The notes under the pieces: generated by a model
What the model saw: only the letters and a program-made list of their open reading frames with translations
Told to the model about the DNA's origin: nothing
Database searches by the model: none
Position numbers and translations under genes: made by a program
Assembly: GCA_029882335.1 (NCBI GenBank)
Contig: JAOUKW010000001.1
Location: forward strand, 1-51,360
Length of the DNA: 51,360 nt
Direction of reading: 5' to 3'
From: Candidatus Heimdallarchaeota archaeon
GTDB lineage: Archaea > Asgardarchaeota > Heimdallarchaeia > Heimdallarchaeales > Kariarchaeaceae
In this document: piece by piece, positions 1 through 51,360 of the stretch
Layout of the letters: the number at the start of each line of letters is the position of its first letter
Position numbering within the stretch: the stretch's first letter is position 1

Positions 1-275
1 TGCCACAAAAATCAAAAGAAGAAAAAATATTACCTAAGGGTGATTTAGATGGTACTGGTCCCCAAATCGAGGAATTTCAAATATCTTATTATGAAGGCAT
101 GGAACAGGCTGAATCAGGTGAATCTATCTCTAGCGAATCTGGATTAGAATTGGGTGACCTAGTTTCTCTTATAAATGAGGTATACAATATCTCAAAGAAA
201 AAACCAAATCGTAGGGATGCAGAACGAACATTAATTAAATTGGTAAACAAAATAATTATATCCATTTATGAGTGA
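1..275 (+). CDS. 3' end of an unidentified protein gene (partial, continues upstream of the window)
   Basis: Frame 3 stays open from the window edge to TGA at 273-275, about 90 codons without a stop in a stop-rich AT background. Its stop overlaps the next gene's start (ATGAGTGA). No recognisable motif. Confidence 0.3.
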   Translation, partial: PQKSKEEKILPKGDLDGTGPQIEEFQISYYEGMEQAESGESISSESGLELGDLVSLINEVYNISKKKPNRRDAERTLIKLVNKIIISIYE

Positions 276-1152
276 TGACAATCTGTATAAAAACAAAACT
301 TATTTAGGAATTCTAGGTGATCCTGCAAAAATTGAACTTTATGATGAATCTTTCTATTCAGCATTAAAATATGATGATACCCAGGTTTCATTTAATTTAC
401 TTGGAGCTTCTGAAAAATATGTAAACAGGATAAACTACAAATTAATGTTCAGTAAATTTTCTCATGAACTAACTGGTTATAATTTTAAAGATAATTTACC
501 TTTTCTTACAAATAATTCTACACATTATTCCTGGAGAATAGGATTATTTCCAAGTGGTATCAATCATCTTATTCGTGGTCCAAAATTTATATTTTCCCCA
601 TATCCCATAAACTCTACTAGTCAGTATTTAAAATTGAAATCAAAAATAATAACCAATTGTTTAAAACCATTTGTACGACAGAAAATGATACCAATTGGCT
701 ACTGTCCTTTGGGTGGGAAGGCAAGCCAACGTACCAAAGCCAAAACTAATTATTCAAATGATAGCTTAGCAGAATTATTTAATCAAGCAAGATTTAATAA
801 TTATTTGAAATTACTTTATCTTGAAGCTGGGTCTGGAGAACAACCGGTAGATAAAAATATTATCCAAAATATATTTTTAAATCAATTGGCTCACCCGGAT
901 AAACCAACTAATATTCAAAAATTGCAGCAATTATATCCTGATGCTGATCGATTTATATTATCGGGATTTATTTATGGTGGAGGAATTACTTCTATTAATG
1001 ATTTAGAGCGTATTATTGGTATAAACGATCAATTTAATATAATTCCTCAGTACGTAATTATTGGTAATATCTCTGAAAATAATATTGATATGACCTTTAA
1101 ATTAATTGATAAATTTCAAGAATTGAATGAAATAGCCTCTGTACTAGTTTAA
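268..1152 (+). CDS. Geranylgeranylglyceryl phosphate synthase-like prenyltransferase (PcrB/GGGPS family)
   Basis: The C-terminal half carries family signatures as I remember them from archaeal GGGPS: LLYLEAGSGEQPV, then FIYGGGITS and VIIGN. The N-terminal half is diverged and has insertions. Confidence 0.55.
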   Translation: MSDDNLYKNKTYLGILGDPAKIELYDESFYSALKYDDTQVSFNLLGASEKYVNRINYKLMFSKFSHELTGYNFKDNLPFLTNNSTHYSWRIGLFPSGINHLIRGPKFIFSPYPINSTSQYLKLKSKIITNCLKPFVRQKMIPIGYCPLGGKASQRTKAKTNYSNDSLAELFNQARFNNYLKLLYLEAGSGEQPVDKNIIQNIFLNQLAHPDKPTNIQKLQQLYPDADRFILSGFIYGGGITSINDLERIIGINDQFNIIPQYVIIGNISENNIDMTFKLIDKFQELNEIASVLV

Positions 1153-1616
1153 CATTCTTTATCAGTTTTACACGCAAACATTCTTTGAATAATTATAAAA
1201 GATAAGACAATTAGGATAATTCCAATCGTTTGGTAACTTGTTGCTCTTCCTACATTATGAGGATCTGTTGTTGCTTGTCCCAACATATATAATCCTAATG
1301 CACCCATGAACATAACTATTCCTGCAACTAATCCTTCAAGTATAAATTGTCTATCTTGCTCTCTCATTATCAACAAAGGATTTCCATTTGCATCTGCTCC
1401 ACGTGCATAGGGTTGATCAACCCAATCATATACTCCACCCGAGAATACGAATAATACCCCCAAGAGAATAATAGTATATATTAAGGAGACAGGTATTTTC
1501 TTAGGTATAGAAATTTTTATTCTATAAAAAATAAATTGAGGTCTTCTCAATAATGGTAACCATGGTAATTTAAATTTGGTTGTACTCAATCTAAATGTAC
1601 CTTTTACTTCAAGCAA
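1149..1616 (-). CDS. OSTC/DC2-like small membrane protein (OST3/OST6 superfamily, oligosaccharyltransferase accessory subunit homolog)
   Basis: 155 aa with 3-4 predicted TM segments. FVFSGGVYDWVDQP...DRQFILEGLVAGIVMFMGALGLYML aligns by eye with my recollection of human OSTC (FLITGGIIYDVIVEPP...[25 protein letters not shown]). Length and topology also match. Confidence 0.6.
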   Translation of the reverse strand: MLEVKGTFRLSTTKFKLPWLPLLRRPQFIFYRIKISIPKKIPVSLIYTIILLGVLFVFSGGVYDWVDQPYARGADANGNPLLIMREQDRQFILEGLVAGIVMFMGALGLYMLGQATTDPHNVGRATSYQTIGIILIVLSFIIIQRMFACKTDKEC

Positions 1617-1650
1617 TTAAATCTTTAGATTTATTACTTATATAATGAAT

Positions 1651-2259
1651 TTATTTGAAATTTAATATTTTTCCACTTCGTTTAGCAATTAATATTGCTG
1701 CTTCTTCATGTATCGGTATTTTACCATCTCTTCTAACAGAGGTATTAACTTCATTTACAAGTTCTATTACTGAAATTTCAGAAAATTGTTTTATGATTGA
1801 ATTTAATATCTCATAATTACGATCAGCGCCTCCACCATCACCAATTCTAATTACCAATTGATGGTACTGAATTTCTTTGATTTTATTGGAAATCCAAATT
1901 ATTAACTTTCGCATTGAGGAAAATGTATTTGATGTTATTACTTCACCTTCAATGAGAAGAGCGGTACCAATTGATTTTCCAGGATCAATCCCAATGAAGC
2001 ATTTAAAAAATTTAGGTTTACAAATTAATTGTTTTAATATCAATGATCGAATAGTAATAATACTTAAATTTTGATGAATTATCAATATTTGTTGATCGAA
2101 TAAATGTTTTTCTTGTGGACTTGAGATTATTATTTGGTTCGTTGGTTTTGTCATGTTTGGAAAGATATGAATGATATTGTGTTTATCACCTATTGCCAAT
2201 TTAATTTTATAAGCTAGAGTAAAATTTTTAGAAGCAACTATTACAGTATTTCGATCCAA
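1651..2259 (-). CDS. RNase H-fold (RuvC/YqgF-like) nuclease-domain protein, function unknown
   Basis: FIGIDPGKSIGTALL resembles the first acidic motif of RuvC/YqgF (GIDPG). C-terminal HEEAAILIAKR resembles the last RuvC motif (acidic-x-x-A-x-x-I-A). There is also an internal IRIGDGGG. Confidence 0.35.
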   Translation of the reverse strand: MDRNTVIVASKNFTLAYKIKLAIGDKHNIIHIFPNMTKPTNQIIISSPQEKHLFDQQILIIHQNLSIITIRSLILKQLICKPKFFKCFIGIDPGKSIGTALLIEGEVITSNTFSSMRKLIIWISNKIKEIQYHQLVIRIGDGGGADRNYEILNSIIKQFSEISVIELVNEVNTSVRRDGKIPIHEEAAILIAKRSGKILNFK

Positions 2260-2335
2260 TAATTACAATATTTATTAGTTATACTTCACTTTTTCTTCAT
2301 AAGTATAATAATAAAAATAAATTATATAGAGAAAT

Positions 2336-2845
2336 ATGAAAATTACTGAGTGGTTTCATAGTATAAACGACATAAATTGTTTGTTTACATTAAATTATAA
2401 AAATATGAGAAAAACTATACAATTATTACTTTCTCAAATAAATGAATCACATTTAATTCTAGATTGCAATCATATGTGGCATTCTAACGCAATGAATTCA
2501 AACTCAACAATTATAATGCCAAATAATTTGACCGAATTGCTTTTGTTATCAAAAAATCTACAATATAATTTCCAAAATTCTAAACTGTTCATCATTGATA
2601 TGTTACCAGTTTTTTTTTCTGATTACCAAGGTACTAAGTTTAAAAATTGGCTTACAAATAAAAAGAAGATTTCATTTTATATATGTAATATGAATTCATT
2701 AAAAGATAACAGAAAAATTATCTTGCTTTTCCATTCAAACACATTAAATCCGGAATATCCTGTATTTTTTGATATTTTGCGATATTATAAGATTCCTTGT
2801 TGGAATTTCAAATCTCCTGAAGAAATAGTGCCTTTAGAGTATTAA
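2336..2845 (+). CDS. Hypothetical protein
   Basis: 169-codon ORF with an ATG start in an otherwise unoccupied region. Codon and amino-acid bias resemble the neighbouring genes. No confident motif. Confidence 0.4.
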   Translation: MKITEWFHSINDINCLFTLNYKNMRKTIQLLLSQINESHLILDCNHMWHSNAMNSNSTIIMPNNLTELLLLSKNLQYNFQNSKLFIIDMLPVFFSDYQGTKFKNWLTNKKKISFYICNMNSLKDNRKIILLFHSNTLNPEYPVFFDILRYYKIPCWNFKSPEEIVPLEY

Positions 2846-2908
2846 TTTTTTATTTGACAAAATAAATTAAGTGATTAATAAGATGTAATTGAGTATACCT
2901 TATGTAGA

Positions 2909-3208
2909 ATGCCAGGTTTATTAGAAGATAATTCAAAAATTTCAAGCCAAGACCGTTTATTCACTGTTATCTGCTTAATAATGCTAATTGAACACAAAGA
3001 ATTAGGTTTCGAAGAATTAATTAAAATTACTGGATTAACTTTTACCGATATTAGACAATCAATTCAGAATCTAATTAATCTTAGATTGATTGAAGTTATT
3101 CCAAATAATTTAAAGGTTCCAAAATTTAAAATTATTAATGAACAGGAATCCAAACAATTTTTAGAAACAACTGGAATTGATTTTTCTGATACTAAATCAG
3201 TAAATTAG
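2909..3208 (+). CDS. Small winged-helix (wHTH) DNA-binding protein, putative transcription regulator
   Basis: 99 aa. LGFEELIKITGLTFTDIRQSIQNLINLRLIEV has the helix-turn-helix plus wing pattern of ArsR/MarR-like wHTH proteins. Confidence 0.4.
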   Translation: MPGLLEDNSKISSQDRLFTVICLIMLIEHKELGFEELIKITGLTFTDIRQSIQNLINLRLIEVIPNNLKVPKFKIINEQESKQFLETTGIDFSDTKSVN

Positions 3209-3327
3209 TAATTGAGTCTTATTGTATTATGATTCTATCATTTACTTCTTGTAAGAATAATTGATTTTTTTAATGATATTATTTATTATAATTTATTTAA
3301 CGATAACAAACATATTTTGGTGTTTTT

Positions 3328-4218
3328 ATGAGTGAATCAACAATTCCAACAGTTAATGGAAAACCATTAGAAGAGGTTATTAAGGAACTACAAGAACGAT
3401 TTCATATTGTAGGCCGAGAAATAGAATTAAAACTGTGCCTTGCAGCAAATTTGGCAAAGAAACACTTGCTTTTGGAAGGAGATGTTGGTGTTGGAAAAAC
3501 CACAATGGCACATGCATTAGCGAATTATTTTTCTCTGAATTTAGAAAGGGTTGATGGTGATGATAGATACAGTGCTGCTCGACTTGTAGGGCATTTTGAT
3601 CCACCAATGGTGATTCAAAAGGGATACACTTGGGAATCATTTGTTCGAGGACCACTGGTTAGTGCCATGCAAAATGGTTCTATTTTATTTCTTAATGAAT
3701 TGAATAGGATGCCTGAAGGTACTCAAAATGTATTATTAGCTGCAATGGATGAAGGTGTAATAATGGTTCCAAAACTTGGCATCGTTGAGGCAAAGGATGG
3801 ATTTTTTATAATAAGTGCTATGAACCCTCAAGAATTTGTTGCAACAACTCCATTATCAGAAGCTCTAAAAGATCGATTTGCTTGGATTCGGTTACAATAC
3901 CAAACAGAAGAGGAAGAAAGACAAATAACTCAAATAAGAACAGGTGTTGATGATGAGCAAATTCTAAATACTGTTGTTCGAATAACTCGTAGAACTCGGG
4001 ATTGGAATGATCTACGACGTGGGAGTTCTATCAGAGGTTCAATTGATTATGCAGGAATTTTACAATACTTGGATAAAACCCAACCAAAATCATGGATTGA
4101 TGCTGGTATTATGGCACTTGCTACTAAAATTGAATTGGAGGATGGAATTGATAGACGAGTAGAAGAAGTACTCACTGAAATAATTAATGAGGTATTAGCA
4201 GAACAAGATTTTTTATAA
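3328..4218 (+). CDS. MoxR-family AAA+ ATPase
   Basis: Walker A LLLEGDVGVGKTTMA, Walker B ILFLNELNR, and a MoxR-like length of 296 aa. A VWA protein follows immediately, which is the classic MoxR-VWA pair. Confidence 0.8.
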   Translation: MSESTIPTVNGKPLEEVIKELQERFHIVGREIELKLCLAANLAKKHLLLEGDVGVGKTTMAHALANYFSLNLERVDGDDRYSAARLVGHFDPPMVIQKGYTWESFVRGPLVSAMQNGSILFLNELNRMPEGTQNVLLAAMDEGVIMVPKLGIVEAKDGFFIISAMNPQEFVATTPLSEALKDRFAWIRLQYQTEEEERQITQIRTGVDDEQILNTVVRITRRTRDWNDLRRGSSIRGSIDYAGILQYLDKTQPKSWIDAGIMALATKIELEDGIDRRVEEVLTEIINEVLAEQDFL

Positions 4219-4274
4219 GGGAGGAAATCTCAGGATCTGAGATTCCCGATGATCTATCTAAAAAACTTTCATCT

Positions 4275-5300
4275 ATGAGAGGAAAATACGATAAAGAGAA
4301 GATTTTAGAGGCAGAAATCGTAACGGGAAGGAGATCTGTTAGTCATTATCACAAACTTTCTAAGGGAATGGATTTTGTTCAATTGAAAAAACAAACGGAA
4401 ACAGCAATTGAGGTAGAAAATATACCTGCAATTCAGGGATTAGCCTTATCAAATTCTTTAGCTGTTGCAGAACAAATGTCATCAAAAGAGGGTTTTCAAA
4501 TGATTTCTCGTAGGTCATCATCAGGTGATAATTCAGCACCAAATTTATTTTTCATGCTGAGAGGTAATCTATCTGAAAGAGCTAGGCCCATATTTCGTAG
4601 ATTAGCAAGGCAAAGCGTGTTAAAGGTGTCCCGAGGGATTACTGGTAAAGGATTACGGGGAGATATAATTGTCCGAACTGAATACCATCCTGGTATTGAA
4701 GATTTTGATGATGAGTTAACATTGGAAAATTATATGGAAAATCAGTTGTTAACATATGAGGATATTGTTGCAATAGAGAGAAGGGAAAAATCAAAATCAG
4801 GAGTATTGATTTTTGATACTTCAGGGTCTTTATATGGTGGGAAGTTTACAACTGCTGCTTTAGCGGTGGCAATAATGGCTTATCATCTAGAGCATGATAA
4901 TTTTGCGGTGGTTTTATTTAATACAAAATCATATCTCATAAAAAGGGCGAATGAAAAGATTGAGATAAATGAATTAATTAACAGAATATTAGATTCTGAA
5001 AGTGCCGGTTATACCAATATAAATGAAGCTTTGGAAAAAGGAGGAATTGAACTAAAAAAGATGAGGGGAAACAATAAATTTGCTATATTAGTTACAGATG
5101 GTGTATTTAACAAAGGAGGAGATCCTAGAAGACAAATTTATAGATTCCCTAAACTTCATATTCTTGGTTTACCTACAAAACATGATTGGGGACGTAGACT
5201 CGCTCAAGACATGGCTCGTAGATCTGGTGGTAGATTTGCTATGGTATCTTCACATGAAGATGTTCCCAAAGCTTTGATGAACTTACTAAGACATACATAA
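4275..5300 (+). CDS. von Willebrand factor A (VWA) domain protein, partner of MoxR
   Basis: MIDAS motif in VLIFDTSGSLYG (DxSxS), with a later ILVTDG strand. It lies directly downstream of the MoxR ATPase. Confidence 0.7.
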   Translation: MRGKYDKEKILEAEIVTGRRSVSHYHKLSKGMDFVQLKKQTETAIEVENIPAIQGLALSNSLAVAEQMSSKEGFQMISRRSSSGDNSAPNLFFMLRGNLSERARPIFRRLARQSVLKVSRGITGKGLRGDIIVRTEYHPGIEDFDDELTLENYMENQLLTYEDIVAIERREKSKSGVLIFDTSGSLYGGKFTTAALAVAIMAYHLEHDNFAVVLFNTKSYLIKRANEKIEINELINRILDSESAGYTNINEALEKGGIELKKMRGNNKFAILVTDGVFNKGGDPRRQIYRFPKLHILGLPTKHDWGRRLAQDMARRSGGRFAMVSSHEDVPKALMNLLRHT

Positions 5301-5432
5301 TGAAAAATATTTTTCAAAATTGAGTTTCTCAAAAAGTAGTATATTATATGTAAATAAAAAGGAAAAACTAAAAGAATAGTAAGTATGAGGTTTTTATGTT
5401 GAACCTCAGAATATATTAAAGAAGTGTGTGCG

Positions 5433-7484
5433 ATGAGTAATAAGTTATCTAAAGATGAAGTAATTGATATTATAGTAAAAGAAACAGATTATACTAGAGA
5501 TGAAATAGAAGAAAAAATAAGAGAAACCGTTGAAATGATGGATAACATGGTAAATGAAGAAGGTGCTGCGTATGTAGTAGCAAATCATTTGAATGTTGTA
5601 ATTCATTTTGATAAATCTAGCGATTTATTAAGGATAAATCAATTAATCCCTGGACAATCTAACATAACAATTATTGGGCGATTATCCAAAATTTTTCAAG
5701 CTCGTAATTTTAATAGAAAAGATGGATCAACTGGAAAGGTTCAAAATTTAGAGTTGATTGATGCAACTGGTAATATTAGAGTAGTTCTGTGGGATAATGC
5801 AACGAATCTTATAAAGGAAAAAAATTTATCAGTGGGAAAAGTTATTCGATTAATTGGAGGTAATACAAAACTTGGATTAAATAATACCACTGAGCTATCT
5901 ATTGGATCCCAAGGAACGATATCTGAAGTGGTAAATTATGATAAAAATGATTATCCTGAGGTAAAACATTCCGATCTTATTTCAATTGGCGATATATCTA
6001 CTTCAAATCAAGAAGTGAGTATCCGGGGAAAAATCATGGATATACAACCAATTTATGAATTTTCAAGAGAAAATTCAACTGGAAGAGTAATGAGTACAAA
6101 TGTAAAAGATGTAACTCAAGAAATCCGAGTAGTATTTTGGAATGAACAGTGCGAAATTGGATTAAAATTAAAAATAAATGATGTAATCGAAATAACAGAT
6201 GTTAGAGTTAGTGAAAATAAAAATGGTTATTTAGAATTAATTTACAATTCACATTCTCAGTTAAAAATGGTTGATGATCCAACCCTAGCATCATTATCAG
6301 GTAGTATTAGTAGGGAAATAAATCAATTATCTGAAATTTCTGAGGATATGGATTTTGTGTCATTTAAAGGCAAAATATTAACAATTCAGGAGAAAAAAGA
6401 ATTTAATAGAAATGGAGAATCCAGTTATTTACAAAATATAATGGTTAAAGATAATACGCGAAATATTCGAATTACCTTATGGGGTAATAAAACAGATGAT
6501 CTGACTGAATTTAAAGAGGGCGATTTTATACGAATAATTAACGGTCAACCAAAAATCAGTTCATATTCGGGGGAGTTAGAGATATCATGTGGTTCAAGAT
6601 CTTCTATTGAAAAAATCCCAGCATTTGATATAACAAGTACCTCTGATGTGGTATTATCCCAAATAGATATTCCAATGAGTGGGGTAAATATCAAAGTAAA
6701 GGTAGAAAAAATCTTTGAAACAAGAGAATTTACAAGAGATGATGGTTCCACGGTAACTGTTTTAAACATCTCTGTAGTTGATAAAGAGGGGAATAGAGGT
6801 AAAATCGCTGCATGGGATGATAATATATCAAAATTAAGTGATATCAATGAAGGAGATGCGATTCTTATAGAAAACTCAAAAATTAAACCAAGTTCAGAAT
6901 ATGACCCGGAAATAAGTATCAATCCCTATTCCACTATTCAGATTATTGATGTAGATGAAGTAGTACCTATATTTCAAACTGCTGATAAATTAACAGATAA
7001 TATTATCTATCAAAACGTAACATTAGATGAATTACAAACTAATATGTATGTTAAAGTAAAAGGAACTATAGTGAAGGCATTTAACCCTTTTATTTATGAT
7101 TCTTGTAAAAAATGCAATAAAAAAGTAGATATGAATGGATTACAATTCAATTGTGCTGAACATGGGGAAGTAGAGGTAAATAAAAATATGATACTTACAA
7201 TTGTTTTGGATGATTCTTCTACTACTTGTAACTTAAAATTTTTTGGAAGACAAGCAGAAAAACTACTAGGTATGAGTGCAAAAGAAGCAAAGGATTTAAT
7301 TGATAGATTACAGGATGATCTTGCTCCTATAACTAAATCTGATATCTCGATGAAAGATATAATGATAGAAGGTAAGGTTAATTATGATGAGCACAGAGAT
7401 CAGTTGGAAATACAAGTAAGAAATGTTGAATTGATTTCCTTATATGAGGATACAAACTCGATATTAGATCAATATGATTTTTAA
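5433..7484 (+). CDS. rpa: Replication protein A (RPA/RFA) large, multi-OB-fold single-stranded DNA-binding protein
   Basis: Four repeats of an OB-fold pattern: IRVVLWDNAT, IRVVFWNEQC, IRITLWGNKT, GKIAAWDDNI. C-terminal zinc ribbon CKKCNKK-x11-CAEHG. The ORF track starts at GTG 5424; ATG at 5433 (MSNKLSK) is the more likely start. Confidence 0.75.
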   Translation: MSNKLSKDEVIDIIVKETDYTRDEIEEKIRETVEMMDNMVNEEGAAYVVANHLNVVIHFDKSSDLLRINQLIPGQSNITIIGRLSKIFQARNFNRKDGSTGKVQNLELIDATGNIRVVLWDNATNLIKEKNLSVGKVIRLIGGNTKLGLNNTTELSIGSQGTISEVVNYDKNDYPEVKHSDLISIGDISTSNQEVSIRGKIMDIQPIYEFSRENSTGRVMSTNVKDVTQEIRVVFWNEQCEIGLKLKINDVIEITDVRVSENKNGYLELIYNSHSQLKMVDDPTLASLSGSISREINQLSEISEDMDFVSFKGKILTIQEKKEFNRNGESSYLQNIMVKDNTRNIRITLWGNKTDDLTEFKEGDFIRIINGQPKISSYSGELEISCGSRSSIEKIPAFDITSTSDVVLSQIDIPMSGVNIKVKVEKIFETREFTRDDGSTVTVLNISVVDKEGNRGKIAAWDDNISKLSDINEGDAILIENSKIKPSSEYDPEISINPYSTIQIIDVDEVVPIFQTADKLTDNIIYQNVTLDELQTNMYVKVKGTIVKAFNPFIYDSCKKCNKKVDMNGLQFNCAEHGEVEVNKNMILTIVLDDSSTTCNLKFFGRQAEKLLGMSAKEAKDLIDRLQDDLAPITKSDISMKDIMIEGKVNYDEHRDQLEIQVRNVELISLYEDTNSILDQYDF

Positions 7485-9079
7485 GAAGATAGAAAATCTA
7501 TTTTATTCAAACCAAAAGATTTTAAATTTGTTACTGTCACTTGTCCTGGTGTTGGTATAATGTTTAGGGATTTTTGGAAACTTGTTTGATTTTGCATAGT
7601 ACCGCTATTCAGGATTTGAACTCCACGATAATATCCTTCTCCATTAATATGAATATGTCCTCCATGGAAAATATCTGGAATTCTGTCAATGACTAGATGA
7701 TCTCTGGGTTCTGTTGCCAGAGGTGTCTTAGATCCCCATATTGGAGCTAAATGACGAGCTCGCAACATTTGTCTCATAACTTCTACGGGCTTATCTGCCT
7801 GTAATCCAGGTATGTGATTTAAAATATCTGGAAGACTTGTACAATGGTACATCAATGTTTCTACTCCATGAATTTGTACTTGAGTTGGATTGGGTAGTAA
7901 ATGAACATTTTTCATAGAATTCAATGCAGGTGCATATTCTGGTGGAATACGCGGCTGGGGTTCAGCTGATCGTACCATATCGTGGTTACCTGGAATTATT
8001 ACTATTTCAACATCTTCGGGTATTTTTTCTAAATATTGGGCAAAAACTTGATATTGTTCTCTAATGCTATCTATTGATAAATCATTATGCTGATTGGGAT
8101 ATATACCAACCCCATCTACAACATCACCACTAAACAGTACATATTTAGTCTGTTGTCCTAATAATCTCATTTTGTTATTACCGTATTCACCATTTAGAAA
8201 ATTTATAAAATTTAACAACGGTTGCTCAAGGAAATTTTTCGATCCAATATGAATATCCGATAAAAATGCAGCGTGAACAGGTATATCTGCTCTATTGTTT
8301 TTCTTATGATATGGAATATCGGGTAGTAAGATCTCTTTCGCAATAAATACTTCATTAAAATAATTACCTATTACACAAATAACAGAATCATCCATTATTT
8401 GAACTGCTTCCTCAAGAAGTATCGCATTTGATTTAGGTATTACTGCTTGAATTGATCTATCAATAGTAGGATCCTCTAAAATAATTATTCCTCCACCTGT
8501 TGGATTAAATTGTTTTTCAACAACCATACCTATAATTGATACCTCATTATCAGATCTCTTCAAGTTTTTAATTGAAGTAATGTATGGGATATCTCGCCTT
8601 CCTCTAAAAATACTGGAAAGCCTTTGGTATCTATCCTGAAAATATCCAATTAAATCCTGAATATTTCCGGATAAGTTTTCTGAAAAATTAACCTCACTAA
8701 CAACATTAAATTTTGATTCATAATTAGATAATCCTGTTAAATCATCTAATGATGTTTGTAAACCTATATTGTTTAATTTTATTTGACTTTTTACATTTTG
8801 ACTACTTTTTGACTGTCTTGTTGATCTTGTTTTGGTTGTTCTTCTAGGTATTTTAGGTCTATTTACATCTGAATTTGAGACTGTGATTATTGTATTTTGC
8901 ATAGTAACAATTAATTTAAGGTCATTTGCAGAAAGTATATTATTCCTGTTTGGATTTGCAAGATATTTTTTAATACAATCGATGGGAGAGATAGTTGACT
9001 TTAGAAATTCGACTGCATCAGGCTGTACTATAATTCCAGACTGAATTAATTCCTTCACAGCCACCCTTATTTCTTCCAC
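7481..9079 (-). CDS. dp1: DNA polymerase II (PolD) small subunit DP1, 3'-5' exonuclease
   Basis: Calcineurin-like phosphoesterase motifs in the order typical of archaeal DP1: FLSDIHIGS, SGDVVDGVGIYP, IPGNHD, HGGHIH. An N-terminal regulatory domain and an OB-like middle region are present; 532 aa. Confidence 0.85.
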   Translation of the reverse strand: MEEIRVAVKELIQSGIIVQPDAVEFLKSTISPIDCIKKYLANPNRNNILSANDLKLIVTMQNTIITVSNSDVNRPKIPRRTTKTRSTRQSKSSQNVKSQIKLNNIGLQTSLDDLTGLSNYESKFNVVSEVNFSENLSGNIQDLIGYFQDRYQRLSSIFRGRRDIPYITSIKNLKRSDNEVSIIGMVVEKQFNPTGGGIIILEDPTIDRSIQAVIPKSNAILLEEAVQIMDDSVICVIGNYFNEVFIAKEILLPDIPYHKKNNRADIPVHAAFLSDIHIGSKNFLEQPLLNFINFLNGEYGNNKMRLLGQQTKYVLFSGDVVDGVGIYPNQHNDLSIDSIREQYQVFAQYLEKIPEDVEIVIIPGNHDMVRSAEPQPRIPPEYAPALNSMKNVHLLPNPTQVQIHGVETLMYHCTSLPDILNHIPGLQADKPVEVMRQMLRARHLAPIWGSKTPLATEPRDHLVIDRIPDIFHGGHIHINGEGYYRGVQILNSGTMQNQTSFQKSLNIIPTPGQVTVTNLKSFGLNKIDFLSS

Positions 9080-9491
9080 ATATTCATTTATCGTTTATTA
9101 TTAATTAATTATTTATCTGCTACACATGTTAAATTACTATTTTTTGAGAAAATTAAAAATCTGTAACAATATATTTAAAACTATTTTCAGTCAATTTTTC
9201 ACTACATCTATTATATATTTTACCTTAATTAACCACCGAAAACATTATAATATTGCATATTTGAAATACCAAATGGCAAAATATTCATTTTTATGATCAA
9301 ATTTCTATGGATTTTTTCAGCGACAGTCGCGATGTATCTCAAAGGTTAAAATATGTAAGATGTCTAATAAATATGCTCAACTATTATCGGTGTTCTTAGC
9401 CGATGAGTAGCAAAGATCATATTTGTGTGAGCTACATTCTATAATAAAAATCCACGGATTTTTTGTCATACAGAAGAGCAATTTCACATAC

Positions 9492-9551
9492 CCACCATGA
9501 CTTAGAAAATTTTATCTAATATAGATAAGATTTTCCAACGATATTCTTCTT
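9492..9551 (+). repeat. 5' arm of the 23S rRNA processing stem
   Basis: ccaccatgactta (9492-9504) and cgatattcttctt (9539-9551) are exact reverse complements of 13526-13538 and 13512-13524 downstream of the rRNA. The 34-nt spacer 9505-9538 is itself a hairpin (ttatct/agataa core). Confidence 0.75.
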
Positions 9552-11497
9552 CCTAGACTTTTGTAGGTAATATTACTTCAAGTTAAGTAAGTATAGTGAT
9601 TCTGCCAAACGGCACTTGATGGATACCTTGGCTGAGAAACCGACGAAGGGCGTGGCTAGCTGCGATAAGCTTAGGGGAGACGCATGCAGTCTTCGATCCT
9701 AAGATCCCCGAATAGGAATCCATTGTACGTCCAAAAAGCGTACAAATCCTCTTTTGAGGAAGGGAACCCACTGAACGAAAGCATTCAAGTAAGTGGTGGA
9801 AAAGAAAGCAACAGCGATTTCCTTAGTAACGGCGAGTGAAAAGGAACCATGGTCAAACCGAATATTATTTTGAAAAAAATAATAGATGTGGTGTTGTGGA
9901 CCGAAACCAATGCTTAGCAGACATAAATCGAACTCTTTTGGAACAAAGGGCCATAGAGGGTGAAAGCCCCGTAGATGTAAGTCTGTTGCTACGAGTTTCG
10001 TCATCCAGACTAGGGCGCATTGGGTGTTGCGTCCAAACTTCGAGAACTAACTCGAAAACCTAAATATTAATCTCAGACCGATAGAAAACTAGTAAATTGA
10101 TTGAAAGGTGAAAAGTAGCGGTAACACGCAGTGAAAAGAGCTTGAAATCAAGTGCTTATAGAGTATAATGGCGTAAAAGGATAGAGACTCGATGTACCTA
10201 TAATCGGTGACGATTCTACGGGAATCGAGTTTACCAGCGTCATTGTGTCAGTCTTGAAACACTGGTCAGGGAGTTTATTCGAGTGGTGAGACCAAGATAA
10301 TATCTAAATCGTAGGGAAACCAATCAGTCCGCAGCATTGCAAGGGACAACGTCTGAAAGGGCGTGAAATCACTCGAATAAGATGCGAAAGGCGTCGATCT
10401 ATGCGTGGCCAGGTTGAAGCCGTGGGAAACTACGGTGGAGGACCGAAGGGGTATTGATATACAACTCATTCCTCTGAGCTGCGTTTAGTAGTAATAGGCT
10501 AATCTAGGCGTCTGATAGCACATTACCGTCGAAGTGGAGCCGCAGTCCAGCGTTGGGCGAGTAAAATTTGAAGGTAGAGTACAGACAGTGTTGGAATGGG
10601 GAATTTATTCCTCGCCGCACCATCTAACTCCGAATGTCAAATTTATTTAGACCCCAGCAGTCGGGCGGGTCGCCGTAAGGGTGATCGCCGAGAAGCGAAT
10701 AAGCTAGATTTGGGTTAAGGGCCCTAAATGTCAATTAAGTGTAAAAATGAAGAGCGTCGTATTCCGAAGACAATGTGATGGTAAGCTTAGAAACAGCTAT
10801 CCATTAAAAAGTACGTACTAGTTTACACATCGAGGAATACGGCCTTGAAAATGGACGGGGCTAAAATTGACTCCCGATACCCAAAGGCATGTATAACAAC
10901 ATGATCCGGTAGACGGTCGATCGGCGAGGGTTGAAGCAGGTTGGTGATGACCTGTGGACCTCGTCGATGCGCAGATCCTGATAGTAGTAGGCAGAAAATA
11001 TGGGTGAAAATCCCATAGGTCGAAAAGGCAAGGGTTCCTGGGCAACGTCAATCGACCCAGGGTAAGTCGATCCTAAGAGTAGCCTTAGTATGGTTATCTC
11101 AAAAGGGAAACAGGTTCATATTCCTGTACCACGCTTGAAAACCGGCAACGATAGGAGGAGATCAGACGTTTGTGGATAGGCTTTTCTGGATCGTCGTCCA
11201 GACTAAGTATATAATTCCGGGGAGTAATGTTACATTGAGAACCGGAAAAAATTACCAATGGCCCACCAATAGTGGTAGGTAAGGTCGATTTCCAAAAACC
11301 CATGAAAATGATCTTCTTTAATACAGCGTGATCGTACCAACAACCGACACGGGTGTCCTTAGGCTGAGAAAGCTAAGACCTCTTGGAGTAATGCAGGCAA
11401 GGGAATTCGGCAAATTAGGCGAGTAACTTAGGGATAATCGCTGCCTTTACATGTTCACGCGTGCGAAGGTGTCACTAACTCAGGAAACCCGACTGTT

Positions 11498-11917
11498 AAA
11501 TTTTGTTTGACAGTAAGTGTCCTGATGAAAATCGGGGCAAGTTACATGCGATGTAGCAACATCATCAAATTGCGGGAAAATCCTAAAGCTATTAATACTC
11601 TTCATTCTGAGAAATCTGAATAGAAAACCAGGGTAATGACCTCGGGCATAGTAACAACTTAATAGATATATGGACGATCCGCAGCCAAGCTCTAACTCAA
11701 TTTATTGATATGAGTGCAGTTCAACGACTAAACGGTGATGGGTGATAAATCTCATTGATTTATTGCTTAAGATATAGTCTGTCTCGCTAGAAATAGTGTT
11801 TGTCGTAAATGTATAATATGAAATCGCAATTAGAGTAATATTATAAGAAAGGACAGAATTGATATTGTGAAAGAAAGTAATTTAAATTTTACTCATCATG
11901 ATATTATAGTGAAAACG
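11498..11917 (+). ncRNA. Group I self-splicing intron (ORF-less, 420 nt) within 23S rRNA
   Basis: - It splits the universal GACUGUU|UAACAAAAACA block.
- P1: exon actgtt 11492-11497 pairs with gacagt 11509-11514 and ends in a U.G pair.
- P10: ttttgtt 11501-11507 pairs with exon aacaaaa 11919-11925.
- The intron ends in G (11917).
- Core elements: tcaaattgcgggaaaatcc (P, 11565-11583), atccgcagccaagctctaa (Q, 11677-11695), gcagttcaacgactaaacgg (R, 11716-11735), aagatatagtctg (S, 11769-11781).
- P7 is gacta/tagtc. Confidence 0.85.
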
Positions 11918-12590
11918 TAACAAAAACATAGCAAACTGCTACGCTGAAAAGCTTTGTATAGTTTGTGAATCCTGCTCCGTGCTGGTAAGTCAAATCCGGG
12001 TTCAACCGGGCTAAGCTCCAGTTAACAGCGGGAGTAACCATGACTCTCTTAAGGTAGGCAAATGCCTTGTCGGATAATTACCGACGCCCATGAAGGGACC
12101 AACGAGGTTTCCACTGTCCCTGCCTGGAATCCAGTGAACCTACAGTCCGGCGAACAGTCCGGAGAGTTCCGTTGGGAAGAGAAGACCCTGAGAGCTTTAC
12201 TATAGCTTCCAGTTGTTTATTCGGCTCTCGTACAGAGCGTAGTTAGGAGACTTTGAAGTCAGGTCCCCGGGCCTGATGGAGTCAACAATGGAACACTAAC
12301 TTCGTGGGCTGGATAGACTCACCTGTTGCGACGGGGACACCTGGTGGTGGATAGTTTGGCTGGGGCGGCACGCCTCCGATAAGGAAACAGAGGCGTCCAA
12401 AGGTCGGCTCAGGAGGGACAGAAATCCTCCGTAGAGTACAAGGGCATAAGCCGGCTTTACTGTGAGCACAAAAATCCTGCTCGCTGTTAAGAAATTAGGG
12501 CCTAGCGATCCATCCAATTGCCTTTAGTAGGCGTGGGTGGTGGCAGAAAAGTTACCTCAGGGGTAACAGAGTTGTCGCGGGCTATAGTCC

Positions 12591-12952
12591 ACACATGTGG
12601 TTTAGTCAATCATACCTCAACTTTTCTGGTCTCTGTGTTCGTTATATTGATCTAATAGATCACTTAACCACCAAAGAAATAAAAATAGTAATGCTTTTAG
12701 CACTCATTGCCGTGAGTGCACCACTTCAGGTCTTTCCTAACGTATAAGGGAAGAAGAATATCCAAACCGATCACACCACAGTAGGGTTTTCCCAATGATC
12801 TGTGTGTTGGTCTAGAATCCATTAAACTCCCCTTATACCCTAAGAGTAGATCTGAATGGCCGTAAAGTTATTACATTTCCCAGCATAATGTTTATCTATG
12901 AAATGTCTAACAATGGTTAACTAAACCCTCAAGCTGAGGCTTGTATTGGGAT
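12591..12952 (+). other. Second ORF-less insertion (about 362 nt) in 23S rRNA at the helix 89 apex; intron or intervening sequence of unresolved class
   Basis: The flanks gtcgcgggc-tatagtcca and tattgac-cccgcggcttgc rebuild the conserved H89 stem and a 16-nt loop (UAUAGUCCAUAUUGAC; archaeal consensus as recalled is GAGAGCCCAUAUCGAC). The insert is visibly AT-richer. It is structured: closing stems 12599-12606/12920-12927 and 12664-12670/12914-12920, hairpins at 12700-12719 and 12731-12754. The junction is ambiguous by 1 nt. Confidence 0.7.
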
Positions 12953-13511
12953 ATATTGACCCCGCGGCTTGCTTCCTCGATGTCGGCTCTTCCTCGCTTG
13001 GTGTTGCATAGGGCACCTAGAGTAGGGTTGTTCGCCCGTTAATAGGGAACGTGAGCTGGGTTCAGACCGTTGTGAGACAGGTTGGTTTCTATCTAACGGA
13101 ACTGTTGGGTGATTGTAAGCAAAATGACTTCAGTACGAGAGGAACGAGTTGTTGTGGCCTCTGGTCGATGGGTTGTCTGACAAGGCACTGCCCAGTAGCT
13201 ACGCCATTACAGATAAGAGCTGAAAGCATCTAAGCTCGAAGCTGTTCTTGAAAAGAATCACCCACTCAGCAATAGTTGATAAAGTCAAATTTGTACTTCC
13301 AGTACAAATACAATGATAAAATCATTCTGGGATCAGTGATGATAACGGAAATATATTGCAGACGAGGACATGGAAAAAAGATCCGTTGAAAGGAATGGGG
13401 TGTAAGCGTTGAGCTCCGGCGAAATGTTTAGCCCACATTTACTTACGTCCAAGGCGTTTCACTTGAAAGCTTTTCGAGGAGTAGTACCTAGAGCAATTGT
13501 ATAGGAAGAGT

Positions 13512-13538
13512 AAGAAGAATATCGATAAGTCATGGTGG
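13512..13538 (+). repeat. 3' arm of the 23S rRNA processing stem
   Basis: aagaagaatatcg (13512-13524) and taagtcatggtgg (13526-13538) are reverse complements of 9539-9551 and 9492-9504. In addition, acttgaa 13461-13467 pairs with ttcaagt 9577-9583. Confidence 0.75.
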
Positions 13539-13547
13539 TATAACTTA

Positions 13548-13576
13548 TTTTTATCTTAACCGTAAGATTATTTTTT
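13548..13576 (+). terminator. Candidate oligo-T termination signals downstream of the 23S processing stem
   Basis: T5 at 13548-13552 and T6 at 13571-13576 lie directly after the 3' processing arm. Archaeal RNA polymerase terminates at oligo-T tracts. The background is T-rich, so specificity is low. Confidence 0.3.
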
Positions 13577-13643
13577 ATTTATTCTTTAAATCAGTTTACA
13601 CTCAGTATTTGTTATTAAAATACAACAATAATAATAAAATTAG

Positions 13644-14516
13644 TTAGGAATACTTATCTAGAAAATCAATAATTAAATTTGCAAGTGGTAATTCTTCAAA
13701 ACTATCTGTCATGTATCCAATTCCTTCATATATACTAGTTTCAATTGCTAGAACTTTTGGAATTGGCAATTTTAGCTGAGTTAATGAAAGAAATTGATTA
13801 GAAGAATTAAATAATTTTGCCTCACCTCTTAACATTAAATCTTTTTTGTTCAATAAAACTAGTACTGGTGTTTCTTCATTACGATAATGAATAACTTTTT
13901 CAAACGCTTTTGCTACTTCTAATAGGTTATTTGATGTCGCATCAATTATGAAAAAAATGCAATTTGATTTAGAAATTGCCTCTTCCCAAAGATACCAAAA
14001 ATCTTGCTGCCCTCCCATGTCTAATGTATTTACAATACTTGAACCAAGTTTAAAATTTTTCACTGATTTTCCCATTGTAGGAACGCTAGTAATTAATCTA
14101 GTTTCTCTCTCAGGTATCAGTGTAGATAGATATCTTACTAATGAAGTTTTACCAACTCTTGAAGGTCCTGCGATTGATATTGTTAGGTTTTTTGTGTGAA
14201 TTTTAGAAAATAATTTTTTTCGTAGTTTAGTAAAAATGGAAATATTAGACTTATCATTTTTAAAAAATGGAATTTCAGGGACACGTAATACTTCAGGTAA
14301 TTCATCTTCATTTAAAGCGATTGTATCACCTAAATATTCTCCTTTTTCATCAAAATAAACAATTCTGGTATGATCATTATGGAGAATTGAATAAGCACCA
14401 ATATCCATATCATTATTATTTGATCTAATTTTGATTTCTTCATCTGATATCATTACAGTATCATATCTTCCACATGCTTCACAATCTAATGTTCTAATTA
14501 TAATTTGATTGTTCAT
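13644..14516 (-). CDS. Arf/Sar-like small GTPase with a novel N-terminal CxxC...HxDH module
   Basis: C-terminal G domain: G1 GPSRVGKTS, G2 PTMG, G3 plus Arf-type interswitch DMGGQQDFWYLW, G4 NKKD. The N-terminal ~100 aa (IIIRTLDCEACGRYD...HNDHTRIVYFDEKGEYLGDTIALN) is shared with the paralog at 24088-24984. Confidence 0.75.
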   Translation of the reverse strand: MNNQIIIRTLDCEACGRYDTVMISDEEIKIRSNNNDMDIGAYSILHNDHTRIVYFDEKGEYLGDTIALNEDELPEVLRVPEIPFFKNDKSNISIFTKLRKKLFSKIHTKNLTISIAGPSRVGKTSLVRYLSTLIPERETRLITSVPTMGKSVKNFKLGSSIVNTLDMGGQQDFWYLWEEAISKSNCIFFIIDATSNNLLEVAKAFEKVIHYRNEETPVLVLLNKKDLMLRGEAKLFNSSNQFLSLTQLKLPIPKVLAIETSIYEGIGYMTDSFEELPLANLIIDFLDKYS

Positions 14517-14608
14517 GAAATTAATAAAAAAATCTAAAATAAATACTACTTTAGTTTTTTTAATTTAATTTTTAAAAAATTGTTAATTTACCACCAAACA
14601 AAAATGAT

Positions 14609-15079
14609 CTAGAAAGCGAGATATAATAAAATAAAAATGATTATTCCTCCACAATAACTGATTAACCACGATAAAAAGGTAATTTTTCCAAATGATTTAT
14701 GTTTATCACGATACTCCTTATCAAAATAGGGAATGTTGTTGGTGGTTGTTTTTTCAAATTTTAGCGAGGAAGTAAGATGTTTAATTATTAATATAATGGA
14801 TATTATCGCTGTAAAAATATGAATAACTAAAGTTGGATAATAAACAAAATATTTTATGTTAGAAGATCCTATAAATTCAGTTTCTTGACCTAATGAAAAA
14901 CGGATAATATACTGAACCAAAAAAATTGCATTGATGACTGCTGCTAAAAGCATTAACAAGCGGTGATTTTTAAAATTTCGAATTTTTGCCATTCTAAATG
15001 CGATTAATAAAACAGTTAACCCCAAAGCTATGGTGAAAAAACCTGTCACTGCCAAAGTAGATGCAGTATTTATATGCAT
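14609..15079 (-). CDS. Integral membrane protein, DUF420-like (four TM segments)
   Basis: The TM pattern with conserved K..H after TM1 (FKNHRLLMLLAA), a histidine in TM3 (VIHIFTAI) and a C-terminal KH...W stretch resembles my memory of the DUF420 family. Weak call. Confidence 0.4.
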   Translation of the reverse strand: MHINTASTLAVTGFFTIALGLTVLLIAFRMAKIRNFKNHRLLMLLAAVINAIFLVQYIIRFSLGQETEFIGSSNIKYFVYYPTLVIHIFTAIISIILIIKHLTSSLKFEKTTTNNIPYFDKEYRDKHKSFGKITFLSWLISYCGGIIIFILLYLAF

Positions 15080-15130
15080 AAGTTAACAAAGATAGTGAAA
15101 TAGAAAAAGATTACTACTAGGAATATTGCT

Positions 15131-16006
15131 TTATCTAAAATAATCAAATATAGAATTTCTATCTATGTTATCCAATCCAAGTTTTTCTTTTACTACAATT
15201 TTATTCCTTGCAACAGGATCTGTTTCATCTAAGGTAGGAATTGTAGTTTCATAAAATATTCCAGTTGGTATTTTTTCTCCCCATTCAAGACTTCTAGAAA
15301 AAGCATCACTTAGATTTGATTTATCAAAATTAATGTCTTCTAATTTGTATACTCGTTGTTTAAACCATTGAAATGTATTTAGCTTATTAAATGTTACACA
15401 AGGGCTTAGTACATCTATAAATGAAAATCCTTTATGATTTAAAGCTCTTTCAATTAAATATCGTAGATGTTTAGTGTCTCCACTAAATCCTCTTGCAACA
15501 AATGTTGCTCCTGCTCCCAATGCCAGTGAAATGGGGTTAATTGGTCTTTCATCTACTCCAGAGGGTGTTGTTAAAGTTATATGTCCCTGTTGAGATGAGG
15601 GTGATGATTGACCAAGTGTTAATCCATAAATCTGATTATTCATAACCATATATACTATATTGATATTTCTCCTAGCAGTGTGGATAAAATGACCTACCCC
15701 AATTCCATAACCATCTCCATCTCCTCCAGCTACAATAATTTTTAAACTTGGATTGACCATATGCAGACCATAGGCTGCAGGTAATGCACGTCCATGTATC
15801 ATATGAATACCATACGCTGAAGTCCAATGGGGAAAAGAACTAGAACAACCAATTCCACTAATTATTACAGTCTCATTCGGTTGATATCCTAAATCTGATA
15901 AAACAGATGTAGTTGCAGATAATAAACCATAATCTCCACACCCAGGACACCAATTTGGTTTTACATCTCCTTTAAATTTTATTTTTTCTAATTCATCTTT
16001 ATTCAT
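15131..16006 (-). CDS. korB: 2-oxoacid:ferredoxin oxidoreductase, beta (TPP-binding) subunit
   Basis: N-terminal WCPGCGDYG, TPP-binding GGDGDGYGIG...NNQIYGLT. It overlaps the upstream alpha subunit by 8 nt. Confidence 0.85.
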   Translation of the reverse strand: MNKDELEKIKFKGDVKPNWCPGCGDYGLLSATTSVLSDLGYQPNETVIISGIGCSSSFPHWTSAYGIHMIHGRALPAAYGLHMVNPSLKIIVAGGDGDGYGIGVGHFIHTARRNINIVYMVMNNQIYGLTLGQSSPSSQQGHITLTTPSGVDERPINPISLALGAGATFVARGFSGDTKHLRYLIERALNHKGFSFIDVLSPCVTFNKLNTFQWFKQRVYKLEDINFDKSNLSDAFSRSLEWGEKIPTGIFYETTIPTLDETDPVARNKIVVKEKLGLDNIDRNSIFDYFR

Positions 16007-17786
16007 TTTTAAATTCCTCCAATTGAAATATTTTTTTAATTATCAAGTTGGGTGTTGATGTTTCTCCATTTAGATGCTTAATTCGATTATTAACTTTCCA
16101 ATCCACATATAAGTATAATAATTGTTCAAATTGATTTGTATAATTAATTTCAAACATTATGCTGTATTTAATTTGTTGCAATTTTTCCTTGGTTAATTGA
16201 ATTGGTATTGGAAATAAATTAGAAAAGGATAATGAATTCCAGCTGTATTTTGTAGATTTATTTAGTCTATCTACTGCTTCATTTACTGCACCTTGAGTAC
16301 TCCCCCAACAAATAATAGTGTAATCTGCGTCATTCGATCCATAAAACTCAGGTCCATCTAATTCTTCTTCAAGTTTTTTTACTTTTTTAAATCTTTTTTC
16401 AATCATTTTTTCACGAATTGTCCATGAATTGGGTAATCCACAACGATTTCCAGATAAAGAATGGGATTCTTCATCATGTTCTGCACCAACTAAAATATAA
16501 TTCGCTTCAGGTGTAGGTGGGAAAGCTCTTGGGGAGATACCATCTTCAGTAAATTGAAATCTTTTAAATTTTGGAAACTCTGATGATGGTTTTTGCCATA
16601 TCTTTCCTCTATTGATTTTTATATTTAAATCCACTTCAGGAATATTTTTGGTTTGTTCACTTAACGCAAAATCAGATAAAATAATAACAGGAATTTGATA
16701 TTTATCCGCAACATTGAAAGCTTTTACAGTTAGCTCAAAACATTCCTCGATATTTCTAGGTGCGAAAATAGCTCTGGGGCTTTCTCCATGTGATAAACTA
16801 ATCATGGATAACAGATCTGCCTGTTCCATTTTTGTTGGGATCCCTGTTGATGGTCCTGCTCTCATAGAATTAACTACTACAATCGGTGTTTCTGTCATTG
16901 AAGCATATCCAAAAGCTTCTGCCATAAGTGATATTCCCGGTCCTGAGCTTGCAGTCATAGCTCTTGCACCACCAAAGGAAGCACCAATAATCATATTTAT
17001 TGCGGCTAATTCATCTTCCGCTTGTCTTACAATAATTCCGAATTTAGCAGCATTCATTGCTAAATACGTTAGTATTGAAGAAGCCGGTGTGATTGGATAT
17101 TGTGCGAGAAATTTCAATCCACTAGCTGCCGCGCCAAGTGCTATCATTTGATTACCATTGATGACTATATTGTCCAATTTACCATTAGATGGTCCCAGTC
17201 TCCTTGATACATCTTGTTCTGTATTGTAATTGAAACCTATTTGCAATGCTGTTAGATTATATTCTAATATCTTTGAATTTTTAGCAAATCTCTTTTTTAA
17301 TATTTCATGATATTGTTCAATTGGTAAATTAAATAATTTTAGAAATACTCCCATCGCTATTGTATTCGCCAATATTAAACTTCTAGATTCAATATTTCTA
17401 GCATTTGTGGTAAGCGGTAACGATACAAGATGAATTTCTTTTTCAACTATTTTTATATTAAATTCATCAGTGTTTACGATATCTGAATTTGTTATAATAA
17501 TCCCGTTATTTTTTACATTGTTGAAGTGTACATCTAATGTTTGTTTGTTTAGAGCAAATAACACATCTAATTCTTCATCAAAATGATCAATTCTTGTTAT
17601 CGCAACTTGGAGGTGTTGCCAAACATGCCCACCTCGAATTGTACTTTGAGTACCTGGAATCCCAAATACTGAGTATCCTAGTGAATTAAAATATTTTTGC
17701 ATTAGCAAGCCTGTAGATTGTAATCCATCACCGGCAGCACCTCCCCACTTCAACGATATTAATGGATAAGAAATTTCATTTACCAT
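15999..17786 (-). CDS. korA: 2-oxoacid:ferredoxin oxidoreductase, alpha subunit (fused gamma-alpha type)
   Basis: 595 aa. Gamma-like N-terminus GGAAGDGLQSTG, alpha-domain GYPITPAS-like YPITPASS, and SSGPGISLM. The two-subunit arrangement resembles Sulfolobus-type OFOR. Confidence 0.85.
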   Translation of the reverse strand: MVNEISYPLISLKWGGAAGDGLQSTGLLMQKYFNSLGYSVFGIPGTQSTIRGGHVWQHLQVAITRIDHFDEELDVLFALNKQTLDVHFNNVKNNGIIITNSDIVNTDEFNIKIVEKEIHLVSLPLTTNARNIESRSLILANTIAMGVFLKLFNLPIEQYHEILKKRFAKNSKILEYNLTALQIGFNYNTEQDVSRRLGPSNGKLDNIVINGNQMIALGAAASGLKFLAQYPITPASSILTYLAMNAAKFGIIVRQAEDELAAINMIIGASFGGARAMTASSGPGISLMAEAFGYASMTETPIVVVNSMRAGPSTGIPTKMEQADLLSMISLSHGESPRAIFAPRNIEECFELTVKAFNVADKYQIPVIILSDFALSEQTKNIPEVDLNIKINRGKIWQKPSSEFPKFKRFQFTEDGISPRAFPPTPEANYILVGAEHDEESHSLSGNRCGLPNSWTIREKMIEKRFKKVKKLEEELDGPEFYGSNDADYTIICWGSTQGAVNEAVDRLNKSTKYSWNSLSFSNLFPIPIQLTKEKLQQIKYSIMFEINYTNQFEQLLYLYVDWKVNNRIKHLNGETSTPNLIIKKIFQLEEFKNE

Positions 17787-17862
17787 ATTATTCCTAATTT
17801 ATGATTGTTTGTCATATATATTTAGCTTAAGATAAAAAATATACTAGAAATATAAAAAAAAA

Positions 17863-17937
17863 CGAGCCCGGTGGGATTTGAACCCACGACCTCTTGCTTA
17901 GAAGGCAAGCGTTCTATCCATGCTGAGCTACGGGCTC
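17863..17937 (-). tRNA. tRNA-Arg (anticodon UCU)
   Basis: The reverse complement folds as a cloverleaf: acceptor GAGCCCG/CGGGCTC, anticodon stem CTTGC/GCAAG with loop CTTCTAA, T arm GTGGG-TTCAAAT-CCCAC. No intron and no encoded CCA. Confidence 0.9.
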
Positions 17938-18025
17938 TCTTAACCTTATTAATTATTTAGTAATTAGAAACTTATTGTTATTAACCCAAACTCATTTTTA
18001 ATTTAGTAAAATAATTTGAAATTTA

Positions 18026-20080
18026 TTAGAATTTTATTATATTTTTATTCTTTGTTTTATATTTTACGTATATAATAACTAGAATTACAATGGATGAAAT
18101 TAAAGCTATAGAATTTGATAACGATATTTCTTGATATTTTGGCAGTAATAAAGTTAAATTATATGTTGGTGAGTTTTCGATAATAATGAAACTTAATAAT
18201 ATAGGGATCTCTGTATTTTTCCAGTTTTCATCATATATTTCTAATATTTCATTTGTTTTATTAAATCTATATTTTTGTAATATATCTCCATAAATAAGAA
18301 TTAATCCAATACTAAAATTTGAAATATAAAATAGTGTAAAATTCAATAAACAGGTAGATTTAGAGGTTCGTTCTGGATTCACAAAAATGTTCGGTATAAA
18401 TTCATTGATGATTAGTGTAAGTGAAAAGGATAATGGAACAAATCCTATTGATGAAGCATTGATAAATAACTCATGTTGTCCTGTTGAATATTGACCCGGT
18501 ATATACACGAAATAATTAATGTATTCTGATAATAGAGAATCGTTTTCATACACTTTAATATTCGTAGCATTATGAGAAATAGAAGATGTTGTATTAATGA
18601 AGGTTATCGGAACAATTGAGGTTACCTCGGGATCTAAAAGTATATTTGTATCCATGGCTAATTCAGCTGGAGATAAATGCAAGAAGTCTATATAATTAAG
18701 TACTGAACCATCAGTAAAGTAAACATGTACCGTAAAATTGCCTTTATTCCATAATTGTGGAAGGAAAATAAATGAATTCGTTAAATATGATTGAGAGATA
18801 AAATCTATAGATTGATTTAATTTTACATACAGTATCGAATAATTTGATAATATTCTTATGTCATATCGTTTACCCTGTATTGGTTTTGATGTTTGAACTT
18901 GTATTATATTATTTATATTAAATTTCAGAGTAATTTGAAGTCGAATGTATTTTGTTTCATTAGATTGTAATATTATCTTATTTCCTAAATTCGTAATTTC
19001 CAAACTGGAGTTATAATCTACAGAGATAATTGTAAAATTTTCTTTAAAAACATAAATATTGTAGGCATGATCTATGATTAGATCAATTTTTTCTAGAGCT
19101 ATTTCATTTGGATTGTAATCTGAATTGAAACTATATGAAGATCTAAGAGGAAATACTAATATCCAATCTATATAAATAATATAATACAAAGTAATATTAA
19201 CAATCAGTAAATTATATACTTCAAAAGTATAGGTTGAATTGGTAATTAAATATTCTTGATTGTTAATCTTTGCATTCACTTGACTTACCTGGCTTATGAG
19301 GGAGAAACTGCTAAAAGATAATTCCATAGAATAATTCTGTTGCTGAGCACTGACATCTAAAATTATTGAATTCAAAATAGAAGGAGTTTGATAAATACTA
19401 CTAGTTGAAAATATAGAGATTGGGATATTGAGTAGTTTATATGTGTCCAAAAAAAATGTAATTATTTCTGTTTGATTATATTGAATTTGAAATGCATTAT
19501 TTTGAATCAATTCAAGAGAATAAATCAAAGTATCAAATTCAAACATCAATCTAATTCTAGAACTTGGAGATGTGAAGTTGATATTATGAATTAATTTTGA
19601 AATATTTAATTGTAAAATATCTGTAGGGTTTATAGATAAATGGATATTATTAACAAAGAGATTAGAATTGGATCCGTTATTTATTAAAAATGTCATTACT
19701 CCTTGATTAGAATAAGTATGGATTGTATTAGATGAAAATATCCAATTTTCAAAATCTTGAATATAATTTTTCATCTTATCATAATACAATTTCTTAGGTA
19801 TTATGTTTAAAGTTGCATTGTTAATATTATTTAAAACAAATGGATGGTCAGAATCGATTCTTGTGTTATTATTCCTAATTTCTTTTTCATAGTTAATTAC
19901 GGTATTATTTTCATCACTATCACTATATTGATTAATACTACTTTTTTGCGAATTATTTAAGAAATGTAAATTACCATTAATATTGGTATTATAATAATTA
20001 TTGTCTGGATTTGTCAATGATGAAGGTATCGGATTTACTAAAATAATAATTAAAACTATGGATAAACTTTGAATTTTCAA
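18026..20080 (-). CDS. Large secreted or surface-anchored Asn-rich protein, probable N-glycoprotein
   Basis: N-terminal signal-like hydrophobic segment (MKIQSLSIVLIIILVNPI), C-terminal TM anchor plus basic tail (ALISSIVILVIIYVKYKTKNK), and at least about 25 N-x-S/T sequons by eye. No recognisable catalytic motif. Confidence 0.55.
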   Translation of the reverse strand: MKIQSLSIVLIIILVNPIPSSLTNPDNNYYNTNINGNLHFLNNSQKSSINQYSDSDENNTVINYEKEIRNNNTRIDSDHPFVLNNINNATLNIIPKKLYYDKMKNYIQDFENWIFSSNTIHTYSNQGVMTFLINNGSNSNLFVNNIHLSINPTDILQLNISKLIHNINFTSPSSRIRLMFEFDTLIYSLELIQNNAFQIQYNQTEIITFFLDTYKLLNIPISIFSTSSIYQTPSILNSIILDVSAQQQNYSMELSFSSFSLISQVSQVNAKINNQEYLITNSTYTFEVYNLLIVNITLYYIIYIDWILVFPLRSSYSFNSDYNPNEIALEKIDLIIDHAYNIYVFKENFTIISVDYNSSLEITNLGNKIILQSNETKYIRLQITLKFNINNIIQVQTSKPIQGKRYDIRILSNYSILYVKLNQSIDFISQSYLTNSFIFLPQLWNKGNFTVHVYFTDGSVLNYIDFLHLSPAELAMDTNILLDPEVTSIVPITFINTTSSISHNATNIKVYENDSLLSEYINYFVYIPGQYSTGQHELFINASSIGFVPLSFSLTLIINEFIPNIFVNPERTSKSTCLLNFTLFYISNFSIGLILIYGDILQKYRFNKTNEILEIYDENWKNTEIPILLSFIIIENSPTYNLTLLLPKYQEISLSNSIALISSIVILVIIYVKYKTKNKNIIKF

Positions 20081-20121
20081 TATTTATTATGGTGATTACT
20101 ACATTTAAACTTCTTATAGAA

Positions 20122-20207
20122 TGGCAAGAGAGGGATTTGAACCCTCGCGTGCGGGTGCACACATGCTCTCAAGGCATGCCTCTTGGACCAGACTTGAGTA
20201 CCTTGCC
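20122..20207 (-). tRNA. tRNA-Ser (anticodon UGA), long variable arm
   Basis: Reverse complement: acceptor GGCAAGG/TCTTGCC, anticodon stem CATGC/GCATG with loop CTTGAGA, variable arm stem GTGC/GCAC, T arm GAGGG-TTCAAAT-CCCTC. Confidence 0.9.
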
Positions 20208-20256
20208 TTAATTTAAATTTAAATTAAATGCTTATTTATATTTATATTGTGTTCAC

Positions 20257-21564
20257 TTATGAATTATCTAAAATTTCTAATAAATTTCCTTTGAAATACG
20301 TAGCATTTGATTCAACTATTTTTACTATACCTCTTTTTCCTAAGAGTTCATCATGATCTTCAACAACTATTGGTTTATATGCAAAATTTCTTGATTGTAT
20401 TCCTCCTTTTATTCCCATTTCGGTGAAAATTACCTCTCCTTTCCAACCTAACCATTTTTTATTTTCATCTAACTGAATTTCATTACATAACAACGCAAGT
20501 TCCTTGGATCTTCGATTTATTTCTGTTCTTTCTATTTGCTTTAATTTAGATGCTGGTGTATTTTTTCTTTTCCAAAATTTGGAAATATTAGTTATTGAAG
20601 GTTTAGTTCTTTTGATGGCTGCGATTGTTTCATCAAATTCACTATCTGTTTCAGTTGGGTAACCACAAATGATATCAGTAGCTAAAGTATAGTTGCTAAA
20701 ATTTTCCTTAAATATATCTGTAATTTGATAGAATTCAGCTACAGTATAACCTCGTTTCATATGTTTGAGGATTCGATCACTCCCTGACTGGAGTGGTAAA
20801 TGAAGAAATTTATATACATTATCTTCTTGAAATTGCATCACCAAATCATTCAGGAATTTAATAAAATTATTTGGATTCCCCATTCCTACTCGAATTTTTA
20901 ATTTTCTATCAATTTTATTTATTTCTTCTAAGAGGCTAGCTAAATTTGTTTTGTTGTCAAATCCCCAACAACCTGTATCTTGGCTTGTTAACCAGATTTC
21001 TTTGGCGTTTGAACTTCTAATAGATTGAATTATACTATCTTGAGAAAATGATCTTAAATGGCCTCTTGCGAACTTAGTAGCACAAAATGAACAATTATTT
21101 ACACATCCCTCATTAATTTGAACAATTTGAATATATGGATTCCATGAGTTTGATTCTAATAATGGTTTCTCGATTGAATTAATATTGCTAAATAATGGTA
21201 ATATTATGTTTTCATTAAATAATAGGTTTTTATTTTCAAATTTTGTAGACCCATCAATACCTATTATATTTGCTTTTGGATATCGCTTTTTTAATGAGAT
21301 ATAGTTTGTTTCAGCTAAACAACCGGTAATATATATTTCTTTATCATCAGAATATGTTTTATCAATAGTATCAATTATTTTATTTTCTGTTGGAGTTTTT
21401 ACAGTACAAGTATTAAAAACTAATAAATTTGCATTATCTATTTGATCTTTTGAAATCAATTGATAATCATTTTTTAATAATTTCGATTCAATAATTTGAC
21501 TATCTTTTTGATTATGGGTACAACCCCAAGTGACAACTACTGCTTTTTTCTTTTTATTTGTCAA
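20257..21564 (-). CDS. Radical-SAM methylthiotransferase, MiaB/MtaB (CDKAL1-like) family
   Basis: N-terminal MTTase domain TWGCTHNQKDS, radical SAM cluster CVNNCSFC (CxxxCxxC), C-terminal TRAM-like region. Confidence 0.8.
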   Translation of the reverse strand: MTNKKKKAVVVTWGCTHNQKDSQIIESKLLKNDYQLISKDQIDNANLLVFNTCTVKTPTENKIIDTIDKTYSDDKEIYITGCLAETNYISLKKRYPKANIIGIDGSTKFENKNLLFNENIILPLFSNINSIEKPLLESNSWNPYIQIVQINEGCVNNCSFCATKFARGHLRSFSQDSIIQSIRSSNAKEIWLTSQDTGCWGFDNKTNLASLLEEINKIDRKLKIRVGMGNPNNFIKFLNDLVMQFQEDNVYKFLHLPLQSGSDRILKHMKRGYTVAEFYQITDIFKENFSNYTLATDIICGYPTETDSEFDETIAAIKRTKPSITNISKFWKRKNTPASKLKQIERTEINRRSKELALLCNEIQLDENKKWLGWKGEVIFTEMGIKGGIQSRNFAYKPIVVEDHDELLGKRGIVKIVESNATYFKGNLLEILDNS

Positions 21565-21787
21565 TATATAAATAATTGTTCCAAAGTACTAAAATATAGT
21601 TATAGAAACTATTCTAATCAATAATGATTGAAAAACAAAGTATCCAATAATTATCTGATGATTAGTTTTAGTAAAATCTATATCATATTTTGAAGATATA
21701 ATTTTTCGATTATCCTAGAAGAAAAGTCTTTTTTTTTTAGATGCTCTTTCCATTATTTTATTATGTTTTAATTACTATGAATTAATT

Positions 21788-23422
21788 GTGGTTAATCTTA
21801 CAAAGTATCCTAATCCGGGACGGATTTTCTCTTACAATAGAAATCAGTGGTTAATTGATAACATTTTGAGAGCAAAGGTTCCAATTCACATTTTTACTTC
21901 AACTAGAGATTCACAAATAGGGCAATTATTGATTTCATTAGAAAATATCAGAATTAAAAAAATTAGGGAAGGGGAAGACATTAAATCAATATTAAGTGAT
22001 TCAAATAGAGAAAACTTTATTCCAGTATTGCAATTGTATAATCAATTTGAGTCGTTCTTTAAGAATAATGATTTGGAAATTAAAAAGTTTTTTGAGGAGT
22101 TTATAAATTTAGAAACTGGTAAGAATTTTAAAAATTCACTCAGTGAATTTTCAAAATGGTATCTTTCAATTTCAGATGAAGATTTAAAACACTATTTTAC
22201 ACTATGTTATGATTTGATTCATAAATTTCTATTTCCTAAATTGATTGGTGAACTTAAGTGTAAGGATATTGAAGAATTATTAAATAAGCATGTATCCGAG
22301 GAAAATAATGTTTTGGAATTATTGAATAGACTTGTTGATGTAGATTTATTGAATGCATTATCTTCTGATGAGCTACAAACTCATCCTGAAAATTCTGATT
22401 TTAGAACATATAAAAATTCTGAAGGAGAAGTAATTAATTTAAGTTATAACGAAATAATATCAAATACAACTACATTAATGACACTATTTTTAGAATTTAT
22501 AAGAAGAAATGAATCAAAAACAACAGAATTGGATCTTACTTATCTTCCTTCATTAATAATTTTAGATATGGTAATGCTTGCCCCTAGAGTTGATAAATCA
22601 AACATACCTGCAATTAAATATCATTTTAATTTGTTAAAGGATATTTTACCAGATACACCAAAGCATTTTTGGGATATATTAACTACATCATATCAAATTA
22701 GTAGTCATATTTTGGAAACAAATAGTAGATTGTTACAAAAATTATATACAAATCTTGAAAAAACACATAAAGTAGCAATAAAAAACTTTTGGAAAGATAT
22801 TGCATTAACTATGAATACACCTGAAAAACTTGAAAATTTGGAAATATTACTTCCTGTAATTTGGAGTCATTACCGCATTTTCCAATCAATAGCCCAAAAT
22901 TTAAGTTACAAATATCCTGAGAAAAATGAATATAAAAGATCAATTGATGTGTTATTTCGACTCGAACATATATTTTGGACAAATGGTAAGATGTATCTCG
23001 AAAATGAAAATATTAATAGTTCCATTCAATTTTGGTGCTCTTATAGTTCAATCGCTAACAAAAGAGTTAGATCTACTAAAGATAATCAACAGTTATTTAC
23101 AGAACTAAATAATTTGCTAAAAAGATTTAAAATTCTAACTAATAAAACTCAGAGAAAAAAAATTGATGTTAACATTATAGATCAACATTCAATATTACAA
23201 AGAATATTGTCATATGGATTAGATTCAGATGATTCAACTTTAAGAAAGGATTTATTAAATTATGCAGATTTATTCAAAAAATTGATAGATGAAATCGCGA
23301 ATGAAGAAGAGTATAAAACTTATTTCTCTGTTAAAGATGAAAAGAAAGCAATTAAGGCAATATACTCTTTAATCGATCTACGTTATCCTCCTACTACAAA
23401 AATGAAAACTATGAAAAATTAA
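21788..23422 (+). CDS. Hypothetical helical protein (544 aa)
   Basis: Long uninterrupted ORF in a stop-rich background with a GTG start (start uncertain). Predicted mostly alpha-helical; no motif recognised. Confidence 0.45.
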   Translation: MVNLTKYPNPGRIFSYNRNQWLIDNILRAKVPIHIFTSTRDSQIGQLLISLENIRIKKIREGEDIKSILSDSNRENFIPVLQLYNQFESFFKNNDLEIKKFFEEFINLETGKNFKNSLSEFSKWYLSISDEDLKHYFTLCYDLIHKFLFPKLIGELKCKDIEELLNKHVSEENNVLELLNRLVDVDLLNALSSDELQTHPENSDFRTYKNSEGEVINLSYNEIISNTTTLMTLFLEFIRRNESKTTELDLTYLPSLIILDMVMLAPRVDKSNIPAIKYHFNLLKDILPDTPKHFWDILTTSYQISSHILETNSRLLQKLYTNLEKTHKVAIKNFWKDIALTMNTPEKLENLEILLPVIWSHYRIFQSIAQNLSYKYPEKNEYKRSIDVLFRLEHIFWTNGKMYLENENINSSIQFWCSYSSIANKRVRSTKDNQQLFTELNNLLKRFKILTNKTQRKKIDVNIIDQHSILQRILSYGLDSDDSTLRKDLLNYADLFKKLIDEIANEEEYKTYFSVKDEKKAIKAIYSLIDLRYPPTTKMKTMKN

Positions 23423-24018
23423 TTTTCAATTATATAATTGCTTAAGAAATAAGACAAAGAAGTCCATAAATCAAGCGAGTTATTGGATAATGATACTAAT
23501 TCACATTCATTTGGTAAAGATGTTTTAAAATTCCCTCTAGGAAATCCTCCAAAAATAAACGTTTTAGATTTGTAATCACTCTTACTTATTTTTCTTCCAT
23601 TTTTTGAAAATGCTATTGATGGTGTTGAAAAATCACCGATACTAAATGAAACTGGTTTAATTAAATTTTCCTTATATTTATTACTTAAAATTCCCTCCAA
23701 AATTCCGTAAAATCTCGTTTGGTCTCTTGGTAATCTAATATTTGAAGAAACTTCATAGATTGTATCTTTAATTGAAAAGTAAATTGACATGTTTGGAATA
23801 AAATTGACATAACCTAGAATTGTAAGCAAGCCGAAATGTAATATATCAGGTCTATCAAATCTATCATATAATGGGATATTTTTCAAGAGATGCTGATGTG
23901 ATGAAGCATTTTTAAGTGGTAATCTCTTAAATTTTGTAAGATATTTTTTTATAGCTTCTGATTTATTCCAATCGATAGGTACCAATTCGATGAAGCTATC
24001 CAAAATAATTATATTCAT
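23419..24018 (-). CDS. nep1: Nep1/Emg1-like SPOUT rRNA (pseudouridine-N1) methyltransferase
   Basis: DRPDILHFGLLTILG matches the conserved Nep1 RPDIxHxxLL motif. The size (199 aa) and the C-terminal knot-region pattern also fit. Confidence 0.6.
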   Translation of the reverse strand: MNIIILDSFIELVPIDWNKSEAIKKYLTKFKRLPLKNASSHQHLLKNIPLYDRFDRPDILHFGLLTILGYVNFIPNMSIYFSIKDTIYEVSSNIRLPRDQTRFYGILEGILSNKYKENLIKPVSFSIGDFSTPSIAFSKNGRKISKSDYKSKTFIFGGFPRGNFKTSLPNECELVSLSNNSLDLWTSLSYFLSNYIIEN

Positions 24019-24087
24019 CTTAATTTTATTTTACTTCCTGCTGTTGATTAAAATATTTGATTCAAATATAGGAGTTTAATAAAGAAA

Positions 24088-24984
24088 ATGAAAATATTTA
24101 GTATGTTTGAATCTACTATATCTGATGAAAATGTTGTCATAATTCGTACATTGGAGTGTGATATGTGTCAAAGATTTGATTCCATTCAATTATCTCTGGA
24201 TGAATTTTATACCAGAATTAACGCAAATAGTCTAAAGATCGGAATTCAAAATATTCCTCATGGTGACCATGTACGGATTTCATATTTTGATGAGAATAAG
24301 AAATACCTAGGTGATACTATATCATTAAATATAAAATCAGAAACCTCTTTGAAGGTAGGAAACACAATTCCAAATTTTAATATAAATACAAAAAAAACAA
24401 ATTCTTCAAATAAAAAATTGTTAAATATGTTCATAAAGAAGACTCATTCCATTAGTATTCTAGGGCCTTCATTAGCGGGTAAAACGTCATTATCAATTTA
24501 TATGGAATCTGGCAAACCTGAAAAGATCTTTTATCGTTTTCATTATTCACCAACTATGGGTAAATCCATAAAACATCTAAAAATTGGTAATAGTAACCTT
24601 AAGATAACTGATTTAGGTGGTCAAAAATCATTTTGGAAACTATGGAAGGAAGAAGTTGAAGAATCAGATAAACTGATATTCATCATTGATGTTACTGCAA
24701 ATAATAAAGATGAAATAATAGAATCTCTAAAAATAATTCTCAAATATAGATATCATGAAAATCAACCAATCTTAATATTATTAAACAAATATGATCTCAT
24801 TTTGGAGGGTTATACAAACAATATCGTTGCAATTGATGAGATATTTAATCAATTAGATCTATATCAAATAAATAATATTTGGATAATCAAATCGTCAATA
24901 CTGAATGGAGTTGCGTATGATTATGTTGAAGATAATCAAGAATCTAATTTAGGTGATGTAATACTAGATTATTTAGAAATTTAA
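24088..24984 (+). CDS. Arf/Sar-like small GTPase with the N-terminal CxxC...HxDH module (paralog of 13644-14516)
   Basis: G1 GPSLAGKTS, G2 PTMG, G3/interswitch DLGGQKSFWKLW, G4 NKYD. The N-terminal module VVIIRTLECDMCQRFD...HGDHVRISYFDENKKYLGDTISLN is collinear with the paralog. Confidence 0.75.
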   Translation: MKIFSMFESTISDENVVIIRTLECDMCQRFDSIQLSLDEFYTRINANSLKIGIQNIPHGDHVRISYFDENKKYLGDTISLNIKSETSLKVGNTIPNFNINTKKTNSSNKKLLNMFIKKTHSISILGPSLAGKTSLSIYMESGKPEKIFYRFHYSPTMGKSIKHLKIGNSNLKITDLGGQKSFWKLWKEEVEESDKLIFIIDVTANNKDEIIESLKIILKYRYHENQPILILLNKYDLILEGYTNNIVAIDEIFNQLDLYQINNIWIIKSSILNGVAYDYVEDNQESNLGDVILDYLEI

Positions 24985-25052
24985 TTTTTTTTATCCAAAT
25001 TATTAGATGAAGTTAAAGAAATACTAAATATCTTAAATGATATTGGATAAAT

Positions 25053-25493
25053 ATGAGTTGTACTATCCTACTTGTACTCGAAGAGGGATTTAATGATTTA
25101 TCTTTTTTAACGATTCAAACTTTATTAGAAGAAAATTCTCATGATATTATAATTTCATCAAGTAAAAGTGATGCAATAAAGGGTATTGAGTCTTCAGTAA
25201 TGACTGTATCACTTGATGATGCCTTGAATCATGAAATTGATTATAAAGCAATTATTTTGGTTGGAGGTAACAGTTTAAACAACTGGGATCTATTGAATGA
25301 AACTTTGAAGAAATTTTCAAATGAAAATAAATTAATTGGTGCGGTTGAAAACGGAGTATCCGTGTTACAAGAACTAGGTTTGTCAAATATTATTTCAACA
25401 GGGGATGATGTAATATTTGATAATTCCATTTTATCCTTGGGTAAACCCGAGAATATTGAAAATTTTGTTGAAAGATTGATTTCATTATTATAG
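25053..25493 (+). CDS. DJ-1/PfpI-like (class I glutamine amidotransferase fold) protein lacking the nucleophile Cys
   Basis: AIILVGG and KLIGAVENGVSVL resemble the DJ-1/PfpI strand-nucleophile elbow, but Glu/Asn replaces the Cys. Weak call. Confidence 0.3.
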   Translation: MSCTILLVLEEGFNDLSFLTIQTLLEENSHDIIISSSKSDAIKGIESSVMTVSLDDALNHEIDYKAIILVGGNSLNNWDLLNETLKKFSNENKLIGAVENGVSVLQELGLSNIISTGDDVIFDNSILSLGKPENIENFVERLISLL

Positions 25494-25497
25494 ATAC

Positions 25498-25797
25498 TTA
25501 GCATTCAGACATATATAAGATTAGAAATATTTCTTTCGTCTTATTTGCGACAGCACAGATTTCATCATCTCTATCTTCTGTTAAAATAAGAAATAGCTCA
25601 TTTTCAATTTCTTCAAAATGTTGTAGATTTAAAAAAATTTGTCTAATTATGTTTTTTATTTGATCCAATCCGTTTATTCGGGATATCTTCGGTGATAAAA
25701 TAATTCCATTTTGTATAAATAGCCCTGGAAAGAACCTATCAAAGTAATTAATTATAGGAAATAACTGAGATTTATCCATATTTTTCATGTTAAACAT
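25498..25797 (-). CDS. Small Roadblock/LC7 (MglB-like)-sized protein, tentative
   Basis: 99 aa. The hydrophobic periodicity suggests alpha-beta-beta-alpha-beta-beta-beta (LFIQNGIILS, long helix LDQIKNIIRQIFLNLQHF, ELFLILTE, ICAVAN, IFLILYMS). There is no strict sequence motif, so this is structural inference only. Confidence 0.3.
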   Translation of the reverse strand: MFNMKNMDKSQLFPIINYFDRFFPGLFIQNGIILSPKISRINGLDQIKNIIRQIFLNLQHFEEIENELFLILTEDRDDEICAVANKTKEIFLILYMSEC

Positions 25798-25890
25798 ATG
25801 CTATAAACTCGTTAGTAATTTAACTATATCTAGTAGTTATTTTATATTTCAACCATAAATCAAATAATATTCTCTACAAAAGGATTTATT

Positions 25891-27294
25891 ATGGAACAAT
25901 ATTCTGATATCGGTCTGATTGGATTAGCTGTAATGGGTCAAAATTTAGTTTTAAATATTAATGATAATGGTTATTCTGTCTCTGTATATAATAGAACACA
26001 TGAAAAAACAAAATCATTTATTAAAAATAATTCAGATAGAAAAACCATTTATGGTTTTGATGATGTTTCTTCATTTATCGACTCTCTAAAATCCCCTAAA
26101 TTAATCATCATGATGATAAAATCAGGTAAACCCGTTGATGATTTAATAGAGGAGCTCATACCATTATTAAAAGGAAATGATATCTTGATTGATGGAGGAA
26201 ATTCTTATTATAAAGATACTGAACGAAGAGAAATATATTCATCAACTTTTGGTATTCAGTATTTGGGAGTTGGAATTTCTGGAGGTGAAGAAGGTGCTAG
26301 ATTTGGGCCTTCTATTATGCCTGGTGGAAATATAGGAGCATGGAACATTGTAAAAAAAATTTTATTTGATATTTCTGCGAAAATTGAGGAAGAGCCGTGC
26401 TGTGCATTCATTGGTCGCGGTGGGTCTGGTCATTATGTCAAAATGGTTCATAATGGTATTGAATATGGTGATATGCAACTAATCAGTGAGATATACAATA
26501 TTATGAAAGTTGGGATGAATATACCCAATCCGGAGATGAGTAAAATATTTAATAATTGGAATAATGGAAAATTGAATTCATATTTAATTGAAATTACGTC
26601 GAAAATTTTGAATCATAAAGATGAAAATGGAAGTTTTGTTGTTGATTCTATATTAGATAAAGCAGAACAAAAAGGAACTGGAAGATGGACTGCTATTTCA
26701 AGTCTAGAATTCGGTATTCCATTAAATTTAATTACAGAATCAGTTTACCAAAGAAGTATTTCATCTCTTAAATCCCTACGAACAAATCTCTCTCAATTAT
26801 ATACTGAGGACACAGGAAAATTGGAACAAAATGATGATATTATCATTCATCTCCAGAACGCATTATATGTTTCTAAAATAATATCCTATAGTCAAGGGTT
26901 TCATCTTCTACGTGAAGCCTCTGAAAACTATAAATGGAATTTAAAATTTGATGAAATTGCATCAATTTGGAGAGGTGGTTGCATTATTAGATCTGGTTTT
27001 TTAAGTAAAATTTCTGATTCTTATAAAGAAAATCCTGAATTAGTACATTTATTTAGTTCTTCTAAATTTTATAATGAAATTTTAAATAATATTGAATCAT
27101 TACGATTGATCGTGACTACTGCTATAAATTTGAGAATACCTGTTCCCGGTCTTTGTTCAGCTTTAATGTATTTTGAATCAATAAAATCTAAAAAATTACC
27201 TGCTAATTTAATTCAAGCTCAAAGGGATTTCTTCGGAGCTCATGGATATCAAGATCTATCTACATTGATTTATACGCATACTAAATGGTATTAA
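25891..27294 (+). CDS. gnd: 6-phosphogluconate dehydrogenase, decarboxylating
   Basis: N-terminal Rossmann IGLIGLAVMGQNL and the 6PGD signature GHYVKMVHNGIEYGDMQLI. 467 aa, C-terminal FGAHGY-like tail. Confidence 0.9.
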   Translation: MEQYSDIGLIGLAVMGQNLVLNINDNGYSVSVYNRTHEKTKSFIKNNSDRKTIYGFDDVSSFIDSLKSPKLIIMMIKSGKPVDDLIEELIPLLKGNDILIDGGNSYYKDTERREIYSSTFGIQYLGVGISGGEEGARFGPSIMPGGNIGAWNIVKKILFDISAKIEEEPCCAFIGRGGSGHYVKMVHNGIEYGDMQLISEIYNIMKVGMNIPNPEMSKIFNNWNNGKLNSYLIEITSKILNHKDENGSFVVDSILDKAEQKGTGRWTAISSLEFGIPLNLITESVYQRSISSLKSLRTNLSQLYTEDTGKLEQNDDIIIHLQNALYVSKIISYSQGFHLLREASENYKWNLKFDEIASIWRGGCIIRSGFLSKISDSYKENPELVHLFSSSKFYNEILNNIESLRLIVTTAINLRIPVPGLCSALMYFESIKSKKLPANLIQAQRDFFGAHGYQDLSTLIYTHTKWY

Positions 27295-28832
27295 AGTTTG
27301 TTCCAAGCTCTTCCGTCCTTTTTGATAAACTCATTTGCTAAATCTGGTCCATGTGTTCCTGCGGGGTAATTAGGAAAAGGATCAGGTAGTAATCCATTCA
27401 TTATTTTCTTATCCACCTCTTTCCAATATTTGATAATTGGATCAACAATTGACCACATTTCAATAATCTCATCAAATCTAATAAATAATGTTGAATCTCC
27501 TCTCATTGTGTCAACTAATAATCTTTCATATGCTTTTGGTTCTTTTATTTTTGCTTTCCCACCGAGGTCGAGATTTATTGGTTCGACTTCAGTTAATAGT
27601 CCCGCTGGTTTCCATCCTAGAGTAATATTAATACCTGCTCTAGGTTGTATTTCTAATTGGATTGTGTTTGGTATTGGGAGCTGTTTGCTTAAAATCATTG
27701 GTATGTGCGAATCATTAACTTTCTTCAATTGAATGAAAATTTCTGTTTTTCTAGTGGACATTCTTTTCCCAGTTCGTAAATAAAATGGGACATCTCTCCA
27801 TCTATAATTATCTATAAAGAGTTTCACTACAGCGAATGTCTCTACAAGTGAATCTATTGGTACACCATCTTCATTTCGGTACGTAACAGTGAGATTTGAA
27901 TTAACAATTCCCTCACTATATTGTCCTCTTACGGTATTTTTCTGTATTTCATCTCCGTTATATCTCCTGATTGAATTAAGGAGTTTGACTTTTTCATCTC
28001 GAATTAATTCTGGTTCTAGTGATCGGGGGTGTTCCATAGTAAGAAATGCCAAAATTTGTAACATATGGGACTGGACCATATCTCTTACAACTCCAGTCTG
28101 TTCAAAGAAATCAACTCTTCCCTCAACCCCTACAGTTTCAAAGGTAGTAATTTGAATATGGTCGATAAATTCACGATTCCAAAGTGGTTGAAAAATTAAA
28201 TTTGACATTCTAAATACCAGAATATTTTGAACTGCTTCTTTTCCTAAGAAATGATCTACTCTATATATTTGTGTTTCATTGAAATTTGTTCGAATTAAAT
28301 TATTTAATTCTTTCGCTGAATTCAAATCCAAGCCAAATGGTTTCTCAATTATAATTCTTGTCCAACTCGGGAGATGGTTGATGTTTAGTTTAAATTTAGA
28401 TAATTTCATAATTAAAAGGGTGAAATGACTTGGATTTGTTGCAAAATAGAATAACCTATTCGATTTTTCATTCCATTCCTTCTCAATTGCTTCGATTTTA
28501 TTTTTTATAAGTAAAAACGTATCTTCATCATTATAATTAGCTCTAATTGAATGTAAGTTTAATTTTATTGGATTCCAATATTTATCTTCCATTTTATGAC
28601 TACAATATTGTCTTACTCTTAATTGCATCTCTGTTTTAAACTCATTATTTAGAGGAATTCGTCTACCCAAACCGATTATTTTAAAATTCTTTGGCAACAA
28701 TTCTTCCCTAGATAGATGATAAATTGCTGGTAATAATTTTCGACGTGTTAAATCTCCAGAGGCTCCGAAAATAATTATTATTGTATTTTCAGGTATTTCA
28801 TGAGATCGAGGTGCTTTTTGAATACTGCTCAA
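27291..28832 (-). CDS. zwf: Glucose-6-phosphate 1-dehydrogenase (classical Zwf family)
   Basis: NADP-binding IFGASGDLTRRKLLPA and the active-site block RVDHFLGKE (family consensus RIDHYLGKE). 513 aa. Confidence 0.9.
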   Translation of the reverse strand: MSSIQKAPRSHEIPENTIIIIFGASGDLTRRKLLPAIYHLSREELLPKNFKIIGLGRRIPLNNEFKTEMQLRVRQYCSHKMEDKYWNPIKLNLHSIRANYNDEDTFLLIKNKIEAIEKEWNEKSNRLFYFATNPSHFTLLIMKLSKFKLNINHLPSWTRIIIEKPFGLDLNSAKELNNLIRTNFNETQIYRVDHFLGKEAVQNILVFRMSNLIFQPLWNREFIDHIQITTFETVGVEGRVDFFEQTGVVRDMVQSHMLQILAFLTMEHPRSLEPELIRDEKVKLLNSIRRYNGDEIQKNTVRGQYSEGIVNSNLTVTYRNEDGVPIDSLVETFAVVKLFIDNYRWRDVPFYLRTGKRMSTRKTEIFIQLKKVNDSHIPMILSKQLPIPNTIQLEIQPRAGINITLGWKPAGLLTEVEPINLDLGGKAKIKEPKAYERLLVDTMRGDSTLFIRFDEIIEMWSIVDPIIKYWKEVDKKIMNGLLPDPFPNYPAGTHGPDLANEFIKKDGRAWNKL

Positions 28833-28920
28833 TATATCTCATTTTACGATTCTCATCATGTTTTTTGAAATATTGTGTGAAATAATTAATGAATTAATAA
28901 AAATTCATCACAATTTATTC

Positions 28921-30114
28921 TTATTCCCAAATACTAGAAATTTCATTTTTTTGAAGATGAATTGATGATATTTCTTGGCCATCATTCATAATATTTTGAA
29001 GATTCAAATTATATGGGCTTGTTACTCCACTTAAAATGGTTGTAACTTGTATTTTATCTTCTAAGGACTTATCAATATGAGTACCCCAAATTATCTCACT
29101 ATCCTCACTCATTTCCTGTGAAATCGATTGTACACATTTTCTAACTTCTTCTAAAGATAATGATGGACCACCCGATATATTAATCAATGCTGCCTTACAA
29201 TCCATAATTTGAATATCTAGGAGTGAGTTGCTTAAACTTTCTCTAAGTGCATCTTCAATTCTATTTTCTCCTTCTCCTTCTCCCATACCTATAACTGAAG
29301 TACCTCCTCTTTTGAGAATTTGTCTTATGTCCGCAAAATCTACATTCACATACGCTGGAGTCAAAATTAGATTCACTATACCTTTTACCGCTCTTACTAA
29401 GATCTCATCTGCAACTTTAAATGCCAGTGAAATCGGTAAATCAGGTACTAAATGCATTAACTTTTCATTTGGAATTACTATTACTGTATCACACGCCTTG
29501 AAAAATTCATTTAGTCCTGTCAATGAATGTTTAGCTCGAATTTCTCCTTCCATTTCAAAAGGAAGCGTACATACACCTACAACTAATGCTCCTGATTTTT
29601 TAGCAATTTGTGCTATTATAGGTGCTGCTCCTGTACCAGTACCACCACCCATACCTGTAGTTACAAAAACCATATCTGAACCATTTACAACAGGTTTAAT
29701 TACTTCTACACTTTCCTCTGCTGCTGCCTTTCCAATTACAGGATCGTTTCCCGCACCTAAACCTTCTGTTAAATTTAATCCTAGAAGAACTTTATCATCA
29801 CTTTTTATATCTCTAAGGTGAATTGCATCTGTGTTTGCACCCACAGTCAAAACTCCTTTGAATTCAGATAGATGTAATCGATTAATTGCATTACATCCAG
29901 CACCACCAACTCCTATAGCTACGATTCTATTCTTATTTTTTTTAATTAATGAATCCAACAATTTGTCAACTTCAGATGATCCAGTTGAACTCAAGGAATT
30001 ATTTGTACTAGAATAATTTACACTATTTTTATTATTCAAATAAAAAGTATTCTGTGAAATTTCTTCCATTTCTTCATCTAAAGTGTCTAGCAAATTCTTT
30101 ATACTATTTGTCAT
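28921..30114 (-). CDS. ftsZ: Cell division GTPase FtsZ
   Basis: GVGGAGCNAINRL and the tubulin/FtsZ signature GMGGGTGTGAAP, with NTD and C-terminal domain order as in FtsZ. It has an N-terminal extension of about 50 aa. Confidence 0.9.
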   Translation of the reverse strand: MTNSIKNLLDTLDEEMEEISQNTFYLNNKNSVNYSSTNNSLSSTGSSEVDKLLDSLIKKNKNRIVAIGVGGAGCNAINRLHLSEFKGVLTVGANTDAIHLRDIKSDDKVLLGLNLTEGLGAGNDPVIGKAAAEESVEVIKPVVNGSDMVFVTTGMGGGTGTGAAPIIAQIAKKSGALVVGVCTLPFEMEGEIRAKHSLTGLNEFFKACDTVIVIPNEKLMHLVPDLPISLAFKVADEILVRAVKGIVNLILTPAYVNVDFADIRQILKRGGTSVIGMGEGEGENRIEDALRESLSNSLLDIQIMDCKAALINISGGPSLSLEEVRKCVQSISQEMSEDSEIIWGTHIDKSLEDKIQVTTILSGVTSPYNLNLQNIMNDGQEISSIHLQKNEISSIWE

Positions 30115-30171
30115 ACAAATAATTATTAATTTAATTGATATATACTAGAGTAATACTGAGAGGATATTGTA

Positions 30172-31302
30172 TTAATACTCTCTTTGTTCCCAGATTGGAT
30201 CATCTTCAATGGGCAATTGATCTTCCGCGATAATGGGTTTTGATAACTGTTTAAATTTATTAGATTTAATTATTTTTTGCATTATTGTTTTTTCAACAAA
30301 ATCGATTAAATCAGTGATTCCTTCTTTAGAATTTGAATTAAAAAGAATTAACCTTTCATTATCTGCTATTATATTCTCTAATACCAATTGATGCTGTATT
30401 TTATCAACTATTTCAGATCCCACAAGGTCTGATTTTGAAATTGCCACCTTAAATTCTGATGATGCATAAAATTGTTTGATTTCCCTAATTAAATTTAATT
30501 GTGCGTTTAAACTTTCGTTATCATTTTTTAGTGGATCAATGAAGAAAAGGATAAGATCTGCTAGATGTCGTATTGCAATTAATGCTTGTTTTTCGATACT
30601 GTTTCTTTCAGATAATGGTCTATCTAATATTCCAGGTGTATCGACAAATTGAATACTGAGTAAATTAACCTTTCTATGACCAAATAATAATTTTTTTGTT
30701 GTAAATGGATAAGAGGCAACTTGAGGTTTACCTGAAGTAGATTGTCTTATAAAAGATGATTTTCCTGCATTCGGAATTCCAGTTATAACTACTGTTGGTG
30801 AAGTAGGATCAAAACCAGGGAAATTAATTAATATTTGTTTTGAACTGTTTAAAAAACTGAATGTATTTTCCAATTTTTTGATAAAACTAGCATATCTTCC
30901 AAATGCAATTTTTCGTAACTGAGTTATTTCTTTAGGATTATTTGAACCTAAAATTTGATCGTTTAATTCTTGGGCGATACTTCTTATATGGTCATTAATT
31001 CCATGAACTCTCCCAATGGCTTCTTTGAGTTTATCAATACCTACTAGTATGTCGGTTAATTCATAATAAAATGGATGAATTAAATTTAAAGATGGAAAAC
31101 TTTCAATTAGATTTGTTATTCGATCAACAATTACATTACCCACAGTATTAATTCTATTCATCTCTAGTGTTTTTTTTCTTTCCAAATATTCCCTTGCATT
31201 AGAGGGTTTGATCTTCATAGCTTTGTTAAATGCAATATCAATTAATTTTTCTGATGATTCGATAGTTTTGATAAAATCAAATGGATTGGAAGAATTATAC
31301 AA
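30172..31302 (-). CDS. nog1: NOG1-family GTPase (ribosome biogenesis)
   Basis: NOG1 N-terminal helical domain (FPSLNLIHPFYYEL, compare eukaryotic FPKLDDIHPFYADL). G1 GIPNAGKSSF, YPFTTK, G3 DTPGILDRP...RN.IE.QA. Confidence 0.8.
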   Translation of the reverse strand: MYNSSNPFDFIKTIESSEKLIDIAFNKAMKIKPSNAREYLERKKTLEMNRINTVGNVIVDRITNLIESFPSLNLIHPFYYELTDILVGIDKLKEAIGRVHGINDHIRSIAQELNDQILGSNNPKEITQLRKIAFGRYASFIKKLENTFSFLNSSKQILINFPGFDPTSPTVVITGIPNAGKSSFIRQSTSGKPQVASYPFTTKKLLFGHRKVNLLSIQFVDTPGILDRPLSERNSIEKQALIAIRHLADLILFFIDPLKNDNESLNAQLNLIREIKQFYASSEFKVAISKSDLVGSEIVDKIQHQLVLENIIADNERLILFNSNSKEGITDLIDFVEKTIMQKIIKSNKFKQLSKPIIAEDQLPIEDDPIWEQREY

Positions 31303-31374
31303 TATCTATCTATTATCCTTGTTATTTATGATATATTGTATTCAAAACACAAATTTTTATGAATTTTGAATAAA

Positions 31375-31665
31375 TTATAGGAAGTTATAATTTTCGATAA
31401 TATTACCAATACAATACAGGAGAAAAAAACAAAATGGGATTTTAATTCTTATTGGACTGTTTTTTATATGGGTTTTTGAAATATAAAGAATCAGTCCAAT
31501 TAAAGCACTAATTTTTAACATAGGGGAGAGATAAATATATGTAAGCAAAAGAAGAAAATTTACAAACTCAATAAAATCAGTCATACATACTATTGAAAAA
31601 TTACTATTTAACATTCTAATATAATCAACGATAGAAATAATCAAAATAATAAGAAAGCTAATCAT
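31375..31665 (-). CDS. Small hydrophobic protein (3 predicted TM), hypothetical
   Basis: 96-codon ORF in an otherwise empty interval with a strongly hydrophobic composition. Low-complexity AT-driven sequence, so coding status is uncertain. Confidence 0.3.
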   Translation of the reverse strand: MISFLIILIISIVDYIRMLNSNFSIVCMTDFIEFVNFLLLLTYIYLSPMLKISALIGLILYISKTHIKNSPIRIKIPFCFFLLYCIGNIIENYNFL

Positions 31666-31723
31666 TCCGTATCAAAAGTTTAAAAATATAATAAAAGAAT
31701 AAGAAAATGAAGAAGGCAATATA

Positions 31724-32032
31724 ATGGTACAGAGAGCAAGAATTCGATTATTAAGTACATCAGTAAAATCTCTGACAAATATCTGTGATGAATTAAATAA
31801 TATCTCTGATAAAGCAGGTATTCGTATGAAAGGACCAATTCCTTTCCCAACAAGAAAAGTCATCATACCTGTTAGAAAATCACCATGTGGTAATGGAACT
31901 CAAACATGGGAGCACTATGAGATGAAAATTCACAAGCGTTTGATAGATCTAGATGCAGATGAAAAGGCAATGCACTTGCTGATGCGTCTAAACGTACCTG
32001 ATGATATCAGAATTGAAGTTGAATTAGCTTGA
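31724..32032 (+). CDS. rps10: 30S ribosomal protein uS10
   Basis: RIRLLSTSVKSL...GIRMKGPIPFPTRK...WEHYEMKIHKRLIDL matches the uS10 pattern (KGPxPLPT, hKRlIDl). 102 aa. Confidence 0.9.
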   Translation: MVQRARIRLLSTSVKSLTNICDELNNISDKAGIRMKGPIPFPTRKVIIPVRKSPCGNGTQTWEHYEMKIHKRLIDLDADEKAMHLLMRLNVPDDIRIEVELA

Positions 32033-32116
32033 AAAATATTCAAGTTATTTGGTATCTATCTAGATTTTATTATATGGCTTCGATTTAAATAACATATATA
32101 AAAAGGAAGTTAACTT

Positions 32117-32392
32117 ATGAGTGCAATATCCGTTGGAAGAATAGTTGTAAAAGTAATGGGACGAGAATCCGGTAAAAAAGCTATAGTAACAAAAATAATT
32201 GATAAAAATTTTGTTGAGATTTCAGGTCCATTTGATTTATCTGGAATCAAAAGACGAAGAGTAAATATGTCTCATATTGAACCTACAAACTTAAGTATTG
32301 ATATTAAGAAGGTAGCTGATGATGATGCCAAAATAAAAAGTTTGGTAGAGAAAGATCAACAAATAAAAGAAGCTTTACTTGAAAAAATTTGA
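32117..32392 (+). CDS. rpl14e: 50S ribosomal protein eL14
   Basis: KOW-like GRIVVKVMGRESGKKAIVTKIID...KRRRVNMSHIEPT. It has the archaeal eL14 size and sits in the conserved position upstream of cbf5. Confidence 0.8.
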   Translation: MSAISVGRIVVKVMGRESGKKAIVTKIIDKNFVEISGPFDLSGIKRRRVNMSHIEPTNLSIDIKKVADDDAKIKSLVEKDQQIKEALLEKI

Positions 32393-33368
32393 TCATCTAA
32401 TGATAAAACTCCCTGAAGATTTTGTAATTATAGATAATACAGATATATCCAATACATTTGGTATTTATCCTGATGATCGTCAAATCAATGATTATATTGA
32501 TTATGGAATAATTTTATTAGATAAACCTGCAGGACCGACTTCTCATGAAGTAGTTGCAATCGTAAAAAAGATATTGTCTTTAAAGAGAGCTGGACATTCG
32601 GGTACTCTAGATCCAAATGTCACGGGTGTTCTACCAATTGCTTTATCAAATTCCACAAAAATTCTTGCATCATTATTGAAATCCAATAAAAAATATATCT
32701 GTAAAATGATAAACGCAAAAACTTTTTCATTAGATCTGTGGAATTCTAAATTTCAGGAATATGAAAGAGAGATTTATCAAATGCCTCCTTTGAAATCAAA
32801 TGTAGTTAAGAAATTAAGGAAAAGGACTATCTTTCAGTTGAAATTAATTGAAATGGATGCTAATGATAATATACTTTTTGAGGTAACCTCAGAAGCGGGT
32901 ACATACATTAGAACACTATGTATAGATTTGGGTCGTTCAATTGGTTCAAGTTCATTTATGGGTGAATTAAGACGAATACAATCAGGTCCATTTATTGAGA
33001 ACGAGTTAAAATCTTTACATCAACTATTTGATGCTTGGTCTATATATCAGGAAAATAAAAATGAAATAGTATTAAGAGAAATAATTCAACCAATCGAAAT
33101 ATTGATTCAATTTAATGCTACAGTGATGATAAAAACAATGTATGTCAATTTAGTTTGCCATGGAGTAAATATCTTAAAAAAATCAATAATGGGTACAACA
33201 GAATTTAATGAAAATTCCTTAATCTGCTTGATTTCCTCCAAACATGAATTAATCGGAATTGGTAACGCCCTTATAAACTCGTCTGAAATCGAGAAAATGA
33301 ATGATGATTCAATTGTTATAAAGCCATACAAGATAATTATGAACCGTGATTTATATCCTAGATTTTAA
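32379..33368 (+). CDS. cbf5: H/ACA RNP pseudouridine synthase Cbf5 (TruB family)
   Basis: Catalytic motif GHSGTLDPNVTGVLPI and a C-terminal PUA-like domain. It overlaps rpl14e by 14 nt; the alternative start M at 32400 is possible. Confidence 0.85.
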   Translation: MKKFDHLMIKLPEDFVIIDNTDISNTFGIYPDDRQINDYIDYGIILLDKPAGPTSHEVVAIVKKILSLKRAGHSGTLDPNVTGVLPIALSNSTKILASLLKSNKKYICKMINAKTFSLDLWNSKFQEYEREIYQMPPLKSNVVKKLRKRTIFQLKLIEMDANDNILFEVTSEAGTYIRTLCIDLGRSIGSSSFMGELRRIQSGPFIENELKSLHQLFDAWSIYQENKNEIVLREIIQPIEILIQFNATVMIKTMYVNLVCHGVNILKKSIMGTTEFNENSLICLISSKHELIGIGNALINSSEIEKMNDDSIVIKPYKIIMNRDLYPRF

Positions 33369-33744
33369 ATTTAAAGGGAATTGGTAATAAATCAGGTAGG
33401 GTAAATGTATGATATTTTCCAGTTGCATTGTACAAATGTATTTTAATATTTTCATCAAAAAACTCACTCATAACCTGTAAGCAAATTCCACACGGTTTAA
33501 TAATTCCCTCACCAGACGATATGACTACCATTTCAACAAATTCTCTTTCATCCGCACAAATAGCATTAAAAATAGCAGATCTTTCTGCGCAATTTGTTGC
33601 AGCATATGAACTATTTTCAATATTAGTACCAATGTAAATATTCCCTGATTTTAATATGACAGCACAACCCACCTTAAATTTAGAATAAGGACTATAAGAT
33701 AAGGACATGGCATATTTAGCTCGTTCGAATAATTGCTGACTCAT
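33358..33744 (-). CDS. cdd: Cytidine deaminase
   Basis: Zinc and catalytic motifs CAERSAI and PCGICLQV. 128 aa, the homotetrameric CDA size. Confidence 0.85.
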   Translation of the reverse strand: MSQQLFERAKYAMSLSYSPYSKFKVGCAVILKSGNIYIGTNIENSSYAATNCAERSAIFNAICADEREFVEMVVISSGEGIIKPCGICLQVMSEFFDENIKIHLYNATGKYHTFTLPDLLPIPFKFKI

Positions 33745-34024
33745 AAAAACACTGTATTCACTGAATTTAAATAACTGTTTAACATTTCACATTTGTTTCA
33801 ATCTTTGGTATATCAATTTTGTCAAGAACAATCATTATTCCAAATTAAATCTAACTCAATTTTTAATTTATTTTGTTACCAAATATATAAAATCTCTCTT
33901 GAATTTAATATTTGAAAATTACAAATTTGCAATGAATTTTTTTGAAAAAATATTTATCAATAATGTATAAATAATATTTTCTCAATAAAAGAAGTTTTTT
34001 ATTACGATTATAAATTAAAATTAT

Positions 34025-34213
34025 ATGTCTTTAAGGCAGAAAAAAACCAAAAAAGAAAGTGCTCCTATGCCATCAACTGGAGCAGGATTAATGAGATATT
34101 TTGATGAAGATTTACCTGGAATTAAAATTGGACCAAAAGCAGTTGTCATTTTAAATTCAATCTTGATTTTTTTGGTTTTACTTGCACAATCTAGCTTTTC
34201 TCCATTTAGTTGA
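34025..34213 (+). CDS. secG: Preprotein translocase subunit Sec61-beta (archaeal SecG)
   Basis: 62 aa. PSTGAGLMRYFDED...IKIGPKAVVILNSILIFLVLL matches the Sec61-beta pattern (basic N-terminus, GLxRYF, single C-terminal TM). Confidence 0.75.
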   Translation: MSLRQKKTKKESAPMPSTGAGLMRYFDEDLPGIKIGPKAVVILNSILIFLVLLAQSSFSPFS

Positions 34214-34252
34214 TATATATTAAAAATTGACGAAATTCTTGAGCATTGAAGA

Positions 34253-34326
34253 GACCTGATAGTGAAGCTTGGTATCATGATGCGTTCGGGACGCATTGAG
34301 CGTGGGTTCAAATCCCACTCAGGTCA
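34253..34326 (+). tRNA. tRNA-Pro (anticodon CGG)
   Basis: Acceptor GACCTGA/TCAGGTC, anticodon stem ATGCG/CGCAT with loop TTCGGGA (G37), T arm GTGGG-TTCAAAT-CCCAC. No intron and no encoded CCA. Confidence 0.9.
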
Positions 34327-34386
34327 TATTTAATTGCAATTTGTTTTCATCTTATTAGTTTATTAATTAAAAGTACTATTAATTCC

Positions 34387-35055
34387 ATGATTAGTGAAGA
34401 TTTAATGTCTGTATTTATTGTTGAATTATTGGCTAGCATTATTGGGCTTTATTTGTTGAAAAAAGAGATTGTTTGCTTAATACCTACTATAAAGAAAATT
34501 CAAAGCTTATCACTTATTGGATTTCTAATTTCCCTCAATTTTGTTTACATTTTTAGAGTAATTGGAATAATTTCTGAAAATACTAATATTCGCCAGTTTG
34601 GTGCAGCACTCAGTGGATTATTTGCAGGTATGTTTTTAATAATTTGGGGCTCTATCAATATAAATATGTCAAAAAAAATAAAAATTATAAGTTTAATAAT
34701 TTTAATTTTGGGGATGTTGGTATTTATTATTGGTAGAATAACGCACATCCCATTCTTGCAAATAATTGGGATTGCATTTTTAGTGTTTTTGTCAAGCTTT
34801 ATTATAATCCGATTTTTTGTCTTTGTTTTTTCAAGTTCTCCATATGTACGAGCTAGACAACGAGTTTTATTGATTTCTCTAGGTTTTTTATTCTTAATTA
34901 TCCTAGATGGTTTTGGAATTATTTTTTTAGGTAATGGATTTTATTTTGTAGCGTCTATTCTTTTTCTCTTTGAAATACCATTTAGAATTTTGATGACAAT
35001 AGGTATAGAGCTTCCTATTAATATTCAAAATTATTTGAAAAGATTCATCCACTAG
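34387..35055 (+). CDS. Polytopic membrane protein, hypothetical (about 6-7 TM)
   Basis: 222-aa ORF made almost entirely of hydrophobic segments separated by short basic loops. No motif recognised. Confidence 0.45.
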   Translation: MISEDLMSVFIVELLASIIGLYLLKKEIVCLIPTIKKIQSLSLIGFLISLNFVYIFRVIGIISENTNIRQFGAALSGLFAGMFLIIWGSININMSKKIKIISLIILILGMLVFIIGRITHIPFLQIIGIAFLVFLSSFIIIRFFVFVFSSSPYVRARQRVLLISLGFLFLIILDGFGIIFLGNGFYFVASILFLFEIPFRILMTIGIELPINIQNYLKRFIH

Positions 35056-35368
35056 AGTCAATCATTTCCAATTTTTTAATAGTATCTGCGATTTCGACAA
35101 TTTTAGCTAAATCCTTTTCTTGTTCTAACATATTTGTTAATTCTTTTATTTTATTTAAAATCGGATTATTTATTTTGGTATTTGTTTGGGTCTTATTTGT
35201 TAATGCATTGTCTTTTTCATATATCAGTTTTTTATCACATGTTGTACAAAATAATGTAGAATCTGGGAGTTTATAAATCGGACTTATACAAATTGGACAC
35301 GGTTGGTTCAACATTTGTGCTCCTTTTAGAAGCAATTCTGCTGCCCGTTTAATCGGAGAATCATTCAT
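35045..35368 (-). CDS. UPF0148 / SSSCA1 (autoantigen p27)-family zinc-ribbon protein
   Basis: IKRAAELLLKGAQMLNQPCPICISPIYKLPDSTLFCTTCDK matches the remembered UPF0148 pattern (A.LL..GA.ML...CP.C..PLF......FCP.C). Confidence 0.6.
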   Translation of the reverse strand: MNDSPIKRAAELLLKGAQMLNQPCPICISPIYKLPDSTLFCTTCDKKLIYEKDNALTNKTQTNTKINNPILNKIKELTNMLEQEKDLAKIVEIADTIKKLEMIDSSG

Positions 35369-35416
35369 TGTGTTAATTAATTATATACAACTAAATTTAT
35401 AAGCTTTAGGTTTGAA

Positions 35417-37690
35417 TTAATTATTTGAATTGAGTAATGGATAAGTAGAATGTAAAATTTCCAATATCTTATTTGCTTTTGTCTTTCCTATTCCTGTAAC
35501 GCGGATCATATCTGATACATCTGCATTTAAAAACTCAATAGGTTTTTCAAATTTTTCTAAAATTCTTTCTGCTAGTGTCCTGTCAATTTCAGATAAGGAT
35601 GATAATAAAAATAACTGCTTATTACTTAAAGAATCTCCCAATTTAGACCCATGAATTCGAGGTCTAGTTTTTTCCATTTGTTCCTTTTTAATTATGGTCA
35701 TTATTATTTCTGCGCTCTCTTTTCCATTTTTTGTCTGTATTATGGGAATTTGAAGATTTACACCAATCGCACATAATGCACCTTGTATTGCATTTTTTGA
35801 TAAACTACAATCATACTTATTTTCACCTTCTAAAATTAATAATGGTTTTTCATAATAATTTTTTAACCTTATCAATTGATCAAAAAGTGTATTATTGATA
35901 ATTGATTGACAAAAATCACTTATTGACTTTCTTTCAATAGCAACTAAATCGGATAATACATAATCTCCCACTGGTAGTTCTAATATAATTAAATTTAAAT
36001 CATATTTTAGTAACTCATTGTGAATTTCCAAGTTTTTTTCTCTATGATCAATATAGACTTCAAATTGATCTTTTTTTTCCATTTTTTCAATTGGATTTAA
36101 GTAACTTTCTTCTTTTTCATGTTTTTCAACACCAAAGAAATTATTCAAATTATTTTGCTGATTTATATTGTTCAAATTTCTCATTTCATCATTTAACCTA
36201 GCTTTTGTATTTTTTAACATGTAATAATAACTTTCATCTCGGGTATCCTTTGTGATTAAACCAATAATTTTCCCTTTTTTTGATCTTCCTGTACGCCCTT
36301 TTCTCTGAATAGCTCTAGTAATTGATGGGACTATATCATAAAATATAACTAAATCACATTGTGATACATCCAATCCCTCTTCTCCAACACTACTACTGAT
36401 TAATACATTTAGTTCACCACTTTTAAATTTTTCTAAAATCTCTAATTGCTGTTTTTGGGATAAAGAGATACCATATTTTCCTTTATTTTGCCCAATAAAT
36501 TTCTCCGCTCTAACCATAGAAAGTGTTGATATTTCTTTATATAAGTAATTAATAGTGGTTTTATAATTCGCAAATATCAATATTCTTGTATCACTTTTAA
36601 GATCTTTACTTATTATAATTTGTTTTAATTTGTCAATTTTTGGATGTTGTATTCTATTACTTAGTTCTTGAGATATGGCCTGAATTACTTTTTTTATTAG
36701 ATGGTCACCAAGAAATTTATCTAAAGATTTTTTTCTTTTAGTTTCTAACTCTTCCTGTTTTTGGTTGAGATATGCTTCTAATGGCTCAAGTCCTTGTGTT
36801 TCCAATAATTCGAGTGCTTGATATGAATAAATCAATTGTCCGTATGAAGACATAGATTCAAAAAATATTGAATCATCTAATTCCTCTCGCATTTTGTTTA
36901 ATTTAGAGGGGAGTGAGAGTATCTCTTTTTTACTATTTTGAGTTATCTGATACGAATCAATTATTTTCTTTTCTTTCAAGGATTTAAGATGATTTTTAAT
37001 AAAATCTTCTAATAAATTTTTAATTTTTATGAACTCAGGTGGAAGTTGAACCTTTATCCATTCTTCTTCGACAATATGAATATAAGGTTTAACTTGAGGA
37101 TGCGTTTCATCCATATATTGAATTTTGTTTAGATATAGATTCTTCATAATTTCGTGTATTTTATCTTTATTCCCTGGTGAAGCAGTAAATCCTAATATCT
37201 TTTCTCTATAGTTATTTTGGATAATAAAATTCGCTGAAAAAACATAGGGATCATCACCTACAGCTCTATGAACCTCATCAAAGATGATTAATTTTACTGA
37301 TTCAAGATTAACATTATCTTTTAATAAATCATTTCTAAGTACTTGAGGTGTGCAAATAATAACATTTGAATAGCTCCAAATTTCAATTCTTGAAACAGGT
37401 TGGATTGTACCTGATAACATATTAATTTTCAAATGATCTAAATTCAATAAACTTCTAAAAGTCTCTAAATGTTGATTTACTAATGGTTTTGTTGGAGCAG
37501 TTATGATAATTTTAGAATTTGGATTTTTCTTTAAGATATGGGCGGTCACCATCACCATGATAATCGTTTTTCCCAATCCAGTTGGTAATACAACAAGAAG
37601 ATTATTTTTAATTGCTTCTGTGGTTATTATTTGTTGATAGATCCTGGATTGTATTTTATCTTTTTGTATTAATGGATGTTCCAAAAACAT
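35417..37690 (-). CDS. hef: Hef helicase-nuclease (FANCM/XPF-like: SF2 helicase + ERCC4 nuclease + HhH2)
   Basis: Helicase motifs LPTGLGKT (I), DEVH (II), QRKGRTGR (VI). ERCC4 nuclease block DHREK...GDYVLSD...ERKSISDF. C-terminal HhH (VTGIGKTKANKI). Confidence 0.85.
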   Translation of the reverse strand: MFLEHPLIQKDKIQSRIYQQIITTEAIKNNLLVVLPTGLGKTIIMVMVTAHILKKNPNSKIIITAPTKPLVNQHLETFRSLLNLDHLKINMLSGTIQPVSRIEIWSYSNVIICTPQVLRNDLLKDNVNLESVKLIIFDEVHRAVGDDPYVFSANFIIQNNYREKILGFTASPGNKDKIHEIMKNLYLNKIQYMDETHPQVKPYIHIVEEEWIKVQLPPEFIKIKNLLEDFIKNHLKSLKEKKIIDSYQITQNSKKEILSLPSKLNKMREELDDSIFFESMSSYGQLIYSYQALELLETQGLEPLEAYLNQKQEELETKRKKSLDKFLGDHLIKKVIQAISQELSNRIQHPKIDKLKQIIISKDLKSDTRILIFANYKTTINYLYKEISTLSMVRAEKFIGQNKGKYGISLSQKQQLEILEKFKSGELNVLISSSVGEEGLDVSQCDLVIFYDIVPSITRAIQRKGRTGRSKKGKIIGLITKDTRDESYYYMLKNTKARLNDEMRNLNNINQQNNLNNFFGVEKHEKEESYLNPIEKMEKKDQFEVYIDHREKNLEIHNELLKYDLNLIILELPVGDYVLSDLVAIERKSISDFCQSIINNTLFDQLIRLKNYYEKPLLILEGENKYDCSLSKNAIQGALCAIGVNLQIPIIQTKNGKESAEIIMTIIKKEQMEKTRPRIHGSKLGDSLSNKQLFLLSSLSEIDRTLAERILEKFEKPIEFLNADVSDMIRVTGIGKTKANKILEILHSTYPLLNSNN

Positions 37691-37909
37691 TTATATTTCT
37701 AATTTAATTTATGAATTTATAAAGATACAAGGGGTGACTATATCTAAAATCCATTTGATATAAAAATTTTTATCTGCTCAATAAAATAAAAAAATAAGTC
37801 AAGAATCTTTAAAAAATTATAATGATTTTGTATTTCTAACATATTAACATCTTTTATTTGATTTTTTAGATAGATTAAAAGAGAATTAATTTTTTGTAAA
37901 AAATGATAT

Positions 37910-38677
37910 ATGAACGAAATGATTAATCTTGAGTTAGTTGAACATAAACGTTTTGAAAATTCGAGAAATGATAATTGGTGGTTAAGACCTTTTATACAGG
38001 CACTAACCCTAACCTTTTTTGCATTGTATGCAATGTGGGCAGTTGTTTTTGATGTAGAACATCATAAATCTGAAATTAATGATGTATCATTTGTCAGTCC
38101 ATTTTATTCACCCGAAATCAAATTGGATTGGTGGCCCGAAAATTTATCTCCGGGATTAATTTTAATTTGGGCTCCACTTGGATTTAGATTAACCTGCTAT
38201 TATGCAAGAAGGGTGTATTATAGAGCATTTTTCGCAGATCCACCATCATGTGCCGTTGGTGAGTTACGAGCAGTAGCAAATAAATACAAGGGAGAAACCA
38301 AATTACCTTGGATATTAAATAATCTTCACCGTTATTTCTTTTATATTGCTTTTATACTGGCTTCTATTCACGTTTTTTCATTTGTTAAGTTAATTGTTGT
38401 TGGTAGTTTGGCAACTATGGAAGGACAGATTGCTACTCTCTTACTTGGTTTAGATGGAATTTTCTTGGCATTGTATGTTTTATCTTGCCATTCATGTAAA
38501 CATCTTGTTGGTGGAGGACTCAACTGCAATTCCTGTTCATCAATGACAATAAAACGTTATCAAACATGGAAATTTATTAAAAAATTAAATACAAAACATC
38601 ATTGGTATTTTTGGTTGAGCTTAATTACAATTTTAATGGCTGATATGTATATTAGGTTTATATTAGCAGCAAATTGA
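37910..38677 (+). CDS. Putative membrane anchor (cytochrome b-like, five TM) of succinate dehydrogenase/fumarate reductase
   Basis: 255 aa with five TM segments carrying several His residues (SIHVFS, CHSCKH, KHHWYF). Its stop overlaps the sdhA ATG (ATGA). The C-A-B order and the size resemble type-B FrdC/SdhC (b558 family). Confidence 0.45.
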   Translation: MNEMINLELVEHKRFENSRNDNWWLRPFIQALTLTFFALYAMWAVVFDVEHHKSEINDVSFVSPFYSPEIKLDWWPENLSPGLILIWAPLGFRLTCYYARRVYYRAFFADPPSCAVGELRAVANKYKGETKLPWILNNLHRYFFYIAFILASIHVFSFVKLIVVGSLATMEGQIATLLLGLDGIFLALYVLSCHSCKHLVGGGLNCNSCSSMTIKRYQTWKFIKKLNTKHHWYFWLSLITILMADMYIRFILAAN

Positions 38678-40518
38678 TGGAGATAAAGAATATGACTGAT
38701 TTACAAGAAGAGATTAAAAAAATGGAAAAATACGATGCTGATGTCTTAGTCGTTGGTGCTGGTGGTGCTGGTTTACGTGCAGCTATTGAAGCTAGTAATG
38801 CTAATACCAAGGTCATTGTAGTAACAAAATCATTATTAGGTAAAGCACATACTGTTATGGCAGAAGGTGGTGCTGCTGCTGCATTAGGTATGAAGGATGA
38901 AAGGGATAACTGGAAGGTTCATTTTCGAGATACAATGCGAGGAGGTAAATTGCATGGTAATTGGAAAATGGCTGAAATACATGCCAAACAAGCTCCTCAG
39001 AGAATATTGGAGTTAGAAAAATGGGGAGCTGTATTCGATAGAACAACTGATGGAAAAATTAATCAAAGGAATTTTGGTGGTCATAAATATCCTCGCTTAG
39101 CTCATGTGGGTGATAGAACTGGTTTAGAAATGATTAGAGCTTTACAAGATCATGTTGTTCATGAGGACAATGTTGAGGTATTAATGGAAACTACGATTAC
39201 ACATCTAATAAAAAAGGAAAATAGAGTAATCGGTGCAGTAGGATATCGAAGAGATAGTGGAAATTTAGTGTTAGTACGTGCGAAGGCTATTATATTAGGT
39301 ACTGGTGGAATTGGTAAAGCATATAAGATCACTTCTAATTCATGGGAATATACGGGAGATGGTCATAGTTTAGCATTTAATGTTGGTGCAGATATTATAG
39401 ATATGGAATTTGTACAATTTCATCCAACAGGAATGGTTTATCCAAGTAGTGTCAAAGGTATTTTAGTGACTGAAGGAGTTCGTGGAGAAGGTGGAATCTT
39501 GCGAAATAGTGAGGGTGAGCGTTTTATGTTTAGATATATACCAAAGATGTTCGAGGGTGAATATGCAACAACAGAAGAAGAAGCAAAAAGATGGTTGGCA
39601 GATAATAATTCGGGACGACGTCCTCCAGAACTACTAACCCGTGATGTTGTTGCAAAAGCAATCCTATCTGAAGTAAAAGCAGGGAGGGGTTCAACCCATG
39701 GTGGTGCATATCTTGATATTGCTAGTCAGCGATCTCCCGAGTACATTAAACAAAAGCTACCTTCAATGTATCACCAATTTAAAACATTAGCAGGTTTAGA
39801 TATAACAAAAGAACCCATGGAGGTTGGTCCAACAACGCATTATATTATGGGTGGTATTCGCGTTCATCCTGAAACCCAAAGTACTACTGTTAGTGGTTTA
39901 TATGCTGCAGGTGAAGTATCTGCCGGATTACATGGTGCAAATAGACTTGGAGGGAATTCTCTGTCAGATTTATTGGTATTTGGAGCGTTGGCTGGTGAAC
40001 ATGCAAGAAATTATTCAAACACAATTTCCAAATATGAAGAAATCGATAATAGTATATTAGAACCGATAGTTAATGAATTGTTAGAACCATTTAAAGGAGA
40101 AAAAACAGAAAATCCATATTTATTACATAGGGAATTACAACACATAATGGGTGATTTTGTTGGAATAATTAGAAATGAAAAAGATTTAACTGATGGGATT
40201 GAACAAATCAATAAACTAATCGAAAAATCAAAATCTGCAGGTGCAAAACAAGGTCGGAAATATAATCCAAGTTGGCATCAAGCTTTGGATTTGAAGAGTA
40301 TGTTAATTACAAGTTTACTATTGGCACATGCTGCTCTTGCAAGAAAAGAAAGCAGAGGAGGGCATACGCGTGATGATTTTCCTGAAACAAATAAAGAACT
40401 TACTCAAATTCTATACGTTCTTCAAAAAGATGAAAATGATGGAATAAAAATTCATGAAGAAAAAATGGAAGACTTACCGGATGAGTTACATCAAATTATT
40501 CAAGGAGGAGATAATTAA
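38677..40518 (+). CDS. sdhA: Succinate dehydrogenase/fumarate reductase flavoprotein subunit
   Basis: FAD-binding VLVVGAGGAGLRAAIEA, HPTG, GLYAAGE, RGGHTRDDFPE. The ATG at 38677 overlaps the upstream stop. Confidence 0.9.
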   Translation: MEIKNMTDLQEEIKKMEKYDADVLVVGAGGAGLRAAIEASNANTKVIVVTKSLLGKAHTVMAEGGAAAALGMKDERDNWKVHFRDTMRGGKLHGNWKMAEIHAKQAPQRILELEKWGAVFDRTTDGKINQRNFGGHKYPRLAHVGDRTGLEMIRALQDHVVHEDNVEVLMETTITHLIKKENRVIGAVGYRRDSGNLVLVRAKAIILGTGGIGKAYKITSNSWEYTGDGHSLAFNVGADIIDMEFVQFHPTGMVYPSSVKGILVTEGVRGEGGILRNSEGERFMFRYIPKMFEGEYATTEEEAKRWLADNNSGRRPPELLTRDVVAKAILSEVKAGRGSTHGGAYLDIASQRSPEYIKQKLPSMYHQFKTLAGLDITKEPMEVGPTTHYIMGGIRVHPETQSTTVSGLYAAGEVSAGLHGANRLGGNSLSDLLVFGALAGEHARNYSNTISKYEEIDNSILEPIVNELLEPFKGEKTENPYLLHRELQHIMGDFVGIIRNEKDLTDGIEQINKLIEKSKSAGAKQGRKYNPSWHQALDLKSMLITSLLLAHAALARKESRGGHTRDDFPETNKELTQILYVLQKDENDGIKIHEEKMEDLPDELHQIIQGGDN

Positions 40519-40520
40519 CA

Positions 40521-41273
40521 ATGAAAGATGAAAAATTCCAAATAAAGTTAAATGTTCAAATTGGTGAATCTTTAGATAATTTGAAAACAGAAACATATTC
40601 AGTCGATGTTGATAAAAAGATGGTTGTACTAGATGCGGTACATGAATTGCAGGCGACTCAACTTCCTGAATTAGCAGTTAGATGGAATTGTAAAGCAGGT
40701 AAATGTGGTTCATGCTCTGCAGAAGTTAACGGGAAACCTAAATTAATGTGTATGAGTAAACTATCAGATTATAATTTAAAAGAACCAATATCCATTCGAC
40801 CGATGAAAACTTTTCCACTAATAAAAGATCTTGTTACTGATGTTTCATGGAATTATGAGGTAAATAAAAGAATTAAACCCTATAATCATCCAAATTCATC
40901 TGAATATATAACCATGCAACAAATAGATGTAGATCGCGTTCAAGAATTCAGAAAATGTATTGAATGTTTCCTGTGTCAAAATGTCTGCCATATTTTAAGA
41001 GATCACGATCTAAAAGATAAATTCGTTGGTCCACGGTTTTTACTTCGATTAGCATCATTGAATATGCATCCTTTAGACACAGAAAATAGATTAGGTGATA
41101 TAAAGGATGAATTTGGTTTAGGCTATTGTAACATAACAAAATGTTGTACTGAAGTATGTCCTGAAATTATACCAATAACAGACGAAGCAATTATACCTCT
41201 TAAGGAACGAGTTGTTGATGAATTCTATGATCCGATTAAATGGTTTCTTAGAAAATTATTTCCTAAAAAATAA
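40521..41273 (+). CDS. sdhB: Succinate dehydrogenase/fumarate reductase iron-sulfur subunit
   Basis: Three cluster motifs: CKAGKCGSCSAEVNG (2Fe-2S), CIECFLCQNVC (4Fe-4S), CNITKCCTEVCP (3Fe-4S). Confidence 0.9.
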   Translation: MKDEKFQIKLNVQIGESLDNLKTETYSVDVDKKMVVLDAVHELQATQLPELAVRWNCKAGKCGSCSAEVNGKPKLMCMSKLSDYNLKEPISIRPMKTFPLIKDLVTDVSWNYEVNKRIKPYNHPNSSEYITMQQIDVDRVQEFRKCIECFLCQNVCHILRDHDLKDKFVGPRFLLRLASLNMHPLDTENRLGDIKDEFGLGYCNITKCCTEVCPEIIPITDEAIIPLKERVVDEFYDPIKWFLRKLFPKK

Positions 41274-41314
41274 CAATTAAGATAAACTAAATAAAGGGTA
41301 AACCAATAATATAT

Positions 41315-42112
41315 TTGAAAGAGTTGAACTCAACAATAAATATTACATGTATTTCAACAATAAGAACTGATAACTTATCATTTTCCAGATATTGCGATAT
41401 TTTGGAAGATAAGATTAATATCAGGTCTGATTTTAATATATTACCCGAATATTGCTGGGGGAAATCAAGTTTAGCAGATATTTTAAAATTTATTAATATC
41501 CTTAGAGATAGAAGATTAAAAACAAATATCATCTTTGGTTCCTTTCCATTTCAATTACCAAATAACAAACAAAAGACAAATAATGCAATTATTCTAACAA
41601 AAACTAATTCAATTGAATACGTGCAAAAAACTCATGTATTATTTGAGGAAAGCAAGTCACATGGAATTACTGGAGGGATAAATAATAATGTTTTTACTTT
41701 TTCTGATATTAATTTTGGAGTTGTTATCTGTGCAGATTTATGGAATTCCCAATTGATAAAAAATTTGATTGTGAATAAAAAGATACAGCTTCTGTTTGTA
41801 CCCGCATTTACCGTCGTTCCTAAAGGTTATAGCAATTATGCAAAATATCAATGGTATTCATTGAGTATTGCTAGAAGTCGTGAATTTGTGTTACCAATTA
41901 TAATTGCTGATCATAAATTAAATACTGAAAAATACGATGTGGGGAATGCAACCAGTATTGCTGATCCTTCAGTAAAACATGAATCAATCAAAAAACAGAC
42001 AGATTTTTTAGTACTACCTGATGAACATGGCATTATTAATTATAAAATGGATTTAGAAAAAATTAATGAATATAGACAGTATCGTAAATCACAGGGCTTA
42101 TATGTGTTTTAA
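41315..42112 (+). CDS. Carbon-nitrogen hydrolase (nitrilase superfamily) protein
   Basis: The E-K-C triad contexts appear in order: ILPEYCWG, KTHVLFEE, GVVICADLWN. Confidence 0.55.
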   Translation: MKELNSTINITCISTIRTDNLSFSRYCDILEDKINIRSDFNILPEYCWGKSSLADILKFINILRDRRLKTNIIFGSFPFQLPNNKQKTNNAIILTKTNSIEYVQKTHVLFEESKSHGITGGINNNVFTFSDINFGVVICADLWNSQLIKNLIVNKKIQLLFVPAFTVVPKGYSNYAKYQWYSLSIARSREFVLPIIIADHKLNTEKYDVGNATSIADPSVKHESIKKQTDFLVLPDEHGIINYKMDLEKINEYRQYRKSQGLYVF

Positions 42113-43539
42113 CCAAAAAAGTCCTCTAAACTAGCCTGAGTATTATTTTTATCATCTGATTTAATTGGATGTTCTTCTTGTGCATTTATTACTGGTTCAT
42201 TGTTAATTTCTTCAGATGAAAATAAGTTCTTAAGAAGCTGAACTTCATCATGATTTATGGTGGATTCAATTAACCGATTTTTTCCTATTTTTTCTCTCGC
42301 TTCCTCAATATTGTTCAATATTTTTGAAGATGGATTTAATCTATGCAAATTCTCCAATAAACCATCATCCAAATTCAACCAAGCAGCGATTTCAGCTCCT
42401 CCTTTTCCGAGTATAATTTTGGAAAACAATTCAAAATCATCATATATAAATCTCCTTTTTGATTGATGTAAATGTTTAGTAACTCTTTCTGCAATTTGAT
42501 TGGCAGTTGATAGTTTTCTATTAGCAATTCCTCTACTAATAAAAGAAGATGGTAGATTATCTAACTTGCGAATTTTATTATGATAATCATGTTGTTTAGT
42601 TAAGAACAAACCAGAACTTAAAAACGCAAAATAATATTTAAGTAAACCCCATTGTTGTGTTTTAATAATTCTTGAATAGGTTAAATCTGCCAATGCAATT
42701 TGTTGATACGCTGTTTTAACCTCCTCCTGAGTTTTATATTGATTATAACATTCATCAAAAATAAATAACAATAACCTAGAATAATCACTAGGTACATTAT
42801 TTAAAGATTTACTCGCTAGGATTAAAGATTTTGAATTAAATAAATTGTTTAAAATAGTTGAATAAACCTCCATTTTATCTCTTTTTTCTAATATAATTTT
42901 CTCCGTTCCTGAAATTTGTGAAGATAATTCATTTATTGCAGCTCTTAAATCTCCAGCACATGATACAGCTATTTTATCAATTATTTCCTCTGATATCGCA
43001 TGTGCTTCTTTTTGACAAATTTTTGTAAGAATTGAAAATATTTCATATTCATCAAGTCTTTCAAAATTAAAAATTCTCAAGTGTTTTTTAATTTGAGTAA
43101 TTTTATCAGATTCAGGATCATTTGCAGTACATATAATTGGGTAATTACTTTTTTTAAAAATTTTAATTAATTCAGCAATTCCACCTCTATCCTCATTCCC
43201 GGCAATTCCATCAATTTCGTCCATTAGAATTACTTTTCTAATATTTTCTCCCATAAAATTACTAAATTCTGCATTAGATCCGAGTTTTTCTCTTATTACA
43301 GATTTATTTCTAGTGTCCGATGCATTAAATTCAGTAACGACAAATCCTAAGTCATTTGCAATAGCATAGACTCCAGATGTTTTACCACAACCCGGTGGAC
43401 CAAGTAGAAGAGCCCCAGGTTTTGATTTATTTTTTTGCCAATTTTTTAAAAAAAGATATAATCCATTTATTGGAGCTTCATTTCCTATAAGTTGACTTCT
43501 TGAAACAGGTCTATATTTATCAACAAGGGGAAGCATCAT
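42109..43539 (-). CDS. rfcL: Replication factor C large subunit
   Basis: N-terminal VDKYRP, Walker A LLLGPPGCGKTS, Walker B ILMDEIDG, sensor region, and an acidic C-terminal tail. 476 aa. Confidence 0.85.
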   Translation of the reverse strand: MMLPLVDKYRPVSRSQLIGNEAPINGLYLFLKNWQKNKSKPGALLLGPPGCGKTSGVYAIANDLGFVVTEFNASDTRNKSVIREKLGSNAEFSNFMGENIRKVILMDEIDGIAGNEDRGGIAELIKIFKKSNYPIICTANDPESDKITQIKKHLRIFNFERLDEYEIFSILTKICQKEAHAISEEIIDKIAVSCAGDLRAAINELSSQISGTEKIILEKRDKMEVYSTILNNLFNSKSLILASKSLNNVPSDYSRLLLFIFDECYNQYKTQEEVKTAYQQIALADLTYSRIIKTQQWGLLKYYFAFLSSGLFLTKQHDYHNKIRKLDNLPSSFISRGIANRKLSTANQIAERVTKHLHQSKRRFIYDDFELFSKIILGKGGAEIAAWLNLDDGLLENLHRLNPSSKILNNIEEAREKIGKNRLIESTINHDEVQLLKNLFSSEEINNEPVINAQEEHPIKSDDKNNTQASLEDFFG

Positions 43540-43712
43540 ATAATTTTAAATTAGATAAAAATATATTAACTCTTGAGGTAACGATTATATTCAATTGTCA
43601 ATAAATATTATTTGATTAATAAATTAAATTGTGTCGATTTTTCAATCTGATTTCAATTTATTTGTAGAATAAATCCGTAGAAATATATATCTAAATTCAC
43701 GATATTAATTAA

Positions 43713-44699
43713 ATGGTATCTTCAATAGAAGGATTGGTAGAAAAATTAAAAGAAACAGGAATTACAATTGCTGATCTTGATTTTATTATCAATTTTATGA
43801 CTAACGAAAAGATAAGTCCACAGTTAGCGATGAGACGTATCAAATCATTTGAGCAATTAAAAGCAAAATTAGAAGATGATACAGAAAAGAGATCAATAGA
43901 AGATTTAAAAATAAAATTAGAGCAAAAAGATCAAGAACTTAAGAGCATTCTAACTGAAAAAGAAAGTATAATGGAAATCCAAAAAAATTTGGAAACAAAG
44001 TCTGAGTTATTAAATAGTGAGAATGAGGAATTACAACATCAGATAAAATTAATTCAAGAAATGGCTATTGATACTAATCAAGATGAAACTGAGAGTGTAA
44101 ATGAATACGCTGACTCTCTTAATAAAATTTTGAAAGATATCGATATAATTATAGAGCGTAAAGAAGATCTTACAGCAATATTACTACCAATTCATAATAT
44201 CTTATCATTAATCTTATCAGAACCAGATCAATATAATTTCAATATTGAAGATTATTTGACTGCGATAGAAGATAATCCAATTTTTAGCCAACAACAATTA
44301 GAGCCTCAATCTAATTTGCAAGATGAAAGTGACAAAGTTACAGAAGTAATTAAGAAGGAAGATAATGAAGAAAAATCAGTTGAAATTACTGAAAACAACC
44401 AAATTACTCGTAATATTTCAAAAATCGAACCAAAGAAAGAAGTTAAATCAAAAGAAAATGAAATTGATGCAAAGGTAATACAAATTTTAGATCTCTTTTT
44501 AGATTTTATTTCAGAAGCAAGTGATGACAAGAGTTTTAAGGATCGAGTATCTACCATTTGTGATATGGATGAAGCCTATGAATATTTAGGTAGTATTGGA
44601 TTATCTCAATTATATTCATATTCAACAAAGGGTGTAGAAAAACAGGAAGAATTAACTAAATTAATAAAATCTTGGAAAACTGATGGAGTTCCGAGATAA
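43713..44699 (+). CDS. Acidic coiled-coil protein, hypothetical
   Basis: 328 aa, rich in E/K heptad-like repeats (KIKLEQKDQELKSILTEKESIMEIQKNLE). It ends 14 nt upstream of rio2, so the two are probably co-transcribed. Confidence 0.5.
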   Translation: MVSSIEGLVEKLKETGITIADLDFIINFMTNEKISPQLAMRRIKSFEQLKAKLEDDTEKRSIEDLKIKLEQKDQELKSILTEKESIMEIQKNLETKSELLNSENEELQHQIKLIQEMAIDTNQDETESVNEYADSLNKILKDIDIIIERKEDLTAILLPIHNILSLILSEPDQYNFNIEDYLTAIEDNPIFSQQQLEPQSNLQDESDKVTEVIKKEDNEEKSVEITENNQITRNISKIEPKKEVKSKENEIDAKVIQILDLFLDFISEASDDKSFKDRVSTICDMDEAYEYLGSIGLSQLYSYSTKGVEKQEELTKLIKSWKTDGVPR

Positions 44700-44713
44700 G
44701 AGGTGATATTTTT

Positions 44714-45595
44714 ATGTCATTAAAAGGAGCTTCTGCTCTTAAATTACTGAACAAACATGAGATAAGGATTCTTGTTGCTATTGAAGTAGGTATGAAAACA
44801 AGTCAATTTATTGATATTGAAACAATTGCAAAATATTCCGGTTACAATCAAGGTAAAATTGAGCATTGGTTGAAAAATTGCCATAAATTAAATCTAGTTC
44901 ATAGATGGTCTGGTCATTTTACAGGATATGAATTGACAATTCATGGGTATGATTTATTAGCTCTCAATGCTTTATATGAAAAAGGAGTCATTAAATCCAT
45001 AGGAAGAGAGAGAGGTGTTGGAAAAGAATCTAGGATATTTTATGCATTAAATAATAATGATCAAGAAGTACTTTTAAAACTGCATAGAGTTGGATTTACA
45101 TCTTTTCATCAAGTAAAGAAAAAGAGAAGATATACTGCTAATAAACATCATATTTCTGAACTTTATTCATCAAGACTGTCAGCTGAATCAGAGGTAAAAT
45201 GGTTAAAGATCGCAAATGAAATGAATTTACCAGTTCCAACATATTTTGATTATAATAGACATATTATAGTTATGGAACTGATTGAAGGAATAGATCTTGT
45301 AAAAGTAAAAAATCTGGATGAACCTGTTGAAATACTAGAAAACATTGTGTTATTTATAAAAAATGCTTGGTCAAAAGCTAATTTTGTACATGGAGATTTA
45401 TCAGAGTACAATATATTATTGAAATCAGAAAACTTGCATCCAATTATTATTGATTTTCCACAATCTGTAGACCGTTCTGAGAAAAATGCAAATGAATTGC
45501 TAATGCGGGATATAAAAAATATCATATCATTTTTTGATAGAAAATATAAATTAAATACTGATATCAATGAAATTTATAATTATGTAACAAACTAA
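44714..45595 (+). CDS. rio2: RIO-type serine protein kinase Rio2
   Basis: N-terminal wHTH (LRILVAIEVGMK...), ATP loop GVGKESRIFYA, catalytic HGDLSEYNIL, metal-binding IIDFPQ. Confidence 0.85.
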   Translation: MSLKGASALKLLNKHEIRILVAIEVGMKTSQFIDIETIAKYSGYNQGKIEHWLKNCHKLNLVHRWSGHFTGYELTIHGYDLLALNALYEKGVIKSIGRERGVGKESRIFYALNNNDQEVLLKLHRVGFTSFHQVKKKRRYTANKHHISELYSSRLSAESEVKWLKIANEMNLPVPTYFDYNRHIIVMELIEGIDLVKVKNLDEPVEILENIVLFIKNAWSKANFVHGDLSEYNILLKSENLHPIIIDFPQSVDRSEKNANELLMRDIKNIISFFDRKYKLNTDINEIYNYVTN

Positions 45596-45640
45596 TATTA
45601 GAAAAGAATTTAATATATTAAGGTAAAATATTACAATAGA

Positions 45641-47773
45641 TTGGAGAAGATTATTCTGAATACTAATTCTGAAAATTTATTTCCAATAATTGGATATGAT
45701 ATATTACCAATGGCATCTTCAATAAATGAAGAAGAACTAAGGGTTTCAGCAGTTTTAGAATTTGAATCTGGAAAAACTACAGAATGGTCCAATATTAATA
45801 GAAGAAAATTACTAGCTCTAATTAGAAAATATAAGGTTAAATCAATAGGCACCGATAATCCTGCTGAAATTCTGCTTACAGGAGAGACATTATCCTCATT
45901 TTTAAAACATTTACCAGTAGTTTCATCTTTAATCCATGTAAATTTAACAAAAGAAGGTATTTCTGTTTCAATGAGTAAATTAATACAACATCATAATATT
46001 ACTCCATCGAAAGAAAAGTTAAGTCCGTTAAAAACAGCAAGAGCAATTGTTAAATTAATAAAGCTCAACATTGGAATGGTTTTAGAAGGGTTTGAAAATG
46101 AAACAATAATAAAAATAGGCTTCCCAAATAAAAGTAAGAAAGGTGGATTTTCACAGGCACGATATCAACGGCAAAATGAAGAAGTTGTTTTTAGGAGTTA
46201 TAAATTTTTAAAAGAATCATTAGAGCAAAATAAATTAAATTTTGATTATAACATTGTTACAACAAAATATGGAGCTAAATTCGCAAAATTTCATATATTT
46301 TCTTCAATTATGGAAGTAAAAAATAATGTTAAAATATCTTCACTTTTTCCAGCAAAAATTAAAATGTGGAGTCCACAGAAGAAAATAGTTACACATAGAC
46401 CTCTTACCGATTCTCCTCAAATAGAGAAAGTGAGTTATTATAATCATCTAAATAGATTAATCATTGGAATAGATCCAGGAATGGTAACTGCAGTTGCGAT
46501 GATAAATTTATCTGGAAAATTAATTAATGTAACTAGTAGGAGGAACTATTCCAAAGGAGAAATAATAGAAACAATTCGAGAATTTGGTGTACCTGTTTTA
46601 ATATGCTCTGATGTTCGCCCAATACCTACTCTTGTAAAGAAACTAGCCAGCTCTTATCATACACATGTATTTTCACCAAATTCTCTATTATCAAAAACAG
46701 AAAAGAGATCAATGGTTTCTAAATTTTTAGAATTTACTTCATTAAATAATCATGAAATAGATGCATTATCTGCATGTATTCATGCATTTAATAATTATCA
46801 AGATGATTTTTTGAAAATTGATACAATGAACTACTTGGGCACGGAAAAGGATATGATAAAAAGTTTATTAATTCAAGGCTTTAATCTTCATGATAGTATG
46901 GAAAATATTGAAAATATGCGAATTTCCAATTTGGATGTAGAACATACAAAGGAGATTAAAGAATCAAAAAGTGAAGATATTTTGGTATTATTAAATCGAT
47001 TTCAACATTTAAGTGCTGAAATTTCATCTAATGAGTCTTTGATTAATAATCTACGTGCACAAATAGGGAGATTAGAATCAAAATTAATATCTTTGGAAAG
47101 TATAAATAGTAGCCTAGAAAAGAAATATTCTGATTTAGTTAATGAGAAAACGTTAAACCTACTTGGATCAGAATTAATCTATCAAAAGGAAATACAAATA
47201 TCTCATTTAAACAGAGTAATTATAGAAAAAATTGATTCAGAAGAATCTTTGAAACAAAGGATATCAGATCTAGAAAAACTTATTTGGTTATCCATCGATA
47301 ATGATCAAAGAGCTATAAGAATTTTGAAAAATTTTTCACAGGATGGTATTTATCAGTTGAATAAACAAAGAGAAATTAGTCCTGCTGATATTATACTAAT
47401 ATTAAATCCAACTGGTGGAGGTCCGTTAACCTCTCAATATCTAGCTGATAGTAGAGTGCGATTAGTTTTTATTGAAGGACACAACCTTTCAGATGAAGCT
47501 GATTATGTACTTGAAAAAAATAATATTCCCGTTCTTCGAAGTGAAAAATATAATATTGTAAAATTAGCAGAATTTGCAGTAATCTCAAATAAAGAATTAA
47601 CAAAAGCATTAGATGATTATGAAAAATTACAAATGCAAAAATTTTCAAGAGAAAAATCTTCATTGATAAACTCGACAATTAAAGAATACTATTATGAGCG
47701 TGAAAAAGAAATCATTGCAAATAAAAAATCTTACGATAATTATGAACCTGAAGATGAAGAAAGTGGTATTTGA
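45641..47773 (+). CDS. Large RNase H-fold (RuvC-like) plus coiled-coil protein, DUF460-like
   Basis: The central block LIIGIDPGMVTAVAMINLSGK...VLICSDV...HEIDALSACIHAFN has the RuvC-like acidic motif order. Long coiled coils lie C-terminal to it. The TTG start at 45641 is uncertain (next ATG at 45707). The family name is from memory only. Confidence 0.5.
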   Translation: MEKIILNTNSENLFPIIGYDILPMASSINEEELRVSAVLEFESGKTTEWSNINRRKLLALIRKYKVKSIGTDNPAEILLTGETLSSFLKHLPVVSSLIHVNLTKEGISVSMSKLIQHHNITPSKEKLSPLKTARAIVKLIKLNIGMVLEGFENETIIKIGFPNKSKKGGFSQARYQRQNEEVVFRSYKFLKESLEQNKLNFDYNIVTTKYGAKFAKFHIFSSIMEVKNNVKISSLFPAKIKMWSPQKKIVTHRPLTDSPQIEKVSYYNHLNRLIIGIDPGMVTAVAMINLSGKLINVTSRRNYSKGEIIETIREFGVPVLICSDVRPIPTLVKKLASSYHTHVFSPNSLLSKTEKRSMVSKFLEFTSLNNHEIDALSACIHAFNNYQDDFLKIDTMNYLGTEKDMIKSLLIQGFNLHDSMENIENMRISNLDVEHTKEIKESKSEDILVLLNRFQHLSAEISSNESLINNLRAQIGRLESKLISLESINSSLEKKYSDLVNEKTLNLLGSELIYQKEIQISHLNRVIIEKIDSEESLKQRISDLEKLIWLSIDNDQRAIRILKNFSQDGIYQLNKQREISPADIILILNPTGGGPLTSQYLADSRVRLVFIEGHNLSDEADYVLEKNNIPVLRSEKYNIVKLAEFAVISNKELTKALDDYEKLQMQKFSREKSSLINSTIKEYYYEREKEIIANKKSYDNYEPEDEESGI

Positions 47774-48264
47774 AAATAAAAAGCACTATCTTCAACTAAA
47801 TTTTGAATAAGTTGGTATTGTATTTTCTGATTATCAAGAGTGGATTTAAATTCGCTAACAAAATTTTCTTTGTTTAATATTGTGATAAGTACTAAATTGT
47901 ATTGATAATCCATTATTGAGGTAACTCTCTGTAGAGCTTTTGCCTTATGTCTAATATTTTGAAATACACTAAAAGAAAATAAACTAGTTATCGAATTCTT
48001 TCTTATGGGTAGGTGTTCAATATCACAACAAAGTGCAAGGAAGTACCGTTTTGATTGAATACCTTGCAAAAGCATTTGAAATGAAATATCCACATTAATT
48101 AACGGTATTTCTATCCATTCTGATAATAATCCAGTACCTCCACCTAGGTCTATTGCCCAATCTATTGGTTGAATTAATTGTTTACAATGAGTAAATTTTT
48201 GTTTTTGAATTATTTCATACATTGAATCATAATCATTAGAAATAGTATCATAATATGTTATCAT
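47740..48264 (-). CDS. Class I SAM-dependent methyltransferase
   Basis: Motif I AIDLGGGTGLLS, followed by an acidic strand end and motif-post-I-like DISFQML. 174 aa. It overlaps the convergent upstream gene by 34 nt. Confidence 0.65.
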   Translation of the reverse strand: MITYYDTISNDYDSMYEIIQKQKFTHCKQLIQPIDWAIDLGGGTGLLSEWIEIPLINVDISFQMLLQGIQSKRYFLALCCDIEHLPIRKNSITSLFSFSVFQNIRHKAKALQRVTSIMDYQYNLVLITILNKENFVSEFKSTLDNQKIQYQLIQNLVEDSAFYFQIPLSSSSGS

Positions 48265-48438
48265 TTTTTTTTTTCCATATTTTAATTAGAAATTGAATAG
48301 AAAAAAATATTATTATTGATAGAACGCCTTAATGATTAAAGCATTTTTTACCATTAAGAAAAACAGTAACACATTATTTATTTCTTAAGAATAATAAAGA
48401 ACTTTAGAGATAAACTATCTCAGAATTAGGTGGATTTT

Positions 48439-49554
48439 ATGAGTACATTTCAGGATCAAATAAAAGAACTTGAGGATCAAATAAAACGCACCAAAATAAA
48501 TAAAGCTACAGAAAAGCATGTTGGATTGTTAAAAGCAAAAATTGCTAGATTAAAAAGAGAACAACAAGATCGATTAATGGGAGGAGGTTCTGGTGGTGGG
48601 GATGGTTATGACGTAAAGAAATCAGGAGATAGCAGTGTCGCACTGATAGGATTACCTTCTGTTGGAAAATCAACTTTATTAAACCAATTAATTAATCAAA
48701 AAATTTCTCAAGTTGGTAGTTATGCTTTTACTACATTAGAGGCAATTCCTGGTATTATGTCTTATGAAGGTGCATCTATCCAAATAATTGATTTACCTGG
48801 GATAATTTCAGGTGCTTCAAAGGGTAAAGGTCAAGGAAAACGGGTTTTAGGTGTGGCTCGTGGTGCAGATTTATTATTGATAGTTTTAGATGTTTTTAGT
48901 GCATTACATCATTTTGAATTGATTATTAATGAATTGAGTTATGTTGGAATACGATTAAATCAAGAAGCTCCTGATGTTGTAATTAAAAAAACTAATCGCG
49001 GCGGTATTGGTATTGCTTCTTTGAAAATTTTGACAAAAATAGATGATAGTACGATAAAATCGATAATGAATGAATATCGATTGATTAATGCTAATATAAC
49101 TATCAGATCAGATATCAGTGATGACCAATTGATCGATGTACTGGAGGGAAATCGGGTTTATATTCCTGCTTTTATAGTATTAAATAAAATTGATTTAGTT
49201 TCAGATTTAGAGTTGCGAGAAGTTAAAGAAAAATTAAATATGAAAAACATTGGTATCTCTGCAGAAAGTGGGAAAAATATAGATGAACTGAAAAAAATTA
49301 TATTTAATTATTTAAGTTTAATAAGAATTTATCTCAAACCATATGGTATGGAAGCTGATTTTGAAGAACCTTTGATAATACGAAATGGAGCTGATGTGGG
49401 TGATGTTTGTGATAAATTACACAATTCCTTTAGAAAGGAATTTCATTATGCTCGTGTTTGGGGAAAATCGGTTAAGCATTCAGGTCAAAAAGTATCAATT
49501 AAACATAAAATGGAAGATGGTGATGTTTTAACTATCGTTAGGAAAACTAATTGA
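48439..49554 (+). CDS. drg: DRG-family (developmentally regulated) GTP-binding protein, Obg-like with TGS domain
   Basis: N-terminal KINKATEKHVGLLKAKIARLKRE (DRG hallmark), G1 GLPSVGKSTL, YAFTTL, G3 DLPG, G4 NKID, C-terminal TGS (DGDVLTIV). The ATG at 48439 is preferred over the GTG at 48430. Confidence 0.85.
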   Translation: MSTFQDQIKELEDQIKRTKINKATEKHVGLLKAKIARLKREQQDRLMGGGSGGGDGYDVKKSGDSSVALIGLPSVGKSTLLNQLINQKISQVGSYAFTTLEAIPGIMSYEGASIQIIDLPGIISGASKGKGQGKRVLGVARGADLLLIVLDVFSALHHFELIINELSYVGIRLNQEAPDVVIKKTNRGGIGIASLKILTKIDDSTIKSIMNEYRLINANITIRSDISDDQLIDVLEGNRVYIPAFIVLNKIDLVSDLELREVKEKLNMKNIGISAESGKNIDELKKIIFNYLSLIRIYLKPYGMEADFEEPLIIRNGADVGDVCDKLHNSFRKEFHYARVWGKSVKHSGQKVSIKHKMEDGDVLTIVRKTN

Positions 49555-49590
49555 TTAAGGTCTTTATAAATTTTCATTAGTAGTAGTTTT

Positions 49591-50487
49591 ATGGTATTTG
49601 TAAATAAATTTGAATCAAATAATATATCCTCAATATTTACAAGGAAAAAAGGATATACTAAAATAAAATCATCTTTATCCTATTCAAATGAAAGAGCTGT
49701 AAAAATATTAAATACATTTACACCACAAGGTGTTAGTCCAAAAATATGTTTAAGGATTGGTAGTATTGATAATCAAATTGGTGTTGGTTATTATTATATG
49801 GAAGATAATTCAACTGTTAGAATATCCACGTTTTTATCACCAATTCAAATAAATAATTTAGAAGTGTTTACACCACCTATCGAAGAGGATCAAATTATTA
49901 GATTAGCAAAGGGTGAATTATCTATGATATCTCATAAATACAGCTTTTTCACAAATACATTTCTAGATATATTTGACAATGAAGATGCTTCATCAATCTT
50001 ATATTCAATTTTGTCTGGTGATAATCTAATTATTGTACATCCTAATCACACCGATAGACTACAATTTATGGCTTCATTGTTAAATGTCCTACCAAAAATT
50101 ATTTTTCAGTATAGTCGTTTGACAAGTAGTTGTTCAGAATTAGAAGGCAATGAAAATATCATTGGTGTTGAAGAATTACCAAAAAAATATCGATCCCATA
50201 AAAAATTATTCTTATCCTTAGATACAATATTCATAGATCTTACGACTAGATCAATTGAGGGTGAAGGAATAAAAAATTGTAATCTAACAAGAGATGTAAT
50301 TTCAAAAATAAAAGAAAACTATTCAAATGGAATAATAGATTTACAAAATATAATTGAAGATATTATTAATAATAATTCCGCCTTTATTGAGAAATTGGAT
50401 GCCCAAAGTGGTTATTTAGTTAATACCATTCAAGAAAAATTAAACATAACAAATGAATCTGAACAGAGTTGGATTATGTCTTTTTAA
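49591..50487 (+). CDS. Hypothetical protein; possible longin/DENN-like fold (speculative)
   Basis: 298-aa ORF starting 36 nt after drg on the same strand. Residues about 134-222 (ILYSILSGDNLIIVHPNHTDRLQFMASLLNVLP...NIIGVEE...LFLSLDTIFIDL) loosely follow the core-DENN hydrophobic pattern. No strict motif. Confidence 0.45.
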   Translation: MVFVNKFESNNISSIFTRKKGYTKIKSSLSYSNERAVKILNTFTPQGVSPKICLRIGSIDNQIGVGYYYMEDNSTVRISTFLSPIQINNLEVFTPPIEEDQIIRLAKGELSMISHKYSFFTNTFLDIFDNEDASSILYSILSGDNLIIVHPNHTDRLQFMASLLNVLPKIIFQYSRLTSSCSELEGNENIIGVEELPKKYRSHKKLFLSLDTIFIDLTTRSIEGEGIKNCNLTRDVISKIKENYSNGIIDLQNIIEDIINNNSAFIEKLDAQSGYLVNTIQEKLNITNESEQSWIMSF

Positions 50488-50585
50488 TGCATAAATGATC
50501 TGTTTTTTTGAAAATACAAAAATAATTAATATTAATTTATTTTTTAACCGAATGAATTATGATGTAATAATATCACCTTCCAATA

Positions 50586-51260
50586 GTGGAAGATAGTGAT
50601 CAATTTTCAGGGAGAATGTTGAGTGAAACAGAACCCTCACTTAAATTTAGTGTTTGTGAGGTTTGTAATGTTAATATCCCTAATTGGATGGAAAGTAAAT
50701 TTATTGATACTATAATATATGTCCGGTTTACTTGCGATGATTGTCATCAGATGAATATTGTAGTTTCGCATTCAGACAATCCAATTATACAAGAAAATCG
50801 TGATTCTTGGGTTGAAGATTTTATCTCTGAACAACGATCTTCTGGGAAATTAACCACAATTGATACTGATATAAGGATTGATCATGATTTCTCAGAAACA
50901 TCTATTGATGAAATTGTTGAGGATCAAATTGAGGAAGATCAATTAAATGACCATCGTGTTGCAATTTGGTCTACTAAATTCATACATGAATCATTATTTG
51001 GGGCAGATCCCGTTAATTGGCTAGATCAACAAGGAGCATTTGCAGAAAATGAAATTGATATTACAATTATTACACTGTCTAACTTTTATAATAACAATGT
51101 AACAAATGTTAAATTATCAGCTATACAATGTTTATTATATTTATTTAAAAAATCACCTATTCATAAGAATTTAATAATAAATTCAATTAAATTATATGTG
51201 AATGACACTGATCCTCTAATCAAAGAATTTGCAGAACAAACACTAAATCAATTGTCGTAA
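50586..51260 (+). CDS. Hypothetical protein with N-terminal CxxC...CxxC zinc-ribbon-like segment, acidic linker and C-terminal HEAT/ARM-like helices
   Basis: CEVCNVN...CDDCHQ, an acidic linker (EIVEDQIEEDQ), and a helical-repeat-like C-terminus (IQCLLYLFKKSP...DTDPLIKEFAEQTL). The GTG start is uncertain (ATG at 50616). Confidence 0.45.
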   Translation: MEDSDQFSGRMLSETEPSLKFSVCEVCNVNIPNWMESKFIDTIIYVRFTCDDCHQMNIVVSHSDNPIIQENRDSWVEDFISEQRSSGKLTTIDTDIRIDHDFSETSIDEIVEDQIEEDQLNDHRVAIWSTKFIHESLFGADPVNWLDQQGAFAENEIDITIITLSNFYNNNVTNVKLSAIQCLLYLFKKSPIHKNLIINSIKLYVNDTDPLIKEFAEQTLNQLS

Positions 51261-51360
51261 TAATCTCATAATCTTAGTGTATTACCTCAACTTAAATGCA
51301 AAAAATAATATAGATAATTTAGGTTGTTGTTAATATGCGTCTTGTAACAGTACATATGCC

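Follow-up and report, generated by a model that had tools for sequence, protein, structure and literature searches.

The window, a stretch of 51,360 nucleotides, carries an archaeal large-subunit (LSU, 23S) rRNA gene, matched by the Rfam model LSU_rRNA_archaea (RF02540) with 2318.1 bits over model positions 1-2987 and interrupted by a group I intron without an open reading frame (ORF) (Table 1). The gene is embedded in a 51-kb contig of archaeal genes and flanked by Arf-family GTPases, and the adjoining PolD small subunit has its nearest named relatives in Heimdallarchaeota and Kariarchaeaceae. The archaeal 23S gene and the Asgard-like host of the original prediction are upheld by these features, together with the presence of a homologous intron in a Candidatus Heimdallarchaeota genome. 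The GC content of the intron (0.33) lies between that of the host genome (0.29) and that of the rRNA exons (0.46). A second large insert, of about 360 nt, is located in H89 of the same LSU gene (12593-12954).

Table 1. Coordinates of the LSU gene, the intron and its structural elements in the window
Feature	Position	Strand	Details and evidence
LSU (23S) rRNA gene, archaeal	9598-13461	+	3864 nt including the intron; RF02540
P1, 5′ exon strand ACUGUU	11492-11497	+	invariant in 3 of 3 intron-bearing genes
Group I intron, ORF-less	11498-11917	+	420 nt, ends in omega-G (G11917); RF00028, intron-less relatives
Internal guide sequence	11501-11514	+	P10 strand UUUUGUU 11501-11507; P1 strand GACAGU 11509-11514
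P2	11518-11539	+	9 bp; GAAA tetraloop 11527-11530; 3 compensatory pairs; MFE fold
P2.1	11541-11557	+	7 bp; loop region UGCGAU 11547-11552; 4 compensatory pairs
P3, 5′ strand CAUCAUC	11560-11566	+	pairs with GGUGAUG 11734-11740; MFE fold; invariant in three sequences
P4-P5-P5abc domain	11571-11683	+	compensatory pairs; MFE fold; alignment to eukaryotic nuclear LSU introns
P4	11571-11576 / 11678-11683	+	MFE fold
P5	11581-11585 / 11669-11674	+	MFE fold
P5a	11589-11599 / 11650-11653 and 11659-11665	+	5 compensatory pairs
P5b	11601-11625	+	L5b GAAA 11611-11614; 7 compensatory pairs
P5c	11628-11645	+	MFE fold
A-rich bulge ACAAC	11654-11658	+	within P5abc
P6, P6a, P6b	11684-11720	+	pairing model; MFE fold
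P7, 5′ strand	11724-11730	+	A11724, bulged C11725, GACUA 11726-11730; invariant
P8	11742-11766	+	pairing model; MFE fold
J8/7 UUAAGAUA and P7 3′ strand	11767-11780	+	UAGUCU 11775-11780; sequence, model
P9	11785-11798	+	5 bp; GAAA tetraloop 11790-11793; closing pair AU, CG or UA; MFE fold
Peripheral 3′ extension, P9.1 and P9.2	11799-11906	+	MFE folds of three homologues
P9.1	11799-11857	+	loop carries AUCGCA 11823-11828; MFE fold
P9.2	11860-11906	+	MFE fold
P10, 3′ exon strand AACAAAA	11919-11925	+	pairs with UUUUGUU 11501-11507

Insertion site and boundaries

The conserved LSU block is broken after gactgtt (11491-11497) and continues at taacaaaaacatagc (11918), leaving an insert of exactly 420 nt, as had been read from the sequence at the outset. 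Relatives were located via PolD-DP1 homologues, 6 of the 10 look-ups providing no usable LSU sequence at the intron site. Four related LSU genes are continuous through GACUGUU/UAACAAAAAC. One of them, L139, is syntenic (Arf GTPase, LSU, PolD-DP1), and its alignment to the window shows a gap at exactly 11498-11917; the other three (L146, L147 and L148) are uninterrupted at the site, where they read CCCGACTGTTTAACAAAAACATAGC. Because these four genes read continuously there, both splice sites are fixed to the base, and their base-exact lack of the intron characterizes it as an optional insertion. In the alignment with other Asgard 23S genes that had been proposed beforehand, the site is empty in these four. 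The same intron-less junction is present at the end of contig L003. This contig was not accepted as proof that an allele of the same strain lacks the intron: its last 118 nt differ from the window at 14 positions and correspond to none of the genomes fetched, so that a change of organism during assembly is probable at that junction.

The insertion follows E. coli position 1778 (site L1778), within H65, a small hairpin of 23S rRNA domain IV. The earlier placement near position 1780 was thus right in its approximate location, and the exact position is corrected to 1778. The Tetrahymena site L1925 is intact in the window LSU (gactctcttaaggtagg, about 12043-12059), in agreement with the original prediction, and a search of the open literature found no report of L1778 as a group I site. 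No homing endonuclease ORF was found in the intron; the longest ORFs touching it encode 41 aa and 45 aa and both extend beyond it into exon sequence, which accords with the expectation of no internal ORF of 60 aa or more. The encoded endonuclease by which a mobile (homing) group I intron is recognized is hence absent.

Bulge-helix-bulge (BHB) introns are likewise intervening sequences at conserved sites of archaeal rRNA genes, and the insert could in principle be removed by the archaeal splicing endonuclease, its group I fold being incidental or vestigial. This reading is extremely improbable and was rejected, as no register up to 3 nt from either junction yielded a motif with a 4-bp central helix, two 3-nt bulges and both outer helices. 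The best register has no exon-exon helix whatever, whereas the window intron has a complete group I core.

Group I core, homologues and covariation

The Rfam model Intron_gpI (RF00028) matches positions 11514-11800 of the window over its full length (model positions 1-253 of 253) with 114.9 bits (E 2.9e-29), against a gathering score of 50 bits, so that the covariance-model check suggested originally returned a significant hit. L008 and L145, two further LSU genes of the Heimdall group, have homologous introns at this very site, scoring 116.5 and 99.1 bits, respectively, with RF00028. The LSU rRNAs of the three intron-bearing lineages diverge by about 15-20% (79-81% identical rRNA for L008 and L145).

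P1, formed by ACUGUU and GACAGU and including the U.G wobble between U11497, the last exon base, and G11509, is invariant across the three sequences. P10 comprises 7 bp in the window, with 6 of the 7 pairs present in L008 and a shorter helix in L145, and the introns of L008 and L145 also end in ...CG, as G11917 ends the window intron. The predicted P1 with its wobble, P10 and terminal omega-G were all recovered where they had been placed, and the core strings listed with them, aaattgcgggaaaa, ccgcagccaag, ttgatatgagtgcagttcaacgactaaa and taagatatagtc, are all located in the intron. Only P7 needed adjustment: its gacta and tagtc strands stand, with the 3′ strand at 11775-11779 rather than 11776-11780. 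Within P7, G11726-C11779 is the putative guanosine-binding pair. Other introns combine AAC-GACUA with UAGUC-U, and ACA-GACUA with UAGUC-G.

A P1-P10 pairing model of 103 pairs was scored on the window intron and the introns of L008 and L145. Over the three sequences 96% of the modelled positions are paired; when the partners are shifted by 1-3 columns as a control, this falls to 35-45%, with 2-3 compensatory pairs. The model contains 23 compensatory pairs against 7.9 +/- 2.2 in shuffled controls, a value attained by 0 of 500 shuffles, a comparison that overstates the significance because there are just three homologues and these are mutually related. The compensatory changes fall in P2, P2.1, P5a, P5b, P6b, P8 and P9, with 12 of them in P5a and P5b; P3, P4, P5c and P7 draw their support only from the Rfam model and thermodynamics, because they are invariant in the three sequences. 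The minimum free energy (MFE) fold of the single window sequence has a z-score of -3.9 and contains P2, P2.1, P3, P4, P5, P5a, P5b, P5c, P6a, P6b, P8, P9, P9.1 and P9.2, and the same two-hairpin layout of the 3′ extension appears in the MFE folds of all three homologues. Identity among the three introns is 73-84% in the core and 51-59% in the 3′ periphery.

Taken together, the Rfam score, the intron-less homologues, the covariation in three introns and the lack of ORFs longer than 45 aa bear out the central claim of an ORF-less group I intron, and 11498-11917 is very probably a genuine IC1-like intron of this kind, at site L1778 of the 23S gene in a Heimdall-group Asgard archaeon.

Distribution and proposed splicing

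The intron is patchily distributed, occupying three of the seven sampled Heimdall LSU genes. Ancient vertical descent followed by losses, reverse splicing or a combination of the two may account for this pattern. No synteny was found between the window and L008, and BLAST among the fetched loci detected no further members of the intron family. A metagenome scan with the core pattern GTTCAACGACTAAACGG...GCTTAAGATATAGTCT returned at least 119 loci, with no full-length relatives among the matches listed; ten sampled loci were multi-intron contigs without rRNA. In the L145 core, A is replaced by G in J7/3 (GACUAGA) and J8/7 (AAGGUAUAGUC), and the pattern missed L145 because of these two substitutions. 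A looser core pattern applied to genome contigs gave 13 loci, of which only L008 is archaeal; six were rejected as eukaryotic rDNA binned into prokaryotic metagenome-assembled genomes (MAGs), and six further loci as group I introns alone or without an Rfam match, in either case with no rRNA.

Many prokaryotic MAGs are contaminated by eukaryotic rDNA contigs whose intron cores are very similar, rRNA genes are frequent points of breakage or misjoining in metagenome assembly, and the last 118 nt of L003 apparently belong to another organism. Even so, it is scarcely credible that the group I intron comes from a eukaryote or giant virus and was misjoined to archaeal rRNA sequence by an assembly or binning artefact: the intron lies inside one continuous archaeal LSU, on a 51-kb archaeal contig identical to an ENA contig, its diverged homologues (73-84% core identity) sit at exactly the same site of two independently assembled archaeal LSUs from other projects, its guide is complementary to the archaeal exon on both sides, and its GC content is intermediate between host genome and rRNA exons.

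For the genuine intron, the standard group I splicing pathway, and self-splicing in particular, can be proposed from these sequence features. In the pre-rRNA, the end of the 5′ exon (ACUGUU) would form P1 with the guide (GACAGU), and the U11497.G11509 wobble in this helix would mark the 5′ splice site. The G11726-C11779 pair of P7 would bind a free guanosine, which would attack this site, P10 (UUUUGUU with AACAAAA) would align the 3′ exon, and omega-G11917 would take the place of the cofactor in the G site. The freed 5′ exon could then attack the 3′ splice site, restoring GACUGUUUAACAAAAACA, with GACUGUU-UAACAAAA as the predicted ligated-exon junction. The fold may be stabilized by a Tetrahymena-type P5abc with its A-rich bulge and L5b GAAA docked on J6a/6b, by contacts of the GAAA loops of P2 and P9, and by a kissing helix between L2.1 and L9.1 (P13). 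J6a/6b consists of CUAAC (11692-11696) and UAUG (11709-11712), and is similar to the 11-nt receptor for GAAA tetraloops in the P4-P6 domain of Tetrahymena.

Alternatively, the element could be a decayed group I intron that no longer self-splices and that either requires host proteins or persists in mature rRNA as an insert resembling an expansion. A homing endonuclease to maintain the intron is absent, L145 is substituted at two normally conserved core positions, and the same LSU gene tolerates the H89 insert, all of which would fit decay. The U.G pair of P1, the guide, P10, P3-P8, the G-C pair of P7, J8/7 and omega-G are, however, intact in three lineages, and the helices have been kept by compensatory changes while the periphery drifted to 51-59% identity. 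The site also lies in a universally conserved hairpin, where a retained 420-nt insert would be expected to be harmful. Decay is, on this balance, distinctly improbable.

Subgroup, origin and relation to known introns

The IC1-like core proposed originally is supported by the architecture and by alignment to eukaryotic nuclear LSU introns. P2 and P2.1, both with compensatory changes, lie upstream of P3, and P5 is extended (11589-11665) by a P5abc with an A-rich bulge and an L5b tetraloop. J3/4 ends in AAU (11568-11570), P6 consists of G11684.U11720 and C11685-G11719 (the GU-CG pairs), and P9.1 and P9.2 follow P9. The candidate P13 joins L2.1 UGCGAU to L9.1 AUCGCA, and its partners covary in the three introns (UGCGAU/AUCGCA, AUACGAU/AUCGUAU and UUCACAGU/AUUGUGAA), with a complementarity of 6-8 nt; Lehnert et al. 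are said to have found P13 typical of subgroup IC in 1996. Two eukaryotic LSU introns, one at L1921 of a nuclear gene (locus L018) and one in locus L015, can be aligned to the P4-P6 domain, the P5abc part column for column. Fungal L1921 introns are classed as IC1, with J3/4 AAU and GU-CG in P6 (PMC3112068), and most group I introns do not have a Tetrahymena-type P5abc (PMC2860135).

The element is of a known kind, and its host and subgroup are unusual. To our knowledge, group I introns were long believed to be absent from archaea. The IC1-like architecture seen here is of the type that dominates eukaryotic nuclear rRNA genes, the host belongs to the closest archaeal relatives of eukaryotes, and several deep Heimdall lineages conserve the intron at a single site. 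This makes it testable whether nuclear rDNA group I introns came from the archaeal host or whether Heimdall archaea exchanged introns with eukaryotes or giant viruses. That a P5abc-bearing IC1 lineage resided in Heimdall-type rRNA genes before eukaryotes, the nuclear-rDNA and giant-virus IC1 introns being derived from this archaeal stock, is a tentative reading that we consider unlikely. Observations relating to it are the shared site in three Heimdall lineages with LSU rRNAs that diverge by 15-18%, the failure to find a close eukaryotic donor (identity of about 70% at most) and an intron composition that has drifted towards that of the host. In addition, such introns and the H89 insert inflate the apparent lengths of Asgard LSU genes, and should therefore be recognized before rRNA expansion segments are compared.

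With IC1 introns of nuclear rDNA (Tetrahymena L1925; fungal L1921 and L798), the window intron shares the P1-P10 core with P2 and P2.1, a P5abc with UACY/RGUA in upper P5a, an A-rich bulge, L5b GAAA and a receptor-like J6a/6b motif, J3/4 AAU, GU-CG pairs in P6, a bulged nucleotide in P7, and P9 followed by P9.1 and P9.2 with P13 joining L2.1 and L9.1. The aligned comparison is with L018 (site L1921) and L015, whose introns nearly match the P5c sequence CCRGGGUAAUGACCUNGGG. Like most nuclear introns, that of the window has no ORF. It differs from them in its archaeal 23S host gene and in its site, which is L1778 and not L1921 or L1925; a Tetrahymena-type P14 (L2 with L5c) is not apparent, because L2 of the window intron is a GAAA tetraloop. 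The window intron also resembles introns of giant viruses (Nucleocytoviricota, contigs from IMG/VR), to which it is about 70% identical over roughly 230-250 nt: the string CAUCAUCAAAUUGCGGGAAA spanning P3, J3/4 and P4 recurs there, as do the P7/J8/7 core and a P4-P6 domain of the P5abc type. Those introns occur in viral, apparently non-rRNA contexts, frequently with many introns close together, and their guide sequences and peripheral domains differ. Because core identity to nuclear and giant-virus introns is about 70% at most, no recent donor is identified.

For archaea, a single systematic survey, by Nawrocki, Jones and Eddy (2018), described 39 group I introns, all IB4 or IA3, at L1923, L1931, L2500, L2593 or S1498; LAGLIDADG genes are present in 21 of the 39, and some have no ORF (PMC6125680). 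In the same survey, RF00028 and ten other subtype models, including IC1, returned no significant match, and none of the accepted hosts was an Asgard archaeon, the sole Lokiarchaeota-binned contig having been rejected as bacterial (PMC6125680). Those introns and the present one alike reside in archaeal rRNA genes of metagenomic assemblies and were detected by covariance models. The window intron nevertheless lies outside the IB4/IA3 set, as it is detected by RF00028 with 115 bits, has an IC1-like architecture with P2.1, P5abc and P9.2, and occupies site L1778 in a Heimdall-group Asgard host.

Insertion site, boundaries and host

Comparison of the whole window with Rfam returned an archaeal LSU gene and, within it, a match to Intron_gpI well over the gathering score; together with relatives that lack exactly this insert, these matches establish the predicted group I intron in an archaeal 23S gene as real. 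The LSU gene is the only rRNA gene, no SSU or 5S gene being found in the 51 kb. Reading of 11400-12100 bore out the split LSU block with 420 intervening nucleotides, a P1 guide complementary to the 5′ exon with a terminal U.G wobble, the P10 pairing and the final G, and all four core strings quoted in the original prediction are found in the insert. The 3′ strand of P7 is likewise present, at the position tabulated and not at 11776-11780. As claimed, there is no ORF of at least 60 aa, the largest ORFs touching the insert (41 and 45 aa) both extending into the exon.

Features of the LSU gene and its intron in the window
Feature	Position	Detail
LSU_rRNA_archaea	9598-13461	2318 bits, full model
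Intron_gpI (RF00028)	11514-11800	114.9 bits (gathering score 50), E 2.9e-29, model 1-253 of 253
5′ exon end	11497	gactgtt
P1, exon strand	11492-11497	actgtt
P1, guide strand	11509-11514	gacagt
P10, intron strand	11501-11507	ttttgtt
P10, 3′ exon strand	11919-11925	aacaaaa
Upper P5a		UACU/AGUA
A-rich bulge	11654-11658	ACAAC
P5b		closed by GAAA
P5c		CCAGGGUAAUGACCUCGG
J6a/6b		CUAAC...UAUG, tetraloop-receptor-like
P7, 3′ strand	11775-11779	tagtc
Final intron base	11917	G
3′ exon start	11918	taacaaaaacatagc
Insert after E. coli 542	10175-10228	54 nt
H89 insert (E. coli ~2475)	12593-12954	~362 nt, GC 0.38
Insert after E. coli 2790	13266-13329	64 nt

The site had been placed near E. coli position 1780, which was close; in the comparison of the window LSU with E. 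coli rrlH, AACUGUUUAUUAAAAACA corresponds to 1772-1789, and the insertion therefore lies after position 1778 (L1778). In the Rfam LSU alignment, the insert interrupts a small hairpin (UGU...ACA) at its loop, and this hairpin we take to be H65 of domain IV on the E. coli map. That the insert is instead a bulge-helix-bulge intron was rejected, a scan around both junctions having given no complete motif.

In sequence the window equals an ENA metagenome contig. The genome has a GC content of ~29%, and next to the LSU gene lie those for an Arf-family GTPase and for the small subunit of PolD (DP1). Because the best non-self DP1 homologues are only 51-57% identical and the named ones belong to Heimdallarchaeota, Heimdallarchaeota LC_2 or Kariarchaeaceae, the host is, judging from these sequences, a Heimdall-group Asgard archaeon without a close sequenced relative. 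Two intron-less relatives with a DP1 only ~53-56% identical, L139 and L146, have the same gene order: Arf-family GTPase, LSU rRNA, PolD small subunit, RPA-like protein, VWA, AAA.

Secondary structure and subgroup

A P1-P10 model was written on an alignment of the window intron with its two homologues, L008 and L145, and its pairs were counted. Across 103 modelled pairs, 96% of cells are paired, and 23 pairs change on both sides, as against 7.9 +/- 2.2 in shuffles (0/500 reach 23); when partners were shifted by 1-3 columns as a control, 35-45% of cells paired and two or three pairs changed on both sides. Compensatory changes occur in P2 (3), P2.1 (4), P5a (5), P5b (7), P6b (2), P8 (1) and P9 (1), and the helices invariant in the three introns (P1, P3, P4, P5c and P7) are supported by the Rfam model and thermodynamics. 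The minimum free energy fold of the window intron alone (z-score -3.9) recovers P2, P2.1, P3, P4, P5, P5a, P5b, P5c, P6a, P6b, P8, P9, P9.1 and P9.2, and folds of the poorly conserved 3′ parts give a common P9, P9.1, P9.2 layout in all three homologues. In each intron L2.1 complements L9.1, with differing letters, a pattern that would be expected of a P13 kissing helix. Decay to a non-splicing insert is unlikely, fitting poorly with an intact core whose helices were maintained by compensatory changes as the periphery drifted; catalytic activity is predicted.

The P4-P6 domain has a complete P5abc, an element known from only a few group I introns (PMC2860135), and its elements align column for column with those of a eukaryotic nuclear LSU intron at L1921 (L018), another eukaryotic LSU intron (L015) and an intron of a giant-virus MAG (L160). 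Fungal L1921 introns are IC1, with J3/4 AAU and a GU-CG P6 (PMC3112068), and the window intron has both traits. On these grounds the intron is called IC1-like, in line with the original prediction. The P14 contact of Tetrahymena is not evident, since L2 is a GAAA tetraloop. The eukaryotic and viral introns are only ~70% identical to it over the core, so they do not identify a recent donor.

Occurrence in relatives and history

The L1778 intron in Heimdall-group LSU loci
Locus	Source	Intron	Length	RF00028	L2.1	L9.1
Window	ENA metagenome contig	present	420 nt		UGCGAU	AUCGCA
L008	'Candidatus Heimdallarchaeota archaeon CSMAG_823'	present	429 nt	116.5 bits	AUACGAU	AUCGUAU
L145	JGI metagenome contig	present	390 nt	99.1 bits	UUCACAGU	AUUGUGAA
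L139	GCA_024280435.1, syntenic (Arf, LSU, DP1)	absent
L146	GCA_026702845.1	absent
L147	GCA_964600735.1	absent
L148	GCA_054021655.1	absent

The four intron-less genes read CCCGACTGTTTAACAAAAACATAGC, uninterrupted at L1778, so that the site is empty in these four relatives, and the alignment gap of L139 is exactly 11498-11917. L008 came from a scan for the intron core pattern in one genome per prokaryotic species, which gave 13 matches. Of the 12 besides L008, six are eukaryotic rDNA wrongly binned into MAGs, and six hold group I introns only or have no Rfam match. L145 was reached by tracing PolD-DP1 homologues to their own contigs, the core-pattern scans having missed it because its core has GACUAGA and AAGGUAUAGUC. 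These are its J7/3 and J8/7 (15380-15430), with A-to-G at two normally invariant positions, which may be a linked change in one tertiary contact.

Mis-assembly is very unlikely: diverged homologous introns occupy the identical site in three independent assemblies, the guide sequence matches archaeal exons, and intron GC lies between genome and rRNA GC. One further contig, L003, matches the window at 99.9% identity beyond the intron (from 11918) and ends, at 6559-6680, with the intron-less junction; upstream of the site it has 118 nt of a different LSU (14 mismatches) that has no match among the fetched genomes. This terminal stretch probably derives from another organism and marks a branch of the assembly graph at the edge of the intron.

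A neighbour-joining tree of the seven genes on gap-free LSU columns reads (L148-, (L008+, (L145+, ((L139-, L146-), (L147-, window+))))), plus and minus denoting intron presence and absence, with 98% bootstrap for window and L147. The intron distribution on this topology is therefore patchy, reflecting either a single early gain with at least two losses or repeated gains. Intron core identities (window-L008 83.6%, window-L145 73.4%, L008-L145 73.4%) and LSU identities (83.8%, 85.4% and 82.2%, respectively) group introns and hosts in mildly conflicting ways, a disagreement that is not decisive.

Other inserts and known archaeal introns

The same LSU gene has a second large insert, at the tip of H89, and each of the seven Heimdall-group LSU genes compared has one there (250-470 nt); these inserts have GAUUUAGUC and GGGAAGAAGAAUAUCC in common and are otherwise very variable. 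The window's H89 insert matches no Rfam family (E up to 1), and its borders show no consistent bulge-helix-bulge motif; it represents either an expansion segment not described before, adjoining the peptidyl-transferase region, or an intervening sequence that has gone unrecognised. The two smaller inserts lie where the ES9 and ES39 expansions are reported for Asgard archaea (PMC7594248).

Numerous group I introns without ORFs, all on one strand and spaced by a few hundred bases with no rRNA gene nearby, occur in certain contigs from freshwater metagenomes and giant-virus MAGs (L092, L020, L043, L166; 11 RF00028 matches in ~7.4 kb of L092, 746-8096). Several have P5abc-type P4-P6 domains that share ~70% identity with the Heimdall intron. 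Contigs L010, L015, L016 and L018, from species-representative genomes that bear the 'bacterial' or 'archaeal' labels Arsenicibacter, Methanobacterium and Nocardia, are nuclear rDNA of eukaryotes with several group I introns, and so are binning or assembly contamination of public genomes.

For Asgard, Heimdall or Loki archaea, full-text literature searches turned up no described group I intron, and a paper on Asgard rRNA expansion segments says of introns only that known intronic regions were removed. A survey from 2018 listed 39 group I introns of archaea, all IB4 or IA3, at L1923, L1931, L2500, L2593 or S1498, with nothing significant for RF00028 or ten other subtype models and no Asgard host accepted (PMC6125680). 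Within the searchable literature, an IC1-like intron at L1778 in Heimdall-group LSU genes is thus undescribed. As a ribozyme, the Heimdall intron is an ordinary representative of a class that is very well understood; its host and site are unusual, and it matters in tying nuclear-type introns to the archaeal relatives of eukaryotes.

Follow-up and report, generated by a model that had tools for sequence, protein, structure and literature searches.

A probable bulge-helix-bulge intron in the helix 89 loop of Heimdall-group 23S rRNA, with motifs complementary to its own precursor

Introduction

The path by which the acceptor end of a tRNA enters the peptidyl-transferase center is lined by helix 89 of the 23S rRNA. 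In a 51,360-nt stretch of DNA from a Candidatus Heimdallarchaeota archaeon (GCA_029882335.1, JAOUKW010000001.1:1-51360; hereafter referred to as the window), the apical loop of this helix is interrupted by 362 nucleotides, and the locus raises the question of what these nucleotides are and whether they stay in the ribosome. A first-pass annotation, made without database searches, had offered four interpretations: a relaxed bulge-helix-bulge (BHB) intron, a degenerate or atypical group I intron, a spacer whose excision leaves a fragmented 23S rRNA, and a retained expansion segment. The reading favored here, with a probability of roughly 0.9, is that window positions 12593-12954 constitute an archaeal BHB intron in the apical loop of 23S helix 89 in a Heimdall-group host. 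The intron is unusual in three respects, namely its site, its presence in all genomic copies found in the Heimdall-group lineage, and its conserved antisense motifs. Its splicing mechanism belongs to a known kind.

Position and Boundaries of the Insertion

Window positions 9598-13461 on the plus strand match the Rfam archaeal LSU model with 2318 bits. In this alignment, the apical loop of helix 89 holds 364 nt in the window versus 2 in the consensus, so the structured, ORF-less insertion that had been annotated at the helix 89 apex is real. The longest ORF overlapping it encodes 50 aa, in keeping with the earlier statement that none reaches 60 aa, and its fold is more stable than those of shuffled sequences (z = -4.0). 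It is also AT-richer than its flanks, as had been claimed, with a G+C content of 37.8% versus 49–53% in the adjoining rRNA and 30% in the entire window. A neighboring gene encodes an Arf-like GTPase whose nearest relatives are named Kariarchaeaceae or Heimdallarchaeota LC_2.

The junction is fixed by the loops of relatives that lack the insert. These align up to window position 12593 and resume at 12955, placing the end of exon 1 at 10 nt past GGGC and the start of exon 2 at AUUGAC, and the helix 89 loop reads GUYC(A/C)(C/U)AUUGAC in 18 of 18 such relatives.

12593-12954, plus strand: intron, 362 nt, placed by the gap in the Rfam LSU alignment, the insert-free relatives, and the BHB cleavage rule

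Since A12593 and A12955 are identical, the junction carries a 1-nt ambiguity and 12594-12955 is equally valid. The mature loop of the window would read UAUAGUCCAC|AUUGAC, a form with which the 18 insert-free relatives agree and which replaces the previously proposed UAUAGUCCAUAUUGAC. Thus, the length of 362 nt first assigned to the insertion stands, whereas its coordinates (12591-12952) have to be moved 2 nt downstream. In E. coli numbering, the site presumably falls between positions 2477 and 2478, on our alignment of the loop to an E. coli sequence that agrees with the known modified positions 2449, 2457, 2498, 2501, 2503, and 2504.

The BHB Motif and Its Proposed Cleavage

It had been reported that a canonical BHB, with two 3-nt bulges separated by 4 bp, could not be drawn at the junctions. 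At the corrected junction such a motif does fit, and it was missed only because the earlier junction lay 2 nt too far 5′. Its parts in the window are as follows.

12574-12586, plus strand: outer helix, 5′ strand, comprising the helix 89 stem GUCGCGGG and loop bases; partner 12956-12968
12956-12968, plus strand: outer helix, 3′ strand, in exon 2, UUGACCCCGCGGC
12587-12590, plus strand: central 4-bp helix, exon strand GUCC; partner GGAU (G12949-U12952), paired in 11 of 11 sequences
12949-12952, plus strand: central 4-bp helix, intron strand GGAU, from pair counts
12591-12593, plus strand: 5′ 3-nt bulge AC|A, with a predicted cut at 12592|12593, after the second bulge base
12953-12955, plus strand: 3′ 3-nt bulge AU|A, with a predicted cut at 12954|12955
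12594-12598, plus strand: inner helix, 5′ strand, weak in the window, with C12594-G12948 and A12595-U12947 as clean pairs
12943-12948, plus strand: inner helix, 3′ strand, from the homolog alignment and pair counts

Within the precursor, the outer helix would be made up of the helix 89 stem and some loop bases, exon bases G12587-C12590 would pair with intron bases G12949-U12952 in the central helix, and the two ends of the intron would form the inner helix, with a long closing helix (12599-12606 / 12920-12927) keeping them together. The two bulges would thereby be presented to the tRNA-splicing endonuclease EndA, which would cut at 12592|12593 and 12954|12955, past the second base of each bulge. 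An RtcB-type ligase would then join the exons into the 16-nt loop UAUAGUCCACAUUGAC, and it probably circularizes the intron as well. EndA and the RtcB-type ligase are the presumed enzymes.

The motif in the window is the least ideal of the 11 sequences compared below. In the outer helix, A12586-U12956 closes next to the bulge but U12585-U12957 is mismatched, and the inner helix has only two clean pairs, beyond which a bulged U12946 is required. This inner helix is absent from the constrained fold, and thermodynamic folding does not predict its two clean pairs. The cost of imposing the BHB relative to the minimum-energy fold ranges from 0.1 to 4.1 kcal/mol over the set and is 1.6 kcal/mol in the window. 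The interpretation as a "relaxed BHB intron" is borne out with regard to the BHB, with the amendment that only the copy in the window is somewhat relaxed, the family motif being canonical. A broad-specificity (alpha-beta)2 EndA with an L1 loop has been reported for Asgard archaea, and such an enzyme should tolerate the relaxed motif (PMC5829648). The window's own 23S processing stem carries a canonical BHB at 9565-9571 / 13486-13492. The three tRNAs of the window, inspected for introns as a sign of EndA use, have none.

Homologous Insertions and Covariation

Searching one genome per species for the 5′ exon strand yielded 39 loci. Most archaea have the plain 16-nt loop, and an insertion at the same site occurs in 7 of the 39 loci. 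A metagenome scan and synteny with the neighboring Arf-like GTPase extended the set; the latter route, followed in 12 cases, gave two new 23S loci.

Six insertions in metagenome-assembled genomes, four of them labeled Heimdallarchaeota: L001 (470 nt), L003 (451 nt), L028 (397 nt), L025 (279 nt), L016 (259 nt), L004 (221 nt)
One insertion of 30 nt at the same site in a Thorarchaeota genome: L006
Additions from the metagenome scan: L045/L050 (422 nt) and eight further copies of the L003 type
Additions from synteny: L071 (282 nt), L073 (328 nt)

Insertions at the same position are therefore present in ten other Asgard sequences, nine from the Heimdall group (221–470 nt) and one from Thorarchaeota (30 nt), and the site is occupied in 11 lineages. 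An apparent additional insert of 100 nt in L073 is actually a run of N. An assembly artefact or chimera at the insert was also considered; no support for one was found, and the recurrence of homologous sequence at the identical position in 10 further assemblies, made independently in different projects, makes it exceedingly improbable.

Pairing in the BHB was counted in a fixed-register alignment of the 11 sequences (the window plus ten). Pairing amounts to 95.2% of all BHB cells and to 95.5% in the outer helix. The central helix forms in all 11, with one position varying among U-A, U-G, and C-G. The inner helix is 4–9 bp long in the homologs and shows compensatory changes at all five counted pairs, with variants that include CAUGU/GCAUG, CAUUC/GAAUG, CCGAU/AUCGG, UGCUU/AAGCA, and GGACU/AGUCC. 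The covariation check that had been recommended for collected homologous insertions thus came out in favor of the BHB. None of 500 shuffles matches the observed score, and sliding the 3′ partners by 1–3 columns lowers pairing to 24–66%. In the Thorarchaeota sequence, the intron consists of the bare BHB motif capped by a hairpin.

Insert-Free Contigs and Evidence for Splicing

The insert is present in every retrieved DNA-type contig of the group, i.e., metagenome-assembled genomes and insert-bearing metagenome contigs, the longer of which include flanking genes. The metagenome scan also recovered 18 insert-free contigs, all of them rRNA-only and 1–5.3 kb long, with the loops UAAAGUUCACAUUGAC, UAGAGUCCACAUUGAC, or a close variant. 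Many of the 18 are circularly permuted, with the 3′ end of the 23S joined to its 5′ end, and some of these go more than once around the circle, a pattern expected if circular pre-23S or 23S RNA had been assembled. Circular 23S rRNA is known in archaea, Asgard included (PMC12918454). Because many are circularly permuted and they lack flanking DNA, the insert-free contigs are taken to be RNA-derived, and they are referred to as RNA-type contigs below.

The most informative of these contigs, L051, is 99.92% identical to the genomic contig L042 over 2605 nt and 100% identical over 309 nt, and it lacks exactly the 450-nt insert at L042 5280-5729, its loop reading GUUCAC|AUUGAC. It also contains the junction GGAUCAGUACCUAG|UACUGAUCC, in which the trailer side of L042 is joined to the leader side. 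The processing stem of L042 is a textbook BHB with a GGGU/ACCU central helix, cut past the second bulge base, and the junction in L051 is the product predicted from BHB cleavage and ligation at this stem. One rule, a cut past the second bulge base, accordingly yields both junctions that distinguish L051 from L042, at the processing stem and at helix 89. It follows that a homologous insert was removed, its exons were ligated, and the ends of the 23S were processed by the same pathway. Two further contigs, L049 and L053, are 95–98% identical to L073 and lack its intron. Splicing in the organism of the window itself would follow by homology, as the nearest RNA-type contig is only about 92% identical.

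These contigs also bear on the two readings in which the insert is not spliced. An expansion segment that remains in mature 23S rRNA at the helix 89 apex would be present in every genomic copy and would vary in length, as the insert does, and large expansion segments, ES9 and ES39, do occur in Heimdall-group LSU rRNAs (PMC7594248). Such a segment should be retained in the RNA, but the closed 16-nt loop is found in 18 rRNA-only contigs of the group, many of them products with circular RNA junctions, and one closed-loop contig is conspecific with a genomic contig that bears the insert. Moreover, a BHB that is conserved and covaries serves no function in an expansion segment, and retention is thus a very remote prospect. 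The other reading, in which an intervening sequence is excised without religation, has precedent in Pyrococcus, where helix 98 of the 23S is removed from a circular precursor (PMC7758197). A 23S fragmented in this way would be interrupted at helix 89, whereas the RNA-type contigs run uninterrupted through the joined loop GUUCAC-AUUGAC and have their ends elsewhere; fragmentation is contradicted to the point of being highly improbable.

Interior of the Intron

Having a BHB at its ends, the intron also holds conserved elements in its interior. These were compared in the "long family" of eight introns (the window, L028, L025, L071, L073, L001, L045, and L003). Interior helices were read by hand, and RNAalifold predicted zero pairs on a MAFFT alignment of the central region, a result that is uninformative because the alignment of this region is poor.

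12597-12607, plus strand: motif E1, GUGGUUUAGUC, the most conserved 5′ motif, pairing either with 12920-12927 to form closing helix Pa or with the exon-1 tip at 12580-12592
12920-12927, plus strand: 3′ strand of closing helix Pa, ACUAAACC, which resembles the exon-1 tip, as do its counterparts in other species
12731-12754, plus strand: local hairpin UCUUUCCU / AGGGAAGA, holding the 5′ half of motif E6 (see below) and forming an intron-internal alternative to leader pairing
12777-12804, plus strand: conserved hairpin CACAG-UA-GGG-UUUU-CCC-AAUGAU-CUGUG, with an asymmetric, kink-turn-like loop
12927-12939, plus strand: 3′ hairpin CCUCA-AGC-UGAGG, separating Pa from the inner helix and matched by a hairpin in the corresponding place in homologs

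The consensus of E1, located just past the 5′ end of the intron, is GUG(A/G)UUUAGUC; L073 has the divergent form GUGGCCAUUAGUC, and a core of the UUAG(U/C) type occurs at the E1 position in all eight long introns. Pa also forms in all eight, with a 3′ strand that ends 22–37 nt before the end of the intron and that differs greatly in sequence among them. Their common core further comprises the 3′ hairpin, a hairpin with GGAAGAAGAAUAUC after it, and the kink-turn-like hairpin with its flanking UCACAC and GUUGGUC. The closing stem (12599-12606 / 12920-12927) and the three hairpins (12700-12719, 12731-12754, and 12927-12939) of the first-pass annotation are all present in the sequence and in the minimum-energy fold. 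A suggested continuation of the closing stem, ttaacca at 12664-12670 with tggttaa at 12914-12920, is indeed complementary, but it is unused in the predicted fold and its conservation was not found.

The hairpin at 12777-12804 has an invariant AUGA opposite (G/U)A and lies between UCACAC (12771-12776) and GUUGGUC (12806-12812). Read by eye, the 3-bp stem adjoining its loop shows compensatory changes, and the consensus (stem)-RAU-GA / GA-(stem) is seen in L025, L071, L001, L073, and L045, with UA in place of GA in the window and L028. On these grounds, the hairpin may be a kink-turn of the type bound by L7Ae. A C/D-box small RNA inside the intron was also considered; although AUGAU and CUGA occur, they are neither spaced nor conserved as such an RNA would require.

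E1 is also the element that most invites a different classification. It can base-pair, in the manner of P1, with the 13 exon bases that directly precede the splice site, as the internal guide for the 5′ exon would in an atypical or degenerate self-splicing group I intron. A genuine group I intron lies in the same gene at 11514-11800 (115 bits), and a published hypothesis, cited in PMC6125680, holds that BHB introns derive from group I introns. Against this, group I and group II models gave no match at E ≤ 10 to the intron of the window or to the largest homolog, L001, so that the covariance-model check proposed earlier returned zero intron-family matches in the insert. At the same threshold, the insert alone gave only chance-level matches in Rfam (rli45, mir-1284, and HOTAIRM1), and the largest homolog behaved similarly. 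The nucleotides expected at group I splice sites are not conserved either. The last exon base is mostly C, being U in two sequences, and no U-G pair is formed. At the 3′ end, the long introns finish with U, A, or C, and a terminal G is confined to the 30-nt intron of Thorarchaeota, which could not be a ribozyme, being a bare hairpin at the same site. The alternative junction that would supply a U and a G, 12588|12589, is ruled out by the mature loops, which keep CCAC or UCAC. The doubt initially expressed about a group I intron was therefore well placed, and this identity, though listed among the first interpretations, is most unlikely.

Two more specific candidates were rejected. A group I fold in which the closing helix is P3, the hairpin at 12927-12939 is P8, and the A-rich GAAGAAUAUCC is J8/7 leaves no room for P1/P2 before "P3" and lacks the terminal G and a model match. 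A group II intron has no Rfam match in the insert of the window or of L001, and the homologs are as short as 30 nt versus about 400 nt or more for this class.

Motifs Antisense to the Precursor

The BHB intron carries three motifs complementary to other parts of its own transcript. Pairing between leader and intron was sought by scans for exact complements and by local alignment, as RNAduplex gave meaningless global duplexes on long inputs.

12749-12762, plus strand: motif E6, GGAAGAAGAAUAUC, complementary over all 14 nt to positions 9540-9553 of the 23S leader
9540-9553, plus strand: segment targeted by E6, GAUAUUCUUCUUCC, on the leader side of the extended 23S processing stem
13502-13524, plus strand: trailer strand of the processing stem, the other partner of the leader, with which it forms an imperfect helix with a 6-nt bulge
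12619-12628, plus strand: motif E2, AACUUUUCUG, fully complementary to exon positions 12544-12553 (CAGAAAAGUU)
12544-12553, plus strand: conserved exon strand targeted by E2, immediately 5′ of the peptidyl-transferase loop

E6 resembles a cleaner copy of the trailer strand at 13502-13524. In the window, its duplex with the leader is calculated at -24.7 kcal/mol versus -21.3 kcal/mol for leader and trailer, and the stability of the former is at least that of the latter in four of five species. Among antisense matches of the intron to the leader, E6 ranks first in each of the six species with an available leader. The complementarity is 14/14 in L025 and L071, 14/14 with two double changes in L073, 22/25 with a bulge in L001, and 10 bp with further double changes in L003/L042; in the divergent introns of L004 and L016, it was not found. 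In total, 94% of cells are paired and five pairs are doubly changed, a result reached by none of 500 shuffles.

The complement of E1 is the exon-1 tip, GGCUAAA(GU)UCAC, right up to the splice site. The pairing is calculated at -6 to -17 kcal/mol in all sequences, and its register differs in L004 and L016. Where C replaces U in the exon, as in the window and L073, E1 has G in place of A, and in three species the unconstrained fold favors pairing of E1 with the exon over Pa. E2 is an exact 10-mer complement of its target in the window and L073, and the motif occurs in six of the eight long-family introns, the other four carriers having 8–10 bp as counted by eye. It is the weakest of the three cases because its target is invariant, making covariation impossible. 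E1 and E6 both have an alternative partner within the intron, whereas none was found there for E2.

The internal partners of E1 and E6 suggest that the intron has two states, one "closed" and paired to the leader and catalytic-center strands, the other competent for splicing. The intron might keep these strands in a non-native form until it refolds to the splice-competent form. Maturation of helix 89, removal of the intron, and end processing or circularization of the 23S would then be coupled, with the same endonuclease making all three cuts. Alternatively, the excised intron might act in trans as a stable circle. It is offered only tentatively that E6, E1, and E2 make up a built-in folding or timing element that might link helix 89 maturation to 23S end processing. 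The broader idea, that the intron may be a built-in antisense element of ribosome assembly rather than a mere passive passenger, is a possible but rather doubtful one. On the alternative view, the antisense motifs would be relics of the intron's origin, kept only for bringing its ends together.

Relation to Known Systems

BHB introns in archaeal rRNA have long been known, with 23S examples in Desulfurococcus, Pyrobaculum, and Aeropyrum. They also occur in the 16S genes of Thermoproteales (PMC4496867), and an archaeal LSU gene can contain both BHB and group I introns (PMC6125680). The helix 89 intron shares with the archaeal rRNA BHB introns the exon-intron arrangement of helix, bulge, helix, bulge, and helix with 3-nt bulges 4 bp apart, as well as precise excision with exon ligation (here seen in a homolog) and a functionally central rRNA site. 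In contrast to the thermophilic Thermoproteota that host such introns, its own host is a mesophilic-looking, AT-rich member of the Heimdall group. It also differs in having no homing-endonuclease ORF, yet being present in every genomic copy retrieved from the group, and in carrying internal motifs complementary to the leader and to upstream exon sequence.

BHB motifs are also found in the processing stems of archaeal pre-rRNA, where they give rise to circular pre-23S and 23S rRNA (PMC12918454, PMC7714728). The motif and presumed enzymes are the same as at helix 89, and both events are visible in L051. The outcomes differ in that the rRNA itself is circularized at the processing stem, whereas at helix 89 the rRNA is resealed and the excised piece would be discarded or circularized. 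Introns of tRNAs processed by EndA and RtcB share the recognition motif and the cut past the second bulge base. They are 12–100 nt long, compared with 362 nt here, where the ends of the motif lie 360 nt apart and would be held by the internal closing helix. Group I introns of archaeal LSU genes (PMC6125680) reside in the same gene at conserved sites of domains IV/V and often lack ORFs as well. Unlike these, the helix 89 intron lacks a catalytic core as well as the conserved U and the terminal G, and its splicing would be protein-dependent.

A functional analogy, and nothing closer, may be drawn for the antisense motifs. The U3 and U8 snoRNAs are antisense chaperones of pre-rRNA, and in Tetrahymena pre-rRNA an alternative hairpin of the 5′ exon competes with P1. 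As in these systems, short conserved antisense elements could pair with leader and rRNA strands that later refold. The difference from U3 and U8 is that the elements described here sit inside an intron of the same transcript. A published analysis of Asgard rRNA, with Heimdallarchaeota RS678 (from which L003 comes) among its organisms, took out "known intronic regions" but gave no description of them (PMC7594248). In the searchable, largely open-access literature, no description was found of an intron at this site in helix 89 (2477/2478) or of complementarity between an intron and the leader of its own precursor.

Implications

One practical consequence is that the helix 89 intron should be removed from Heimdall-group 23S sequences before analyses of rRNA length, expansion segments, or phylogeny. 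Another is that public metagenomes hold circularly permuted, intron-free rRNA contigs, which could be used directly as evidence of splicing.

The Heimdall group is the archaeal group closest to eukaryotes. Given that helix 89 lines the route of the tRNA acceptor end, an unspliced 23S rRNA should be inactive, and splicing would therefore be an obligatory late step of ribosome making in this group. The covarying complementarity between intron and leader provides a testable link between removal of the intron and processing of the rRNA ends.

Gene neighbourhood of the 23S gene

The 23S gene of the window is solitary, with no 16S close by. It lies between genes for the PolD small subunit and an Arf-like small GTPase, an order (PolD-23S-Arf) shared by the window and the relatives' loci L025, L071 and L073. 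The neighbouring genes are as follows.

5424-7484, plus strand: RPA-like gene, farther upstream than PolD
7481-9079, minus strand: PolD small-subunit gene, one flank of 23S
13644-14516, minus strand: Arf-like small GTPase gene, other flank of 23S

In L073, positions 2807-2906 were considered as an extra insert missing from the RNA-type contigs (insert-free, rRNA-only, and read as RNA-derived). This candidate was rejected, as the segment is a scaffold gap of 100 N and no intron.

Introns and a probable lineage trait within the 23S gene

A second kind of insertion is found upstream of the helix 89 intron, the 362-nt bulge-helix-bulge (BHB) intron in the apical loop of that helix.

11501-11917: group I intron, 417 nt, in the 23S gene (Rfam match 11514-11800, 115 bits)

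Its insertion site corresponds to approximately E. coli 1780-1790, as placed by eye. Among the relatives compared, DNA-type (genomic) and RNA-type alike, it is absent from all loci but L001 and L050. Because only these two share it, the group I intron looks sporadic and mobile, in contrast to the helix 89 intron.

The helix 89 position is also occupied in one Thorarchaeota genome, while a second (L032) has no insert at the site.

L006 (Thorarchaeota SHMX01000009.1) 1744-1824: region with a helix 89 mini-intron of 30 nt, at the same position as the window's intron

This mini-intron consists of the BHB and a closing 9-bp hairpin, and nothing more. In four Hadarchaeota loci (L023, L030, L033 and L035), the 23S consensus is lost directly 3′ of CCUCGA (CCUCA in L033), near E. 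coli 2500. This departure is consistent with a published listing (PMC6125680), which gives LQMQ01000054.1, from which L023 was taken, a group I intron at LSU/2500.

Several stretches inside the helix 89 introns resemble their exon edges. UCACAC (window 12771-12776 and homologs) is a near-copy of exon 1 plus the intron start, AUUGACC(C) within the introns of L025, L001 and L028 is a near-copy of the exon 2 start, and the 3′ strand of the intron's closing helix (12920-12927) is likewise similar to the exon-1 tip. Such near-copies could have originated by local duplication or could represent mimicry.

Window position 12563 (GGGGUAAC) is G, where the archaeal consensus is A; we take it to be E. 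coli 2448, where E. coli has A. Loci with G at the equivalent position are nearly all from the Heimdall group or Thorarchaeota, the other being the archaeal MAG L019, and A is found in Hadarchaeota and methanogen loci. The G looks like a lineage trait, largely Asgard-associated.

Processing stem and probable circular 23S RNA

The leader and trailer of the window's 23S can be paired in a processing stem that includes a canonical BHB, with bulges AA|U and AG|A.

9540-9556 / 13502-13524: extended 23S processing stem
9565-9571 / 13486-13492: canonical BHB in the processing stem, central helix AGGU/ACCU

Cuts at 9570|9571 and 13491|13492 are predicted, and would yield a circular pre-23S.

The variable ES39/helix 98 region is the break point in several RNA-type contigs. 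The ends of L051 leave 65 nt of its near-identical genomic counterpart uncovered (L042 6039-6103), and those of L043 map to approximately window 13219 and 13372. These breaks could be assembly breaks in AT-rich sequence, or could mark genuine opening of the circle, by analogy with Pyrococcus.

Circularly permuted 23S contigs occur in the metagenome collection (L043, L044, L046, L048, L051, L059, L063, L065 and L066). All lack flanking DNA, part of the set exceeds one unit in length, and the circle closes at ~3127 nt in L044 and L046. These permuted contigs indicate that Heimdall-group archaea possess a circular 23S RNA.
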